Shown here one piece after another: positions 1-64,000 of a stretch of DNA of 64,000 bases (within the stretch, counting starts at the first letter, position 1; the number at the start of each line of letters is the position of its first letter). The DNA is from an uncultured Microbacterium sp. (GTDB taxonomy: Bacteria > Actinomycetota > Actinomycetes > Actinomycetales > Microbacteriaceae), in assembly GCA_964406225.1 (NCBI GenBank), contig CAYOQY010000001.1, forward strand, positions 25,382 through 89,381, given 5' to 3'. The notes below the pieces were generated by a model, which worked only from the letters and a program-made list of their open reading frames with translations, ran no database searches and was not told the DNA's origin. Both the position numbers and the translations under genes were made by a program.

Positions 1-475
1 GTCGAACTCGCTGCTCGAGGGCGCCGTGTTCGGTGCCCGTGCGGGCGACGCGATCGCCGAGGATGCGGCATCCGGCGCCTGGCCCTCCGCCGCCCCACCA
101 GCGCCTTCGTCATCTTCGTCCGCGCCGTCACCGTCCGCGGGGGTGCCCGCGCTGTCACAGCCGTTCTCGCGCGCCGCGCTCCAGCGCCTCCTGTGGGATG
201 ACGCGGGCCTCGTGCGGGACGGCGAAGGACTCCGGCATGCGGCGTCCGTCATCGCGGAATGGCGCCGTGATCACCGGTCGCCGGTGACGGAGTCCGAGTT
301 CGAGGACGAGAACCTCCTCCTCGTCGGCGAGCAGCTCGTGGCGGCGGCGCTGCGGCGCGAGCACTCCGTGGGGGCGCACTTCCGCTCCGACGAGCCTGCC
401 GCAACCGCGAGGGAGGACGCTCGTCAGGCCGGGGCTGCCGTCACGGCGGGCGCGACGACGGGCGGGGGTCTCTGA
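1..475 (+). CDS. nadB: L-aspartate oxidase, C-terminal part (5' truncated by window edge)
   Basis: Frame from nt 2 reads SNSLLEGAVFG; C-terminal R-EHSVGAHFRSD motif; stop overlaps nadC start. Confidence 0.9.
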   Translation, partial: SNSLLEGAVFGARAGDAIAEDAASGAWPSAAPPAPSSSSSAPSPSAGVPALSQPFSRAALQRLLWDDAGLVRDGEGLRHAASVIAEWRRDHRSPVTESEFEDENLLLVGEQLVAAALRREHSVGAHFRSDEPAATAREDARQAGAAVTAGATTGGGL

Positions 476-1347
476 TGCTGACACGCGCGACGATCGACCG
501 CGCCGTCGCCGCGGCGCTGGAGGAGGACGCGCCCTGGGGTGACCTGACGAGCGAGATGCTCATCCCGACATCCGCGATCGCGCGCGCCGAACTCGTGGCA
601 CGCGAGCCGGGGGTGTTCAGCGGCGGTGAGGTCTTCCGCGCCGCGTTCCGCCTCACCGACCCCGCGATCGAGGTCGAGCTGCATGTCGCCGACGGCGACG
701 CGTTCGAGGCGGGCGCGGTGCTCGGGTCGGTCGTGGGATCCGCACGCGGAGTGCTCACGGCCGAGCGGATCGGGCTCAATTTCGTGCAGCGGATGTCGGG
801 CATCTCGACCCTCACCGCCCGCTACGTCGCCGAAGTCGCCCTCACGGGCGCCCGGATCGCCGACACGCGCAAGACCACGCCGGGCCTGCGCGCGTTCGAG
901 CGCCACGCCGTCGTGAGCGGCGGAGGGCACAACCACCGCTTCTCGCTGTCGGATGCCGTCATGGCCAAGGACAACCACCTCGCCGTGCTCACCGCGAGCG
1001 GTCTCTCGGTGACCGCCGCCCTGCAGGGGGCGATCGCCCGGCTGCCGCACACGACGCACGTCGAGGTCGAGGTGGACCGACTGGATCAGATCGACGCGGT
1101 GCTCGCGGCCGGCGTCGGCACGATCATGCTCGACAACTTCTCGCTCGACGACCTGCGCCGCGGTGTCGAGCACATCGGCGGGAGGGCGATCGTGGAGGCC
1201 TCCGGGGGTGTCACGCTCGACACGGTCCGCGCGATCGCCGAGACGGGCGTGGACGTGATCTCGGTCGGCGCTCTGACCCATTCCGCGCGCGCGCTCGACC
1301 TGGGCCTGGACATCGACATCCTGGATCTCGACGTCCGAGTGCCCTGA
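475..1347 (+). CDS. nadC: Nicotinate-nucleotide diphosphorylase (quinolinate phosphoribosyltransferase)
   Basis: DTRKTTPG, HNHRFSLSDAVMAKDNH, EVEVD, MLDNF, EASGG, ISVGALTHSA motifs. Confidence 0.97.
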   Translation: MLTRATIDRAVAAALEEDAPWGDLTSEMLIPTSAIARAELVAREPGVFSGGEVFRAAFRLTDPAIEVELHVADGDAFEAGAVLGSVVGSARGVLTAERIGLNFVQRMSGISTLTARYVAEVALTGARIADTRKTTPGLRAFERHAVVSGGGHNHRFSLSDAVMAKDNHLAVLTASGLSVTAALQGAIARLPHTTHVEVEVDRLDQIDAVLAAGVGTIMLDNFSLDDLRRGVEHIGGRAIVEASGGVTLDTVRAIAETGVDVISVGALTHSARALDLGLDIDILDLDVRVP

Positions 1348-1370
1348 AGACCCTGTGCCCTTGGGAGACC

Positions 1371-2528
1371 GTGTCCATGCTCTACCTCGACAACGCGGCC
1401 ACCACGCCGGTGCGCCCCGAGGTGCTCGAGGCGATGACGCCGTTCCTCACACGGTGGTTCGGCAACCCCTCGAGCCACCACACGGTCGGCGAAGCGGCGG
1501 CCGGTGCGCTCGAAGACGCGCGAGCGCGAGCGGCGCGCGTCCTCGGGATGCGCGCGGGCGATGTGATCTTCACCTCCGGCGGCACGGAGGCGAACAACCT
1601 CGCCGTGAAGGGCATCGCGATCGCCGCGCACCTGAACCGCGGCGCGCGGAACGTCGTCACGTCGCCGATCGAGCACGAGTCGGTGCGGGAATCGGTGCGC
1701 TACCTCGCGCGTGTGCACGGCTTCGATGTCACCGAGCTGCCGGTCGACGGGTTCGGCAGGATCTCGCCGACGGATGCCGCCGCCGCCGTGCGCGCGGACA
1801 CCGCCGTCATCTCCCTCGGGTATGCGAACAACGAGGTGGGCACGGTCCAGGACGTCGTCGGGATCAGCGCGGCCGTCGCCGCGACCGGACTCCGCGTGCC
1901 CGTGCACATCGACGCCGTGCAGGCGGCGGGCTGGCTGCCGCTGGACGCGACGGTGCTCGGGGTGGATGCGATCTCGCTCGCCGGTCACAAGCTGGGCGCA
2001 CCGAAAGGCATCGGCATCCTCGCGATCCGCGGTCGGGTGCCGCTCGAGCCGCTCCTGCACGGGGGCGGTCAGCAGCGCGGGCGCCGCAGCGGCACGGAAG
2101 ACGTGGCCGGCGCGGTCGGTGTCACCGTCGCGCTCGAACTCGCCGAGCGGGAGCGCGCGGAGTCCGCGGCGCGCACCGCGCTCCTACGCGACCGGTTCAT
2201 CGCCCGGGTGCTCGCCGCCGTGCCGACCGCGCGACTCACGGGCGATCCCGTCCACCGCCTGCCCGGGACGGCGAGCTTCACGTTCGCGGGGACGAGCGGC
2301 GAAGCCGTGCTCCTCGAGCTCGAGCGCCGCGGCATCGTCTCTTCGAGCGGATCGGCCTGCGCCGCCGGCAGCGACGAGCCGTCGCATGTCTTGCTCGCGA
2401 TGGGGGTCTCACCCGAGGAGGCCCAGACCGCCGTCCGCTTCACCTTCCCGCACACGCTTCGCGAGCCGCTGGATGCCGTCGCCGACGCCGTCGCGGCATC
2501 CGTCTCCGCCGTACAATCGGCCGGGTGA
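1371..2528 (+). CDS. Cysteine desulfurase (IscS/NifS type)
   Basis: YLDNAATTP, GNPSS, FTSGGTEANN, HKLGAPKG (PLP Lys), SSGSAC; typical nad-operon member. Confidence 0.95.
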   Translation: MSMLYLDNAATTPVRPEVLEAMTPFLTRWFGNPSSHHTVGEAAAGALEDARARAARVLGMRAGDVIFTSGGTEANNLAVKGIAIAAHLNRGARNVVTSPIEHESVRESVRYLARVHGFDVTELPVDGFGRISPTDAAAAVRADTAVISLGYANNEVGTVQDVVGISAAVAATGLRVPVHIDAVQAAGWLPLDATVLGVDAISLAGHKLGAPKGIGILAIRGRVPLEPLLHGGGQQRGRRSGTEDVAGAVGVTVALELAERERAESAARTALLRDRFIARVLAAVPTARLTGDPVHRLPGTASFTFAGTSGEAVLLELERRGIVSSSGSACAAGSDEPSHVLLAMGVSPEEAQTAVRFTFPHTLREPLDAVADAVAASVSAVQSAG

Positions 2529-3499
2529 CCCCCTCCGCCCGAGCCTCAGCCGTCACGGTGATCGTGCCCGGGTTCGACGTCGCCGCCTACGTGCCGGAGG
2601 CGCTGGAGTCTCTGCGGCGGCAGACCCTGCAGGAGTGGACCGCGGTCCTCGTGGACGATGCGTCGGGCGACGAGACCGGCGCCCTCTTCGACGCCGCCGC
2701 GTCGCGGGACGGCAGGTTCCGTGTCGTTCACCAGCGGGAACGCGCCGGCCTGGGTGCGGCGCGCAACGTCGGTCTGGCCCAGGTCGACACGCCGTTCCTC
2801 GGCTTCCTCGACGCGGACGACGTGCTCGTGCCCGACGCGCTGGAGCGCCTCGTCGGCGTGCTCGACGACACGGGCAGCGACTTCGTCGTGGGCGCGTACG
2901 TGCGGCTCAGACCCGACGACACCGGCGGCTACACCGCCGGCGAGGTGCAGCCGTGGGTCGCCGCCTCGACGGCCCCGGAGCGCCGCCGCACCACGATCGA
3001 CGAGCATCCCGAAGCGTCGGGCAACATCGTCGCGTGGTCGAAGGTGAGTCGCACCGAGTTCTGGCATCGGGCGGACCTGCGCTTCCCCGAGGGACGGCTC
3101 TACGAGGACCAGCTCGTCGCCCAGCAGATGTATGCGCGGGCGCGGACGTTCGACACCGTTCCGGACGTCGTCGCCCACTGGCGGGTGCGCGCGGACGGCT
3201 CCTCCATCACGCAGCGCGAGGCGCAGCTCGACGTGCTACGCGATTGCCTCGAGGCGATGAGCGCCGGGCTGCACGTGCTCGAATCGGGCGGGCATCCGGC
3301 CGCCGCACAGGCGCGCATCGGCCAGATGCTGCGCATGGACATCCCGAGACTCGCGGACATCGCACGCCGACACCCGGATGCCGCCTACCGGCGCACCCTC
3401 GGGACGTTCGCGCGCGAGATCTGGGACCACGCGGGATCGGCCCGTGCGGGACTGGACGACGCTTCGGCCGATGCCGTCGCCGCCGCACGCCTCTGGTGA
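2525..3499 (+). CDS. Glycosyltransferase family 2
   Basis: GTG overlapping upstream TGA; VIVP, VDDASGD, GLGAARN, FLDADD, YED motifs. Confidence 0.88.
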   Translation: MTPSARASAVTVIVPGFDVAAYVPEALESLRRQTLQEWTAVLVDDASGDETGALFDAAASRDGRFRVVHQRERAGLGAARNVGLAQVDTPFLGFLDADDVLVPDALERLVGVLDDTGSDFVVGAYVRLRPDDTGGYTAGEVQPWVAASTAPERRRTTIDEHPEASGNIVAWSKVSRTEFWHRADLRFPEGRLYEDQLVAQQMYARARTFDTVPDVVAHWRVRADGSSITQREAQLDVLRDCLEAMSAGLHVLESGGHPAAAQARIGQMLRMDIPRLADIARRHPDAAYRRTLGTFAREIWDHAGSARAGLDDASADAVAAARLW

Positions 3500-3523
3500 C
3501 GGTTCACTTCCGCGTACCGCGTC

Positions 3524-5596
3524 TCAGACGTCGCTGATGCTAGGCCACGCCCGCTCGTCCGGCGGGAGTTCAGCGGCTGACGGCGGTTGCGGCGGGGCGA
3601 GCGACAGGGAGCCGGTCAGCACGACGACCGGATCGTCGATCGGCAGCGGCGCCGGGTCGTCGGGCGCCCGGTCGGCGCGGCGCGAGGGCAGCACCCCCGC
3701 AGGTTCGGTGGCCTCGACCTCGAGGATGCGCGACGCGGCGAGCTGCTGCGCAGCCAGTTCGGCATACAGGCCACCCTCCGCCAGCAGGGACGCGTGCGTG
3801 CCCGACTCGACGATGCGGCCGGCATCCACGACGTGGATCACGTCGGCGCCGATCACGGTCGACAGACGGTGCGCGATCGACAGCGTGGTGCGCCCGCGCG
3901 CGGCGGCGTCGAGCGCCTCCTGGACGACGCGCTCGGAGACCGTGTCGAGGGCCGAGGTCGCCTCGTCCAGCAGAAGCACCGGCGGATCCTTCAGCAGCAC
4001 GCGCGCGATCGCGATGCGCTGCTTCTCGCCACCGGAGAGCCGGTAGCCGCGTTCGCCGACGATCGTGTCGTAGCCGTGCTCGAACCCCGTGATGATGTGG
4101 TGGATGTTCGCGGCGCGGCACGCGTCTTCGAGCTCCTCCTGCGACGCGTCGGGCTTGGCATAGAGCAGGTTCTCGCGGATCGTCGCGTGGAACAGATACG
4201 TCTCCTGCGACACGATCCCCACGTGGTCGATGATCGACTCCTGCGTCAGGCGCCGCACATCCGCGCCCGCGAAGATCACCGCGCCGTCCGACACCTCGTA
4301 CATGCGCGGTGTCAGGTAGAGGATCGTGGTCTTGCCCGCACCCGAAGGCCCCACGAAGGCGACATGCTGGCCGGGTTCGGCCGAGAAGGACACCCCCTGC
4401 AGCGTGGGGCGCGCGGCGTCGGCGGCATCCGGATAGCGGAAGACCACGTCGCGGAACTCGATCCGCCCGATCGGACCGGGCGCGTCCGCGACGGCGATCG
4501 CGTCGGGGGCGTCCGTGATCGCGGGCACCAGGTCGAGGTACTCGAAGATGCGGGCGAAGAGCGCGGCGGAGGTCTGCACGTCGAGGGCGACGCGCATGAG
4601 CCCCATGAGCGGCATGAGCAGCCGTGCCTGCACGGTCGTGAACGCCACGATCGTCCCGGCGGTGATCACGTCGGTCCCGCCCGTGATCAGGTACCCCGAC
4701 ACGAGGTAGATCACGGCGGGGACGCTCGCCATGAGCACTTGGACGACGGCGAAGAAGCCCTGTCCGCTCATGGCCCGTCGCACCTGCAGGCGCACCTGGT
4801 TCACGTTCTCGGCGCCGTAGCGGGCCGACTCGGTCCGCTGGCGGTTGAAGGACTTCGACAGCAGGATGCCCGACACGCTCAGGGTCTCCTGCGTGATCGC
4901 CGTGAGCTCGGAGAGCGATTCCTGCGTCTCGCCGGCGATGCGCGCCCGCACCTGCCCCACACGCCGCTGGACGAACACGAGGAACGGCATCATGACGACC
5001 GCGATGAGCGTGAGGCGCCAGTCGATGATGATCATCGCCACGAGCGAGGCGATCACGGTCACGACGTTGCCCAGGATGCTCGTGACGGTGTTCGTCAGCA
5101 CACCCGAGACCCCGCCGACGTCGTTCTGCAGACGCGACTGGATGACGCCGGTCTTCGTGCGGGTGAAGAACTCGAGCTCCATCGCCTGCAGGTGCTCGAA
5201 GAGCTTGACGCGCAGATCACCGGTCACCCGGTTGCCGACCGTCGAGGTGATCCAGGTCTGCAGGACGCCGAGGACGGCCGACAGCACGAACAGCCCGATC
5301 ATGATGAGCACGAGCCGCAGAAGCAGCGGGAGGTCGGGCGGTCCGCCGTCGACGGGGAAGAGCGCCTCGTCGAAGATCTGCTGCACGATGAGGGCGGGCA
5401 CGACGGCGATCGCGGCGCCCGCGATCACGAGGACCGCCGTGAGGAAGATGCGGAAGCGATAGGGGCGGAAGAGCGCGATCACGCCCCGGCCCAGGTGCGG
5501 GATGCGCGGCGCCTGGGCGTTCAGCTTCTTCTGGGCCTCGATGTCGACCGGGCGGAATCCTCCCCCGACTCCCCCGCCGCGCCCGCCCATGCTCAC
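3524..5596 (-). CDS. ABC exporter, fused permease/ATPase
   Basis: N-terminal TM segments; GPSGAGKT, LSGGEKQR, LLLDEATSALD, IAHRLST; TAGGCT 7 nt before GTG (leaderless). Confidence 0.95.
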   Translation of the reverse strand: MSMGGRGGGVGGGFRPVDIEAQKKLNAQAPRIPHLGRGVIALFRPYRFRIFLTAVLVIAGAAIAVVPALIVQQIFDEALFPVDGGPPDLPLLLRLVLIMIGLFVLSAVLGVLQTWITSTVGNRVTGDLRVKLFEHLQAMELEFFTRTKTGVIQSRLQNDVGGVSGVLTNTVTSILGNVVTVIASLVAMIIIDWRLTLIAVVMMPFLVFVQRRVGQVRARIAGETQESLSELTAITQETLSVSGILLSKSFNRQRTESARYGAENVNQVRLQVRRAMSGQGFFAVVQVLMASVPAVIYLVSGYLITGGTDVITAGTIVAFTTVQARLLMPLMGLMRVALDVQTSAALFARIFEYLDLVPAITDAPDAIAVADAPGPIGRIEFRDVVFRYPDAADAARPTLQGVSFSAEPGQHVAFVGPSGAGKTTILYLTPRMYEVSDGAVIFAGADVRRLTQESIIDHVGIVSQETYLFHATIRENLLYAKPDASQEELEDACRAANIHHIITGFEHGYDTIVGERGYRLSGGEKQRIAIARVLLKDPPVLLLDEATSALDTVSERVVQEALDAAARGRTTLSIAHRLSTVIGADVIHVVDAGRIVESGTHASLLAEGGLYAELAAQQLAASRILEVEATEPAGVLPSRRADRAPDDPAPLPIDDPVVVLTGSLSLAPPQPPSAAELPPDERAWPSISDV

Positions 5597-5638
5597 GCCC
5601 GCAAGCCTACTGACGGCCCCGGACGCGAGGGCCGGCGG

Positions 5639-6280
5639 TCAGCCGAGGTCGATCGCCAGGTTGACGACCGTGCCGATGATGACCGCACCGAACAGATAGG
5701 CCAGCAGCGATTGCGCGATCACCATGCGGCGGATCTCGTTCGTGCGCACCGCGCTGTCGCCGACCTGGTAGCCCATTCCGACGCCGAGCGAGAAGTAGGC
5801 GAAGTCGGTGTACGACGGGTCGTCTTCCTGATTGAAGTCGATGCCGCCGATCGGGTCGCGATAGTAGATGTGCGCGACACGCAGCATGTAGTCGGCCTGG
5901 ATGAGCGTCCAGGATGCCGCGACGCTCACGACCGCGATCGCCGCGAGCACGTACGACTCGAGTTCGGACGTGTCCTGCGTCTGGATGAGCACCACCGTCA
6001 CGGCGCCGAGGCTCGCCACACTGCCGATGAGCGCGACGAGCCGCGCCGCCGACCTGCCCGGGTCCTCCGCGGTGGCATGGGCGCGCGTCCGGGCGGCATC
6101 CATCGGCCAGATGAGTACCGCCACCCACGTGACGCTCGTGACGGCGAAGCCCGACCACCCGGCCAGGAGTGCCGCCGCCAATCCGAGGAACGGGGCGACC
6201 AGCGTTCCGGCGACCACGCCGACACCCGCGGCGATGAGCGCACGGACGAGGACGGCGACGCGGGCGGGAGTCGTGGTCAT
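5639..6280 (-). CDS. DUF1345 family membrane protein
   Basis: GGIDF..DPSYTDFAYFSLGVGMGYQVGD motif; hydrophobic helices. Confidence 0.85.
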   Translation of the reverse strand: MTTTPARVAVLVRALIAAGVGVVAGTLVAPFLGLAAALLAGWSGFAVTSVTWVAVLIWPMDAARTRAHATAEDPGRSAARLVALIGSVASLGAVTVVLIQTQDTSELESYVLAAIAVVSVAASWTLIQADYMLRVAHIYYRDPIGGIDFNQEDDPSYTDFAYFSLGVGMGYQVGDSAVRTNEIRRMVIAQSLLAYLFGAVIIGTVVNLAIDLG

Positions 6281-6341
6281 GAGCGAATGTTTCCACGAGA
6301 TGCGGGAATGCCGTGTCCGACGGGGCCGTTATCGTTGGAGC

Positions 6342-6359
6342 TTGCTGCTTTTCGTGTGA
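6342..6359 (+). promoter_or_regulatory. Putative leaderless leader-peptide uORF (TTG CTG CTT TTC GTG TGA, fM-LLFV) upstream of the MFS pump
   Basis: TATCGT at 6330-6335, 6 nt before TTG; overlapping hairpins between uORF and pump RBS GAGGAG. Confidence 0.45.
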
Positions 6360-6409
6360 CCCGCCTACGGGACGGTGCTCGTCCACGCCGACCCCCGAGG
6401 AGACGCCCC

Positions 6410-7933
6410 ATGGCCGCCACCGACATGACCCCGCGCACCGATAGCGTGCCGCTCCCGTCCTCACCGTCGCCCGTCCCCGCGCTCAGCCGCTCCGACAGCC
6501 GTGTCATCTGGCTGCTGCTCGGGGCCGCGTTCGTCGCGATCCTCAACGAGACGACGATGGGTGTGGCGATCCCCCATCTGATCGACGACCTGAGCATCAC
6601 CGCGGTGGCCGCACAGTGGCTCACGACGGCGTTCATGCTCACGATGGCCGTGGTGATCCCGATCTCCGGCTTCCTTCTGCAGCGGTTCACCACACGCGCG
6701 ATGTTCATCACGGCGATGAGCCTCTTCTCGCTCGGGACGCTGATCGCGTTCCTCTCCCCCGGCTTCCCTCTGCTGGTCGTCGCGCGCGTCGTGCAGGCCT
6801 CGGGCACCGCGATCATGATGCCCCTCCTGATGACCACGATCATGAACACGGTGCCTCCGCAGATCCGCGGGCGCATGATGGGCCGCGTCAGCGTCGTCAT
6901 CTCTCTGGCACCCGCGATCGGCCCGAGCCTGTCGGGCCTTCTGCTCGACACGGTCGGCTGGCGCTGGATCTTCGGCATCATCCTCCCGCTCGCCCTCGTC
7001 GCCCTCGGCGTCGGAGCGCGATGGATCCACAACCTCGGCGAGCCCACCGACGCGCCGATCGACGTCCTGTCGGTCATCCTTTCGGCCTTCGGCTTCGGCG
7101 GACTCGTCTTCGGTCTCAGCCAGATCGGCGGCGCCTCGCACGGCGGCGGGTCCGACGCCGCCGCAGCGGAGGCCATGTCGACCGCGACTCTCGTGGCCTC
7201 GTTCGTGGTCGGCGGTGTCGCGCTCGGCCTGTTCATCTGGCGCCAGCTGCGGCTGCAGCGCGCCGACCGTGCCCTGCTCGATCTCCGCGTGTTCCGCTCG
7301 CTCAACTTCAGCCTCGCCATCACGCAGATGGCGGTCATGTCACTCGCGTTCTTCGGCGCGATCACGATCATCCCGCTGTACATGCAGAACGTGCTCGACG
7401 TCTCGGCGCTCGTGACCGGTCTCGTCGTGCTCCCGGGTGCCCTGGTCATGGGCCTCGCGGGTCCCGTGATCGGTCGTGTCTACGACCGGTTCGGCACGCG
7501 CATCCTGCTCGTGCCGGGCGCGCTCGTCGTGAGCGCCCTGCTCTGGACTTTCACGACCTTCGACCAGAACACCCCCATCTGGGTCGTCGCGATCGCGCAG
7601 ACCGTTCTCTCACTCGGTCTGGCACTCTCCTTCACCCCCCTCTTCACCGCGTCGCTGGCTTCGCTGCAGCCGCGCTTCTACTCGTACGGCTCGGCGATCG
7701 TCGGAACGGTGCAACAGGTGGCGGGCGCCGCCGGAATCGCGCTCATGGTGACGGTCTTCGCGTCGGTCGGCGCCTCCGCGGCGAGTGCGGGGCTCGACGA
7801 GTTCGCCGCCGGCGCCGAAGGAACACAGGCCGCATTCACCATTGCCGCGATCCTGTCGCTGCCGCTGATCGTGGGCGCGTTCTTCATCCGCAAGCCCGCC
7901 GACCAGCAGGGACTCCCACCCGTCGCGGACTGA
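6410..7933 (+). CDS. DHA2 (EmrB/QacA, LmrB-like) MFS efflux transporter
   Basis: FVAILNETTM, QWLTTAFML, ARVVQASG, APAIGP; about 14 TM segments; GAGGAG RBS before ATG 6410. Confidence 0.92.
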   Translation: MAATDMTPRTDSVPLPSSPSPVPALSRSDSRVIWLLLGAAFVAILNETTMGVAIPHLIDDLSITAVAAQWLTTAFMLTMAVVIPISGFLLQRFTTRAMFITAMSLFSLGTLIAFLSPGFPLLVVARVVQASGTAIMMPLLMTTIMNTVPPQIRGRMMGRVSVVISLAPAIGPSLSGLLLDTVGWRWIFGIILPLALVALGVGARWIHNLGEPTDAPIDVLSVILSAFGFGGLVFGLSQIGGASHGGGSDAAAAEAMSTATLVASFVVGGVALGLFIWRQLRLQRADRALLDLRVFRSLNFSLAITQMAVMSLAFFGAITIIPLYMQNVLDVSALVTGLVVLPGALVMGLAGPVIGRVYDRFGTRILLVPGALVVSALLWTFTTFDQNTPIWVVAIAQTVLSLGLALSFTPLFTASLASLQPRFYSYGSAIVGTVQQVAGAAGIALMVTVFASVGASAASAGLDEFAAGAEGTQAAFTIAAILSLPLIVGAFFIRKPADQQGLPPVAD

Positions 7934-7964
7934 CGTATCAGGCTCTTGGGACTTGAGTGTGGTC

Positions 7965-8708
7965 TTCGGCCCTGCGTTAAGCGAGTTCCTCGGAACCAGC
8001 CACAACCTGTCGCCGGCGAGCATCACCCGGCTGACCAAGGACTGGCAAGACGAGGGGGCCGCGTTCAACAAGCGGTCCCTGGCCGAGACCGACTACGTGT
8101 ACGCGCGGGTCGACGGCATCCACCTCAAGGTTCGCCTCGAGCAGGACGCGGTGTGCCTGCTGGTGATGATCGGCGTGCGTGCCGACGGCACCAAGGAGCT
8201 GATCGCCCTCGAGGACGGGCACCGCGAGTCCACGCAGTCCTGGGCCGACCTGCTCCGTTCGGCCAAGCGCCGCGGGATGCGCGCGCCGGTGCTCGCGGTC
8301 GGTGACGGGGCGCTCGGGTTCTGGGCAGCGCTGCGCACCGTGTTCCCCGAGACCCGGGAGCTGCGGTGCTGGTTCCACAAGATCGATAACGTCCTCAACG
8401 CGTTGCCGAAATCGGCTCAGCCGGGCGCGAAGACGGCGCTGGCGGAGATCTGGAACGCCGAGGACAAGGACCACGCCAAGAAAGCTGCGAAGGCGTTCGC
8501 CGCCGACTACGGCGCGAAGTGGCCCAAGGCGGTCGCGAAGATCACCGACGACCTCGAGGTACTCCTGGCCTTCTACGACTACCCGGCCGAGCACTGGGTC
8601 CACCTGCGCGCGACGAACCCGATCGAGTCCACCTTCGCCACCGTTCGGCTGCGGCAGCGGATCACCAAGGGACCCGGCTCCCGCGCCGCGGGGATCGCGA
8701 TGGCGTTG
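7965..8708 (+). pseudogene. IS256-family transposase internal fragment (truncated at both ends)
   Basis: YVYARVDGIHLKVR, IGVRADGTKEL, VGDGALGFW, RCWFHK, HLRATNPIESTF, TKGPGSRAAGIAMA; N-terminus and C-terminal tail absent. Confidence 0.9.
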
Positions 8709-9228
8709 CTGCCGTTCGGGTTGTCCAGGTCGGTCTGAGTCGCGCCCGAGCAGTAGACCGCCGTGAAGCCACCGAAGAAGTCTAAGTCGGGCGAGGCGTA
8801 GGTCTGCTCGGCGTTTGAGGAGGTCGAGCGCCGGCACCGGTTGTGCGAGTCATCGCCCCAGTTGCGCGGGTCCCAGTCGTCACGGTTGTCGTAGTTCGTG
8901 CCATGGTGGTAGTCCCCCGCGCCCTCTCCCGAGGCGAGACTGTGACCGAGGGCCACGTAGTCACCGCTCAGCGCCTTCTCGAGCGCCGTCTGCACGCTCG
9001 CGGCGGTGTCCTCACACCCTTCGCCGAGGAAGATCCGGCACACGGCGTTCGCCGTGTGCGTGGCCAGGTCACCCTGGACGATGGCGAACAGCACCGCGGC
9101 GACGACGAGCGCAGCAGCCGCGATGATCCCGCCGTACTCGAGCCCGGCGGTACCCCGCTCCGTGGTGTGCCCCCTCTTGGCACACCACGGCCGCGCACTG
9201 CCGCATCGCGGGGCCGCTCACCAGGCAT
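8706..9228 (-). pseudogene. Flp/TadE pilin-like N-terminus fused to SGNH/GDSL hydrolase, frameshifted and 3' truncated
   Basis: ERG|TAGLEYGGIIAAAALVVAAVLFAIV (begins at 9160); YVALGHSLASGEG (block I-like), CRRS, CSGAT; no in-frame start codon; joined to IS256 remnant. Confidence 0.65.
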
Positions 9229-9237
9229 GTCCCGACG

Positions 9238-9535
9238 CTAGGGATCGCCGGTGTCCAGGACCTTGCCGAGGACGACCCCGACCCACGCGAGCACCGTTGC
9301 GGACAGGGCCGCCCACGGAGTCAGTCGCCGGAGCCGCTCGATGACGAGCATCACGGCCGCTGCCGCGCCGAGCAGGAGCGAGTAGCGACCGACGAGGTAC
9401 TCGGCGCTGGCGTCGTCGGTGGCCAGGAAGTACACGTCGAGCCACACGATCGGCAGCGCGACGAGCGCGAGCACCAACCCCCCACGTGACGAGCCCGGCC
9501 CGCGGATGCGGCGACGGGTGCTCCTGCGCGGTCAT
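9238..9535 (-). pseudogene. Small 3-TM membrane protein with +1 frameshift in G6 run
   Basis: TAGAAT 7 nt before ATG 9535 (MTAQEHP); removing one base of the run at 9478-9483 joins it to LVLALVALPIVW...DP*, giving 98 aa. Confidence 0.55.
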
Positions 9536-9738
9536 GAGCCGGATTCTATGGCGGAGGGTCACTCCCTGGCCCGGCGGACGAATCTGCGATCAGGGGCTGT
9601 GGGAATGCCTCCGGCCTCTCACAACCCCTCTGCACCGGACCTGAGGTTCGACGGCCACGTGGCTTAGGCTGGACGGGACGATCATCCAGGCCCGGCCGCC
9701 GAGAGTGCTGCCGCAGTCACCCGGGGAGGAACCACACC

Positions 9739-10803
9739 GTGACGACCGTTCGCTCCGGCCTGCGCTCGATCGGGGCCGCCACCGCCGTGGCTGCCCTGCT
9801 CGTCGCGGGATCACCCGCCGCATCCGGCACGGCCGCAGCCGCCGACGAGATCCCGATTCTCGGCCAGACCCTCACGATGGGGACGGTCACCGCGGGACCT
9901 CCTGCGGTGGTCACGGTGCACGGGGTCCAACGGGTCGACAACGCCACGATCGTCTACTGGTCACTCGGCATCCCCGAAGGTTCGCAGGCGGAGTTCGCCG
10001 CGTCCTACTTGGGCCCGTCCACGCTGTTGTTCAGGTCCGAGCGAACGGGTATCAACCAGTCGGACGTGACACTGACCGACGGGGCCGCTGGTCTCACCTA
10101 CCGCCCGATGGAACCGGCCGGCAAGTTCGTGACCTGCGTGTGCGGCCCGTCCACCACGATGACTGATCTCACTCCGGGGCAGGCTCAGGTCATCTGGTCC
10201 GCCGTGGCCCCACTTCCTGCGGGCGTCGCGACGGTCGACGTCACCATCGCGGAGCAGGTCATCCCGAACGTCCCCGTGGGAGACGGCCCCCTGCTGCCCT
10301 TGGCGGAGAACCAGGAGGCGCCGTTCGTCCTCGGCATGGGGTGGCCCGAGCCCGACCCCGAGCTATTGGCCACGGCGCGCACGTCGCAGCCCGCGGCCTT
10401 CGAGCTCACCCAGCGCGTGTCCAACATCGAGCAGAGCGTCACGATCTCCACCGGCACGGTGTCCTTGGCCGCGGACGTGCTGTTCGCCAAGGACTCCGCG
10501 ACCCTGACGGAGGAGAGCACGAAGACGGTCGCCGATGCCGCCGCGCAACTCAAGGCAACCGAGACCGGCAAGGCCCTGACCGTGACGGGTCACGCGGACT
10601 CCGACGGCTCGAACTCCTACAACCAGTCATTGTCGGAGGAGCGGGCGAAGGCCGTCGCGGCGGCGCTCACCAACGCCCTCGGCGGTGAGTACACCATCAC
10701 GGCCGTCGGCAAGGGCGAGACCGAACCGATCGCGTCGAACGAGACCACTGCGGGCAAGGCCAAGAACCGCCGAGTCAGCATCACCTACACCGAAGGACAG
10801 TGA
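9739..10803 (+). CDS. Secreted OmpA-like (peptidoglycan-binding) domain protein
   Basis: Signal peptide; C-terminal DVLFAKDSATL, VTGHADSDG, YNQSLSEERAKAV, GKGETEP, NRRVSI; RBS GGAGGA. Confidence 0.9.
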   Translation: MTTVRSGLRSIGAATAVAALLVAGSPAASGTAAAADEIPILGQTLTMGTVTAGPPAVVTVHGVQRVDNATIVYWSLGIPEGSQAEFAASYLGPSTLLFRSERTGINQSDVTLTDGAAGLTYRPMEPAGKFVTCVCGPSTTMTDLTPGQAQVIWSAVAPLPAGVATVDVTIAEQVIPNVPVGDGPLLPLAENQEAPFVLGMGWPEPDPELLATARTSQPAAFELTQRVSNIEQSVTISTGTVSLAADVLFAKDSATLTEESTKTVADAAAQLKATETGKALTVTGHADSDGSNSYNQSLSEERAKAVAAALTNALGGEYTITAVGKGETEPIASNETTAGKAKNRRVSITYTEGQ

Positions 10804-11381
10804 CCGTGGCCCAGCCCCCCCGTCGTCCCCGCCTCACCCTGGCGATCCTCGGTGTCGTGTCCGTCGTGGCGCTGTCGTCCTGCACGGGGGACGACCCCGA
10901 GCCCTCGGCGAGTCCGACCGGATCCGCGTCGTCGAGTGCGTCCACGACGCCTTCGACGCCGCTCAGCGACCAGAGTGCTCTCGTGCTCGGTGCGCAGCTG
11001 CCCCCGGTGGCTGGCAGCTCGACCGGAGAGGTGGCCGGCACGCCGGCCACCCTCAACGTGGCCTCTGTCGTCGCCACGAAGGGCGGCAGCGTCCTGACGT
11101 TCTGGCACACTGGGCCGGAGAAGATGTTGGTCAACCGAGGAGACCTCTCCTGGGAGGCCCAACCCGTGCTGGTCGACGTCGCCGAGCAGAAGGTCTACGA
11201 GCCCGTCACGTTCGTGGATGAGCGGGGGAACACCCGCTGCCTGTGCACCGACGCGGCGTACATTCGTGCGGTGCCTCAACCGCGCACGATCTTCTTCCCC
11301 GAACTGCCCGACACGGTCACCACCGTCGAGGTTCGCCAGGCCGGCTTCGACAAGTCGATCAGCGTCCCGGTCACCCGCTGA
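10800..11381 (+). CDS. Putative lipoprotein with CLC motif
   Basis: Lipobox-like ALSSC, Ser/Pro/Thr linker, YEPV..RCLCTD; GTGA coupling to the OmpA-domain gene. Confidence 0.8.
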   Translation: MTVAQPPRRPRLTLAILGVVSVVALSSCTGDDPEPSASPTGSASSSASTTPSTPLSDQSALVLGAQLPPVAGSSTGEVAGTPATLNVASVVATKGGSVLTFWHTGPEKMLVNRGDLSWEAQPVLVDVAEQKVYEPVTFVDERGNTRCLCTDAAYIRAVPQPRTIFFPELPDTVTTVEVRQAGFDKSISVPVTR

Positions 11382-11404
11382 CCCGGCAGACACGGAATCG
11401 GCCC

Positions 11405-11546
11405 CTGGTGCGTGTCTCCTAACCGTTATCGGGTGGCGAGTCCGCGCCATTGTGTGTCTTCGTTGAAGCCGCGTTCGACGACGTTGCGGCCCTTGTAGTC
11501 CTGGACGTCGTAGCCCACCGGTCGGCCACCGCGGGATCCGCGGCGC
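11405..11546 (-). mobile_element. IS5-family remnant (transposase C-terminus plus degenerate right end)
   Basis: Minus strand reads [39 protein letters not shown]; end sequence TTAGGAGACACG. Confidence 0.8.
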
Positions 11547-11707
11547 TGAATCGCCCCGGGTCTCGTGGAGGGTCTGATTCCCCGAGAGGATGATGACTAT
11601 GTCAGCACCGAGGAAGTATCCGCCGGAGCTTCGTGAGCGTGCGATGCGGCTTGTTGCCGAGGCCCGGAAGGAGGATCCGGAGCTGTCGTTGAACCAGGCC
11701 GTGATCC
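11547..11707 (+). mobile_element. IS3-family remnant (left IR and start of orfA)
   Basis: TGAATCGCCCCGG terminus at 11547; MSAPRKYPPELRERAMRLVAEAR; cut at the element's right IR. Confidence 0.85.
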
Positions 11708-11830
11708 CAAGAGCCACGTATCACGACGAGCCCACGCCCCCTCGTCGCAGAGGACGCCGCGTGCCAGGATGGGCGACGGATGCCGGTCCGGCGGCGTCCC
11801 GACGGCGCCGCGGTGCCGGTGAGGAGCGCC

Positions 11831-12400
11831 ATGATCATCGCAACACCCGACCCCGAAGAGGCCGAGGGCCACGCCGCGCAGATGTACGCCGACGATCTGG
11901 ATGCCGACGGGTTCGTGTACGCCCATACCCGGGCGATGGCGGTCAACCCGAAAGCGCACGAAGCCTTCGTCGCACTCGTGGGCGCGATCGTGCCCTCGAT
12001 CGGCCTGCGAACGTACGAGTTGGCGACGCTCGGAGCGGCTCGCGGCGTGTCATCGCCGCACTGCCTGCTCGCGCATGGGCGCAAGTCGCTCCGCGAAGGG
12101 ATCCTCGACGATGAGCAGCTCACGCGCATCGCCCGCGGTGAACGAGCCGAGGGGCTGACCGACGCCGATCGCGCGGTCCTCCGGTTTGCCGAGCGCATGT
12201 CGACGGATGCCGCCGCAATGACCGACGATGACGCGCAGAGCCTGCGCGATGCGGGCTTCAGCGACCGGCAGATCGTCGACATCGCTCTGGCCGCCGGTGC
12301 CCGCAACTACTTCAGCCGGGTTCTCCGAGCGCTCGCCGTACCGGTCGATGACGTCCCGGGCCTGACCGCGAGCGTGGCCGGCGCGCTCAGTGGTGGATGA
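11831..12400 (+). CDS. AhpD/carboxymuconolactone decarboxylase-like protein
   Basis: GAGGAG RBS; YELATL..SSPHCLLAHG; LRDAGFSDRQIVDI. Confidence 0.8.
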   Translation: MIIATPDPEEAEGHAAQMYADDLDADGFVYAHTRAMAVNPKAHEAFVALVGAIVPSIGLRTYELATLGAARGVSSPHCLLAHGRKSLREGILDDEQLTRIARGERAEGLTDADRAVLRFAERMSTDAAAMTDDDAQSLRDAGFSDRQIVDIALAAGARNYFSRVLRALAVPVDDVPGLTASVAGALSGG

Positions 12401-12899
12401 AGGCCTTCAGAAGGATGATGATTCCGCCGAAGGCGGCCGTCGTCAGCGCACTCCCGAGGCGGAGCCAGAAGTGGCTTGTCCACTTCGCCACCGCGAGCCA
12501 CCCCAGGATGCCGAGCACGACGGAATCGACGGTGAGCGCGACCCACACCGCGAGGTCGTCATCGATGAAGCGCGACACGCCCAAGAAGAGCACGGCGATG
12601 GGCAGCAGTGAGATCAGGAGCATGCCGAGGGAGTGCCGCGCGGCCGCGCGGAGGCTCTCCGGAAGTGTCGCGCGTCCGTCGCTCGCCGCGAGGCGGGCGA
12701 GCGTGCCGGCGTACACGTGCGCGGCGAAGAAGACCAGGACGGTCACGACGACCGTGACGAGGGCACTGAGAGACGTGCCGGTGGCGGTGTAGCTCACCAC
12801 GATCATCCCCGAAACGAGGATCAGGCCGTAGACGGCCTCCTCCGACATGAGGATCCTCGAGACGCGCGGAGTCGTCCCCAGCAGCTGCTCATCGGTCAT
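12387..12899 (-). CDS. Hypothetical membrane protein
   Basis: About 5 hydrophobic segments; AVYGLILVSG and AHVYA pattern. Confidence 0.75.
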   Translation of the reverse strand: MTDEQLLGTTPRVSRILMSEEAVYGLILVSGMIVVSYTATGTSLSALVTVVVTVLVFFAAHVYAGTLARLAASDGRATLPESLRAAARHSLGMLLISLLPIAVLFLGVSRFIDDDLAVWVALTVDSVVLGILGWLAVAKWTSHFWLRLGSALTTAAFGGIIILLKAFIHH

Positions 12900-12944
12900 G
12901 CCGCGGACCTCCGCTCCACACCGGCGCGGCGACGTCGATGGCGG

Positions 12945-13070
12945 TCAGTCGGCGGTGCCGCAGGCGGAGCCGCCGCAGCACGAACCGGCGGACTCGTTCA
13001 CGGGGAGCAGGTTCTTGTCCTCGCCCACGGGGAGGAGGGTCACGGGTGCGGGCTGCTGCGAAGTCGTCAT
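12945..13070 (-). CDS. 41-aa peptide with C-terminal Cys cluster (SCCGGSACG)
   Basis: MTTSQQPAPVTLLPVGEDKNLLPVNESAGSCCGGSACGTAD; TACGAT 6 nt before ATG (leaderless); fills an intergenic gap. Confidence 0.7.
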   Translation of the reverse strand: MTTSQQPAPVTLLPVGEDKNLLPVNESAGSCCGGSACGTAD

Positions 13071-13128
13071 GGTTCTATCGTAACCGCGGCCGCACCCGGC
13101 GCCCCGACGCGCCGGATCCTGCATCCCG

Positions 13129-13998
13129 TCACCCCAGAATCGCCCCTCCGGTCTGGCACGTCGGGCAGTACTGGGCGGCGGCGCCCGAGAACGTGAACGA
13201 GCGGATCTCATCGCCGCAGACGGGACATGCCTGTCCGGCTTTGCGGTGCACTCGCAGCGCCGCGTGCTTCGCAGCCCGCAGATCGGCGGGCGCGACGCCC
13301 CGTCGAGCGTCCACGGCATCCGTGAGCACGCGGAGCATCGCGGCATGCAGCCGGCCGACCTCGGGCGGGGCGAGGGTCGCGGCGTGGACGACCGGCGAGA
13401 TCTGCGCGGCGTGCAGGATCTCGTCGGAGTACGCGTTGCCGATGCCCGCGAGGGCGGTCTGGTCCTGCAGCAGCGCCTTGATCTGCTTGCGCCGCCCCGC
13501 GAGGATCGCGGTGAAGGCCGCGAGATCGACGTCCCCGGCGAGCGGGTCCGGACCGAGTTTCGCGACCGCCGGCACATCCTCCGGGCGGGCGACGACATGC
13601 ATCGTGAGGGACTTCCACTCACCGGCATCCGTGAGGTCGAACCCCGGTGTGTCGTCCCCGCCCTCGAGGCGGACGCGGGCCATCAGCGTGGCCTCACCCG
13701 CGCGGGTGCGGCCCGCTGGGGCGATCGGGTTCCACAGCACCCATCCGTCGTGGCCGAAGTGCACGACGAGGTGGAGGGCGGGGCCGTCAGAGTCGTCCGC
13801 GCCGCCACCCACCGCGATGTCGATCATCTTGCCGCGACGCGTCACCGTGCCGATCCGGCGTCCGACGAGGGCGGCCGGTGGCGGGTCGGTCGTCTTCAGC
13901 GCCTTCGGAAGCACGATGTCCACGGACGCGACCCGACACCCGCTCGCGTGGGCGCCGAGGAAGCGCACGAGCTCCTGCACCTCGGGCGACTCGGGCAT
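13129..13998 (-). CDS. Fpg/Nei family DNA glycosylase
   Basis: MPESPEV start, RRGK, AGIGNAYSDEILH, CPVC..CPTCQ zinc finger. Confidence 0.93.
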   Translation of the reverse strand: MPESPEVQELVRFLGAHASGCRVASVDIVLPKALKTTDPPPAALVGRRIGTVTRRGKMIDIAVGGGADDSDGPALHLVVHFGHDGWVLWNPIAPAGRTRAGEATLMARVRLEGGDDTPGFDLTDAGEWKSLTMHVVARPEDVPAVAKLGPDPLAGDVDLAAFTAILAGRRKQIKALLQDQTALAGIGNAYSDEILHAAQISPVVHAATLAPPEVGRLHAAMLRVLTDAVDARRGVAPADLRAAKHAALRVHRKAGQACPVCGDEIRSFTFSGAAAQYCPTCQTGGAILG

Positions 13999-14049
13999 CG
14001 GGCCATGATGGCACGACCCTCCGACCCGAGTCCCCGGCTGTGACCCGCG

Positions 14050-16440
14050 TCACGCGCCGACAGACGCTCCTTCGAGCTTCGACAGGCGCAGCCACGTCTC
14101 CACGACCGTGTCGGGGTTGAGCGACATCGACTCGATCCCCTGCCCGACGAGCCACTCGGCGAGGTCGGGGTGATCGCTCGGTCCCTGGCCGCAGATGCCG
14201 ACGTACTTGCCGGCGCGACGGCACGCCTCGATCGCCAGCGACAGCATCCGCCGGACGGCCGGATCCCGCTCGTCGAACGTCGCGGCGACGAGCGAGGAGT
14301 CACGGTCGAGGCCGAGGGTGAGCTGGGTCATGTCGTTCGAGCCGATCGAGAAGCCGTCGAAGTGCTCGAGGAACTCATCCGCCAGCACGGCGTTCGAGGG
14401 CAGCTCGCACATCATGATGACGCGCAGACCGTTCTCGCCGCGGCGCAGACCGTTCTCGCCGAGCAGTTCGATGACCGCCTGCGCCTCGCCGACGGTGCGC
14501 ACGAAGGGGACCATGATCTCGACGTTGGTGAGACCCATCTCGTCGCGGACGAATTTCAGCGCCTCGCACTCCATGTCGAAGCACTCCCGGAAGTCCGGGG
14601 AGATGTAGCGCGCCGCGCCGCGGTAGCCCAGCATCGGGTTCTCCTCGTGCGGCTCGTAGATCTCGCCGCCGACGAGGTTCGCGTACTCGTTCGACTTGAA
14701 GTCCGACAGACGCACGATCACCGGTTCGGGGGCGAACGCCGCCGCGATCATCGAGACGCCCTCCGCGACCCGCTCGACGAAGTAGTCGCGCGGGGAGGGG
14801 TAGGCGGCGATGCGCTCGGCGATGTCGGTCTTCAGGCCGGGTTCGAGGCTGTCGAAGTCGAGCAGAGCGCGCGGGTGGATGCCGATCTGCCGGTTGATGA
14901 TGAACTCGAGGCGCGCGAGGCCCACGCCCTTGTTCGGCAGCTTCGAGAACGCGAAGGCCTGATCGGGCGTGCCGACGTTGAGCATGATCTTCGTCGGGCT
15001 CTCCGGCATCTCGTCCAGGCGCGTGACCACCTCTTCGAACGCGAGGATGCCTTCGTACACCACGCCGTCATCGCCCTCGGCGCACGAGACCGTGACGTCC
15101 TGCCCGTCCTTGAGGATCACCGTCGCGTCTCCCGTGCCGACCACGGCAGGGATGCCGAGCTCGCGCGCGATGATCGCCGCGTGGCACGTGCGACCGCCGC
15201 GGTTCGTGACGATCGCCGAGGCGCGCTTCATGATCGGCTCCCAGTCGGGATCGGTCATGTCGGCGACGAGCACGTCCCCCTCCTGGAACCGGTCCATCTG
15301 CGCGAGCGAGGTCATCACACGGACGGGGCCCGCGCCGATCTTCTGGCCGATCGCGCGCCCGATCGTCGCGACGCTGCCGTGCTCGCCGAGCACGAATCGC
15401 CGCGTGACGTTGCCGTCGGTGCGCGACACGACGGTCTCGGGGCGGGCCTGCAGGATGTAGAGCCTGCCGTCGACGCCGTCCTTGCCCCATTCGATGTCCA
15501 TGGGCCGCCCGTAGTGCTCCTCGATCGTGAGCGCCTGGCGACCGAGCTCTTCGACCTCGGCATCCGTGATGCTGAACCGCACGCGGTCCTCGTGCGGCAC
15601 GTCGGTGAACACGGTGCTGCCGCCGACGTGCGTGCCCTCCGCGTAGACCATCTTCACGGCCTTCTCCCCCACCGAGCGCTTGAGGATCGCGGGGCGGCGC
15701 TCCCGCAGCGCCGGCTTGTAGGCGTAGAACTCGTCGGGATTGACCGCACCCTGGACGACCGCTTCACCGAGGCCGTACGAGCTCGTGATGAAGACGGCGC
15801 GATCGAATCCGGACTCGGTGTCGACCGTGAACATGACACCCGACGCGCCGATGTCGGAGCGGATCATGCGCTGCACGCCGGCGGAGAGCGCGACGTCGTG
15901 GTGCTCGAAGCCGTGGTGCACGCGGTACGCGATCGCCCGGTCGTTGTAGAGCGATGCGAAGACGCTGCGGATCGCGGCGAGCACGTTGTCGATGCCGCTG
16001 ATGTTGAGGAACGTCTCCTGCTGCCCCGCGAAGGACGCGTCGGGAAGGTCCTCGGCCGTCGCGCTGGAGCGCACCGCCCACGACACCGCCTCCGGATCGG
16101 GATCGTTCTCGATCAGATGCGCGTACGCCGCGCGGATGTCCGCTTCGAGCTGCTGCGGGAGAGGCTGGTGCTCGATCCATTCGCGCACGTTCGCGCCGAC
16201 GCGTGACAGCTCGGCGACGTCCGAGACGTCGAGCTGCTCCACGACGGTCTTGATGCGGTCGTAGAGGCCGTCGCCCGCGAGGAAGTCGCGGTAGGCGTCG
16301 GCGGTCGTCGCGAATCCGCCGGGCACGCTCACGCCCAGGTGCGAGAGGTTCGACACCATCTCGCCGAGGGACGCGTTCTTGCCGCCGACCTGGTGGACGT
16401 CGGACATGCCCATCTCGGTGAACCAGAGGATGTTCGTCAT
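14050..16440 (-). CDS. ppsA: Phosphoenolpyruvate synthase
   Basis: [62 protein letters not shown]. Confidence 0.98.
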
Positions 16441-16510
16441 GTGAGTCTCCTGATGTGAGGGCGTCGCGCGCCGGTGGTGGGAGTGGTGTGCGGAGGGGAA
16501 GGAGGCGGCC

Positions 16511-17356
16511 TCAGCTGCGCAGCCGCATGGACTGCATGATGACCGCCGACATCTCTTCGACCGACTTGGTCGAGGAGTTGAGGAAGGGGACCCGGTTGCG
16601 CCGGTAGAGGTCTTCGGCACGACGGAGCTCGAGCGTGCACTGGGCGAGGCTCGAGTACGTCGAGTTCGGCCGACGCTCGTGGCGCACCTGGCTCAGCCGG
16701 AGCGGGGTCGTCGTGAGCCCGAAGCACCTCTCGGCGTACTTCGCGACCGTCGCGGGCAGGCCGTCGGAGGGGAAGTCGTCGTCCGTGAGCGGATAGTTGG
16801 CCACGAGCAGGCCGTACTGGAGGGCGAGGTACATCGTGGTGGGCGTCTTGCCGCAGCGCGACGGCGCGATGATGATGACGTCGGCGATGTCGAGCGCGCG
16901 CATGCTCTGGCCGTCGTCGTGCTCGATCGCGTACTCCACCGCCCGCATCCGCGCGAAGTACCGCTCGATGTCGCCGACGCCGTGGTACTGGCCCAGCTGC
17001 TCCGATGCCGTGCTCCCGAGTGCCGCTTCCACTTCGCGCAGGTGCCCGCCGAGCAGGTCGATGACGACCGCACCCGATGCGACGAGCTCGCTCAGGATGT
17101 CGGCCGACTTCACGGTGGCGAACACGATCGGCTGGGCGCCGTCGCGGACCGACTGCTGGATGTCGCCGACGACCGCGCGGGCGCCGTCCACCGAATCGAC
17201 GAACGGGATGCGGTGGCGCTGGAATGCCACGGCCGGGAAGTTCGCCAGCAGGGCGCTGCCGAGGGTCTCCGCGGTGATGCCGGTGCTGTCGGACACGAAG
17301 AACGCCGCCCGGACCGGAACGACCTCGGAACGGTCGGCGATGGTGGGGCTTTCGAT
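16511..17356 (-). CDS. ppsR: PEP synthase regulatory kinase/pyrophosphorylase (DUF299); start uncertain
   Basis: [35 protein letters not shown]; adjacent to ppsA. Confidence 0.92.
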
Positions 17357-17569
17357 GGCTGGCTCCTCGATCGGTGGGGCGGTGGGGATCAGCCTAGGAA
17401 AACTTGGGTCATTCTCCCGGCCGTTCTCGCCGTAAGGAATCGACGAATTTAACGCCCCGTTATCGACGCCGCTCGAATCGCTGTGTCGACCCCGCATCAC
17501 GACGGTCCCAGCAATCGGGTCCGCCGACCAGGGCCGGAAGTCCCACGGACCCCGACCCGCGCCGTCGGA

Positions 17570-18310
17570 TCAGTGCGGCAGGCGGAGACCCGCCATGCCA
17601 CCATCCACCGCGAGCAGGGTGCCCGTCGTGGAGGACGACAGCGGCGATGCCAGATAGACGATCGCGTGCGCGACCTCGGCGGCGCTCACGAGGCGCCCCA
17701 GGGGCTGACGGGCCCGCAGAGCGGATGCCGCCTCTTCGGGATCATCGGCGGCATCCAGCAGCCGCCCCACCCACGGGGTGTCCGCCGTGCCGGGCGTGAC
17801 CGCGTTCACCCGGATGCCCTCGCGGACGTGATCGGCCGCCATCGCCAGCGTCAACGCCGACACCGCCCCCTTGCTCGCGGAGTACAGCGCCCGGTTCGGC
17901 ACCCCGACGGTCGCCACGACCGAGGAGGTGTTCACGACCGCCGCGCGCGCGGAGCCTCGCAGGTGCGGCAGCGCCGCGCGGGTCACCCGGGCGATGCCGA
18001 CGACGTTCACGTCGAGCACCCGGTGCCACTCGTCGTCGTCGTTCGCGGACACGTCGCCGGCCGCGCCGATGCCCGCGTTGTTGATCACGATGTCCAAGCC
18101 GCCGAAGCGTGCGACGACCGCGTCGACCGCGATGCCGACCTGACGCGCATCGGTCACGTCCGCCTCGACCGCGAAGTGCGGCACATCGGCGACCTCCCGA
18201 TCCAGCACGGCGACCCGTGCGCCGCGCTCGGCGAGCAGTGCGGCGACCGCCTGCCCGATGCCGCTTGCACCGCCGGTGACGATCGCGACCGCCCCATCGA
18301 ACTCCGCCAT
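17570..18310 (-). CDS. SDR oxidoreductase (2-keto-3-deoxy sugar acid dehydrogenase-like)
   Basis: TGGASGIG, NNAG, YSASKGA, PGTADTPWV. Confidence 0.9.
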   Translation of the reverse strand: MAEFDGAVAIVTGGASGIGQAVAALLAERGARVAVLDREVADVPHFAVEADVTDARQVGIAVDAVVARFGGLDIVINNAGIGAAGDVSANDDDEWHRVLDVNVVGIARVTRAALPHLRGSARAAVVNTSSVVATVGVPNRALYSASKGAVSALTLAMAADHVREGIRVNAVTPGTADTPWVGRLLDAADDPEEAASALRARQPLGRLVSAAEVAHAIVYLASPLSSSTTGTLLAVDGGMAGLRLPH

Positions 18311-18328
18311 GACTGTTCCCTTCCGCAC

Positions 18329-20047
18329 TCAGTGCGATTCGCGCCCGACGTCGGACCCGCTGGATCCGACGAGGAAATCCAGGTCTGCGCCGGTGTCGGC
18401 CTGCATGACGTGGTCGACGTACAGCCGCGCCCAGCCGCGCGCCGGCGCGGCGTACGCGGCCTCGGTCGCTCCGCTCGCCCGGCGTGCGGCGAGTTCGTCG
18501 TCGCTGACGTCGACGCTCAGCATCCGCTTCTCCACGTCGACCGTGACGAGGTCGCCGGTGCGGACGAGAGCGAGCGGCCCGCCCGCCGCGGCCTCCGGCG
18601 CGATGTGCAGGATCACGGTGCCGTACGCCGTGCCGCTCATGCGCGCGTCGCTGATGCGCACCATGTCGCGGACACCCTGCTCGAGGAGCTTGCGCGGCAG
18701 CGGCATGTTGCCGACTTCGGGCATGCCCGGGTAGCCCTTCGGACCGCAGCCGCGCAGAACGAGGACCGAGTCGGCGGTCACGTCGAGGTCGGGGTCGTCG
18801 ATGCGGGCGCGCATGTCCTCGATCGAGTCGAAGACGACGGCCGGTCCGGTGTGCTGCAGCAGTTCCGGGGTCGCCGCGGCAGGTTTGACGAGGGCTCCGC
18901 GCGGAGCGAGGTTGCCGCGCAGCACGGCGATGCCGGCATCTGCCATGAGGGGTTCGTCGCGCGGTCGGATGACGTCCGCGTCGTACACCGGACGGTCCTC
19001 GAGATAGTCCACGAGGGGCCGACCGGTGACCGTGATCGGCTCGGCGCTCAGCAGATCACGCACCTGCGCGAGCACGCCGAGCACGCCCCCGGCGCGGTAG
19101 AGGTCGTCCATCAGATAGGCGCCGCTCGGCTGCAGGTTCGCCATGACCGGAACCCCGGCGCCGGCGGCGTCGAAGTCGTCGAGGGTGAGATCGACCCCGA
19201 GGCGCCCGGCGATCGCGAGGAGGTGGACGACCGAATTCGTCGATCCGCCGACCGCGGCGACGGCGACGATCGCGTTCAGGAACGCGTCACGCGTCATGAC
19301 CTCGCTCGGGGTGCGGTCGGCGGCGACCATGTCGACGATGAGCTTCCCGGTCTCGTGCGAGAGGGCGAGCAGGCGAGCGTCGGCGGCGGGCGTGCCGGCG
19401 AATCCCGGGATCGTCATGCCGAGCGCTTCCGCGACGACGGCCATCGTGGATGCCGTGCCCATCGTGTTGCAGTGGCCCTTGCCGCGGATCATGGACTGCT
19501 CGGACGCGAGGAACTGCGCCCCGGTGATCTCACCGGCTCGGGCTTCTTCGCTCAGCCGCCACACGTCCGTGCCGCAGCCGAGCGCCTGCCCGCGGAAGTA
19601 CCCGGTCATCATGGGTCCGCCGGGGACGACGACGGCGGGGATGTCGACGGATGCCGCCGCCATCAGCAGTGCGGGGATCGTCTTGTCGCAGCCGCCGAGG
19701 AGGACGAGCCCGTCGATCGGGTTGGCGCGGAACATCTCCTCCATCGCCATCGCGGCCATGTTGCGCCAGAGCATCGCGGTCGGCTTGACCTGGGTCTCGC
19801 CGAGCGAGACGACCGGGAGGTTGTACGGCACGCCGCCGGCCGCCCACACGCCCTGCTTCACACTGTCGGCGACCTCGTTCAGGTGCATGTTGCACGGCGT
19901 GAGGTCGGACGCGGTGTTCGCGATCGCGATCTGGGGCTTCGTCCCGTCGAGCGCGTCTTCGGGATTGCCGCGCCGCATCCAGGCGCGATGGATGTAGGCA
20001 TTTCGGTCGGCACCGTCGTACCAGTCGGCACTGCGGAGACGGCTCAT
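18329..20047 (-). CDS. IlvD/Edd-family sugar-acid dehydratase
   Basis: LTPCN, GGCDKT, GHCNTMGTASTM, GGSTN, GPKGYPGMPEVG, SDARMSGT; alternative start 20080. Confidence 0.93.
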   Translation of the reverse strand: MSRLRSADWYDGADRNAYIHRAWMRRGNPEDALDGTKPQIAIANTASDLTPCNMHLNEVADSVKQGVWAAGGVPYNLPVVSLGETQVKPTAMLWRNMAAMAMEEMFRANPIDGLVLLGGCDKTIPALLMAAASVDIPAVVVPGGPMMTGYFRGQALGCGTDVWRLSEEARAGEITGAQFLASEQSMIRGKGHCNTMGTASTMAVVAEALGMTIPGFAGTPAADARLLALSHETGKLIVDMVAADRTPSEVMTRDAFLNAIVAVAAVGGSTNSVVHLLAIAGRLGVDLTLDDFDAAGAGVPVMANLQPSGAYLMDDLYRAGGVLGVLAQVRDLLSAEPITVTGRPLVDYLEDRPVYDADVIRPRDEPLMADAGIAVLRGNLAPRGALVKPAAATPELLQHTGPAVVFDSIEDMRARIDDPDLDVTADSVLVLRGCGPKGYPGMPEVGNMPLPRKLLEQGVRDMVRISDARMSGTAYGTVILHIAPEAAAGGPLALVRTGDLVTVDVEKRMLSVDVSDDELAARRASGATEAAYAAPARGWARLYVDHVMQADTGADLDFLVGSSGSDVGRESH

Positions 20048-20143
20048 CGGCGACCCTGATGCGGCATCTTTGCTTTCCATCAATTCGAACGCTGCACTAG
20101 CATTCTGAATCATGCCATCTTCGACCCGCCCACTCCAAGCCCC

Positions 20144-21055
20144 GTGGTGACCTTTCGCGCGACGCCCGCGACCGATGCGGTCTACGAACTGGCCGAGGGC
20201 ATCGTCTGGGACGACCGTGCCGACCTCGTCCGCTGGGTCGACATCAACGCCGGATGCGTGCTGCACGGGTCCCTGCGCGATGGACGCATCGTCGACATCA
20301 GCGGCGTCGACATCGGTCAGACCGCCGGAGCCGTCGCCCTCACCGAGGACAGCGGCCTGCTGATCGCGGCGGCCCGCGGGCTTGCGGTGATCTCGCCCGG
20401 AGGCGCCGTCTCGTTCGGCCCCGATCTGCTCGGCGATCGCCGCGACGTGAGATTCAACGACGGCGCGGTCGACCCACAGGGACGGTTCGTCGTGGGCACG
20501 CTCGCGCTCGGTGCGGAGACCGGCGGCGAAGTGCTCCTGCGCATCGCGCCCGACGGCGCGATCGAGACGCTGCGGAGCGGCATCCGCCTCTCCAACGGCA
20601 TCGCCTTCTCGCCTGACGGCGGCACGATCTACCACGTCGACACGCTCGCGAACACGGTGTCGCGACATCCCTACGGTGACGGCTCGTTCGATCTCGACGA
20701 ACCGTGGATGCCGGTCCTCACCGACCTGCCCCACTTCCCCGACGGCCTCACGGTCGACGCCGAAGGGATGCTGTGGGTCGCGCTGTGGGGTGGATCCGGC
20801 GTCCGCCGGTACGCGCCGACGGGCGAGTCGCTCGAGATCGTCGAGGTCGACGCCGCCCAGGTCTCGTGCCCCGCGTTCATCGGCCCCGAGCTCAGCACGC
20901 TGGGCATCACGACGGCGCAGGAGGGTCTGGCGGACTGGACCGAACGGGCCGGCGCCCTCTTCACCGCCGACGCCGGCGTCGCAGGATTCCCGTCGCCGCG
21001 CTGGCGCGGCAGCACGACCACGCCGTACTGGCTCGATCAGGAAGCAGACACATGA
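20144..21055 (+). CDS. SMP-30/gluconolactonase family
   Basis: LAEGIVWD, RFNDGAVDPQGRF, SNGIAFSPDG, PDGLTVDAEG. Confidence 0.93.
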   Translation: MVTFRATPATDAVYELAEGIVWDDRADLVRWVDINAGCVLHGSLRDGRIVDISGVDIGQTAGAVALTEDSGLLIAAARGLAVISPGGAVSFGPDLLGDRRDVRFNDGAVDPQGRFVVGTLALGAETGGEVLLRIAPDGAIETLRSGIRLSNGIAFSPDGGTIYHVDTLANTVSRHPYGDGSFDLDEPWMPVLTDLPHFPDGLTVDAEGMLWVALWGGSGVRRYAPTGESLEIVEVDAAQVSCPAFIGPELSTLGITTAQEGLADWTERAGALFTADAGVAGFPSPRWRGSTTTPYWLDQEADT

Positions 21056-21921
21056 GACTCGTCCGCCTCGGCCCCGCGGGGTCGGAGACCCCCGCCGTCC
21101 TCGTCGACGACGACACGTTCGTGGACGTGACGGATGTCACCCGCGATTTCGACGAGGCCTTCTTCGGCTCGGGCGCCATCGCGACGCTCGGCGACGTCGT
21201 GGCCGCCGCAGTGGCCGCCGGTGCGGCGCAGCCCGTCGCCGGACGGCGCTTCGGCGCGCCCATCGCGCGTCCGCACCAGATCCTCTGCATCGGCCTGAAC
21301 TACAGCGACCACGCCGCAGAGACCGGGCAGGCCGTGCCCGACGAGCCGATCCTGTTCACGAAGTCGCCGAACACCCTGATCGGTCCGGACGATGACGTGC
21401 AGATTCCCCGCGGGTCGGTCAAGACCGACTGGGAGGTCGAGCTCGGCATCGTGATCGGCCGGCGCGCGTCCTACCTGACCGACGAGGCGGAGGCGGCGGA
21501 TGCGATCGCCGGGTACGTGCTCGTGAACGACATCAGCGAGCGCGAGTGGCAGATCGAGCGCGGCGGCCAGTGGTCCAAGGGCAAGTCGGCGCCGACGTTC
21601 AACCCGGCGGGCCCGTACCTCGTGACGCCCGACGAGGTCGGCGATGTGCTCGACCTGGACATGCGCCTCGAGATCGACGGTGTCATGCGGCAGAACGGCT
21701 CAACCTCCACGATGATCTTCAGCCCGGCGTACATCGTGCACTACCTGAGTCAGTTCCTCACGCTCGAACCCGGGGACCTGATCAACACCGGCACCCCGCC
21801 GGGTGTCGGGCTCGGCCTGACACCGCCCGTCTACCTGCACGGCGGAGAGACGATGACCCTGTCGATCTCGAAGCTCGGCACGCAGACGCAACACGTCCTC
21901 GCGGACCCGACGGCAGGCTGA
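21052..21921 (+). CDS. Fumarylacetoacetate hydrolase family protein
   Basis: CIGLNY, DWEVEL, NDISER, KGKS, TGTPPGVG; ATGA coupling. Confidence 0.93.
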   Translation: MRLVRLGPAGSETPAVLVDDDTFVDVTDVTRDFDEAFFGSGAIATLGDVVAAAVAAGAAQPVAGRRFGAPIARPHQILCIGLNYSDHAAETGQAVPDEPILFTKSPNTLIGPDDDVQIPRGSVKTDWEVELGIVIGRRASYLTDEAEAADAIAGYVLVNDISEREWQIERGGQWSKGKSAPTFNPAGPYLVTPDEVGDVLDLDMRLEIDGVMRQNGSTSTMIFSPAYIVHYLSQFLTLEPGDLINTGTPPGVGLGLTPPVYLHGGETMTLSISKLGTQTQHVLADPTAG

Positions 21922-22949
21922 TGCGCGCGCTCGTCGTCACCGCTCCACGGGAGGCCGCGGTGCTCGACGTCCCCGATCCCGTGCCCGCCGCAGGCGAACT
22001 CCTCGTGGACGTCGAGCGCGTCGGCGTCTGCGGCACCGACGTCGAGCTGTACACCGGCGAGATGGCCTACATCGAGCAAGGCCACACGCATTTCCCTCTG
22101 CGACTCGGCCACGAATGGACGGGGCGCGTGAGCGCCGTCGGCGACCCCGCGGACGCCGCCTGGATCGGGCGACGCATCACGGGCGACACGATGCTCGGGT
22201 GCGGTCACTGCCGCTTCTGCCGCGCGGGCGTGCACCACGTCTGCCCCGACCGGTCCGAAGTCGGCATCCGCGGCGACCGGCCCGGCGCGCTCGCCGAGAA
22301 GGTGGTGATCCCGACGCGCTTCGCGTACGAGATCCCGAAGCACGTGAGCCTCGCCGCCGCCGCGCTCGTCGAGCCGGGCGGTAACGCACTGCGCGCCGCC
22401 CGCGCGGCGGCGATCTCGCCGGGCGACGAGGTGCTCGTGCTCGGCTCGGGGACGATCGGTCTGCTCGCGGCGCAGTTCGCCCTCGCCGCCGGTGCGCAGG
22501 TGCACGTCGGCGGCGTGCGCGAAGGCTCGCTCGCCCTTGCGCGCTCGCTCGGCGTGCCGCACACGTCGCAGCTCGACGAGCTCGAGGGGACGGCGTCCGA
22601 TCGGTTCGACGCGGTGATCGAGGCGACGAGCAACCCGGCGATGCCCGCGCTCGCGGTGCGCCTCGCGCGCCCCGCCGGGCGCGTCGTCTACATCGGGCTG
22701 TCGTCGACTCCGAGCATCGTGGACACCCGCGACATCGCTCTGAAGGACATCACGGCGGTCGGCATCCTGTCGGCCTCCCCCGGCCTCGCCGGGGCCATCG
22801 CGCACTTCGCCGACGGAACGGTCGTGCCCGACGCGCTCGTGAGCGAGGTCATCGCGCTCGACGAGGTGCCGGCGCGCCTCGAGGGTCGCCGCGGAGCGGA
22901 CGCGGGACCCGGACCCAAGGTCCACGTCGACCCCCGGGCGATCCCGTGA
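21921..22949 (+). CDS. Zinc-dependent (MDR) dehydrogenase
   Basis: GVCGTD, GHE, CGHCRFC..C, GSGTIG. Confidence 0.92.
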   Translation: MRALVVTAPREAAVLDVPDPVPAAGELLVDVERVGVCGTDVELYTGEMAYIEQGHTHFPLRLGHEWTGRVSAVGDPADAAWIGRRITGDTMLGCGHCRFCRAGVHHVCPDRSEVGIRGDRPGALAEKVVIPTRFAYEIPKHVSLAAAALVEPGGNALRAARAAAISPGDEVLVLGSGTIGLLAAQFALAAGAQVHVGGVREGSLALARSLGVPHTSQLDELEGTASDRFDAVIEATSNPAMPALAVRLARPAGRVVYIGLSSTPSIVDTRDIALKDITAVGILSASPGLAGAIAHFADGTVVPDALVSEVIALDEVPARLEGRRGADAGPGPKVHVDPRAIP

Positions 22950-23737
22950 GTGATTCCGACCGCCTGGTCGGCGCCGACCGCGTGATCGCGGTGCTGATCG
23001 AACTCGCCGAGCATCCCTCGGGCGTCACGCTCGACGAGCTCGCCGGGACCCTGCAGAGTCCGAAGCCGACGGTGCATCGCGCGCTGGCGACCCTGCGGCG
23101 TGCGGGCCTCGCCGACACGATCGGCCGCGGGGTGTACATCCTCGGCGACGAGTACCTGCGGCTCGCGTTCCGGAACCTCGACGGCAGACCCGAGACGGCG
23201 CGCGTGCAGCCTCTCCTGGAAAGACTCGCGACGCAGTTCGGCGAGACCGCCCACTACGCCGTCCTGTCGGGCACCGACATCGTGTACCGGGCGAAGATGG
23301 ACCCCCCGCAGGGGGCGGTTCGGCTCACCTCGGTGATCGGCGGGCGCAATCCCGCCTATCGCACCGCGGTCGGCAAGGTGCTGCTGAGCCGCCTGTGCAC
23401 CGATTCCGGTCAGCTCATCGACCTGCTCGGCCCGCCGCCATGGGAGCGGCGGACGGAACGCACGCTCGTCGACGCCGAGGCGCTCTTCGCAGAGCTGGTC
23501 TCCACCCGATCCCGCGGATACGGGGTGGATGATCAGGAGAACGAGGTCGGCATCAACTGCATCGCGATCCCCGTCCACCTCGACGGCTCGGGTTCTCCCA
23601 CCGGAGCGATCAGCATCAGCGCGGTGGCCTTCCGCTGCCCGCTCGAACGCCTCGTCGCGGCTGTTCCGACGATTCGCACGGCGATCGGCGAGGCGTTGGG
23701 TCCAGGCGCGCTCGGCGCCGGCGCGACCGAACCGTGA
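22946..23737 (+). CDS. IclR family transcriptional regulator
   Basis: N-terminal HTH (KPTVHRAL), GET, TAVGKVLL, GYGVDDQENEVG. Confidence 0.93.
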   Translation: MSDSDRLVGADRVIAVLIELAEHPSGVTLDELAGTLQSPKPTVHRALATLRRAGLADTIGRGVYILGDEYLRLAFRNLDGRPETARVQPLLERLATQFGETAHYAVLSGTDIVYRAKMDPPQGAVRLTSVIGGRNPAYRTAVGKVLLSRLCTDSGQLIDLLGPPPWERRTERTLVDAEALFAELVSTRSRGYGVDDQENEVGINCIAIPVHLDGSGSPTGAISISAVAFRCPLERLVAAVPTIRTAIGEALGPGALGAGATEP

Positions 23738-23740
23738 CGA

Positions 23741-24109
23741 TCAGTCGGTGACGACGGGCAAGCCGGTCGCCGATGCCGCCCCGTCGATTCCCCCCGCGTC
23801 GGTGACGTCGTCGAACCCGACCTCGGTCATGATCTCGACAGCCTGAGCCGATCGGCTCCCCGAGCGGCAGTACACGACGTACTCGCCGTCGACCGGCAGA
23901 TCCGTGATCTCCTGCTCGAAGGCGCCGGACTGGAGATTCACGTTGACCGCGCCCTCGAGGTGACCTGCGGCGTACTCCTCAGGAGTGCGCACGTCGACGA
24001 TCACCGTGTCCTCGCCGAGCTCGACGGCGGGTGTCGTGGCACAGGCGGTGACACCGGCGCCGACGGCGAGGAGGAGGGCGACGGCGGCGGTGGAACGACG
24101 GAAGCGCAT
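23741..24109 (-). CDS. Rhodanese-domain lipoprotein
   Basis: Lipobox GVTAC; DVRTPEEY..GHLEGA; YCRSGSRS. Confidence 0.9.
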   Translation of the reverse strand: MRFRRSTAAVALLLAVGAGVTACATTPAVELGEDTVIVDVRTPEEYAAGHLEGAVNVNLQSGAFEQEITDLPVDGEYVVYCRSGSRSAQAVEIMTEVGFDDVTDAGGIDGAASATGLPVVTD

Positions 24110-24147
24110 GATGCAGACCTTTCTCAGCGAGCTCGTCTCGCATTCGG

Positions 24148-24166
24148 ATACCCCCTAGGGTATACT
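24148..24166. promoter_or_regulatory. CsoR/RicR/CstR-like operator overlapping the -10 of thioredoxin
   Basis: ATACCCCCTAGGGTAT (24148-24163); TATACT 24161-24166, 6 nt before ATG. Confidence 0.7.
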
Positions 24167-24172
24167 GAATCC

Positions 24173-24538
24173 ATGCAGACCCGCGAAATCACCTCCGAGA
24201 ACATCGCCGCGACCGTCCAGCGCGAGGGCATCGTGCTGCTCGACTTCTGGGCCGCCTGGTGTGGACCGTGCCGTGCGTTCGCCCCGATCTTCGAGAAGGC
24301 CGCCGCCGCGCACCCCGACATCGTGTTCGGCAAGGTCGACACCGAAGCCCAGCAGCAGCTCGCCGCGGGCTTCCGGATCACCTCGATCCCGACGCTCATG
24401 GCGTTCCGCGACGGGATCCTGGTCTTCTCGCAGCCGGGCGCGCTGAGCACGATCCAGCTCGAGTCGGTGATCGGCGCGGTCGAGGCGCTCGACATGGAGG
24501 AGGTGCGCGCACAGGTGGCGGCTCAGACGACGGCATGA
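24173..24538 (+). CDS. Thioredoxin
   Basis: DFWAAWCGPC, SIPTL, FSQPGAL. Confidence 0.95.
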   Translation: MQTREITSENIAATVQREGIVLLDFWAAWCGPCRAFAPIFEKAAAAHPDIVFGKVDTEAQQQLAAGFRITSIPTLMAFRDGILVFSQPGALSTIQLESVIGAVEALDMEEVRAQVAAQTTA

Positions 24539-24576
24539 CCGGCGACGGGTGATCGCGCCGTTCGCCCACGCCGGAT

Positions 24577-25989
24577 TCACGCCGATAGGCGCACCGTCTC
24601 CAACTGCTCGGGCACACGGGCGTTCCACCCGAGTTCGCGCTTGATCCGCGCGCGCAGGACGTCCGCCGCGACCGGCTCCTCGTGCGTGACGTACACACTT
24701 CGCGGCGGTCGTCCGACCGCCGACATCCATGCCATGATTTCGTCGGCGTCCGCGTGCGCGGACAGGCTCGCGAGCGAGACGACCTCGGCGCGGATCGGCA
24801 CGTCACGGCCGAAGATCCGGAGTGTCTGCGCTCCTGCCAGAAGAGCGGCGCCGCGGGTCCCGGCCGCCTGGAAACCCGTCAGCACGATCGCGTTGCGCCG
24901 GTCGTCGCCGTACGCGGCGATGTGGTGGAGGATGCGGCCGCCCGTGATCATCCCGCTCGCGGAGATGATCACCATGGGCCCGCCGCGGAGGTTCAGCAGC
25001 TTCGACTCGTCGACGGAGTGCACCGGGCTCGCGATCGAGTACATCAGGTCGATGTCGGCGGCATCCAGGCGGTGCTCGCCCGGATACCGCTGATAGATGT
25101 CGGCCACTTCGATCGCCATCGGGCTGTTGAGGTAGACCGGCACATCGGGGAGCCTGCCGGCCTGACGCAGCCGTGCGAGCTGCAGCAGGATCGACTCGGT
25201 CCGCCCCACGGCGAACGCCGGGATCAGCACGACGCCCCCCTTGCGCGTCGTGCGACGGATGACGTCCTCGAGGACGTCCGCCGCATCCTCGTCGGCATGG
25301 CGGCGGTCGCCGTACGTCGATTCCACGACGAGCACGTCCGACGGCTCGAGCGGGGCGGGCGGTCGCATCACGGGGTCTTCACTGCGACCCAGATCGCCGG
25401 AGAAGTGCACCGACGCGCCGCCGACCTCGGCGTGCACGCCCGCCGCTCCGAGGATGTGGCCCGCGGGGGTGAACGTGACCTCCACACCCGGGCCGACCTC
25501 GCGGGACGTGTCGAACGGCACGGGTGAGAACCGGGCCAGCGACCGCTCGGCATCCGCTGCGGTGTAGAGCGGCTCGGGCACCGCGTGGCGCGACCACTTG
25601 TGGGATGCCGCATGCCGCGCTTCTTCTTCGAGCAGGTAGCCGCTGTCGGGGAGCATGACGCCGGCGAGTTCCACCGTCGCGGGCGTGGCGTACACGCGGC
25701 CGCGGAAGCCGTCGCGCACGAGCGCCGGGATGTAGCCCGAGTGGTCCAGGTGCGCGTGCGAGACCACGACCGCATCGATGGACTCCGGCGGGACCGGGAA
25801 CGGGGCCCGGTTGCGCTCGCGGAGGACTTTGAGTCCCTGGAACAGCCCGCAATCCACCAGCACGCGCGACGAACCGGACTCGATCAGATACCGCGAGCCC
25901 GTCACGGTGTCGGCCGCGCCCAGGAAGCGCAGGCGCGCGCCGGCGCCCTGGGGACCGTTCGCCGGAGATGCCTGAGTCGTGTCGCGCAT
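24577..25989 (-). CDS. MBL-fold beta-CASP metallohydrolase
   Basis: FLGAADTVTGS, SHAHLDHSG, AGHILG, ESTYG, PAFAVGR, SASGM..GGR, SAHAD. Confidence 0.93.
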   Translation of the reverse strand: MRDTTQASPANGPQGAGARLRFLGAADTVTGSRYLIESGSSRVLVDCGLFQGLKVLRERNRAPFPVPPESIDAVVVSHAHLDHSGYIPALVRDGFRGRVYATPATVELAGVMLPDSGYLLEEEARHAASHKWSRHAVPEPLYTAADAERSLARFSPVPFDTSREVGPGVEVTFTPAGHILGAAGVHAEVGGASVHFSGDLGRSEDPVMRPPAPLEPSDVLVVESTYGDRRHADEDAADVLEDVIRRTTRKGGVVLIPAFAVGRTESILLQLARLRQAGRLPDVPVYLNSPMAIEVADIYQRYPGEHRLDAADIDLMYSIASPVHSVDESKLLNLRGGPMVIISASGMITGGRILHHIAAYGDDRRNAIVLTGFQAAGTRGAALLAGAQTLRIFGRDVPIRAEVVSLASLSAHADADEIMAWMSAVGRPPRSVYVTHEEPVAADVLRARIKRELGWNARVPEQLETVRLSA

Positions 25990-26071
25990 GATGCGGATCC
26001 TCTCTCGCGCCCCGGTCGCGGCGCCGCGCCGGAGATGCTTCGAGACTGACAGGGCGGCACTCGCGGCGACA

Positions 26072-26140
26072 GGGCCGGAGGTCCCGCCACCGCGGCGGTC
26101 CCGGCATCCCCCGCACGCCGACCCACGGGACGTTCGACCC
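26072..26140. promoter_or_regulatory. Two DosR/DevR-like boxes in a divergent promoter
   Basis: GGGCCGGAGGTCCC (26072-26085) and GGGACGTTCGACCC (26127-26140) fit GGGAC-N4-GNCCC. Confidence 0.6.
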
Positions 26141-26215
26141 GGGCGCGGCGCGCGCGGCGGGCGGAGACTGCTCGCAGGGACGAACAGCAGTCCCTCCCGC
26201 GGAAGGAGCACCGAC

Positions 26216-26659
26216 ATGGACACCCCCACCGAAGCACGCGGCGCGATCGTCGTCGGCGTCGACGATTCACCCTCCTCGATCGCGGCGCTCCGCAAGGCGG
26301 CGGAGCTCGGCGCGGTCCTGGATCTTCCGATCGAGGCGGTCACCGTGTGGCACTCCCCCGCCACGTTCGACGGGACGTTCGCGACGGAGGTGTGGTCACC
26401 CGAGCGCGAAGCCGAGGAGATCCTCGAGGCGTCGCTCGAGAACGCGTTCCCCGAAGGACTGCCCGCGCGGGTGTCGGCGACGGTCGTCGCCGGCCCCACG
26501 GCCGCAGCGCTGATCGACAAGAGCAGCACGGCGGAGATGCTCGTGCTGGGCAGCCGCGGACGCGGCGGGTTCCGAGGGCTCCTCCTCGGTTCGGTCAGCG
26601 CGGCGTGCGCTCAGCACGCCCACTGTCCCGTGCTCATCATGCACGGCGTGAAGGACTGA
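26216..26659 (+). CDS. Universal stress protein
   Basis: IVVGVDDS, VLGSRGRGGFRGLLLGSVS, AHCPV; AAGGAG RBS. Confidence 0.95.
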   Translation: MDTPTEARGAIVVGVDDSPSSIAALRKAAELGAVLDLPIEAVTVWHSPATFDGTFATEVWSPEREAEEILEASLENAFPEGLPARVSATVVAGPTAAALIDKSSTAEMLVLGSRGRGGFRGLLLGSVSAACAQHAHCPVLIMHGVKD

Positions 26660-26704
26660 GCACCCGCGTCCGCACCGCCGCCGCGACGTGAAGGACGGAG
26701 TCCG

Positions 26705-27199
26705 TCACAGTTCGCGGAGGACGACGTCCCGCAGCGCCCCGTCGGCGACGGTCGCCGTCATGAGCGTGCAGTGCGGCTGGCGCCGGCGATCGGTCGGCGA
26801 GCCCGGGTTCAGCAGCCGCAATCCGCTCGGCGTCACCGTGTCCCACGGAATGTGGCTGTGGCCGAAGACCAGTACATCGGCATCCGGAAAGGCGGCGTCC
26901 ATCCGCGCGTGCCGTCCACCCTTGTCGCCCGTCTCGTGGATGACGGCGAAGCGCACGCCGTCGATCTCGCGCCGCGCGATCTCGGGCAGGCGCGCACGCA
27001 GGTCGGAGCCGTCGTTGTTCCCCCACACGCCGAGCACCTCGCCGTGCTGGGAGAGGTCGTCGAGCACGGACTCCGTGACCCAGTCACCCGCATGGATGAT
27101 CAGATCGGCCGCGTCCGCGCTCTCGCGCACCACGGTGGGGAGAGTGCGTGCCCGACCGGGGATGTGCGTGTCGGAGATCAGGAGAAGGCGGGTCGCCAC
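26705..27199 (-). CDS. YfcE-like metallophosphoesterase
   Basis: SDTH, HAGD, GNND, FGHSH, NPGSP. Confidence 0.93.
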   Translation of the reverse strand: MATRLLLISDTHIPGRARTLPTVVRESADAADLIIHAGDWVTESVLDDLSQHGEVLGVWGNNDGSDLRARLPEIARREIDGVRFAVIHETGDKGGRHARMDAAFPDADVLVFGHSHIPWDTVTPSGLRLLNPGSPTDRRRQPHCTLMTATVADGALRDVVLREL

Positions 27200-27249
27200 G
27201 TTCTCATCCGTTCATCGGATCCATCGGACGGGGTCACCGGTCGACGGGG

Positions 27250-27813
27250 TCAATCCCAGTCGAGGTACTCCTCGATGATGACCGCCGTCGCGATGGGGTG
27301 CGTCATGGGAAACAGGTGCCCTGCGCCGGAGACGGTCTTGATGCTCGCGCGCTCGGGCGCCGTGGACTGCAGCCGCTCGCCGTTCTCCGGCGGGTTCACC
27401 TCGTCATCGGCGCCCTGGACGATCAGCACGGGGATCACCGGCGCGAGCGGGATGTCGGCTTCCTCGACACCCAGCAGCAGCAGGCCGTTGACGCGCTCGT
27501 GATGGGATGCCGCGAACGCGCGCGCGACGCGACCGCCGGATCCGTGCCCGCCGATCCAGGTGTGCTCCAGGCCGAGGTGGTCGATGACGGCGAGCGCGTC
27601 CGCGGCCCGGTCCTCGATGCCCGCTTCGGCCGCACGCGCGCCGACGCGCACGACGTGGAAGCCCGCCTCCTCCGCGAGGTAGTGTGCGACGACGCCGAGC
27701 GCCGCCGCCTCGAGTCCCGCCTCCGGGATCAGCACCAGGCCGACCGGCCCGTCGCCCTCCACGGCATACGGGATCTCGCGGCCCTCGATCTCGAGGATCT
27801 GGATGTCAGTCAC
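27250..27813 (-). CDS. Short alpha/beta hydrolase-fold protein
   Basis: IGGHGSGG elbow, PVLIVQGADD, GAGHLFP. Confidence 0.8.
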   Translation of the reverse strand: MTDIQILEIEGREIPYAVEGDGPVGLVLIPEAGLEAAALGVVAHYLAEEAGFHVVRVGARAAEAGIEDRAADALAVIDHLGLEHTWIGGHGSGGRVARAFAASHHERVNGLLLLGVEEADIPLAPVIPVLIVQGADDEVNPPENGERLQSTAPERASIKTVSGAGHLFPMTHPIATAVIIEEYLDWD

Positions 27814-27845
27814 TTTCAGTCCGTGCCTTTCGAATCCGGTTGATC

Positions 27846-28919
27846 TCAGACGTTGAAGCGGAATTCCACGACGTCGCCGTCGTGCATGACGTAGTCCTTG
27901 CCCTCCAGGCGCGCCTTGCCCGCCGCGCGGGCGGCGGCGACGGACCCCGCCGCGATCAGGTCGTCGAACGAGATGACCTCGGCTTTGATGAAGCCCTTCT
28001 CGAAGTCCGTGTGGATCACGCCCGCCGCCTGCGGCGCCTTCCAGCCCTTGCCGATCGTCCACGCGCGCGCTTCCTTCGGTCCCGCCGTGAGGTAGGTCTG
28101 AAGGCCCAGCGTGTCGAAGCCGATGCGGGCGAGCTGGTCGAGACCCGACTCCTCCTGACCCGTCGACGCCAGCAGCTCGGCCGCGTCCTCCGGGTCGAGG
28201 TCGATGAGCTCGGACTCGATCTTCGCGTCCAGGAACACGGCGTGTGCGGGCGCGACGAGCGCCTCAAGGGCCTCTTTCGCCGCGGTGTCCGTCAGGATCG
28301 TCTCGTCGACGTTGAAGACGTAGATGTAGGGCTTGGCGGTCAGCAGACCGAGCTCCTTGATCGGGGCGAGGTCGATCCCCGAGTGCGAGAGCAGGATGCC
28401 GCGCTCGAGCGCGTCCTTCGCCGCGAGGGCGGCCTCGAGCACGGCGGGGTCGGACTTCTTGCCCTTGACCTCCTTCTCGATGCGCGGGGTCGCCTTCTCG
28501 AGGGTCTGGAGGTCGGCGAGCTGCAGCTCGGCGTTGATCGTCTCGAGGTCGTTCTGCGGGTTCACGCCGCCCTCGACGTGGACGACGTCGTCGTCGGTGA
28601 AGCCGCGCACGACCTGCGCGATCGCGTCGGCCTCGCGGATGTTCGCGAGGAACTGGTTGCCGAGCCCCTCACCCTCGCTCGCGCCGCGGACGATGCCCGC
28701 GATGTCGACGAACGACACCGTGGCGGGCAGGATCCGCTCGGAGTGGAACACCTCGGCGAGCTTGTCCAGACGCGGGTCCGGCAGCGACACGACGCCGACG
28801 TTCGGCTCGATCGTCGCGAACGGGTAGTTCGCCGCGAGGACGTCGTTCTTGGTCAGTGCGTTGAAGAGGGTGGACTTGCCGACGTTGGGCAGGCCGACGA
28901 TGCCGATAGTGAGAGCCAC
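27846..28919 (-). CDS. ychF: Redox-regulated ATPase YchF
   Basis: GIVGLPNVGKSTLFNALT, NYPFATIEPN, DIAG, GVIHTDF, EGKDY. Confidence 0.98.
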   Translation of the reverse strand: MALTIGIVGLPNVGKSTLFNALTKNDVLAANYPFATIEPNVGVVSLPDPRLDKLAEVFHSERILPATVSFVDIAGIVRGASEGEGLGNQFLANIREADAIAQVVRGFTDDDVVHVEGGVNPQNDLETINAELQLADLQTLEKATPRIEKEVKGKKSDPAVLEAALAAKDALERGILLSHSGIDLAPIKELGLLTAKPYIYVFNVDETILTDTAAKEALEALVAPAHAVFLDAKIESELIDLDPEDAAELLASTGQEESGLDQLARIGFDTLGLQTYLTAGPKEARAWTIGKGWKAPQAAGVIHTDFEKGFIKAEVISFDDLIAAGSVAAARAAGKARLEGKDYVMHDGDVVEFRFNV

Positions 28920-28995
28920 GGGAGTCCAGTCTACGCGGGCGCGCACGCCCTCCCGGAGGCGCCCCCGGCCGAACGGGCGACCCGGCCGGGCGCGA

Positions 28996-29718
28996 TCAGG
29001 CGAGCGTGAAGCGATAGGCCGCCGTGACCCACGGCAGCGGGATCGACTCCCCCGCCGACTCGGGATGCCGCTCGAGCACGTCCTCCACGGCGGCCAGAGT
29101 CTGCGCGCGCTCGCCCGGCGGGAGCAGGGCGAAGTAGCTGCGCGAGCGGACCATGTCGAGGATCCCCGCACGCGTCGTCGGCTGCACCCACTCGATGTAG
29201 GAGCGCCCGGCGACGTCGAAGGGCTCTCCCACCACAGGATCGTCGTCCACTCCGCGGTAGTGGTCTCCGTCGGCACGCATCGCGGTGCCCAGCTCCCTCA
29301 CCCACTCGACGCGCTCGTCGCGGAGGTTCCAGACCAGCCCGAGCACTCCTCCCGATCTCAGCACCCGCGCGGCTTCGCGCGTCGCCTCGGGGACATCGAC
29401 CCAGTGCCACGCCTGCGCGAATGTGAGGGCGTCCGCGGAATCGCCGGGGAGCGGCATCCGCTCGCCGGAGCCGGAGAGCACCTGGATGCCGGGGAGCGTC
29501 GCGCGCAGTGCGGTGCGCATGGCCTCCGACGGCTCCACCGCGATCACGGTACGGCCCGGACGGGCGAGCAGCCGGGTGAACTTCCCCGTACCGGCACCCA
29601 CGTCGACCACGACGGCCACGTCGTCCGGGACGAGCCACGCGACCGCCTCAGCCGGATACGACGGGCGCGCCGCGTCGAACCCGGCGGCGACCGCGTCGAA
29701 CGAGGACGGGTCCGTCAC
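28996..29718 (-). CDS. Class I SAM-dependent methyltransferase
   Basis: RPSYP, DVGAGTGKFT, AQAWHWVD, LVWN, SRSY. Confidence 0.9.
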   Translation of the reverse strand: MTDPSSFDAVAAGFDAARPSYPAEAVAWLVPDDVAVVVDVGAGTGKFTRLLARPGRTVIAVEPSEAMRTALRATLPGIQVLSGSGERMPLPGDSADALTFAQAWHWVDVPEATREAARVLRSGGVLGLVWNLRDERVEWVRELGTAMRADGDHYRGVDDDPVVGEPFDVAGRSYIEWVQPTTRAGILDMVRSRSYFALLPPGERAQTLAAVEDVLERHPESAGESIPLPWVTAAYRFTLA

Positions 29719-30464
29719 GGGCGGACGGCCCGATACGCCCGTGTCACGTACGGCAGGTCGACGACCTTGTCGCCCACGGCTCCGATGTCGTCGAGCAGCT
29801 CGTTCAGCCCGGCCTCGATCTGCGCGCGCACGTCGGGCGGCGCGGTGATGATGTAGCTGCGAGAGCGCGCCATCGCGAGCATCGTGTCGCGGTTCATCGG
29901 ACGGACCCACCGCCATTCGGCGCGTTCGACGTCGCCGAACGGAGCCCCGAGCACGGGGTCGCCGTCCGCGAGCATCTCCTCCGCGTGACTGCCGTGCATG
30001 ATCTGCGTGAGCCGCGCGACCCACGGCACGGTGTCGTCGCGCACGTTCCAGACCAGTCCGAGAACACCGCCGGGCCGCAGCACGCGCGCCGCTTCGGCCG
30101 CACCGCGGACCGGATCGACCCAGTGCCACGCCTGACCGAGCACGACGGCATCCACACCGGCATCCGGGAGCGGAAGACGCTCAGCCGACCCCACGAACGT
30201 CGGAACGGCGTGCACGTTCGCCCGCAGCGTCTGAAGCATCTTCGGGTCGGGGTCGACGGCGACCACCTCGGCGCCGAGCTCCTGCAGTGCGCGCGTGAGC
30301 TTGCCGGTGCCGGCTCCCACGTCGGCCACGCGGATGCGGCGCTCGCCGCCCACGACGGGTTGCAGCATCCAGTCGACGGCCTGGATCGGGTAGTCGGGGC
30401 GACCTGTCTCGTACACGTCGGCGGCGGAGCCGAACGACGTCGCCATCTCTTCTTCGCTGGCCAT
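29715..30464 (-). CDS. Class I SAM-dependent methyltransferase (tandem paralog)
   Basis: RPDYP, DVGAGTGKLT, GQAWHWVD, LVWN, SRSY. Confidence 0.9.
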   Translation of the reverse strand: MASEEEMATSFGSAADVYETGRPDYPIQAVDWMLQPVVGGERRIRVADVGAGTGKLTRALQELGAEVVAVDPDPKMLQTLRANVHAVPTFVGSAERLPLPDAGVDAVVLGQAWHWVDPVRGAAEAARVLRPGGVLGLVWNVRDDTVPWVARLTQIMHGSHAEEMLADGDPVLGAPFGDVERAEWRWVRPMNRDTMLAMARSRSYIITAPPDVRAQIEAGLNELLDDIGAVGDKVVDLPYVTRAYRAVRP

Positions 30465-30589
30465 GGGTCCGAACCTACCCCCGCGGCATCGGCCGCACAT
30501 CGGACGTTCGTCCCACGGGACGCCTCGCTCTCGTGCGGCCACCGGCGCGCCTCCACCGGGCGAAGGCGCATCGCGGCGACGCTGGGGTC

Positions 30590-31221
30590 GTGCCCTTGGA
30601 CTTCACCGCGATCGACTTCGAGACGGCGAACTCCAGCAATGCGTCGGCGTGCGCCGTCGGGCTCGCCCGCGTGCGCGACGGTCAGGTGGTGGCGACGGCC
30701 GGCTGGCTCATCCAACCGCCCCCGGGACACGACCGCTTCTTCGAGCTCAACACGCGCATCCACGGGATCACCGCCGACGACGTCACGCACGCCAAGTCGT
30801 GGAGTGCGCAGCTCGGCGACCTCGCCGCGTTCGCCGGCGCGGATGTGCTCGTCGCCCACAACGCCGGCTTCGACATGACCGTGCTCCGGCGGGCGTGCGA
30901 GGCCACCGGAGACCGGCATCCGCCCTACGAGTACGTGTGCAGCCTTCAGGTCGCCCGCAAGCTGTACGACCTGGACTCCTACCGTCTCCCCTCCGTCGCC
31001 GCCGCGGCGGGTTCATCGACTTCGCCCATCACGACGCGGCCGCCGACGCCCTCGCGTGCGCGCACATCATCATCCATGCCGCGCAGCTCGTGGGCGCGCG
31101 CGACATCCGCGCACTCGCTGAGGCCGCCGCCGTGCGTGTGTCGCGCAGTCACGCCCCGGAACCCGTCGAGACCGTCGACGCCCCGCCCGCGGCACCGACA
31201 CTCGTCGGCGCCGTCGCCTGA
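30590..31221 (+). pseudogene. DEDDh 3'-5' exonuclease (DnaQ-like), frameshift near 31010
   Basis: IDFETAN and AHNAGFD in one frame, HHDAAADA (ExoIII) in another; one G missing in GCGGGTTC. Confidence 0.85.
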
Positions 31222-31257
31222 CCCGACATCGGTTCGACACGCCTGCCCTCCCGGCGA

Positions 31258-31279
31258 TGTCGCAGGCGCCCGGCATCCT
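31258..31279 (+). promoter_or_regulatory. Imperfect PafBC/RecA-NDp-like promoter before rmuC
   Basis: TGTCGC-N10-CATCCT, 7 nt before ATG. Confidence 0.4.
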
Positions 31280-31286
31280 GGTCGAC

Positions 31287-32645
31287 ATGGACGCACTCAC
31301 CCTGTCGATCGTCGTCATCGGCTGTCTCGCGGCCGGGCTCCTGGCGGGCTGGTTCGCCGGTGCGGCGCGCGCCACCACGCGGGCCGCGCAGAACGGAGCC
31401 GACCTGCGCGCGCGGCTGGCCGCGAGCGAGGCCAGCCGTCAGGGCGTGCAGGCTCAACTCGAGCATCAGCACGTGCTGTACCGCGAGCTCGCGGCCCAGG
31501 CGCGCAGCGATCAGGCGCTCAGAGAGGAGCGCGAGCGCCGCGAGCAAGCCGTGCTGCGCGCGCTCGCGCCCGTCCACGAGACCCTGCAGACCATGCAGAC
31601 CAAGGTCGACGACCTCGAGCGCGACCGGCACGCGCAGTTCGGCTCGCTCGCCGAGCAGCTGCGGCAGGCGCAGCGCTCCGATGAGGCGCTGCGCGCCACG
31701 ACCGAGTCTCTGGCGAGTGCCCTGCGCTCGGGCAGCACGCGCGGCGTCTGGGGCGAGACGCAGTTGCGCCGTGTGGTCGAAGCGGCGGGCCTCACGCGCT
31801 ACATCGACTTCGACACGCAGTCCTCGATCACCTCGGATGCCGGGGCCGGGCGCCCCGATATGGTCATCCGTCTTCCCGGCGAGAAGGCGATCGCGGTCGA
31901 CGCCAAGGTGCCGCTGGATGCCTACCTCGAAGCGAGCGCCATTCCGCTGACCGCTGCGGGTGCGGAGGGCGCACGACGCAAGGCGTTGATCGAGAAGCAC
32001 GTCAAGGCCGTGCGGGCGCATATCGACGCCCTCGCCCGCAAGACCTACTGGGCGGGTCTGAGCTCGAGTCCCGAGTTCGTCGTGTGCTTCGTGCCGAGTG
32101 AGTCGCTTCTCTCGGCGGCGCTGGAGGAAGACCCCTCGCTGCTGGACTACGCGTTCGGCAAGCGCGTGGCGCTCGCCTCGCCGGTCAACCTGTGGGCGGT
32201 GCTCAAGACGGTGGCCTTCACCTGGACCCAGCAGGACGTCTCCCAGGAGGCCCGCGCGCTGTTCGCTCTCGGCAACGAGCTCTACGAGCGGCTCTCCACC
32301 CTCGCGGGCCACGCCGACGATCTGCGCCGCGCGATCGAGCGCACCGTCGACAGCTACAACCGGTTCGCCGGCTCCCTCGAGTCGAGGGTGCTCGTGACGG
32401 CACGGCGGTTCCCCGGCATCGATCAGACCAAGCTCGACGCCCTCGCACAGCCGACGGTCATCGAGAAGACGCCGCGACGTCTGACGGCATCCGAGCTGCT
32501 CGATGTCCCCCTGGGTCAGGAGGACGCGTCATCGACGGGCGCCCACATCGCGACGGATTCCTGTGAACCCGACGCGGAGGACGATCTGCACGTCACCGCG
32601 GACCTGGGCGATGTGCGCGCACGCATCGCACCCGGCGCGGACTGA
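31287..32645 (+). CDS. rmuC: DNA recombination protein RmuC
   Basis: N-terminal TM, coiled coil, RGVWGETQL, RPDMVIRLPG, VDAKVPL, FVVCFVPSE. Confidence 0.95.
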   Translation: MDALTLSIVVIGCLAAGLLAGWFAGAARATTRAAQNGADLRARLAASEASRQGVQAQLEHQHVLYRELAAQARSDQALREERERREQAVLRALAPVHETLQTMQTKVDDLERDRHAQFGSLAEQLRQAQRSDEALRATTESLASALRSGSTRGVWGETQLRRVVEAAGLTRYIDFDTQSSITSDAGAGRPDMVIRLPGEKAIAVDAKVPLDAYLEASAIPLTAAGAEGARRKALIEKHVKAVRAHIDALARKTYWAGLSSSPEFVVCFVPSESLLSAALEEDPSLLDYAFGKRVALASPVNLWAVLKTVAFTWTQQDVSQEARALFALGNELYERLSTLAGHADDLRRAIERTVDSYNRFAGSLESRVLVTARRFPGIDQTKLDALAQPTVIEKTPRRLTASELLDVPLGQEDASSTGAHIATDSCEPDAEDDLHVTADLGDVRARIAPGAD

Positions 32646-32648
32646 ACG

Positions 32649-32888
32649 TCAGGCGCCGCCCGGCACGAAGCTGAGCAGGGCGATCACTGCCACCGAAACG
32701 GCGACGAAGGCGCCGATCATCCACCACGCCGACACCTGGTGGTCCTCGTCGCGCCGGACACGGAACAGAACATCGGGGCGACGTGCCGGGTCCGTGGCAT
32801 CCGCGACGACCGCGATCGCCCCTGTCTGCGGCTTCGCGCCGCTGGACGGCTTCTGTGTGGACTGCACCGGAATCGGCTGTGCTGACAT
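32649..32888 (-). CDS. Small protein with C-terminal TM helix
   Basis: GAGGGG RBS; MSAQPIP...WWMIGAFVAVSVAVIALL. Confidence 0.7.
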   Translation of the reverse strand: MSAQPIPVQSTQKPSSGAKPQTGAIAVVADATDPARRPDVLFRVRRDEDHQVSAWWMIGAFVAVSVAVIALLSFVPGGA

Positions 32889-33040
32889 GGTCAACCCCCT
32901 CGGGTCTGAGAACGCTCGTGCGTCCTCATCGACACCGGTTCGATTCTGCCAGACATGCCGGCCGGCGCGCGTAACGACCCCGTCAAGGCTGACAGGAGCG
33001 TCAGCCGTCACACAGGCCGAAACGGATCGAGGAACTCTCC

Positions 33041-34030
33041 TCAGAGCCACTTCGAGGTGAGGTGCTCCGACACGATGCGGCGCAACGTGCCCGACCGTCC
33101 CCGCAGCACGACGCTCTCGCTGTAGATGAAGTCGCCTTCGCGTCGGACGCCCGCGACCAGCTGACCGTCGGTCACACCGGTGGCGACGAAGATCGTGTTC
33201 TGACCGGTGACGAGCTCATCGGCCTCGTACACGTGACCGTCGGTCTTGAGACCGTGGTCGGCGCCCTTCTGCTTCTCGTCGTCGTCGCGCGGCCAGAGGA
33301 TGCCCTGGATGTGGCCGCCGAGCGCCTTGATCGCGCACGCGGTCACGATGCCCTCGGGGCTGCCCCCCACGCCGACGCACATGTCGGTGCGGGCGTTGTG
33401 ACGCGCGGCGTTGATGCCGCCGGCGACGTCGCCGTCGGACATGAGGCGTGTCCCCGCGCCGGCGGCGCGGATGTCGGCGATCAGCTGCTCGTGGCGCGGA
33501 CGGTTGAGCACCGAGACGACCATCTCGTCGATCGGCTTGCCGAGCGCTTTGGCCAGCAGGCGGATGTTCTCGCCGATCGGGAGGCGGATGTCGACGACGC
33601 CGACCCCGGCGGGACCCGTGACGAGCTTGTCCATGTAGAAGACGGTGGACGCGTCGAGCATGCTGCCCCGGTCGGACACCGCGATGACCGACAGGGCGTT
33701 CTGGCGCCCCGCCGCGGTGAGCGACGTGCCGTCGATCGGGTCGACGGCCACGTCGCACTGCGGGCCCCGGCCGTTGCCGACCTTCTCGCCGTTGAACAGC
33801 ATGGGCGCTTCGTCCTTCTCGCCCTCGCCGATCACGATCGTCCCGTCGAAGTTCACCGTGGCGAAGAACGCGCGCATCGCATCGACGGCGGCGGCATCGG
33901 CGGCCAGCTTGTCCCCCCGTCCGATGAACGGCACGGCGCGGATCGCGGCGGCCTCGGTCGCGCGCACGAGTTCCAGCGCGAGGTTGCGGTCGGGGTGCAG
34001 CGGACTCATGTCCGCGGTAAGGCTCACCAT
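33041..34030 (-). CDS. glpX: Fructose-1,6-bisphosphatase class II
   Basis: VIGEGEKDEAPML, AVDPIDGT, YMDKL, DGDV, GVGGSPEG, ATGVTDG. Confidence 0.97.
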   Translation of the reverse strand: MVSLTADMSPLHPDRNLALELVRATEAAAIRAVPFIGRGDKLAADAAAVDAMRAFFATVNFDGTIVIGEGEKDEAPMLFNGEKVGNGRGPQCDVAVDPIDGTSLTAAGRQNALSVIAVSDRGSMLDASTVFYMDKLVTGPAGVGVVDIRLPIGENIRLLAKALGKPIDEMVVSVLNRPRHEQLIADIRAAGAGTRLMSDGDVAGGINAARHNARTDMCVGVGGSPEGIVTACAIKALGGHIQGILWPRDDDEKQKGADHGLKTDGHVYEADELVTGQNTIFVATGVTDGQLVAGVRREGDFIYSESVVLRGRSGTLRRIVSEHLTSKWL

Positions 34031-34136
34031 GACGTCAGCCTAGCCAGGCGCGGGCCCGCCGACCGGGCAAAGCCCGACCGGCGGGGCGAAGGAATCGCGA
34101 TTCTTGCGCTTACGGCAGAAGCCGCACCCGAGGACA

Positions 34137-35591
34137 TCACGCGGCGGCACCTCCGACGAGCAGCCACACGACGAACGTGAGGAGGAACCCGACGACACCG
34201 AGCACGGTCGTGAGCACCGTCCACGTGCGCAGGCCGTCCGAGACGTTCAGTCCCAGGTAGCGCGTGACGACCCAGAACCCGGAGTCGTTCACGTGCGAGA
34301 GGCCGAGCGCGCCGAACGCGATCGCGAGGGTGATCACGACGATCTGGATCGGGCTGAAGCCCCCGGACGCGACCGCTTCGGACAGGAGTCCGGCCGTCGT
34401 CAGGATCGCGACCGTCGCCGAGCCCTGAGCGGCTCGCAGTGCGAGCGAGACGAGGAAGGCGAGCAGGATGAGCGGCAGACCGGTGGCGAGCAGCGTGTCG
34501 GCGAGTGCACGGCCGATGCCCGACTCGGTGAGGATGCGGGCGAACGCGCCGCCGGCACCCGTGACGAGGATCACGATCGCCGCGGGCGGCAGAGCGGACT
34601 CGAACACGTCCGAGATGTGCGCGCTGCTCCAGCCGCGACGGATGCCGAGGAAGAAGCCCGCGAGCAGCACGGTGACCAGGAGCGCGAAGATCGGCGCGCC
34701 GATGAAGCCCAGGATGTCGCGCGCCGGCGAGCCGGCGGGGAGGACCGTCGCAGCCGTCGTGCCGAGGCCGATCATGACGAGCGGCGTGAGGATCAGCGTG
34801 AGGATCATCGCGGCCGACGGCGGCGCCTCGGTGCGCGTGAGGGTTCCGGTCATGGTCGTGCCCGGTCCGACGCCGGCGATGCCGGTGTCGTCCCCGCCGC
34901 CGAAGTCCTCGAACATCACCTTGGTCGAGGCGAGCATCGGGTAGTCCTTGCGGTTGAGCCACTTCGACACGAAGTGCGACAGCACCCCGAGCGGGATCGC
35001 GATCGCGATGCCCAGCAGTGTCAGCATCCCCACGTCCGCGCCGAGCAGCGATGCGCCGCCGACGACGCCCGGGTGCGGCGGCACCGCAACGTGGACGGCG
35101 AGCATGACACCGGCGATCGGCAGGCCGAACTTGACCGGGTTGAGGCCGGCGGCGTGGCTGAAGCCGTAGATGATCGGCACGAGGATGATGAAGCCGACGT
35201 CGAAGAAGACGGGGATCGCGAGGATGAGGGCGGCCGCGGTGAGCGCGCCCGACACCCGACGGGGCCCGAGGAGCTTCGTGAAGCGTCCCGACAGGCTCGC
35301 AGCGCCGCCCGAGAGCTCGATGATGCGGCCGAGCATGGAGCCGAGCGCGACCAGGATCGCGACCGAGCCGAGCGTGCCGCCCATCCCCGCGATGATCGCG
35401 GGGATGATGCCGAGCTTCTCAGGGGTGTCTTCCGTGGCGGGGATCGTCGCGAGCGGGATGCCGGCCGCGAGGCCCACCAGGATGCTCGTGATCAGCAGGG
35501 CGAGGAAGGCGTTGACTTTGAACTTCACGATCAGCAGGAGCAGAAGCAGGATGCCTCCGACTCCGATCGCGAGCAGGACGGGAACGGGCAT
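34137..35591 (-). CDS. GntP family permease
   Basis: PVFFDVG, PPHPG, TGAGGAF, AQGSATVA, SHVNDSGFW. Confidence 0.95.
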   Translation of the reverse strand: MPVPVLLAIGVGGILLLLLLIVKFKVNAFLALLITSILVGLAAGIPLATIPATEDTPEKLGIIPAIIAGMGGTLGSVAILVALGSMLGRIIELSGGAASLSGRFTKLLGPRRVSGALTAAALILAIPVFFDVGFIILVPIIYGFSHAAGLNPVKFGLPIAGVMLAVHVAVPPHPGVVGGASLLGADVGMLTLLGIAIAIPLGVLSHFVSKWLNRKDYPMLASTKVMFEDFGGGDDTGIAGVGPGTTMTGTLTRTEAPPSAAMILTLILTPLVMIGLGTTAATVLPAGSPARDILGFIGAPIFALLVTVLLAGFFLGIRRGWSSAHISDVFESALPPAAIVILVTGAGGAFARILTESGIGRALADTLLATGLPLILLAFLVSLALRAAQGSATVAILTTAGLLSEAVASGGFSPIQIVVITLAIAFGALGLSHVNDSGFWVVTRYLGLNVSDGLRTWTVLTTVLGVVGFLLTFVVWLLVGGAAA

Positions 35592-35621
35592 GGCGGTGTC
35601 TCCTTCGACGGGGGGGTGGGA

Positions 35622-36530
35622 TCAGGCGGGGATCGGGGCGGTGCGCCGTTCGGGCGCGATCACCCTGATGACGGCGGAATCGTCGTGGGCGGCCAGACCC
35701 TGCGCCTCGCCGATGAGGTAGAGCTGCTCGGCCGCCGCGGCGACGGGGGTGGCCAGGTGCGCGGCGCGGGCGGCCTTCGTGACGATGCCCATGTCCTTGA
35801 CGAAGATGTCGAGGCGGCTGAGCACCTCCGCACCGTCGGCGTCGTACGCCTGGAGCGCGCGCGGACCGCGGTTGGCCAGCATGAACGACGCCGCGGCGCC
35901 GGCACCGAGCGCCTCCAGGGTGCGCTCGGTGTCCAAGCCGAGGGCGTCGGCGAGCGCGAGCGCCTCGGCGGCGGCGGCGATGTGCACGCCGCACAGCAGC
36001 TGGTTGACGGTCTTGAGCGCCTGCCCGTCGCCGGGGCGGTCCCCGACGACGGTGAGCGTGGAGGCGAGCCGGTCCAGGACGGGGGCGGCCTTCGCCCGGG
36101 CGTCGGGGGTGGCCCCGATGACGATGAGCAGATCCCCGGCGCCGGCGCGCGCCGGTCCCCCGCTGAGCGGCGCGTCGACGAGGTCGACGCCGAACTCCGA
36201 GAGCCGGGCGACGATCTCGGCGAGTCCGTCGGTGCCGACCGTGCTGGTGAGGATCACGATCGACCCGCGCGACAGGCTCGGCGCGATGCCGTTCTCGCCG
36301 AACAGCACGTCCGAGAGCTGCGCCGAGTCGCGCACGGCGAGCAGGACCGCATCGGCGGTCGAGACGGCCTCGACGGCGGACGCACAGCGCACGATGCCGG
36401 CTTCCTCGGCGAGGTCGAGGCGGGCGGGATTGATGTCGAATCCGCGGACGGCAAGGTCTTCCGCGAGCCGGGTGGCCATGGGAAGACCCATGGCGCCGAG
36501 CCCGAGGACGGCGACGGTGGGCTTGGTCAT
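35622..36530 (-). CDS. 3-hydroxyacid dehydrogenase, LtnD (L-threonate dehydrogenase)-like
   Basis: GLGAMG, DAPLSGG, KTVNQLLCGVHIAAAAEA, DIFVKDMGIV. Confidence 0.88.
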   Translation of the reverse strand: MTKPTVAVLGLGAMGLPMATRLAEDLAVRGFDINPARLDLAEEAGIVRCASAVEAVSTADAVLLAVRDSAQLSDVLFGENGIAPSLSRGSIVILTSTVGTDGLAEIVARLSEFGVDLVDAPLSGGPARAGAGDLLIVIGATPDARAKAAPVLDRLASTLTVVGDRPGDGQALKTVNQLLCGVHIAAAAEALALADALGLDTERTLEALGAGAAASFMLANRGPRALQAYDADGAEVLSRLDIFVKDMGIVTKAARAAHLATPVAAAAEQLYLIGEAQGLAAHDDSAVIRVIAPERRTAPIPA

Positions 36531-36550
36531 GAGGATGCCTTTCGTGGTGC

Positions 36551-37993
36551 TCAGCGACGAGCGGTGGAGGGGGATGCGGGAGCCGAGAGCTTCTCGACCG
36601 CCTCGGTCAGGGTGGTGTCGGAGCCGACGTTGCCGGCGAAGACGATGTACGGGATGCCGGCGGCGGGTCCCTCGGCGGGCTCCCACACCGAGACGATGCC
36701 CGGGAACAGCGATCCGCGGACGATCGCACGGCGGATGGACAGACCACGACTCGCGACGTCGCTCGAGGTGATGCCGCCCTTCGCGATCACGAACCGCGGC
36801 GGCCGCGCGGCGAGCGTGCGGCTCACGACCGCGACGAGGGCGTCCGAGACCTTGCGGGAGATCGCGAGACTCTCGTCGGGGTCGTCCGTCCGGACGAGGG
36901 TGCGACTGGAGTGCACGATGACATCGCCGTCCTCGAGAGAGCGGACGACCCGGTCGACGGCGGCATCGAGGGTCGCGGCGGCCGTCGAGTCGTCGAGGAT
37001 CGACGGCACGTCGAGCTCGACGACGACGGCATCGGACCGGCGCGCCGTCAGGTCGGCGAGCTGGCGGCTCGTGAGGCCCACGTGGGAGCCGACGACGATG
37101 AGCCCTCCGCGGGTCGTCGCAGAGGCGGCATCCGCGTCGTCGATCTCCAGGGGGGAACGCGGAGCCTGCCCGATCCGGGCGCGTACGAACGGCGGGCCGA
37201 CGCGGTACACGAAGCTGCGTCCGCTCGCCTCCGCGAGTTCGAGGCCGAGCGCGAGCTGACGCATGTCGTCCTCCACGACGACATCGGCGGCGAACACCGA
37301 GCCGGGCGCGGCCGATGACAGCGCCTCGGCGATGCACTCGGCGCCCGCGCGGATCGTGTCGAGGGTGAGCTCGACGACCTGTGCGGCGGCGATGCGGCCG
37401 TCGCTCTTCTCCTCGACCCAGTCGGCGAGTCGAGAGGAGCGGTAGCCGAACGTGGAATCCCCGGCGAACTCGGTGTCGCCGATGGGTGTGAAACCGCCGT
37501 CGGTCGCCATGCCGTGTACGCCCCCGATCGTGATGCGCCCCGCATCGGGGAATGCGGGCACGAGCACGACGCCGTCGACGGCGGGTTCGCCGAGTTCGGC
37601 GAGCGTCGTGGCGATCACGTCGGGCTCGAGCGGGAAGTGACCCCGCAGCGTCGAGTCGCCCCGGCTGGTGAAGACCGGGCGGATGCCGCGGGCCCGAGCC
37701 GCGGCCACGGCGGCGGTGACGACCTCACGGTTGATGCGCGCGGCGGTCTCGGCGTCGAAGCTGCGGGAGTTCGTCAGCACGTAGATCGCCGGTGCGCCCG
37801 TGTCGAGCGCCCAGTCGAAGTCCGCGATCTCCCACTGGGTGAGCACGGGCAGGTCGGCGACGGACTGCGTGCCCGTGGGGTCGTCATCGAGGACGATGTG
37901 CACGCGCTGCGCGCGGCGGACGCGGTCCGCGATCACCGCGGGATCGGCGGACCGTGCGGCAGGGTAGGCCGCCAGAAGGGACTCGAGCGTCAT
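36551..37993 (-). CDS. Four-carbon acid sugar kinase (DUF1537 family)
   Basis: LDDDPTGTQ, TNSRS, RGDSTLRGH, PAFPDAGRIT, VGSH, AKGGITSSD, FAGNVG. Confidence 0.93.
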   Translation of the reverse strand: MTLESLLAAYPAARSADPAVIADRVRRAQRVHIVLDDDPTGTQSVADLPVLTQWEIADFDWALDTGAPAIYVLTNSRSFDAETAARINREVVTAAVAAARARGIRPVFTSRGDSTLRGHFPLEPDVIATTLAELGEPAVDGVVLVPAFPDAGRITIGGVHGMATDGGFTPIGDTEFAGDSTFGYRSSRLADWVEEKSDGRIAAAQVVELTLDTIRAGAECIAEALSSAAPGSVFAADVVVEDDMRQLALGLELAEASGRSFVYRVGPPFVRARIGQAPRSPLEIDDADAASATTRGGLIVVGSHVGLTSRQLADLTARRSDAVVVELDVPSILDDSTAAATLDAAVDRVVRSLEDGDVIVHSSRTLVRTDDPDESLAISRKVSDALVAVVSRTLAARPPRFVIAKGGITSSDVASRGLSIRRAIVRGSLFPGIVSVWEPAEGPAAGIPYIVFAGNVGSDTTLTEAVEKLSAPASPSTARR

Positions 37994-38042
37994 CGCAACT
38001 CCATCGTCTGCTGAACATCTTCGTCAGAAACCTGCTGTCAGG

Positions 38043-38080
38043 TGTCATACAGGTTGCCAGATGAGCATCCGCCGTGTCAA
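38043..38080 (-). promoter_or_regulatory. Putative promoter and FadR-type operator of the kinase operon
   Basis: TTGACA on minus strand (38075-38080); TGT-N3-ACA palindrome at 38043-38051. Confidence 0.4.
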
Positions 38081-38092
38081 CCCCTCCCCGCC

Positions 38093-38800
38093 TCAGGCGT
38101 TGGGGCGGAGGACGAACTCGTGCAGGTCGTCGAGGGTCTGCTGCATGTGATGGTCCATGGCCGCGCGCGCCGCGACGGGGTCCCGATCGACGAGCGCCGC
38201 GAGCACGTTGGCGTGCTCCTCGATCGCGTGCCGTTGGATCTCAGGGACACGCGACGTCTGCGCCCGCCGCTCCGCCAGCACGCGCGTGAGCGGCTCGAAG
38301 AGCGCAGCCAGGAACACGTTCGCCGACCCGCGCAGGATCACGTCGTGGAATCGGAGGTCGGCCGTGACGAAGGCATCGACGTCGGATGCCGCGCTCGCGG
38401 CCCGCATGCGCTCGACGCACTCCGCCAGTTCGGCGAGCGCGCCCTCGGTCAGACCCGTCGCCGCGAGCGCTGCGGCTTCGGTCTCGAACATCCGCCGGAC
38501 CGAGATCAACTGCGTGGCCACTTCTCCGTCGTCGCCGCGCGCCGACCGGTACCGCAGGATCGCGGCGAGCGACTGCCACTCCTCGAGCGGATTGACGACC
38601 GAGCCGATGCCGGAGGTCACGCGGATGATGCCCTGGGTCGTGAGGATGCGCAGCGCCTCCCGGACGGTCACGCGGCTGACGTCATGCGCCTCGCCGATCT
38701 CCGCCTCGCTCGGCAGCGCACCGCCGACCTCGTACTCCCCGGCGATGATGCCGTCGAGAAGGGCATCGGCCACGACGGAAACGAGGGACTTGCGGGGCAT
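38093..38800 (-). CDS. GntR/FadR family regulator
   Basis: LPSEAEI..VSRVTVREAL; FCD domain (D..FH, EH, M..H). Confidence 0.93.
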   Translation of the reverse strand: MPRKSLVSVVADALLDGIIAGEYEVGGALPSEAEIGEAHDVSRVTVREALRILTTQGIIRVTSGIGSVVNPLEEWQSLAAILRYRSARGDDGEVATQLISVRRMFETEAAALAATGLTEGALAELAECVERMRAASAASDVDAFVTADLRFHDVILRGSANVFLAALFEPLTRVLAERRAQTSRVPEIQRHAIEEHANVLAALVDRDPVAARAAMDHHMQQTLDDLHEFVLRPNA

Positions 38801-38919
38801 CTCGGCTCCTCTCCCGCGTGATGTCGTCCGTAGCCTAACCGAGCGGCGCAGTGCGGACCGTGAGCCCGTGGGCGGGATCGGTACACTCGACCCGTCAGCC
38901 CTATCACCGAAGGAGCATC

Positions 38920-39948
<1,029 letters not shown>

Positions 39949-39965
39949 CACGCGCACGCCCTCCG

Positions 39966-39997
39966 CGGATGCCCCGGCCCCACGGTCGGGGCATCCG
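39966..39997 (+). terminator. GC-rich hairpin after fbaA
   Basis: CGGATGCCCCGGCC-CCAC-GGTCGGGGCATCCG. Confidence 0.7.
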
Positions 39998-40013
39998 TGC
40001 GTCCGGGACCAGA

Positions 40014-40964
40014 ATGACCGAAACTCGCCGCGGCGTCGCGGGCGGACGAGGATCGGACGAGCGCGATCCCCCCGGACGCGCGATCCCGAAGATCCGAGGA
40101 CGCGACGATGCCCCGCACTCCGACCGACACCGCACTCCGCACGCGACGGCGACGGACCGGCGAGAGGTCGAAGCCGCGATCGCGAGATCGTGGATGCTGC
40201 GCTCTCCGCTCGGCGAACTCGACCCGACGGCGGCGGATGCGCTCGTGATCGATTTGGAGGACGGCCTCCCCGCAGCACGCAAGGCCGAGGGGCGGACGGT
40301 CGCCGCGGCGTTCCTGCGCGAGTCCGCGGCATGGCTTCGCATCAGCGCGCACAGCGCACCCGGCTGGGAGGCCGACGTGGCTCTGGCCGCGGAGGCGCCC
40401 GCCCTCCGCGGCGTCATGCTGGCCGTCACCGAGTCGGCGGCCAAGATCGAGGCGACGGCGCAGAGGCTGCCGGCAGGTACCCCGGTGATCGCCCTGATCG
40501 AGTCCGCGATCGGCCTGGAGCGGGCGATGTCGATCGCGTCCCACCCCGCGACGTTCCGTCTCGCGTTCGGCACCGGGGACTTCCGGCGCGACACCGGAAT
40601 GGCCGACGATCCGGTCGTGCTGTCCTGGCCGCGCGCACGCCTGGTCGTGGCGAGCGCCGCCGCAGGCGTCGCGGCACCGATCGACGGGCCCACGCTGGGC
40701 GACGCCGACGCTGCGCGCGCGGCATCCCGGCACGCCCTCGACATGGGCATGGCGGGCAAGCTCGTCCTCCGCGACCATCACGTCGCCGCGGTCGAGGCCG
40801 GGCTCTCCCCCGATGCCGATAAGATCGCGCACGCCGTCGCGCTGCTCCGGAGCGCGCAACAGGGCGGCGGCGACGCCCTCGACGGCTCGTACGCGCCCGC
40901 GCTCGCCCGCGCCGAGCGTCTGCTCGACCGCGCCGCCGCGTTCGGCCTCGTCCCCACCCGCTGA
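40014..40964 (+). CDS. HpcH/CitE-like aldolase/citrate lyase family (start uncertain)
   Basis: ARSWML, IDLEDG, ALIESAIG, LAFGTGDF, PIDGP. Confidence 0.85.
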   Translation: MTETRRGVAGGRGSDERDPPGRAIPKIRGRDDAPHSDRHRTPHATATDRREVEAAIARSWMLRSPLGELDPTAADALVIDLEDGLPAARKAEGRTVAAAFLRESAAWLRISAHSAPGWEADVALAAEAPALRGVMLAVTESAAKIEATAQRLPAGTPVIALIESAIGLERAMSIASHPATFRLAFGTGDFRRDTGMADDPVVLSWPRARLVVASAAAGVAAPIDGPTLGDADAARAASRHALDMGMAGKLVLRDHHVAAVEAGLSPDADKIAHAVALLRSAQQGGGDALDGSYAPALARAERLLDRAAAFGLVPTR

Positions 40965-40980
40965 GCGCGGCGGACGGCGA

Positions 40981-41547
40981 CTACACGGGGTCGCGATAGA
41001 TCTCGAGCACGGTCGGAGCGTCGACCGGACGCGAGACGACCTCGATCGGATCGCCCGCGGTGACCCATCCGTTGCGCCGCACGCGCAGGTAGGGTCCGAG
41101 CCGACGCTCGGCGGAGAAGCGCTTGACCCAGCCCCTCTGCTCGGGTCCCCCCACCCAGCGGGCGAAGGTCTGGCAGGGCGTCCGCGGCATCGTGACCTCG
41201 ACCGTCACGGTCTCGCCGATGCGCCAGACCTCGCCGATCCGCGCCGCGTTGACGTCGATGCCGACGGTGCGGAGGTTCTCGCCGAAGAATCCGGGCGGCA
41301 GCTTCCGTCCGAGTTCGGCCTCCCAGAAGGCCGCGTCCTCCTCCGCGTATGCGTACAGCGCCTTGTCCAGGCCGCCGTGGTGCTTGCGATCGGCCTGGAC
41401 GTCGGCACCGACGCCGAACCGGCCGATCTTGACGCGTCCGGAAAGCGGCCGCTTGTCGATCGCCGTCACGCGGTCGCGGCCGCCGTCGGGATGAAGCTGC
41501 GCCACGGCGCACACGGCGACGAGGCGGGCGGAGGTGCTCTCGGCCAT
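40981..41547 (-). CDS. MOSC domain protein (YiiM-like)
   Basis: TAIDKRP, HHGGLDKA, FGENL, PRTPC. Confidence 0.92.
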   Translation of the reverse strand: MAESTSARLVAVCAVAQLHPDGGRDRVTAIDKRPLSGRVKIGRFGVGADVQADRKHHGGLDKALYAYAEEDAAFWEAELGRKLPPGFFGENLRTVGIDVNAARIGEVWRIGETVTVEVTMPRTPCQTFARWVGGPEQRGWVKRFSAERRLGPYLRVRRNGWVTAGDPIEVVSRPVDAPTVLEIYRDPV

Positions 41548-41552
41548 GGAGG

Positions 41553-42149
41553 TCAGCGCATGCTCCCGACGACCGCGTCCCACAGGGTCGGGTCCGAGAC
41601 GATCGGCACCATCAGGAGCACGCCGGCGACGAACGTGAAGACGACCCCCGCGACGAGCGGGATCCAGAACGTCACGCGCCCGCGCCCGAGGCTCCGCCAC
41701 GACACGTACGCCGTGAGCAGCCAGCCGATCGCGAGCACGAGCGCCGCGGCGATGCCCCACGGCCTGCCGGCCGTCGGGTCGGCGAACTGCGCCTCGACGC
41801 CGAGGAGCTCGAGCACCGTGCCCGCATACGAGCGATAGTCGACCATGGTCGGGATGCCGGTCACGACGTTCACGAGCCCGTAGACCAGCAGCGCGATCGT
41901 CGCGACGCGATCGGCGAACCGCCCGCGGCCGGTCGGCGCGGCCTCGCGCTTGGCGGTGGTCGCCGGTGAGAGGGACGGGGAGTCCGCCGGCACCGCGCCC
42001 TTCAGCGCATCCGGGTCCTGTCCGGTCTCGAGCAGTCGCGTCATGTCCGGCTGGCGGATGCGTGCGCGCTGTTCTTCGGGGGTCGCGTACTCGCCGTACT
42101 GCGGACGCGGACGCGGGTCGGCGGACTCGCTCGGGCCTGCTTCGCTCAC
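41553..42149 (-). CDS. Membrane protein (DUF6264-like)
   Basis: [16 protein letters not shown]; three TM helices; FWIPL; coupled to ispH. Confidence 0.75.
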
Positions 42150-43207
42150 GCGTCGACCCGTCCGCCGAGGGCGCGATCGTCGCGACGGCCGGAGGCGTCC
42201 TGCCGCAGCTCCTTCGGCAGGGAGAACATGAGGTCCTCCTGCGCCGTCTTCACTTCCTCGATGTCGCGGTAACCGGCGTCGGCGAGATCGGCGAGGACCT
42301 CCTCGACGAGGACCTCCGGGACGGATGCCCCGCTGGTCACACCGACCGTCTCCACGCCCTCGAACCACTCCTGCCGGACCTCGTCGGCATAGTCGACGCG
42401 GTAGGCCGCCTTCGCGCCGTACTCGAGAGCGACCTCGACCAGTCGCACGCTGTTGGAGGAGTTCGCCGAGCCGACGACGATCACCAGATCGGCATCCTTC
42501 GCCACCTTCTTGATCGCCACCTGCCGGTTCTGGGTGGCGTAGCAGATGTCATCCGACGGCGGATCCTGCAGCTGGGGGAATCGCTCGCGCAGACGCCGTA
42601 CGGTCTCCATGGTCTCGTCGACCGAGAGTGTGGTCTGCGACAGCCAGACGACCTTCGAAGGGTCCTTCACCTCGACGGTGTCGGCGTGCTCGGGAGAGTT
42701 GACGACCGTGACGTGATCCGGAGCCTCGCCCGCCGTGCCCTCGACCTCTTCGTGTCCTTCGTGGCCGATCAGCAGGATCTCGAAGTCGTCGCGCGCGAAG
42801 CGGACGGCTTCACGATGCACCTTCGTGACGAGCGGGCACGTCGCGTCGATGGCCTGCAGACTGCGATCGGATGCCGCCGACACGACGGCCGGCGAGACGC
42901 CGTGGGCGCTGAAGACGACGTGCGCACCCTCGGGAACCTCGTCGACCTCCTCGACGAAGATCGCACCGGCCGCCTCGAGCTCGGTGACGACGTGGATGTT
43001 GTGCACGATCTGCTTGCGCACGTAGACCGGCGCCCCGAACCGCTCGAGCGCCTTCTCGACCGCGATCACGGCACGGTCGACGCCCGCGCAGTACCCGCGG
43101 GGGGCCGCCAGCAGAACCTTCTTCTGTCCGGCGACGGGGATATCCTGGAGGCGCTCTCGTCGCCGCGGAACGCGGGGGACGGGCATGCGGACGGCCGAAG
43201 TGGTCAC
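42146..43207 (-). CDS. ispH: 4-hydroxy-3-methylbut-2-enyl diphosphate reductase
   Basis: [44 protein letters not shown]. Confidence 0.98.
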
Positions 43208-43303
43208 ACTCCGAGTCTACGGGGGCGTCCTGGGCACGGGCCGTGCGCGCGATGCGGCCCGACACCCCACCGGCGACAGGAGTCCGCCAGACGAGAGGAT
43301 CGG

Positions 43304-44572
43304 ATGACGACGTTCCAGGCCGAGCCCGTGGCGGGCGAGCCGCCCCCACCCGACTCCGTACGTCCGCGGGATTCGACCCCGGCCGCCCCGACCTCCGTCG
43401 GTCGACTCAACGACACCATCCGCGGCTTCGTCGAGACATGGGGCTCCGTCTGGGTCGAGGGTGAGATCACGTCGTGGAACGTGCGCACGGGCAACGTCTT
43501 CGGCCGTTTGAAGGACCTGTCGACGGACGCGACCATCTCCTTCCGCATCTGGTCGAGCACCCGGCAGCGGCTTCCCGCCGATCTCTCCGTCGGCGACCAT
43601 GTCATCGCCGCGGTGAAGGCGGACTACTTCGTCAAGACCGGCGACTTCAGCTTCGCGGTCTCCTCCATGCGGCACGTCGGACTCGGCGACCAGCTCGAAC
43701 GGCTCGAACGGCTGCGCGCCGCCCTCCGTCGTGAAGGCCTGTTCGACGCCGCCCGCAAGAAGCCCCTTCCCTTCCTCCCCCACGTGATCGGACTCATCAC
43801 GGGCGAGAAATCGGATGCCGAGAAGGACGTCCGCCACAACGCCGAGCTGCGCTGGCCGCACGTGCGCTTCCGCACCGCGTACGCGGCCGTCCAGGGCGAC
43901 CGCTGCGTCCCCGAGACGATCGGCGCGCTGCGCGCGCTGGATGCCGACCCCGAGGTGGACGTCATCGTGATCGCCCGCGGCGGCGGCGATCCGCAGCATC
44001 TCCTGGGCTTCAGCGACGAACGGCTGCTGCGCGCCGTGGCGGCGGCATCCACCCCCGTCGTGAGCGCGATCGGCCACGAGAACGACCATCCGCTTCTGGA
44101 CGATGTCGCCGACCTGCGGGCATCGACCCCGACCGACGCCGCGAAGCGCGTCGTGCCCGACGTCGTCGAGCAGCGCGCCGCGGTCGCGCAGCTCAGATCC
44201 CGGCTGACGATGCGCCTGTCGCAGCGCGTGAGCCATGACATCGCACAGCTCGAGCAGCTGCGGTCGCGCCCGGTCCTGCGCGCACCCGAGACGATGATCG
44301 ACGCGCGCTCGCAGCAGCAGTGGCTGCTCGTCGCGCGCGGCCGCGACGTGGTCGAGCGCGCCCTCGAAGCGCAGGCCCGGCGGACCGCCGAACTCCGCGC
44401 GGCGCTGCGCACCCTGTCGCCGGCCTCCACTCTCGCGCGGGGCTACGCGATCGCGCATCTGACCGACGGGGTGATCGTGCGCGACGCCGCTCAGGCACCC
44501 GCCGGCGCCTCGGTCTTCGTCACCGTCGGCCGCGGTTCGTTCGCGGCTCGCTCGGACGGCCCGATCGAGTGA
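43304..44572 (+). CDS. xseA: Exodeoxyribonuclease VII large subunit
   Basis: [39 protein letters not shown]. Confidence 0.97.
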
Positions 44573-44592
44573 CCGACTCTAGAATGGAAGCC

Positions 44593-44832
44593 ATGACCGC
44601 AACGAGCGAAGGCGTCCCCGACGTCGCGACCCTCTCGTTCGAGCAGGCGCGCGACGAGCTCGTGCGCGTCGTCGCCGAACTCGAGCAGGGTGCGCCGACG
44701 CTCGAGCACTCGCTCGCGCTGTGGGAGCGCGGTGAAGCTCTCGCCGCCCGGTGCGAGGAGTGGCTGCTGGGCGCCAAGCGCCGCCTGGATGCCGCCCGCA
44801 ACCGCCCCGTCGACGACGAGATGGAAGCGTGA
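44593..44832 (+). CDS. xseB: Exodeoxyribonuclease VII small subunit
   Basis: [25 protein letters not shown]. Confidence 0.95.
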
Positions 44833-44842
44833 GGGCCGCGCG

Positions 44843-45502
44843 ATGATGGCACAGAGCCCCCGGGTCGTCGCCGAGCTCGGCCGACCCGAAACCCCCGACG
44901 AGGCCGCGTCGCGCAAAGCGGAGTCCTCCCGCGTCTACCGGGCGAGCCAGAACACGCGCAACCTGATCGCCGCGCTGCTCGTCACCCTCGCGGTCGTCGC
45001 GGTCATCGTCTTCGGCGTGCCGCGCGGCACGCCGCCGGAGCGGGAGCCGATCGACGTCGCGTCGGTCGCCCAGACGATCGAAGCGGCCGAGTCCCGCACG
45101 GTGATCGTCCCCGCCGTCCCGGCCGAGTGGCTCGTGAATCAGGCCTCCGTCGAGGGCGACGCGGTGTCCGCCTGGACGGTCGTCTACGTTCCGGGCGAAG
45201 ACGCGGGATTCCTGCGCGTCGCCCAGGGCTTCGACGCGGATCCCGCCTGGACGACCCGCGTGCTCACCGGCGCATCGGTCGAAGACACCGTCACGATCAA
45301 CGGCGTCGAATGGGACCGCTACGACATCGACGACCCGGCCCGCGCGGGCAATGTGACCGGCGCACTCAGCACGGATGCCGGCGCGGACGTCGTGCTCGTG
45401 TACGGCTCGACCGACGACGCGACGCTCGAACTGGCGGCCGGGTCGATCGCCGATCAGGTCCTCGCGCTGCGCACCGAGGCCCCCACGGACGAGGATCGAT
45501 GA
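44843..45502 (+). CDS. DUF4245-like membrane-anchored protein
   Basis: VVAELGRPETP, single TM helix, position after xseB. Confidence 0.8.
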   Translation: MMAQSPRVVAELGRPETPDEAASRKAESSRVYRASQNTRNLIAALLVTLAVVAVIVFGVPRGTPPEREPIDVASVAQTIEAAESRTVIVPAVPAEWLVNQASVEGDAVSAWTVVYVPGEDAGFLRVAQGFDADPAWTTRVLTGASVEDTVTINGVEWDRYDIDDPARAGNVTGALSTDAGADVVLVYGSTDDATLELAAGSIADQVLALRTEAPTDEDR

Positions 45503-45636
45503 GGTCGGAGCGCTGACACCACCCGGCGCCGACATGCACGCCCCACCCACGACACCGCATCACCACCAGCCGCTGACACACACCCGCGCCCCGGATCGGA
45601 CCGGGGCGCAAGACGAAGCATGACCGAGGAGGAACC

Positions 45637-46284
45637 GTGACCGCACCCACCCCGCTCAAGGCCTGGCAGGAGATGCAGCGCGGCAACGCCCGCTTCGTCG
45701 CCGGCGAACCGCGCCACCCGCGACAGGACGTCGAGCGCCGGGCGGAACTCGCCACCGGCCAACGGCCGCGCGCCGCGCTGTTCGGCTGCTCCGACTCGCG
45801 TCTGTCGGCCGAGATCATCTTCGACAAGGGCCTCGGCGATCTCTTCGTGGTGCGCAACGCCGGTCAGGTCATCTCCGACTCCGTCGTGGGCAGCCTCGAA
45901 TACGCCGTCGCCGTGCTCGAGGTGCCGCTCATCGTCATCCTCGGCCACGACGCGTGCGGCGCGGTCAACGCCGCGATCGACAGCGTCGCCGTCGACGCGC
46001 CCGCCCTTCCTCCGCGCATCTGGCGGCAGATCGCGCCCATCGTGCCGGCCGTTCGGCGCGTGCAGCGCGAGTCCTCTGTGGACGGCACCCTCCCCGAGTC
46101 GATCGACGCCGACCTGGTCGGTCGCGAGCATCTGCGCGACACGGTCGCCGAACTGCTCCACTCGTCCGAGCTCATCAGCGACGCCGTCGCGGAGGGTCGC
46201 GTCGCGATCGTGGGCGCGAACTACCGACTGGCGGAGGGCACCGCCGTCCCCGACATCATCCTCGGCGTCGAATCCGACGCCTGA
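45637..46284 (+). CDS. Beta-class carbonic anhydrase
   Basis: [34 protein letters not shown]. Confidence 0.95.
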
Positions 46285-46318
46285 GCACGACCATCCCGAC
46301 CTCTGGAGGAACGAAGAC

Positions 46319-47713
46319 GTGACCGACATCGAGTACCGCATCGAACACGACACCATGGGTGAAGTCCGTGTGCCCAAGGACGCGCTCTACGCGGCGCAGA
46401 CCCAGCGGGCCGTGGAGAACTTCCCGATCTCGGGAGATGCCCTCGACCCTGCGCAGATCGTCGCGCTCGCGCGCATCAAGAAGGCGGCGGCCCTCGCGAA
46501 CAAGCACCTGGGAACGCTCGACGCCACGATCGCGGATGCGATCGCGCGCGCCGCCGACCGCATCATCGCGGGCGAGTACTCCGACCAGTTCCCGATCGAC
46601 GTCTACCAGACCGGCAGCGGCACGTCCTCGAACATGAACATGAACGAGGTCCTCGCGACACTCGCGACGCGCGACCTCGGCGCCCCCGTCCACCCCAACG
46701 ACCACGTCAACGCGTCGCAGTCCTCGAACGACGTCTTCCCCACCTCGGTGCACATCGCGGTGACGCAGGAGCTCATCGACGACCTGATCCCCGCCCTCGA
46801 CCACCTCGCCGTCGCGCTCGAGGCGAAGGCGGAGGCGTGGAAGGACGTCGTCAAGTCGGGTCGCACCCACCTCATGGACGCCACACCCGTGACGCTCGGC
46901 CAGGAGTTCGGCGGCTACGCCCGCCAGATGCGTCTCGGCATCGAGCGCGTACAGGCCGTGCTGTCGCGCGTCGCGGAGGTTCCGCTCGGCGGAACGGCCG
47001 TGGGCACCGGAATCAACACGCCGCTCGGCTTCCCGCAGAAGGTGATCGAGCTCATTGTCTCCGACACCGAGCTGCCGATCACCGAGGCGAAGGATCACTT
47101 CGAGGCACAGGCCAACCGGGACGGCCTCGTCGAGGCGTCCGGCGCCCTGCGGACGATCGCGGTGTCGCTGACGAAGATCAACAACGACCTCCGCTGGATG
47201 GGCTCGGGGCCCAACACCGGCCTGGCAGAGCTGCACATCCCCGACCTCCAGCCCGGTTCGTCGATCATGCCCGGCAAGGTCAACCCGGTCGTGCCCGAAG
47301 CCACGCTCATGGTGTGCGCGCGTGTGATCGGCAACGACGCGACCGTGGCCTGGGCGGGCGCCTCCGGCGCCTTCGAGCTGAACGTGGCGATCCCCGTGAT
47401 GGGCACCGCGGTGCTCGAGTCGATCCGCCTGCTCGCGAACGCGATGCGCATCCTCGCCGACAAGACGATCGACGGACTCGAGGCGAACGTCGAGCGCGCC
47501 GCCGCCTACGCGGGCATGTCGCCGTCCATCGTGACGCCGCTGAACAAGCTCATCGGCTATGAGGCCGCGGCGAAGATCGCGAAGCACTCCGTCGCCAAGG
47601 GCATCACGGTGCGCGAAGCGGTCATCGACCTCGGCTACGTCGAGCGCGGCGACATCACCCTGGAGCAACTCGACGAGAAGCTGGACCTGCTCTCGATGAC
47701 CCACCCGGGCTGA
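46319..47713 (+). CDS. fumC: Fumarate hydratase class II
   Basis: [41 protein letters not shown]. Confidence 0.97.
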
Positions 47714-47732
47714 CGAGCACAGCACCACGCGG

Positions 47733-49295
47733 ATGTCACTCCGGCGCGATAATCGGGAGGTGACCCGCCCGTCCCGCCCGCTCTCGGCACGCGCCCGCAT
47801 CCTGGGTGCGATCCTCGCCGTGGCGTGCATCGGGCTGGCGATCGTGGGCAGCGTCACGTTCCTCGTCCAGCGCGAGCGCGTGATCGCGGAGGTGCGCGAC
47901 CGTCTGACCGCCCAGGTGGAGCGTCTGAGCACAGTCGCTGACGGGGATCCGGCGGCGGATACCGCCGAGGACGGCGGCACCGCCCCCGGCGCTCCGGGAA
48001 CGACCACTGCCGAAGAACAGCTCGATGTCGACCAGTTCACCAGCGTGGAAGAGTACCTGCGGGCGGTCGTTGCGCGCCTCGTCCCGGCCCGCAACGAGGG
48101 AGCCGTCGCGATCATCGACGGTGAACCCCGGTTCGTTCCGTCGACGCTGTCGGGCTTCGACATCTCGGAGGACGAGCGGTTCCTCGCGCGCGTCATCGAG
48201 GAGACGGCGAGCGGGGAGACGAAGATCGGCACAGCGGTGACGGATGCCGGCTCGCTCCGCTACATCGCCATCCCGGTGTCGATGGACGGAGATCCACAGA
48301 GCGGGATCTACGTGCGTGCGATCGACCTGGGTGCCGAGCTCAGTCCCGTCACCGCCGCGATCACGACGTACTCGATCGCAGCGGTCGTCATGCTGGGCGC
48401 GATCGGCTTCGTCGGGTGGTTCGTCGCGGGGCGTCTCCTCTCCCCCATCCGCGACCTGCGTGACGCCGCGGACGCGATCACCCTGGGTGACATGTCACCG
48501 CGCCTGGCGCCGCAGGGCAACGACGACATCTCCGACCTGACCCGCACGGTCAACTCGATGCTCGATCGTCTGGAAGGCTCCGTCGACGTCCAGCGGCAGC
48601 TTCTGGACGACGTGCGCCACGAGCTGAAGACCCCCATCACGATCGTGCGCGGTCATCTGGAGATGATGAACCCCGGCGATGCCGCCGACGTCGCGGCGAC
48701 GCGCGAGATCGGGATCGCCGAACTCGACCGCATGACCCGTCTGGTCGAGGACATCGACCTGCTCGCCACGGTCGAGGGAGACGGCTTCACGCTGTCCGAG
48801 ATCGACCTCGGCGCTCTGACCGCCCGGATGTCCGAACTGGTGGCCGTGATCCCCGGTCACGCGTGGAGTGTCGACGGCCGCGCCGACGGTCGTCTCATCG
48901 GCGATTCCGACCGTCTGCTGCAGGCGTGGCTGCAGCTGGCCGACAACGCCGCGAAGTACACGCCTCCTGGTTCGCCGATCCAGTTGGGGAGCGCGCAGGA
49001 CGAGACCGGCGCACGCCTCTGGGTGCGCGACCACGGACCCGGCATCCCGCCCGCGTCGCGGCATCGCATCTTCCGTCGGTTCGACCGCGCCCAGGGCAAG
49101 CGCACGGTCGGCGGGTCGGGACTGGGCCTCGCGATCGTGGATGCGATCGCGAAGGGCCACGGTGGTCAGTGCCTCGTGACCGACACCCCCGGCGGAGGTG
49201 CGACGTTCACGATCCATCTGCCGCCGCCCGCAGCAGATCTGCCCGCCCCCGTCCGGGCCGGCGACGTCGTACTGCAGAGGGAGGCGATCGAATGA
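47733..49295 (+). CDS. Sensor histidine kinase (HAMP)
   Basis: Two TM helices, HAMP, HELKTP, DNAAKY, DHGPG, GSGLGL; start may be 47760. Confidence 0.95.
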   Translation: MSLRRDNREVTRPSRPLSARARILGAILAVACIGLAIVGSVTFLVQRERVIAEVRDRLTAQVERLSTVADGDPAADTAEDGGTAPGAPGTTTAEEQLDVDQFTSVEEYLRAVVARLVPARNEGAVAIIDGEPRFVPSTLSGFDISEDERFLARVIEETASGETKIGTAVTDAGSLRYIAIPVSMDGDPQSGIYVRAIDLGAELSPVTAAITTYSIAAVVMLGAIGFVGWFVAGRLLSPIRDLRDAADAITLGDMSPRLAPQGNDDISDLTRTVNSMLDRLEGSVDVQRQLLDDVRHELKTPITIVRGHLEMMNPGDAADVAATREIGIAELDRMTRLVEDIDLLATVEGDGFTLSEIDLGALTARMSELVAVIPGHAWSVDGRADGRLIGDSDRLLQAWLQLADNAAKYTPPGSPIQLGSAQDETGARLWVRDHGPGIPPASRHRIFRRFDRAQGKRTVGGSGLGLAIVDAIAKGHGGQCLVTDTPGGGATFTIHLPPPAADLPAPVRAGDVVLQREAIE

Positions 49296-49948
49296 CGACG
49301 ATCCTGGTCATCGAAGACGAGCCGCAGATCGCGGCGTTCGTCAGTCGCGGCCTCGAGTCCGCCGGCTACACGACCGTGCTCGTCGAGGACGGTGCCGAGG
49401 GTCTGCAAAGGGCGCTCGCCGGAGACGTCGACCTGGTGCTCCTCGACGTCGGCCTGCCGACCCTCGACGGCTTCGCCGTGCTGCGGGAGCTGAGGGCGCG
49501 TGGGTCGAACATCCCCGTCATCATGCTCACCGCCCGGTCGAGCACCCGCGACACGGTCGAGGGGCTGGATGCCGGCGCGAACGACTACGTTTCGAAACCC
49601 TTCACGTTCGAGGAGCTGCTGGCGCGAGTGCGATCGCGACTCCGAGAACGCACGGGTGCCGGCAATGTCTCGGTGTCGCACGGAGATGTCGTGCTCGACA
49701 TCCTCGCTCGACGCGCAACCGTCGGGGGACGGGAGGTGGAACTTTCTGCGCGCGAGTTCGCCCTCGCCGAGCAGTTCCTCCGCAGCCCGGGCCGCGTGCT
49801 GACCCGGGAACAGCTGCTCAGTCGGGTGTGGGGGCTCGATTTCGACCCCGGCTCGAACGTCGTGGATGTGTATGTGCGATACCTCCGAGGCAAGCTCGGC
49901 AGCCAGCACATCGTGACGGTACGCGGTGCCGGTTATCGCTGGGAGTGA
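49292..49948 (+). CDS. OmpR-family response regulator
   Basis: ILVIEDE, LLDVGLP, LTAR, KPF, NVVDVYV, TVRGAGY. Confidence 0.96.
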   Translation: MTTILVIEDEPQIAAFVSRGLESAGYTTVLVEDGAEGLQRALAGDVDLVLLDVGLPTLDGFAVLRELRARGSNIPVIMLTARSSTRDTVEGLDAGANDYVSKPFTFEELLARVRSRLRERTGAGNVSVSHGDVVLDILARRATVGGREVELSAREFALAEQFLRSPGRVLTREQLLSRVWGLDFDPGSNVVDVYVRYLRGKLGSQHIVTVRGAGYRWE

Positions 49949-49980
49949 CGTCGACGGGCGAGACGTACTCATGACGTCAG

Positions 49981-50047
49981 AGAAGCCCCCGGTGCTGGGG
50001 GAAGCACCGGGGGCTGGGGAGGGGCCGGGCTGGGGGTAGCCGGCCGC
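49981..50047 (-). ncRNA. 6C-like RNA (two hairpins with C-rich loops)
   Basis: Minus strand GGCCGGCT-ACCCCC-AGCCCGGCC, linker CCTCCCC, AGCCCCCGGTGCT-TCCCCC-AGCACCGGGGGCT-TCT. Confidence 0.55.
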
Positions 50048-50057
50048 AGCAATCGCG

Positions 50058-50927
50058 TCAGTCTGGGGGAACGCGCGATTGCTCTCTCTTCGTCTCGGAC
50101 GACGGACCAGATTGGTCGCGCCCGGACGCATCGGATGCCCCTGCGGGCGAAAGAGTGGTGGGATCTTCGGACACCCGGTCGGCGTCCCGTTCTTCCTCGA
50201 CGTCGGCACCGGACTCTCCGAGCTCCTCGGCTGCCCCGGCAGAGGAGCGCTCGGCGTCCGCTCCCTCGTCGTGAGCGCCTGCCCCATCCTCGGGGTGGTC
50301 GGCCGCGTCGTCCTCGGCATGATCGCCGTCGTCGACTCGACCCTCGGCCTCATCGTCGAGACGCCCCGCCCAGGACGCATCCTGCTTGTCCGACCACCGG
50401 CGCTCCGCGTTCTCGCGCCGGTCGTCGCCTCGGACGTGATCGATGTCGTCTTCGTCGTCAGGACCGGAGGCCGGCCGGTCGTCCTCTTCGGCAGGACGGA
50501 TGCTGTCGTCGAGGGAGTCATCCGTGCTCTCGGGCTCGACGGCGGGGAGCACCGGCGCAACCACGACAGGCTCGACCGGGTCGGCGACCGGCACCTGAAG
50601 GGCGGGCGAAGGGCTGCGGGGCGCGGCGACGTCCTCCGGCTCCGGCGCCGGCACTGTCTCCGGGATCGTGGACCGCGGGACGAGGACCTCCGCGGGCGGG
50701 GCATCAGAGGAGGGGGGTGCCGACTCAGGGGGGTCCGCTGTCGCAGTCATCGGAACGACGATGCCCGTCGCCGCCACAGCGACGCCCGGCGCGTCGGCGA
50801 GTGCGGTCGAGGTCGTGACGGCGACCGCGCAGATCAGGGCGGCGCTCGCGAACCCGGTGACTGTGCCACCGATCGCCAGACGCGTCCGCCCCTCCACGCG
50901 ATCTCCCTCCAGGAAGGCGCGATCCAT
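50058..50927 (-). CDS. Membrane-anchored/secreted Pro- and Asp/Glu-rich low-complexity protein
   Basis: GGAGG RBS; hydrophobic N-region, then a Pro-rich segment and acidic tail. Confidence 0.65.
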   Translation of the reverse strand: MDRAFLEGDRVEGRTRLAIGGTVTGFASAALICAVAVTTSTALADAPGVAVAATGIVVPMTATADPPESAPPSSDAPPAEVLVPRSTIPETVPAPEPEDVAAPRSPSPALQVPVADPVEPVVVAPVLPAVEPESTDDSLDDSIRPAEEDDRPASGPDDEDDIDHVRGDDRRENAERRWSDKQDASWAGRLDDEAEGRVDDGDHAEDDAADHPEDGAGAHDEGADAERSSAGAAEELGESGADVEEERDADRVSEDPTTLSPAGASDASGRDQSGPSSETKREQSRVPPD

Positions 50928-50996
50928 GCGCCTGATCAATCGTGACAGAAGGTGGCCGGTCGGCGTGGAGGATCCAGATGAGACTCTTCTCATACT

Positions 50997-51029
50997 GGAA
51001 AGGCCGGGATGCGGCATCCCGGCCTTTCC
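50997..51029. terminator. Perfect 16-bp inverted repeat downstream of the PhoH gene
   Basis: GGAAAGGCCGGGATGC-G-GCATCCCGGCCTTTCC. Confidence 0.7.
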
Positions 51030-51053
51030 GTGTGGGGTGGTGTGTCCCGCGGT

Positions 51054-52409
51054 TCAGGCGAGCTCGCCGGCCTCCAGAAGGTCCGTGACGAGCGCGGCGA
51101 TCGCGGAACGCTCGGAGCGGGTGAGGGTGACGTGCCCGAAAAGGCCGTGGCCCTTGAGCGTCTCGATCACCGAGGCGACACCGTCGTGGCGGCCCACGCG
51201 CAGGTTGTCGCGCTGACCGACGTCGTGCGTCAGCACGACGCGCGAGTTCTGCCCCATGCGGCTCAGGACCGTCAGCAGCACGTTCCTCTCGAGCGATTGT
51301 GCCTCGTCGACGATCACGAACGCGTCATGGAGCGATCGCCCACGGATGTGGGTGAGCGGCATGACCTCCAGCAGGCCGCGGGCGATGACCTCTTCGACGA
51401 CGTTGCCGGTCACCACCGAGCCGAGGGTGTCGAAGACGGCCTGCCCCCACGGGTTCATCTTCTCGCCCTGGTCACCGGGAAGGTAGCCCAGTTCCTGCCC
51501 GCCCACCGCGTACAGCGGACGGAAGACGATGACCTTCCGCTGCTGCTGGCGCTCCAGGACCGCCTCGAGACCCGCGCACAGCGCGAGCGCGGACTTGCCG
51601 GTCCCCGCGCGTCCGCCGAGCGAGACGATTCCGACATCGGGGTCGAGCAGCAGGTCGATCGCGATGCGCTGCTCGGCGGATCGCCCGTGCAGTCCGAAGA
51701 CCTCACGATCGCCGCGCACGAGTCGGTACTCCCCGTCGCCGACGACGCGCCCGAGCGCCGAGCCGCGTTCCGAATGGATGATGAGCCCCGTGTTCACCGG
51801 CAGTCCCTTGACCTCGTCGCCCGTGGCGATCTCGGTCTCGTACAGGTCGCTGATGTCGTCGCCCGACACGTCGATCGTCGCGATGCCGGTCCACCCCGAA
51901 TCGACGGCCTGCTCGGCGAGATACTCTTCGGCGACGATGCCGAGGGAGGCCGCCTTCACCCGCATCGGCAGATCCTTCGAGACGACGGACACCTCCTGCC
52001 CGTCCTGCGCCAGGTTCATCGCGACCGCGAGGATGCGCGTGTCGTTGTCGCTCAGGCGCATGCCGGACGGGAGCACCGTCACATCGGTGTTGTTGAGCTC
52101 CACCCGGAGCGTGCCGCCTTCGCCGACCGGGACCGGGAAGTCGAGGCGACCGTGCTCGACGCGCAACTCGTCGAGGTGCCGGAGCGCCTGACGGGCGAAG
52201 TAGCCGATCTCCGGGTCGTGGCGTTTGCCCTCGAGCTCGGTGATCACCACGACGGGGATCACGACGTTGTGCTCGGCGAAGCGGAAGAACGCCCGCGGAT
52301 CGCTCAGCAGCACGGAGGTGTCGAGGACGTACGTCCGAAGATCGGAGGACTGCTCCGCGATCTCGTCGAGGTCCCGGCGGTGCTGCTGCTGTGGTGCTCG
52401 TGTGGTCAC
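51054..52409 (-). CDS. PhoH family protein with N-terminal PIN domain (PhoH2/YlaK type)
   Basis: [30 protein letters not shown]. Confidence 0.95.
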
Positions 52410-52603
52410 AACCCACTCCCGACCCGGGTGGGATCACCCGGCAGTCACGAGTCGACCATGGGGTCACGAGTCGCGATCCAGAAGGCCGACCCGACCGGGC
52501 ACCTTGCCCGATGACACGACGCTACGACTGCCGGACGACACGCACGTTACCGACACGCTGAGTCATGTTACGAGCCGGTGAATTCCCGGAGGACGCGCGG
52601 TGA

Positions 52604-53731
52604 TCACCACACCCGCGTCGATGAGAACGCGGCGAGTGCGTCGCCGAAGAGCCGGAGCGTGTCGGCTCCGGTGCCGACATGGGGCGAGACGCGCACCAGA
52701 CCTGCGCGCACCGTGACCGTGATGCCGTGGTTGGCCAGCGAAGCCGCGAGTGGGCCCGCGTCGTGCGCCGCGGGCGCGAGGGTCACGATCCCGCCGCGGC
52801 GCTCGGGCTCGCGCGGGGTGACGACGGGCACCTCGTAGCGGTCGGCGACGAAGATCACATCGCGCGTCCGCTCCGAGAGCTCCGCATCGATCCGGTCGAT
52901 CCCCACATCGCGGACGTCCCGCAGCGCGGTCGCCAGTCGCGCCATCGCGAGCGGGTCCGGGTGGCTCACCCGGAAGGCCTGGGCGGATGCCGAGGGCGGG
53001 GGCACCACGTCGACCGGGAGGTCGCCGTCGATGCCCGCCCACCCCGAAAGCGTCGGCGCGATGCGTTCGAGCGCACGCTCGCTGAAGCGCGCGAAGCCGG
53101 TCCCCCGCCCGGCGCGGAGCCATTTGTAGCCGTTGCCGCACACGACGTCGGCTGCCGCGTAATCGGCATCCACGGCCCCGAATCCCTGCATCGCGTCGAC
53201 GATGAGCAGCCGGTCCCCGATCACGTCGCGCAGCGCGCCCAGATCGGCGCGGTACCCCGTGCGGTAGTCGACGAGGCTCACGGCCAGAGCCCGCGTCTCG
53301 TCGGCGACGGCCGCCGCGACGGCGTCGGGGGTGACGAATCCGTCAGCCGGTTCGAGCCACTGGAGGTCGATCGAGCCGAGGGCGGCGGCGGCGCGCGAGG
53401 CGGTCACCGTAAGGCTCGGGAACTCCGAACGGGAGAGCATGAGCCCGCCCCCGAGTCCGTACAGCGCGTGCATGAGGCCGTAGGTGGTCGACGGCTGAAG
53501 GACCACGTGCTCCACGTCTGCATCGAGAAGCTCCGCGAGCAGTTCGCGCGCCTCGACGACGTGCTCGCCGACCAGGTCGATGGCCGCCCGGCGGCCGGAC
53601 CCGAGGAGCTCGGCGTCCGCGTGGACCTCGGCACGCACCGACGGCGACAGGGGGCCGAACGCGGCCCAGTCCAGGTAGCCCGGTTCTCCGTCGAAGGACG
53701 CCAGGAAGGCGTGCAGGTCCATCACCGTCAC
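52604..53731 (-). CDS. Aminotransferase class V (cysteine desulfurase/lyase-like)
   Basis: GYLDWAAFGP, EFPS, VDAMQG, GYKWL, RVSPH. Confidence 0.9.
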   Translation of the reverse strand: MTVMDLHAFLASFDGEPGYLDWAAFGPLSPSVRAEVHADAELLGSGRRAAIDLVGEHVVEARELLAELLDADVEHVVLQPSTTYGLMHALYGLGGGLMLSRSEFPSLTVTASRAAAALGSIDLQWLEPADGFVTPDAVAAAVADETRALAVSLVDYRTGYRADLGALRDVIGDRLLIVDAMQGFGAVDADYAAADVVCGNGYKWLRAGRGTGFARFSERALERIAPTLSGWAGIDGDLPVDVVPPPSASAQAFRVSHPDPLAMARLATALRDVRDVGIDRIDAELSERTRDVIFVADRYEVPVVTPREPERRGGIVTLAPAAHDAGPLAASLANHGITVTVRAGLVRVSPHVGTGADTLRLFGDALAAFSSTRVW

Positions 53732-53765
53732 ATTCTGGCACGCAGGCGTCGACGAACGACAGAAG

Positions 53766-53780
53766 ATACCCGGGGGGTAT
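53766..53780. promoter_or_regulatory. Possible CsoR-family operator
   Basis: ATACCCGGGGGGTAT, 35 nt upstream of the class V aminotransferase. Confidence 0.4.
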
Positions 53781-53789
53781 GAGCGCCCC

Positions 53790-54569
53790 TCAGCTGCCGT
53801 AACGGCGGTCGCGCGACGCGTAGTCGCGGATGGCCCGAAGGAAGTCGACCTCCCGCAGGTCCGGCCCCAGCGCCTCGACGAAGTAGAACTCCGAGTGCGC
53901 CGACTGCCAGAGGAGGAAGTCGCTCAGACGCTGCTCCCCCGATGTGCGGATCACCAGGTCCGGGTCGGGTTGGCCTCCGGTGTAGAGGTGCTCCCCGATC
54001 TGCTCGGGCGTCAGACTCGCGGCGAGCTCCTCGAGCGAACCGCCGTCTTCGTCGTGCTGGGCGATGATGCTGCGGACGGCGTCCACGATCTCACCCCGGC
54101 CGCCGTAGCCGACGGCGAGGTTGACGTGCAACCCGGTGTGATGCGCGGTCCGCCGCTCGGCGTCGGCGAGGACGCGTGCCAGCTCGGGCGGGAGCAGGTG
54201 GGCGCGCCCCATGTGGTGGACCCGCCAGTCGCGCTCGTGCGAGAGCTCGTCCGCCAGCTCGGCGATGATCTCCAGCAGATCCTCCAGTTCACGGGAGTCG
54301 CGCTTGCGCAGGTTGTCGTTCGAGAGCAGGTACAGCGACACGACCTTGACGCCGACGTCGTCGCACCAGCCGAGGAACTCCCGCATCTTGGCCGCTCCCG
54401 CGCGATGCCCGTGGGCGGCGGAGTCGTAGCCGAGCTGACGGGCCCAGCGCCGGTTGCCGTCGATCATCATCGCGACGTGCCGCGGCACCGCGGAGGGCTC
54501 GATCTCGCGACGGAGCCGGTTGATGTACAGCCGGTAGAGAGGCCCTCTGCCCTCGCGCGCCGCACTCAC
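53790..54569 (-). CDS. cis-isoprenyl diphosphate synthase (UppS family, short-chain type)
   Basis: HVAMMIDGNRRWA, AVGYGGR, PDPDLVIRTSGEQRLSDFLLWQ. Confidence 0.95.
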   Translation of the reverse strand: MSAAREGRGPLYRLYINRLRREIEPSAVPRHVAMMIDGNRRWARQLGYDSAAHGHRAGAAKMREFLGWCDDVGVKVVSLYLLSNDNLRKRDSRELEDLLEIIAELADELSHERDWRVHHMGRAHLLPPELARVLADAERRTAHHTGLHVNLAVGYGGRGEIVDAVRSIIAQHDEDGGSLEELAASLTPEQIGEHLYTGGQPDPDLVIRTSGEQRLSDFLLWQSAHSEFYFVEALGPDLREVDFLRAIRDYASRDRRYGS

Positions 54570-54639
54570 ACGCCTACGCTACCCGTCCGCCCTCCCGCGC
54601 GTGCACCCCGCGGCATGTGGCGGAGCGTAGGCTCTGATC

Positions 54640-55389
54640 GTGGCCCGGAAGACGAGTGCAGACGCGCGATCGGACGAGTTCGCGGACGAAGGCGCGGAGA
54701 TGCCGCAGCTGCCCCTCATGGAGGCGGCCGAGCTCGATGCGACCTCCGACATCCGCCCGACGTGGCGGGGATGGATCCACGCGGCGACGTTCCCGATCGC
54801 GATCGCCGGGGGCATCGTCCTGATCGTGCTCGCCCAGGGGACGGCAGCCAAGTGGGCCTGCGCGGTCTTCATGGCGACATCGCTCCTGCTGTTCGGCAAC
54901 TCCGCGCTGTACCACCGGTTCGACTGGTCGCCGCGCACGCGCGCGATCCTCAAGCGGATCGACCACGCCAACATCCTGCTGCTGATCGCCGGGACCTACA
55001 CACCCATCGCGGTGCTCGCCCTCCCGACGGACAAGGCGATCCTGCTGCTCTCGCTCGTGTGGGGCGGCGCGATCCTCGGCATCCTGTTCCGCGTGTTCTG
55101 GATCGACGCTCCGCGCTGGCTCTACGTCGCGCTGTACCTCGTGCTCGGGTGGGCCGCGGTGATGTACATGTTCGATCTGTTCCAGGCGAACGCGGCGATG
55201 ATGATCCTCGTGATCGTCGGCGGCGTGCTCTACACCGTCGGAGCCGTCGTCTACGCGCTCAAGCGGCCGAATCCCTGGCCCGGGCATTTCGGATTCCACG
55301 AGATCTTCCACGTGTGCACGGTGCTGGCGTTCCTGTGCCACTGGACAGCGTGCCTGCTGATCGCGCTGAATCCGGCGTACCACGGCTGA
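54640..55389 (+). CDS. trhA: Hemolysin III / PAQR membrane protein
   Basis: SALYH, DHANI..LIAGTYTP, GFHEIFH; start may be 54700. Confidence 0.92.
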   Translation: MARKTSADARSDEFADEGAEMPQLPLMEAAELDATSDIRPTWRGWIHAATFPIAIAGGIVLIVLAQGTAAKWACAVFMATSLLLFGNSALYHRFDWSPRTRAILKRIDHANILLLIAGTYTPIAVLALPTDKAILLLSLVWGGAILGILFRVFWIDAPRWLYVALYLVLGWAAVMYMFDLFQANAAMMILVIVGGVLYTVGAVVYALKRPNPWPGHFGFHEIFHVCTVLAFLCHWTACLLIALNPAYHG

Positions 55390-55433
55390 GCCCCGCCGGA
55401 CCGAGGCCTCGCGCCGCAGCGCGGGCCGTGAGG

Positions 55434-55739
55434 TCAGTTTCGCGGCGAGGTGGGACCGTCGGCATCGCCCGGCGTAGACCCGGCGGCCGTGTCGTCGGCC
55501 ACATCGGCGGCCGCGGCCGCGCGCTCCTCGGCATCCAGCTCTTCATTGATGTCGGCGCGCACACGACCGCGACGGATGCGGCGCATCATGTCCCACACGA
55601 GGGCGACGACCGCGAAGGACAGCAGCGCGATCACGACGAAGCCCACCGGGCCCGGGGTCACGAGGACGGGATCCACGGTCTGCTCGGGAATGGGCGTCGT
55701 CGTCGCAGCGTGCCGCAGGGCGGCGAACGCGTCGTACAT
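55434..55739 (-). CDS. Small single-TM hypothetical protein
   Basis: VTPGPVGF..LVWDMMRRIRR; GAGGA RBS. Confidence 0.8.
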   Translation of the reverse strand: MYDAFAALRHAATTTPIPEQTVDPVLVTPGPVGFVVIALLSFAVVALVWDMMRRIRRGRVRADINEELDAEERAAAAADVADDTAAGSTPGDADGPTSPRN

Positions 55740-55826
55740 GGGTGTCCTCGTTCCGCGCGGGAGCGCATAGCCTGGATACTCCAGCCTAATCTTCACCCCG
55801 ACGCACAGACTCTCCGACAGGGCCCG

Positions 55827-56219
55827 ATGACCACTCAGGACATGCTCGACGAGCGGTACGGCCGCACGGTCTCGCCGCGCCGCCGGTGGACGGTGGGGAT
55901 CGCGGTCGTGATCGTCGTCGTGGTCGTCGGACTCTTCGCCTGGATGACGGTCTCGAGCACGGTGGACGACGTCGACGTCGACACGACCGGGTTCGCCGTC
56001 GATGATGCCCGCTCCGTCACGCTGTCGTTCCAGATCACGGCTCCCGCGGGTCGCTCGGTCGCGTGTGCGCTCGAGGCGCAGGACGAAGAGCACGGCGTCG
56101 TCGGCTGGAAGATCGTGGAGTATGAGGCGTCCGAGCTTCGCACGCGTGCCTTCCGGGAGACGATCCCCACCACGGCGGAGGCGACGACAGGTTTGGTCAA
56201 CGACTGCTGGGTGACGTAG
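55827..56219 (+). CDS. DUF4307 family protein
   Basis: LDERYGR, TM helix, C..A....GVVG, terminal CW; upstream of greA. Confidence 0.85.
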   Translation: MTTQDMLDERYGRTVSPRRRWTVGIAVVIVVVVVGLFAWMTVSSTVDDVDVDTTGFAVDDARSVTLSFQITAPAGRSVACALEAQDEEHGVVGWKIVEYEASELRTRAFRETIPTTAEATTGLVNDCWVT

Positions 56220-56240
56220 TCTGACGGCACCGCGAGAAAC

Positions 56241-56268
56241 AGACGCCCTGGCCGGAGCCGGGGCGTTT
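56241..56268 (+). terminator. Hairpin between the DUF4307 gene and greA
   Basis: AGACGCCCTGGC-CGGA-GCCGGGGCGTTT. Confidence 0.55.
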
Positions 56269-56349
56269 GCCATACCGAGCCCGCCAGGGGAGAGCCGGCT
56301 CGGTGCCGCGGCAGACCACGCCCCTCGCCGCAGAACGAAGGAGACACTC

Positions 56350-56841
56350 GTGTCCAACGATGCCCCGGTGACCTTCCTCACCCAGGACGCCTACGACCGC
56401 CTCGCCGCGGAGCTCGAACGCCTGTCGACGACCGGCCGCGAGGAGATCGCGAAGCGCATCGAGGCGGCGCGCGAAGAGGGCGACCTCAAGGAGAACGGCG
56501 GCTATCACGCCGCGAAGGACGAGCAGGGAAAGCAGGAGGCGCGCATCCGCACGCTGCAGCATCTGCTCAAGAACGCGACTGTCAGCGAGGCCCCCGAGAG
56601 CACCGGCGTCGTCGAGCCCGGTACGGTCGTGACCGCCGTGGTCGCGGGCGGCGAGGAGGTCTTCCTGCTCGGCAACCGCGAGATCGCGGCCGACTCGGAG
56701 CTCGACGTCTACAGCGAGGCCTCCCCGCTGGGCGCGGCGATCCTCGGCCTCAAGGAGGGCGAGAAGACGTCGTACACCGCTCCGAACGGGCGCGACATCA
56801 CGGTGGAGATCGTGAAGGTCGAGACCTACTCGGGGCAGTGA
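56350..56841 (+). CDS. greA: Transcription elongation factor GreA
   Basis: AREEGDLKENGGYHAAKDEQ, SPLG. Confidence 0.97.
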   Translation: MSNDAPVTFLTQDAYDRLAAELERLSTTGREEIAKRIEAAREEGDLKENGGYHAAKDEQGKQEARIRTLQHLLKNATVSEAPESTGVVEPGTVVTAVVAGGEEVFLLGNREIAADSELDVYSEASPLGAAILGLKEGEKTSYTAPNGRDITVEIVKVETYSGQ

Positions 56842-56847
56842 TCCCGC

Positions 56848-56869
56848 GCCTCGGGAGCTGTCCCGAGGC
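56848..56869. terminator. Hairpin between convergent greA and ilvA
   Basis: GCCTCGGGA-GCTG-TCCCGAGGC. Confidence 0.55.
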
Positions 56870-56874
56870 CCGGC

Positions 56875-58101
56875 TCAGTCCGGGACGACCGTCGGGTCGA
56901 AGCCCGCACCGCGCAGGATGTCGATCACATGCGCCCGGTGCTCTTCACCGCGGGTCTCCACGCTCAGCTGCAGGATGACCTCGCTGATCTGCAGACCCTG
57001 ACCGTGGCGCGTGTGCATCACCTCGATCACGTTCGCGCCGGCGTGGGCGAGCAGCTCGGAGACGCGGGCGAGCTGGCCGGGACGATCGGGCAGGGGGATG
57101 CGCAGGGTCATGTAGCGACCGGATGCCGCCAGACCGTGCGAGACCACCCGCTGCAGCAGGAGCGGATCGATGTTGCCGCCCGAAAGCACCGACACCGTCG
57201 GACCTGTGCCCATCACCTTGCCGGCGAGGATCGCCGCGACCCCGGCGGCGCCCGCGGGCTCCACGACCTGCTTCGCGCGCTCGAGCAGGACCAGGAGCGC
57301 GCGCGCGATGTCGTCGTCGGTGACCGTGACGACCTCGTCGACGAGCTCGTGGATGATCTGGAACGGCAGGTCCCCCGGCCGCGCGACCGCGATGCCGTCG
57401 GCGATCGTCGGGCGCGTCTCGACCTCGAGCGGACGTCCCGCAGCCAGTGAGGACGGGTAGGCCGCGGAGTTCTCCGCCTGCACGCCGATCACGCGCACGG
57501 TGCGACCCACGGCCGCGGCGCGCGCCTTCACGGCCGCCGCGGCGCCGGCGATCAGTCCCCCGCCGCCGATGCTGAGGAGCACGGTGTCGAGATCGGGTAC
57601 GGCGTCGAACAGCTCGAGCCCGAGCGTCCCCTGGCCGATGATGATGTCGCGGTGGTCGAACGGGTGGATGAGCACCGCACCCGTGCGCTCGGCGAACTCC
57701 GCCGCGAGGCGGAGCGGCGTCTCCACCGTCGCGCCCTCCAGCACCACTTCGGCGCCGTAGCCGCGCGTGGCGAGGAGCTTGGGCACGGGCACACCGAGGG
57801 GCATGAAGATCGTCGCGGGGATGCCGAGCGCCTGCGCCGCGAGCGCGACACCCTGCGCGTGGTTGCCGGCGGAGGCCGCGACGACGCCGCGCGCGCGCTC
57901 TTCGGCCGTCAGCCGCGACAGGCGGTAGGTCGCACCGCGGATCTTGAACGAGCCGGTGCGCTGCAGGTTCTCGAGCTTGAGGTGCACCGGGACGCCCAGC
58001 AGCTCGGTCAGATGCTGCGACCGGTCGACGGGCGTCCGTGTGATGACGCCGTCGAGGGAGGCGGCGGCGTCCTCGAACTCCGCCAGGGTGGGGATGCTCA
58101 C
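56875..58101 (-). CDS. ilvA: Threonine ammonia-lyase with ACT domain
   Basis: KLENLQRTGSFKIRGA, ASAGNHAQG, GGGGL, SGGN, DRPGQL. Confidence 0.96.
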   Translation of the reverse strand: MSIPTLAEFEDAAASLDGVITRTPVDRSQHLTELLGVPVHLKLENLQRTGSFKIRGATYRLSRLTAEERARGVVAASAGNHAQGVALAAQALGIPATIFMPLGVPVPKLLATRGYGAEVVLEGATVETPLRLAAEFAERTGAVLIHPFDHRDIIIGQGTLGLELFDAVPDLDTVLLSIGGGGLIAGAAAAVKARAAAVGRTVRVIGVQAENSAAYPSSLAAGRPLEVETRPTIADGIAVARPGDLPFQIIHELVDEVVTVTDDDIARALLVLLERAKQVVEPAGAAGVAAILAGKVMGTGPTVSVLSGGNIDPLLLQRVVSHGLAASGRYMTLRIPLPDRPGQLARVSELLAHAGANVIEVMHTRHGQGLQISEVILQLSVETRGEEHRAHVIDILRGAGFDPTVVPD

Positions 58102-59288
58102 GGACGCACCTTTCGGGGACGGGGAACCGTGGTCCAGATGTAGTCACCGGGCGGCGCGCTCTCACCGGTCTCCCACGAGCGCTGGCCGATGTAGACGACG
58201 ACGACGTTGACGAACGCCGCGAGCGGCACGGCGAACAGTGCGCCGGGGATGCCGGCGATCATCGCGCCGCCCGCCACCACGAGAACGACCGCCAGGGGGT
58301 GCACCTTCACCGCCGAGCCCATCAGCAGCGGCTGCAGGACGTGGCCTTCGATCTGCTGGACGGCGAGGACGACGATGAGCATCCACAGGGCGATCCACGG
58401 CCCGTTGTAGACGAGGGCGAGGAACACGGCGATCGCACCGGTCACGACGGCGCCGACGATCGGCACGAACGCGCCGAGGAAGACCAGGACCGCGACCGGG
58501 ATCGCGAGCGGCACACCGAGGAGGAACGCTCCGAGCCCGATGCCGACCGCGTCGATCGTCGCGACGAGCAGCTGCGTGCGCGCGTAGTTGACGACCATGA
58601 CCCAGCCCGACCGCGCGGCACCGTCGACGGCGGGCCGGGCGCTCACGGGGAACAGGCGGGTCGTCCACCGCCAGATGCCGCCGCCGTCGGCGAGGAGGGT
58701 CAGAAGGATGAACAGCGCCAGGAGCGCGCCGACCACGACGTGCCCGAGAGTGGAGCCGAGCGCGAGGGCGCCGGACCACAGCAGCTGCGCCTGCTGTTGC
58801 AGCAGCGCACCGGCCTGCGCGAGCAGGTCGTCGATCTGCGCGGCGGTGAGGTGCAGGGGGCCGTCGATCAGGTAGTCACGGAACTGGTCGATCGCCGCGA
58901 TCGTGCGCTCCTGCACGGACGCCCACTGACGACTCACCTGCCAGATCACGAGCCAGAGCAGCGCCGCGACCACCGCGAGCGTGCCGAGGACCGCGATGAC
59001 GATCGCGAGCCAGCGGGGCACCCGGTGGCGCAGCATCCAACTGAAGGCGGGCCAGAGCAGCGCGGTCACCAGGATCGCGACCAGCAGGGGGATCACGAGC
59101 AGCTTGAGCTGGATGATGAGCCAGATGGCGACGCCGATCGCCGCAGCCACGACGAGGAAGCGCCACGAGTAGGCGGTTGCGACCTTCAGCCCGCGCGGGA
59201 TCGTGCCCGAGACTTCGGTCGAGACGACGCGCGTGCGATCGCGCAACGCGTCGAAGACGGAGCCGCGCGGCTTGTCTTCGGGGCTCAT
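58098..59288 (-). CDS. AI-2E family transporter
   Basis: FVPIVG, QQIEGHVLQP, VHPL, GALFAVP. Confidence 0.93.
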   Translation of the reverse strand: MSPEDKPRGSVFDALRDRTRVVSTEVSGTIPRGLKVATAYSWRFLVVAAAIGVAIWLIIQLKLLVIPLLVAILVTALLWPAFSWMLRHRVPRWLAIVIAVLGTLAVVAALLWLVIWQVSRQWASVQERTIAAIDQFRDYLIDGPLHLTAAQIDDLLAQAGALLQQQAQLLWSGALALGSTLGHVVVGALLALFILLTLLADGGGIWRWTTRLFPVSARPAVDGAARSGWVMVVNYARTQLLVATIDAVGIGLGAFLLGVPLAIPVAVLVFLGAFVPIVGAVVTGAIAVFLALVYNGPWIALWMLIVVLAVQQIEGHVLQPLLMGSAVKVHPLAVVLVVAGGAMIAGIPGALFAVPLAAFVNVVVVYIGQRSWETGESAPPGDYIWTTVPRPRKVRP

Positions 59289-59334
59289 CCCCTCAGTTTA
59301 GAGTCGAGCCGGGTCAATGCCGGTGTCGGGATGG

Positions 59335-59356
59335 TGTCGGGGGGCCTGCGTAGGCT
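59335..59356 (+). promoter_or_regulatory. PafBC/RecA-NDp-type promoter
   Basis: TGTCGG-N10-TAGGCT, 7 nt before GTG 59364. Confidence 0.7.
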
Positions 59357-59363
59357 TGCCGCC

Positions 59364-60677
59364 GTGAAGGACACGCTGAGCGCCGCCGAGGCGCGCCGCG
59401 TCGCCCTGGCCGCGCAGGGGTTCGCGGCGCCGCGTCCCCCGCATCCCGGTACCCGTCAGCTGAACCTCGCGATGGCGCGCATGGCGACCCTGCAGATCGA
59501 TTCCGTCAACGTCTTCGCGCGCTCCCACTACATGCCGCTGTTCGCGCGTCTCGGCGCGTACGACGTCGCGGCTCTCGATCGCCTGCTGTTCTCCCGGCGG
59601 TCGCCGTACGTCGAGTACTGGGCGCACGTCGCGTCGTTCATCCCGGTGGCCGACTGGGGGCTGTTCCGCTTCCGCATGGACGACATGCGCCGGAAGTACG
59701 GCACGAAACCGGACGACTGGTTCGCCTCGCACCGCGACATCGTGGACTGGGTCCGCTCCGAACTCGCCGCGCGCGGCCCGCTGCGTCCCGCGCAGATCGA
59801 GCACGATGCCAAGACCGCGTCGCGCGGAGCCTGGTGGGATTGGGACGTCGTCAAGAACGCCCTCGAGCACCTCTGGCTCTTCGGTGAGGTGGCGATCGCC
59901 GGTCGCGCCGGCTTCGAGCGTCGCTACGCGCTCGCCGAGCACGTCCTGCCGGCCCAGGCTCTCACCCCTGTCGCGCGGACCGACGCGGTCCGCGAGCTCG
60001 TCGCACGCGCCGCGCGAGCGTACGGCGTCGCGACCGCGTCCGACCTCGCGGACTACTGGCGCCTCAAGGACCGCCGCGCGGTTCTGACGGCGATCGCCGA
60101 ACTCACGGATGCCGGAATCCTGCGCCCGGTCACCGTGCAGGGGTGGACGTCCGCCGGGCGCCCGGCGAAGGCGTGGATGCACCGCGACGCCCTCCTGCCA
60201 CGCCGCGTCGACGCCGCCGCCGTCCTCCCGCCGTTCGACCCCGTGGTGTGGTTCCGCGACAGAGCGCAGCGACTCTTCGACTTCGAGTACCGCATCGAGA
60301 TCTACACCCCCGCTCATCGCCGTCGTTTCGGGTACTACTCCCTCCCCGTGCTGATCGGCGACGACCTCGTCGGGCGCGTCGACCTCAAGGCGGACCGGGC
60401 TTCCTCGACACTTCGCGTGCAGTCCGCATGGTGGGAGCACGGGCGGCCCGCCGACGCCGCGGCGCGCCTGGGCGAGCAACTGCGTCTGGCCGCTCGCTGG
60501 CAGGCGCTGGACTCGATCTCGGTGTCGCACCGCGGTGACGCGGCCGACGATCTCGCCGACGCGCTGACCGAGGCCCGTCGCCACGACGCAGGAGAAGGCG
60601 ATGTGCGCACCGCCGCCGACCCGACCGACCCCCTCCCCGCACCGGAGGAAGCGTTCCGGGTTAGCGTGGACGGGTGA
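59364..60677 (+). CDS. YcaQ/AlkZ-like winged-helix crosslink-repair glycosylase
   Basis: ARRVALAAQG, LQIDSVNVFARSH, EYWAH, WWDW, PFDP, YRIEIY..RRFGYY. Confidence 0.92.
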   Translation: MKDTLSAAEARRVALAAQGFAAPRPPHPGTRQLNLAMARMATLQIDSVNVFARSHYMPLFARLGAYDVAALDRLLFSRRSPYVEYWAHVASFIPVADWGLFRFRMDDMRRKYGTKPDDWFASHRDIVDWVRSELAARGPLRPAQIEHDAKTASRGAWWDWDVVKNALEHLWLFGEVAIAGRAGFERRYALAEHVLPAQALTPVARTDAVRELVARAARAYGVATASDLADYWRLKDRRAVLTAIAELTDAGILRPVTVQGWTSAGRPAKAWMHRDALLPRRVDAAAVLPPFDPVVWFRDRAQRLFDFEYRIEIYTPAHRRRFGYYSLPVLIGDDLVGRVDLKADRASSTLRVQSAWWEHGRPADAAARLGEQLRLAARWQALDSISVSHRGDAADDLADALTEARRHDAGEGDVRTAADPTDPLPAPEEAFRVSVDG

Positions 60678-61588
60678 AGCGCTCCACGGTCCTCATCCTT
60701 GCGCTCACAGCCGTGGCGGTGGTCGCGGCCGGTGCGGGCATCGCCGTGTGGAGCGCCACCCGCTCCCCCGGACCGTCCGATGTCGCGATGACGTACTTCA
60801 CGGCGCTCGCATCCGGCGACGCGCAGGCCGCTCTCGCCGTCACCGACATCCCGGATGCCGAGCACGGCGACCTGGCCGCGGCGTACGAGGGCGCCCAGGA
60901 GCGGGTCGCCGACCCCCGCGTGACCGAGACGGTGCAGTCCGCGGACGCCGCACAGGTCGTCGTCTCCTACGACATCGGCGGAGAGGCTCACGAGAGCGCG
61001 CTCGAGCTGATCCGCGCCGCAGACGGCGCCTGGGCGCTCACCTCTGCGACGGGTCGCGTGCTCGTGACGCCGACGATCGGGGACGCGGCGGCGATCGGCG
61101 ACCTCACCGTGCCCGCGGACGACGAGCTCGCGCTGCTGCCCGGGGGTTACGCCGTCCACGCACTTCCGCGCGGCCTGGTGGAGGGCGCCGCGTCCGCGGT
61201 GATCACCCCCGGCGAGCTGACGACCGTCGCACTCGAGGCGGCTGTCGCCCCCGCGGCGACCGCCGCGGCGCAGGAGCAGCTCGACGCCTACGCGACCGCG
61301 TGCACGCAGCCTGCAGCGGCGGTGCCCGCGAACTGCGGCATCCGCGTGCCGTGGGCGGCGGACCTGGCGGCGCTCAGCTCGATCGCGTACCGCGTCGAGC
61401 GGCTTCCCACCGTCACGCTCGCGGAGGACGCGGCGACGTTCGCCGCCACCGACGGGGTCGTGGTCGCCACGGCGACCGGGCCGACGCGAGACGGCGGAAC
61501 CGGCACGTTCACCTACCGGACCGACGACTGGGCGCTCCGCGGCACGATCACGTTCTCCGGCAACGAGATGGTGCTCGCCGTCGGCTGA
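60674..61588 (+). CDS. Secreted/membrane-anchored hypothetical protein
   Basis: N-terminal hydrophobic helix; GTGA coupling; coding-like GC3. Confidence 0.75.
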   Translation: MKRSTVLILALTAVAVVAAGAGIAVWSATRSPGPSDVAMTYFTALASGDAQAALAVTDIPDAEHGDLAAAYEGAQERVADPRVTETVQSADAAQVVVSYDIGGEAHESALELIRAADGAWALTSATGRVLVTPTIGDAAAIGDLTVPADDELALLPGGYAVHALPRGLVEGAASAVITPGELTTVALEAAVAPAATAAAQEQLDAYATACTQPAAAVPANCGIRVPWAADLAALSSIAYRVERLPTVTLAEDAATFAATDGVVVATATGPTRDGGTGTFTYRTDDWALRGTITFSGNEMVLAVG

Positions 61589-61598
61589 CGCGTCGGGC

Positions 61599-62696
61599 TC
61601 ACGATCCGTCGATGCCGACGACATCCACGCCGAGCCAGGCGGCGAGGTCGCGGATCTCGGCATGGACGTCCTCGGTGATGTCGGTGTCGAAGTCGACGTC
61701 TTCGTGGATCGCGTTCACGCGCAGCACACCGGCGCGTCGATCGACGGCGGCGTCGAGCTTTCCGACCAACCGGTCACCGTGGAGGACCGGGAGGGCGAAG
61801 TACCCCCAGCGCCGCTTCGCCGCCGGTTTGTACATCTCCACGATGTACTCGAACCCGAAGATCTCCCGCGCGCGCACACGATCGAACACGAGCCGATCGA
61901 AAGGCGACAGGAGCGCGGTCCGCGGCACCCTGTCCACGGCGGGCTCCAGCAGCGTCGGATCCACCCGCCACGATCCGTCGACGCCTTCGATGACGGCTTC
62001 CTCGCCGACAGGGCCGACGCCGAGAGGCTCGACCGGCTGTTTCAGGGCGGTGCTCCGCGCGACCCCGAGCGAGCCCAGGCGCCGCTCCGCGCGCCGCCGC
62101 GCGGCGTCCTCGGCGGAGATCTCCTCGACCGGAAGCGGATAGACGCGCTCGGCGATGTCCCACAGTCGTTCCTTCCCCTCGCGGCCCGCGATCGCGACCT
62201 CACCGCCCAGCACGAGGAACTCGAGCATCTGGGCCACGTTGCGGTCGTTCGTCCATCCCGACGACTTCCAGGGCACCTGGCTGGTGTCGGGGATCTCCCC
62301 CGTGCGGAGGGGGCCGTCGGCGCGGAGCCGGGCGATCACCTCCCGACGGAAGCGCTCGTTCGCGGCGAGCCACTCGCGGTGCTGCCGGTACGGGGGCCAC
62401 GCGCGCATCTCGGGGAGGAGGAGCGGCAGGTCCTGCATCGGACGATAGAAACCCGCCCATTCGAAGACCGCCCTGTCCTCCTCGACCGCACGGATCAGAT
62501 CGGCCGGCTGATACGGCCAGCCGATCCGGCTCCACAGGATGTGATCGGCGCTCGGCGCGATCGCGGCGGTCGGGTCGATGTTGACGATGGACAGTCCTTC
62601 CACCGCTTCGACGATGCCGCCCGGCCGGTCGGCGGTGAGCAGCTGGGCACGGACGGCGATCCGCCGCGCCTCCGCCCGCGTCAGCCGATGGACCAT
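61599..62696 (-). CDS. Second YcaQ-family glycosylase-like protein
   Basis: ARRIAVRAQ, NIDPT, LLSPFD, YIVEMY..KRRWGYF. Confidence 0.88.
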   Translation of the reverse strand: MVHRLTRAEARRIAVRAQLLTADRPGGIVEAVEGLSIVNIDPTAAIAPSADHILWSRIGWPYQPADLIRAVEEDRAVFEWAGFYRPMQDLPLLLPEMRAWPPYRQHREWLAANERFRREVIARLRADGPLRTGEIPDTSQVPWKSSGWTNDRNVAQMLEFLVLGGEVAIAGREGKERLWDIAERVYPLPVEEISAEDAARRRAERRLGSLGVARSTALKQPVEPLGVGPVGEEAVIEGVDGSWRVDPTLLEPAVDRVPRTALLSPFDRLVFDRVRAREIFGFEYIVEMYKPAAKRRWGYFALPVLHGDRLVGKLDAAVDRRAGVLRVNAIHEDVDFDTDITEDVHAEIRDLAAWLGVDVVGIDGS

Positions 62697-62701
62697 GCGG
62701 T

Positions 62702-63586
62702 CTAGAACTTCCCACCCATGGTCTGCAGACGCACGATCCGCTCCGCGATCGGCGGATGGGTGGCGAAGAGCCGGGCCAGAGCATTCGGCTGGAGCGGATC
62801 GGCGATCCACAGGTGCGCCATCGAGGTGTTCGCCCGCTGGAGCGGACGTCCGAACTCGCCGAGCTTCGCCAGCGCCGTGGCGAGACCGTCGGGGTCGCGC
62901 GTGGTCATGGCGCTCGTGGCGTCGGCGAGGTACTCGCGCTGACGCGAGATCGCCGCCTGCACGGCACCGGCCAGGAGCGGCGCGACGAGGGCGGCGACGA
63001 TGCCGAACAGCAGGAACAGCAGCTGCGCCTGTCCGTTGCCCCGCCGGCCGCCGCCGAAGAAGGCGAACCGCATGAACAGGTCGGCCAGGATGCCGACGGC
63101 CACGACGAGTCCGAAGACGATCAGCGAGACGCGGATGTCGTAGTTGCGGATGTGCCCCAGTTCGTGCCCGAGCACACCCTCGAGTTCGCGGTCGGTCATG
63201 AGTTCGAACAGTCCCGTCGTCACGGTGATCGACGCTTCTTCGGGGGTGCGGCCGGTGGCGAAGGCGTTCGGGGCGGGATCGTCCACGACGTACAGCTTCG
63301 GCATCGGCGTCCCCGTCGTGATGCAGAGGTTCTCAACGAGACGATGGAACCGGGGCGCGTCGGCGGCGCTCACCGGCACGGCGCCGGCCATCGCGATCGC
63401 CTCGCGGTCGGCGAAGAAATACTGGAAGGTGGCGTAGCCGGCGGCGAAGACGAGGATGAACGCCGTGATCCACCAGTTGTTCCCCGCGAGCCACCCCGCG
63501 AGCAGTCCGATCGCGCCGAGCAGCAGGATGAAGGCGCCGAGGATGAACCAGGTGTTGCGCTTGTTGCGCGCGATGGCGCTGTACAC
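62702..63586 (-). CDS. htpX: M48 zinc metalloprotease HtpX
   Basis: PNAFATG, HELGH, SRQREYLAD, THPP. Confidence 0.95.
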   Translation of the reverse strand: MYSAIARNKRNTWFILGAFILLLGAIGLLAGWLAGNNWWITAFILVFAAGYATFQYFFADREAIAMAGAVPVSAADAPRFHRLVENLCITTGTPMPKLYVVDDPAPNAFATGRTPEEASITVTTGLFELMTDRELEGVLGHELGHIRNYDIRVSLIVFGLVVAVGILADLFMRFAFFGGGRRGNGQAQLLFLLFGIVAALVAPLLAGAVQAAISRQREYLADATSAMTTRDPDGLATALAKLGEFGRPLQRANTSMAHLWIADPLQPNALARLFATHPPIAERIVRLQTMGGKF

Positions 63587-63594
63587 AGGTCAGA

Positions 63595-64000
63595 TCAGAA
63601 TTGCACGCGGGGCGGCTCGCTGATCGCCGCGCCGTCGACCACTTCGAAGAACTCGCGCTCGGTGAAGCCGAGGTTGCGGGCGAAGAGGTTGTTGGGGAAG
63701 ACCTTGATCTTGGTGTTCAGCTCGCGCACTCCGCCGTTGTAGAAGCGGCGCGAGGCCTGGATCTTGTCCTCGGTGTCGACGATCGACTGCTGCAGCTGCA
63801 GGAAGTTCTGGCTGGCCTGCAGCTGCGGATACGCCTCGGCCACCGCGAACAGCGACTTGAGCGCCTGCTGCATGTGCCCTTCCGCGACTCCTGCTTCGGC
63901 CGGACCTCCCGCGCTCAAGGTCTCCGCCCGCGCGCGTGTCACGTTCTCGAACACGGCCTTCTCATGCGCGGCGTACCCCTTCACCGCCTCGATGAGATTC
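63595..64000 (-). CDS. lemA: LemA family protein (5' end outside window)
   Basis: AEAYPQLQA, EDKIQASRRFYN, FPNN; upstream of htpX. Confidence 0.95.
   Translation of the reverse strand, partial: NLIEAVKGYAAHEKAVFENVTRARAETLSAGGPAEAGVAEGHMQQALKSLFAVAEAYPQLQASQNFLQLQQSIVDTEDKIQASRRFYNGGVRELNTKIKVFPNNLFARNLGFTEREFFEVVDGAAISEPPRVQF

What the first reader, a model, noticed from the sequence alone, without database searches (positions are those of the whole stretch)
7933..11723. 3,775-bp transposase-less cargo element with ISL3-like ends and an intact 8-bp target-site duplication
Seen: exact 11-bp terminal inverted repeats (GGCTCTTGGGA 7941-7951; TCCCAAGAGCC 11705-11715), flanked by identical ACGTATCA (7933-7940, 11716-11723), inserted at the last base of the MFS stop codon. 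Known: ISL3 elements have GG-starting IRs (GGCTCT.. in several actinobacterial members) and typically 8-bp duplications. Seen: no ISL3 transposase inside, only pieces of three other IS families plus passenger genes. Inference: either a minimal non-autonomous gene carrier mobilised in trans, or a larger element that collapsed in place while keeping both ends. Gene-level annotation would not show it.
Basis: partly seen in the sequence, partly recalled or inferred. Interest (0 to 1): 0.8.

Follow-up and report, generated by a model that had tools for sequence, protein, structure and literature searches.

The report
Stranded transposon relic with remodelled passenger
This 3.8-kb stretch is a real insertion of DNA from another bacterial family, made by an ISL3-type jumping gene whose body is gone and whose right end is cut short, so it is likely stuck; the jumping-gene part is ordinary, but one passenger, a predicted cell-wall protein, has become much more acidic, which likely reflects adaptation to the new host.

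Summary
Observation confirmed. Relatives lack the insert; one has a single ACGTATCA after the MFS stop. The left end is 22 bp, identical to ISL3 ends in Austwickia and Humibacillus. The right end keeps only 11 bp and lacks positions 12-22, which match between both ends in all 9 TSD-flanked copies recovered from 30 loci. The cargo is 95-96% identical to chromosomal Tad-pilus-region DNA of another family, with no IS beside it. Five deletion joints lie inside, three with 3-4 bp overlaps. Best reading (0.6): an ISL3 composite transposon that jumped here, then lost both IS bodies, as ISApl1 does around mcr-1; now likely immobile. A cassette still mobilised in trans gets 0.2. The scan noted transposase-less ISL3 cassettes before on other DNA. 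Unexpected, found post hoc: the intact OmpA-domain passenger has 18 private amino-acid changes, net charge -12 (1 of 20,000 neutral simulations), sparing conserved columns and moving towards the host's acidic exported proteins; broken neighbours show no such shift, and the partner lipoprotein shifts +4.

The parts
6410..7933 (+). host MFS transporter gene (left flank); stop codon overlaps the duplication by one base
   Evidence: Pfam MFS_1; adjacent to the CMD-family gene in relatives
7933..7940 (+). left copy of the 8-bp target duplication ACGTATCA
   Evidence: single copy at the empty site of G018; top 1.6% of window 8-mers on a matrix of 71 flanks of ISL3-type ends
7941..7962 (+). ISL3 terminal inverted repeat, 22 bp, essentially whole
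   Evidence: 22/22 identical to ends in L026, L027, L029, L030; 21/22 to both ends of L106
7964..8707 (+). internal fragment of an IS256 transposase gene, missing about 130 codons at the start, about 45 at the end and both IS ends
   Evidence: NF033543; 96% to L045, 93% to L046
8704..9228 (-). 5' remnant of a 373-aa SGNH/GDSL hydrolase gene of the donor; cut at 8704 (4-bp overlap CGTT with IS256) and frameshifted near 9170
   Evidence: donor gene in L165 matches PF13472
9246..9562 (-). remnant of a 153-aa membrane-protein gene; 203-218 bp lost at 9246-9248 (3-bp overlap CGC) and an extra base near 9483
9739..10803 (+). intact 354-aa OmpA-domain protein gene with donor upstream region; 18 private amino-acid changes, net charge -12
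   Evidence: PF00691; 93-94% to P0123 and P0125
10800..11381 (+). intact 193-aa predicted lipoprotein gene, overlapping the OmpA stop
   Evidence: 93-94% to donor orthologues; no Pfam family; lipoprotein call rests on its lipobox-like N-terminus
11405..11546 (-). degenerate 3' remnant of an IS5-family element with its right end and an internal loss of about 65 bp
   Evidence: NF033580 E 5.6e-5; homologues L034, L035, L067, L072
11547..11707 (+). left end and first 39 codons of orfA of an IS3-family element inserted into the IS5 remnant
   Evidence: 95% to L031, start exactly at the IS end; family via L069
11705..11715 (-). truncated ISL3 terminal repeat, 11 bp (8 unique, 3 shared with IS3 orfA)
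11716..11723 (+). right copy of the target duplication
   Evidence: bridged by contigs in X1 and X4
11831..12400 (+). host carboxymuconolactone-decarboxylase-family gene (right flank)
   Evidence: PF02627; follows the MFS gene in 9 relative loci

Best explanation
The stretch is an ISL3-made insertion of foreign chromosomal DNA, most likely the wreck of a composite transposon that jumped here whole and then lost both ISL3 bodies by short-overlap deletions, which would leave it immobile. Shown: insertion at an empty site with an 8-bp duplication; ISL3-type ends of 22 and 11 bp; a 2.7-kb cargo from a Tad-pilus-associated chromosomal region of another actinobacterial family; IS256, IS5 and IS3 debris at the cargo borders; five deletion joints. 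Inferred: (1) two ISL3 ends captured a donor segment already littered with other IS; (2) an ISL3 transposase then carried by the unit inserted it after the MFS stop, probably through a circle as in other ISL3; (3) deletions removed the IS bodies, the right one cutting into the inverted repeat after insertion, since such an end would probably not be recognised; (4) the OmpA gene stayed intact and has likely been under selection since (core spared, surface charge lowered towards the host's exported proteins), while the broken neighbours drift.
For: Empty site: of 19 relative loci, 9 held both flanking genes, all 9 without an insert (82-335 bp between the protein matches); G018 has one exact ACGTATCA after the MFS stop, three others 6-7 of 8. 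Ends found through the transposase, not the repeat pattern: 9 of 30 loci gave TSD-flanked copies (two are the same insertion), all with 8-bp TSD and the two ends agreeing at 9-11 of 11 positions 12-22; matrix score for positions 12-22 was 7.8 to 14.8 for these 18 ends, 14.6 for the window's left end, -6.6 for its right end. Donor: 7 of 401 genomes in the family of G425 match the cargo at E<=1e-30, G751 at 96% and G739 at 95%; 0 of 4 donor loci carry ISL3, IS256, IS3 or IS5; Tad and T2SSF genes lie beside it. ISL3 ends of this type ring in 23 of 301 genomes of that family against 7 of 400 of the host genus (slightly different patterns). Joints with overlaps CGTT (8704-8707), CGC (9246-9248), TCC (11705-11707). 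The IS256, IS5 and IS3 pieces have no other copy in the assembly and sit on one unbranched contig at flank depth, so they probably arrived with the cargo. Precedent: all mcr-1 regions with one or no ISApl1 arose by deletion from Tn6330, some keeping 42 or 90 bp of the IS end (PMC5821093, passages and one section read), at 2-4 bp microhomologies (bioRxiv 2023.06.07.543989, passages).
Against: No ancestral, longer form was found, so the composite stage is inferred. Two separate deletions must each stop within 22 and 11 bp of an end. The test for hidden ISL3 target sites near the two outer joints was inconclusive. The left joint and the IS5 joint show no clear overlap. ISApl1 deletions are close to one IS length and belong to another family. 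The minimal end an ISL3 transposase needs was not tested and I found no paper giving it. The host assembly is 74% complete, so a transposase could be missing from it. For step 4: the charge test is post hoc, the two donors are not the true parent, and the lipoprotein moves the other way (+4, not significant).
Confidence: 0.6

Rival explanations
1. A minimal non-autonomous cassette (MIC-like): the unit was trimmed in the donor and inserted here in its present form by an ISL3 transposase working in trans, which tolerates an 11-bp end.
For: Both tips and both duplication copies are exact; at the 2.6% private divergence of the cargo this has probability about 0.27 anyway, so it is weak. No relic of ISL3 body on either side. 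MICs moved in trans are described for other families (PMC4133298, passages), and earlier notes of this scan report transposase-less ISL3 cassettes (unchecked).
Against: Right end lacks positions 12-22 present in 18 of 18 ends of TSD-flanked copies. Single copy; no ISL3 transposase in the assembly. No second site in 72,556 plasmids, viral contigs, metagenome or genome contig scans of the left end, or the 20 runs listed, where the 4 that hold half or more are one study.
Confidence: 0.2
2. One ordinary ISL3 copy inserted first; foreign IS and cargo later landed inside it; deletions then removed the ISL3 interior.
For: L106 is an ISL3 with ends 21/22 identical to the left end, a second IS nested inside and its 8-bp duplication kept. 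Short ISL3 stubs without transposase occur (L108, L112, L115, L097). Both window ends share the same first 11 bp, as do both ends of the single element in L027.
Against: The cargo is bounded by three different IS families, none with two ends, so nothing but ISL3 could have carried it; none of them has another copy in the host assembly.
Confidence: 0.15
3. Chance repeats around a segment that entered by end-joining or illegitimate recombination, or an assembly chimera.
For: The bare IR-plus-duplication pattern arises about 3 times per genome by chance; the host has Ku; internal joints are of the short-overlap type.
Against: 22-bp identity to real ISL3 ends exactly at the border, single target at the empty site, ISL3-like target composition, one contig across both ends, identical joints in an independent study.
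Confidence: 0.05

Closest known systems
ISL3-family insertion sequences, actinobacterial GGCTCT-ended group (NF033550; IS1096 and IS31831 are recalled as named members, not tested here)
   Same: Terminal repeat sequence, 8-bp duplication, target with A/T core; 25-bp IR and AT-rich 8-bp duplications are also reported for the fosB ISL3-like transposon (PMC5559704, passages).
   Different: No transposase; right repeat cut to 11 bp; 3.8 kb of foreign DNA instead of a 1.45-kb IS.
Decay products of the composite transposon Tn6330 (ISApl1-mcr-1-ISApl1)
   Same: Passenger stranded at the insertion site after loss of flanking IS, short-overlap joints, short IS-end remnants (PMC5821093; bioRxiv 2023.06.07.543989).
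   Different: IS30 family with 2-bp duplication; the parent composite is known there and only inferred here; remnants there are 42 or 90 bp or absent, here 22 and 11 bp on both sides.
Mobile insertion cassettes (MIC231) and TIME-derived non-autonomous elements
   Same: IS-type ends and a duplication around passenger genes, no transposase (PMC4133298, passages).
   Different: Those have two full ends and shown mobility in trans; this has one truncated end, one copy and no helper found.
Passenger-carrying ISL3 elements and composites (ISPpu12, fosB-ISL3 transposon, Tn14751)
   Same: ISL3 ends carrying unrelated genes. Tn14751 carries 17.4 kb of chromosomal DNA (title and name seen in PMC8058222; its ISL3 membership is recalled).
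   Different: They keep an ISL3 transposase.

Membership tests
ISL3-family IS (autonomous) | ISL3 transposase (PF01610 / NF033550) between the ends | tested here: not met
ISL3-family IS (autonomous) | ISL3-type terminal repeat, left end | tested here: met
   22/22 identity to ends of ISL3 elements
ISL3-family IS (autonomous) | ISL3-type terminal repeat of 22-25 bp, right end | tested here: not met
   only 11 bp; score -6.6 against 7.8-14.8
ISL3-family IS (autonomous) | 8-bp duplication of a target with A/T core | tested here: met
Mobile insertion cassette / non-autonomous ISL3 derivative | passenger genes and no cognate transposase between IS ends with a duplication | tested here: met
Mobile insertion cassette / non-autonomous ISL3 derivative | two complete ends | tested here: not met
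Mobile insertion cassette / non-autonomous ISL3 derivative | same unit at several sites | tested here: not met
   not found in those searched; searches are samples
Mobile insertion cassette / non-autonomous ISL3 derivative | moved in trans by a cognate transposase | not testable with these tools
   needs an assay; no helper in the 74%-complete assembly
Decayed composite transposon (Tn6330-like loss of flanking IS) | outer ends and duplication kept, IS bodies gone, short-overlap joints | tested here: met
   3-bp overlap at the right joint, none clear at the left
Decayed composite transposon (Tn6330-like loss of flanking IS) | parent with two full IS copies around the same cargo | tested here: inconclusive
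   not found in 401 donor-family genomes or in plasmids
Decayed composite transposon (Tn6330-like loss of flanking IS) | deletions of about one IS length next to ancestral inner target sites | tested here: inconclusive
   target-like 8-mers near the joints no better than chance

The most novel reading that the evidence does not exclude
After an ISL3 transposon delivered it across families and decayed into a lock, the OmpA-domain passenger was domesticated and rewired by positive selection for surface charge (five lysines and one arginine lost, six glutamates or aspartates gained at new or swapped sites), converging on the strongly acidic exported proteome of its new host. This would be protein-level amelioration caught at 4-5% DNA divergence, with dead neighbours in the same insert as built-in neutral controls.
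Probability: 0.45. Interest if true: 0.65.

Novelty: new member of a known kind. Interest (0 to 1): 0.4.

Why it matters
As a mobile element this is ordinary: a stranded ISL3 relic, of a kind described for other IS families and noted before in this scan. It does show cross-family transfer of chromosomal, non-resistance genes by ISL3 with the donor region identified, and suggests that the loss of flanking IS seen around mcr-1 also happens with ISL3. The part worth following is the passenger: if the charge shift is adaptive, it gives a small, directly testable case of how an exported protein is retuned after horizontal transfer, and it points to envelope charge as a barrier that transferred surface proteins must adapt to.

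Tried and rejected
Scan of 401 genus genomes for the 19-bp left end with 2 mismatches: 4 other hits, at the level of the reversed control; 3 were read and are chance matches, L024 was not read. First chance control spoiled by runs of N, redone. Hidden inner target sites: inconclusive. Neutral-fossil reading of the whole cargo: pN/pS near 1 suggested it (window 29 non-synonymous/9 synonymous against 14/26 on donor branches, Fisher p 0.0003), but the direction of the OmpA changes and the sparing of conserved columns argue against it for OmpA; it stands for the broken genes and possibly the lipoprotein. Special error-prone mutation process: adjacent substitutions are in excess on the window branch (10 against 1.8) but also on a donor branch (8 against 1.5), so rejected. 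Runs with small shares (X6, X12, X13, X17) hold only IS256 relatives or donor-like cargo, no ends; uncovered ends in X5 prove nothing. Promoter scan found none. No structure or complex prediction was obtained. PMC6350997 and PMC12056078 (passages) were not useful. Paper searches for a described ISL3 relic with two short stubs and for charge adaptation of transferred exported proteins listed nothing that fits; the library is open-access only, ISfinder was not available and supplements were not read, so this is no proof of absence.
Full report
Observation. The pattern alone is not rare: 5 such arrangements within 20 kb in this genome, 15 in 5 shuffled genome-equivalents, none of the shuffled ones starting GGCTC. 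The host is a 70% GC actinobacterium; I take it for Microbacterium from gene content and genus size, but no call names it.

It is a real insertion. Of 19 loci from relatives, 9 held both the MFS gene and the CMD-family gene, and all 9 had them 82-335 bp apart with no insert; the other 10 held only the MFS gene. G018 reads one exact ACGTATCA straight after the MFS stop (1 match, 0.01 expected), and three others have 6-7 of the 8 bases. In run X1, possibly the source, one 4,538-bp contig without differences spans both ends at the depth of its flanks; X4 (same study) bridges the right end; X5 (another study) has identical contigs across the joints at 8704 and at the lipoprotein-IS5 border but covers neither end.

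The ends are ISL3, and unequal. A scan of species genomes for the first 19 bases found 4 loci in Humibacillus and Austwickia, identical over 22 bp and belonging to degraded ISL3 elements; a metagenome contig gave a fifth. To avoid circularity I took 30 loci found by transposase similarity and asked only for a 5-base tip and a flanking repeat: 9 gave TSD-flanked copies (two the same insertion), every duplication 8 bp, the two ends of each agreeing at 9-11 of positions 12-22; the other 21 were contig-cut, partial or without duplication. On a matrix of positions 12-22 these 18 ends scored 7.8 to 14.8, the window's left end 14.6, its right end -6.6. So the right end is a stub; its inner three bases could be IS3 sequence. 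The duplication fits the group's taste for an A/T core: top 1.6% of window 8-mers on a matrix of 71 flanks of pattern-found ends. No ISL3 transposase was found in the host assembly.

The inside. From left: an internal IS256 transposase piece (96% to L045); the cut and frameshifted start of an SGNH hydrolase; a cut membrane-protein gene; intact OmpA-domain and lipoprotein genes; an IS5 right-end remnant; an IS3 left end inserted into it and cut after 39 codons. Bases 8704-11402 are one donor segment: 7 of 401 genomes in the family of G425 (which includes the Humibacillus and Austwickia genomes, and not the host genus) match it, G751 at 96% and G739 at 95%. The closest named proteins are from a Dermatophilaceae bin (94%) and Ornithinibacter aureus (93%). 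In donors it is chromosomal DNA beside Tad-pilus genes, often in tandem, with no IS in 4 of 4 loci. Five joints are deletions inside genes or repeats; three have overlaps of 4, 3 and 3 bases. The IS pieces have no other copy in the assembly.

Mechanism. Nothing inside has two ends, so ISL3 is the only candidate carrier. Its ends are commoner in the donor family (23 of 301 genomes) than in the host genus (7 of 400, near the control level). I therefore infer a composite ISL3 transposon built on donor DNA, inserted here, then stripped. That a half-length repeat is not recognised is general IS knowledge, untested for ISL3; if so, the right deletion came after insertion and the unit is stuck. The closest described process is the decay of Tn6330, where ISApl1 copies are lost and some products keep 42 or 90 bp of an end (PMC5821093; passages and section 10 read), at 2-4 bp microhomologies; a review lists ISL3 among circle-forming families open to the same route (bioRxiv 2023.06.07.543989; passages and first fifth read). 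Against: no parent was found, and the search for ancestral inner targets was inconclusive. L106, an ISL3 with near-identical ends, a nested IS and its duplication intact, supports the nested variant. I give 0.6 to composite-then-collapse, 0.2 to a cassette moved as it is, 0.15 to nesting, 0.05 to chance or artefact.

The passenger. Against two donors, the window branch has 29 non-synonymous and 9 synonymous changes in OmpA plus lipoprotein, the donor branches 14 and 26 (Fisher p 0.0003). This first looked like neutral decay. But OmpA's 18 private amino-acid changes lower its net charge by 12; 1 of 20,000 simulations with the insert's own mutation spectrum reached that (mean +0.8). I noticed the pattern before testing it, so the value is post hoc. 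None of the 18 hits the 56 columns conserved in 90% of 42 homologues (3.2 expected, p 0.027; mean conservation p 0.053). None of the 14 listed members of its 90% cluster carries the acidic residues (15 of 93 members were listed). Broken neighbours shift +3, 0 and 0. By a crude ORF and lipobox screen, host lipoproteins are far more acidic (median -12.7 per 100 residues, n=55) than those in 1.6 of 3.7 Mb of donor G739 (-5.7, n=15; p 1.5e-6), while cytoplasmic proteins differ little (-3.0 against -2.6); mature OmpA has moved from about -0.5 to -5.0. Against adaptation: the lipoprotein shifts +4 (not significant), the overall substitution count in OmpA does not exceed the neutral rate, absence of stops is unremarkable (chance of a stop 0.3-0.4), the true parent is unsampled, and expression is unknown. 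What the protein does is inferred only: a peptidoglycan-binding anchor by its domain, pilus-associated by donor context; the host has a TadB/C-type pair and one other OmpA-domain gene.

Verdict. Confirmed feature; ISL3 relic rather than a demonstrated minimal carrier; a new member of a known kind. Earlier notes of this scan describe transposase-less ISL3 cassettes in other genomes (unchecked), none on this DNA. Interest 0.4, carried mostly by the passenger's charge shift.

Noticed in passing
L106:6622-9859 (G451:C7): ISL3 with ends 21/22 identical to the window's left end, a second IS of about 1.65 kb nested inside, a 126-bp tandem duplication of its left end, and the 8-bp duplication CCTTTTCC kept.
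   Followed up: partly
L112:3655-3840, L108:4208-4277, L115:3292, L097:1517, L124:3335: ISL3-type ends with no transposase behind them: an internally deleted copy of about 185 bp, a 23-bp end followed directly by another IS, and orphan stubs.
   Followed up: partly
window 7900-12386: Run X1 holds a relative about 94% identical in the MFS gene and 4-5 times more abundant whose contigs stop at 7900 and resume at 12386, so it seems to lack both the insert and the CMD-family gene; similar joints appear in X5 with short sides.
   Followed up: no
window 11724-11747: A hairpin (CGACGAG...CTCGTCG) follows the target site; the insert separates it from the MFS stop, so MFS transcription may read into the insert.
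   Followed up: no
L076, L165, L078 and run X17: The OmpA-lipoprotein pair with a neighbouring pilin-like-start gene occurs in tandem copies beside Tad genes and a two-component pair in donor-family genomes; function unstudied here.
   Followed up: partly
G000 whole assembly: Predicted host lipoproteins are very acidic and lysine-poor (median net -12.7 per 100 residues, 0.9% Lys, n=55) while cytoplasmic proteins are not.
   Followed up: partly
window 10800-11381: The lipoprotein gained three arginines while OmpA gained acids; possibly compensatory if the two bind, untested.
   Followed up: no
G000:C9:43574-43804: A 147-bp unit flagged by the repeat scan is a tandem repeat with a strong hairpin and relatives at several places in the genome, resembling degenerate tRNA-associated repeats rather than an IS.
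   Followed up: no
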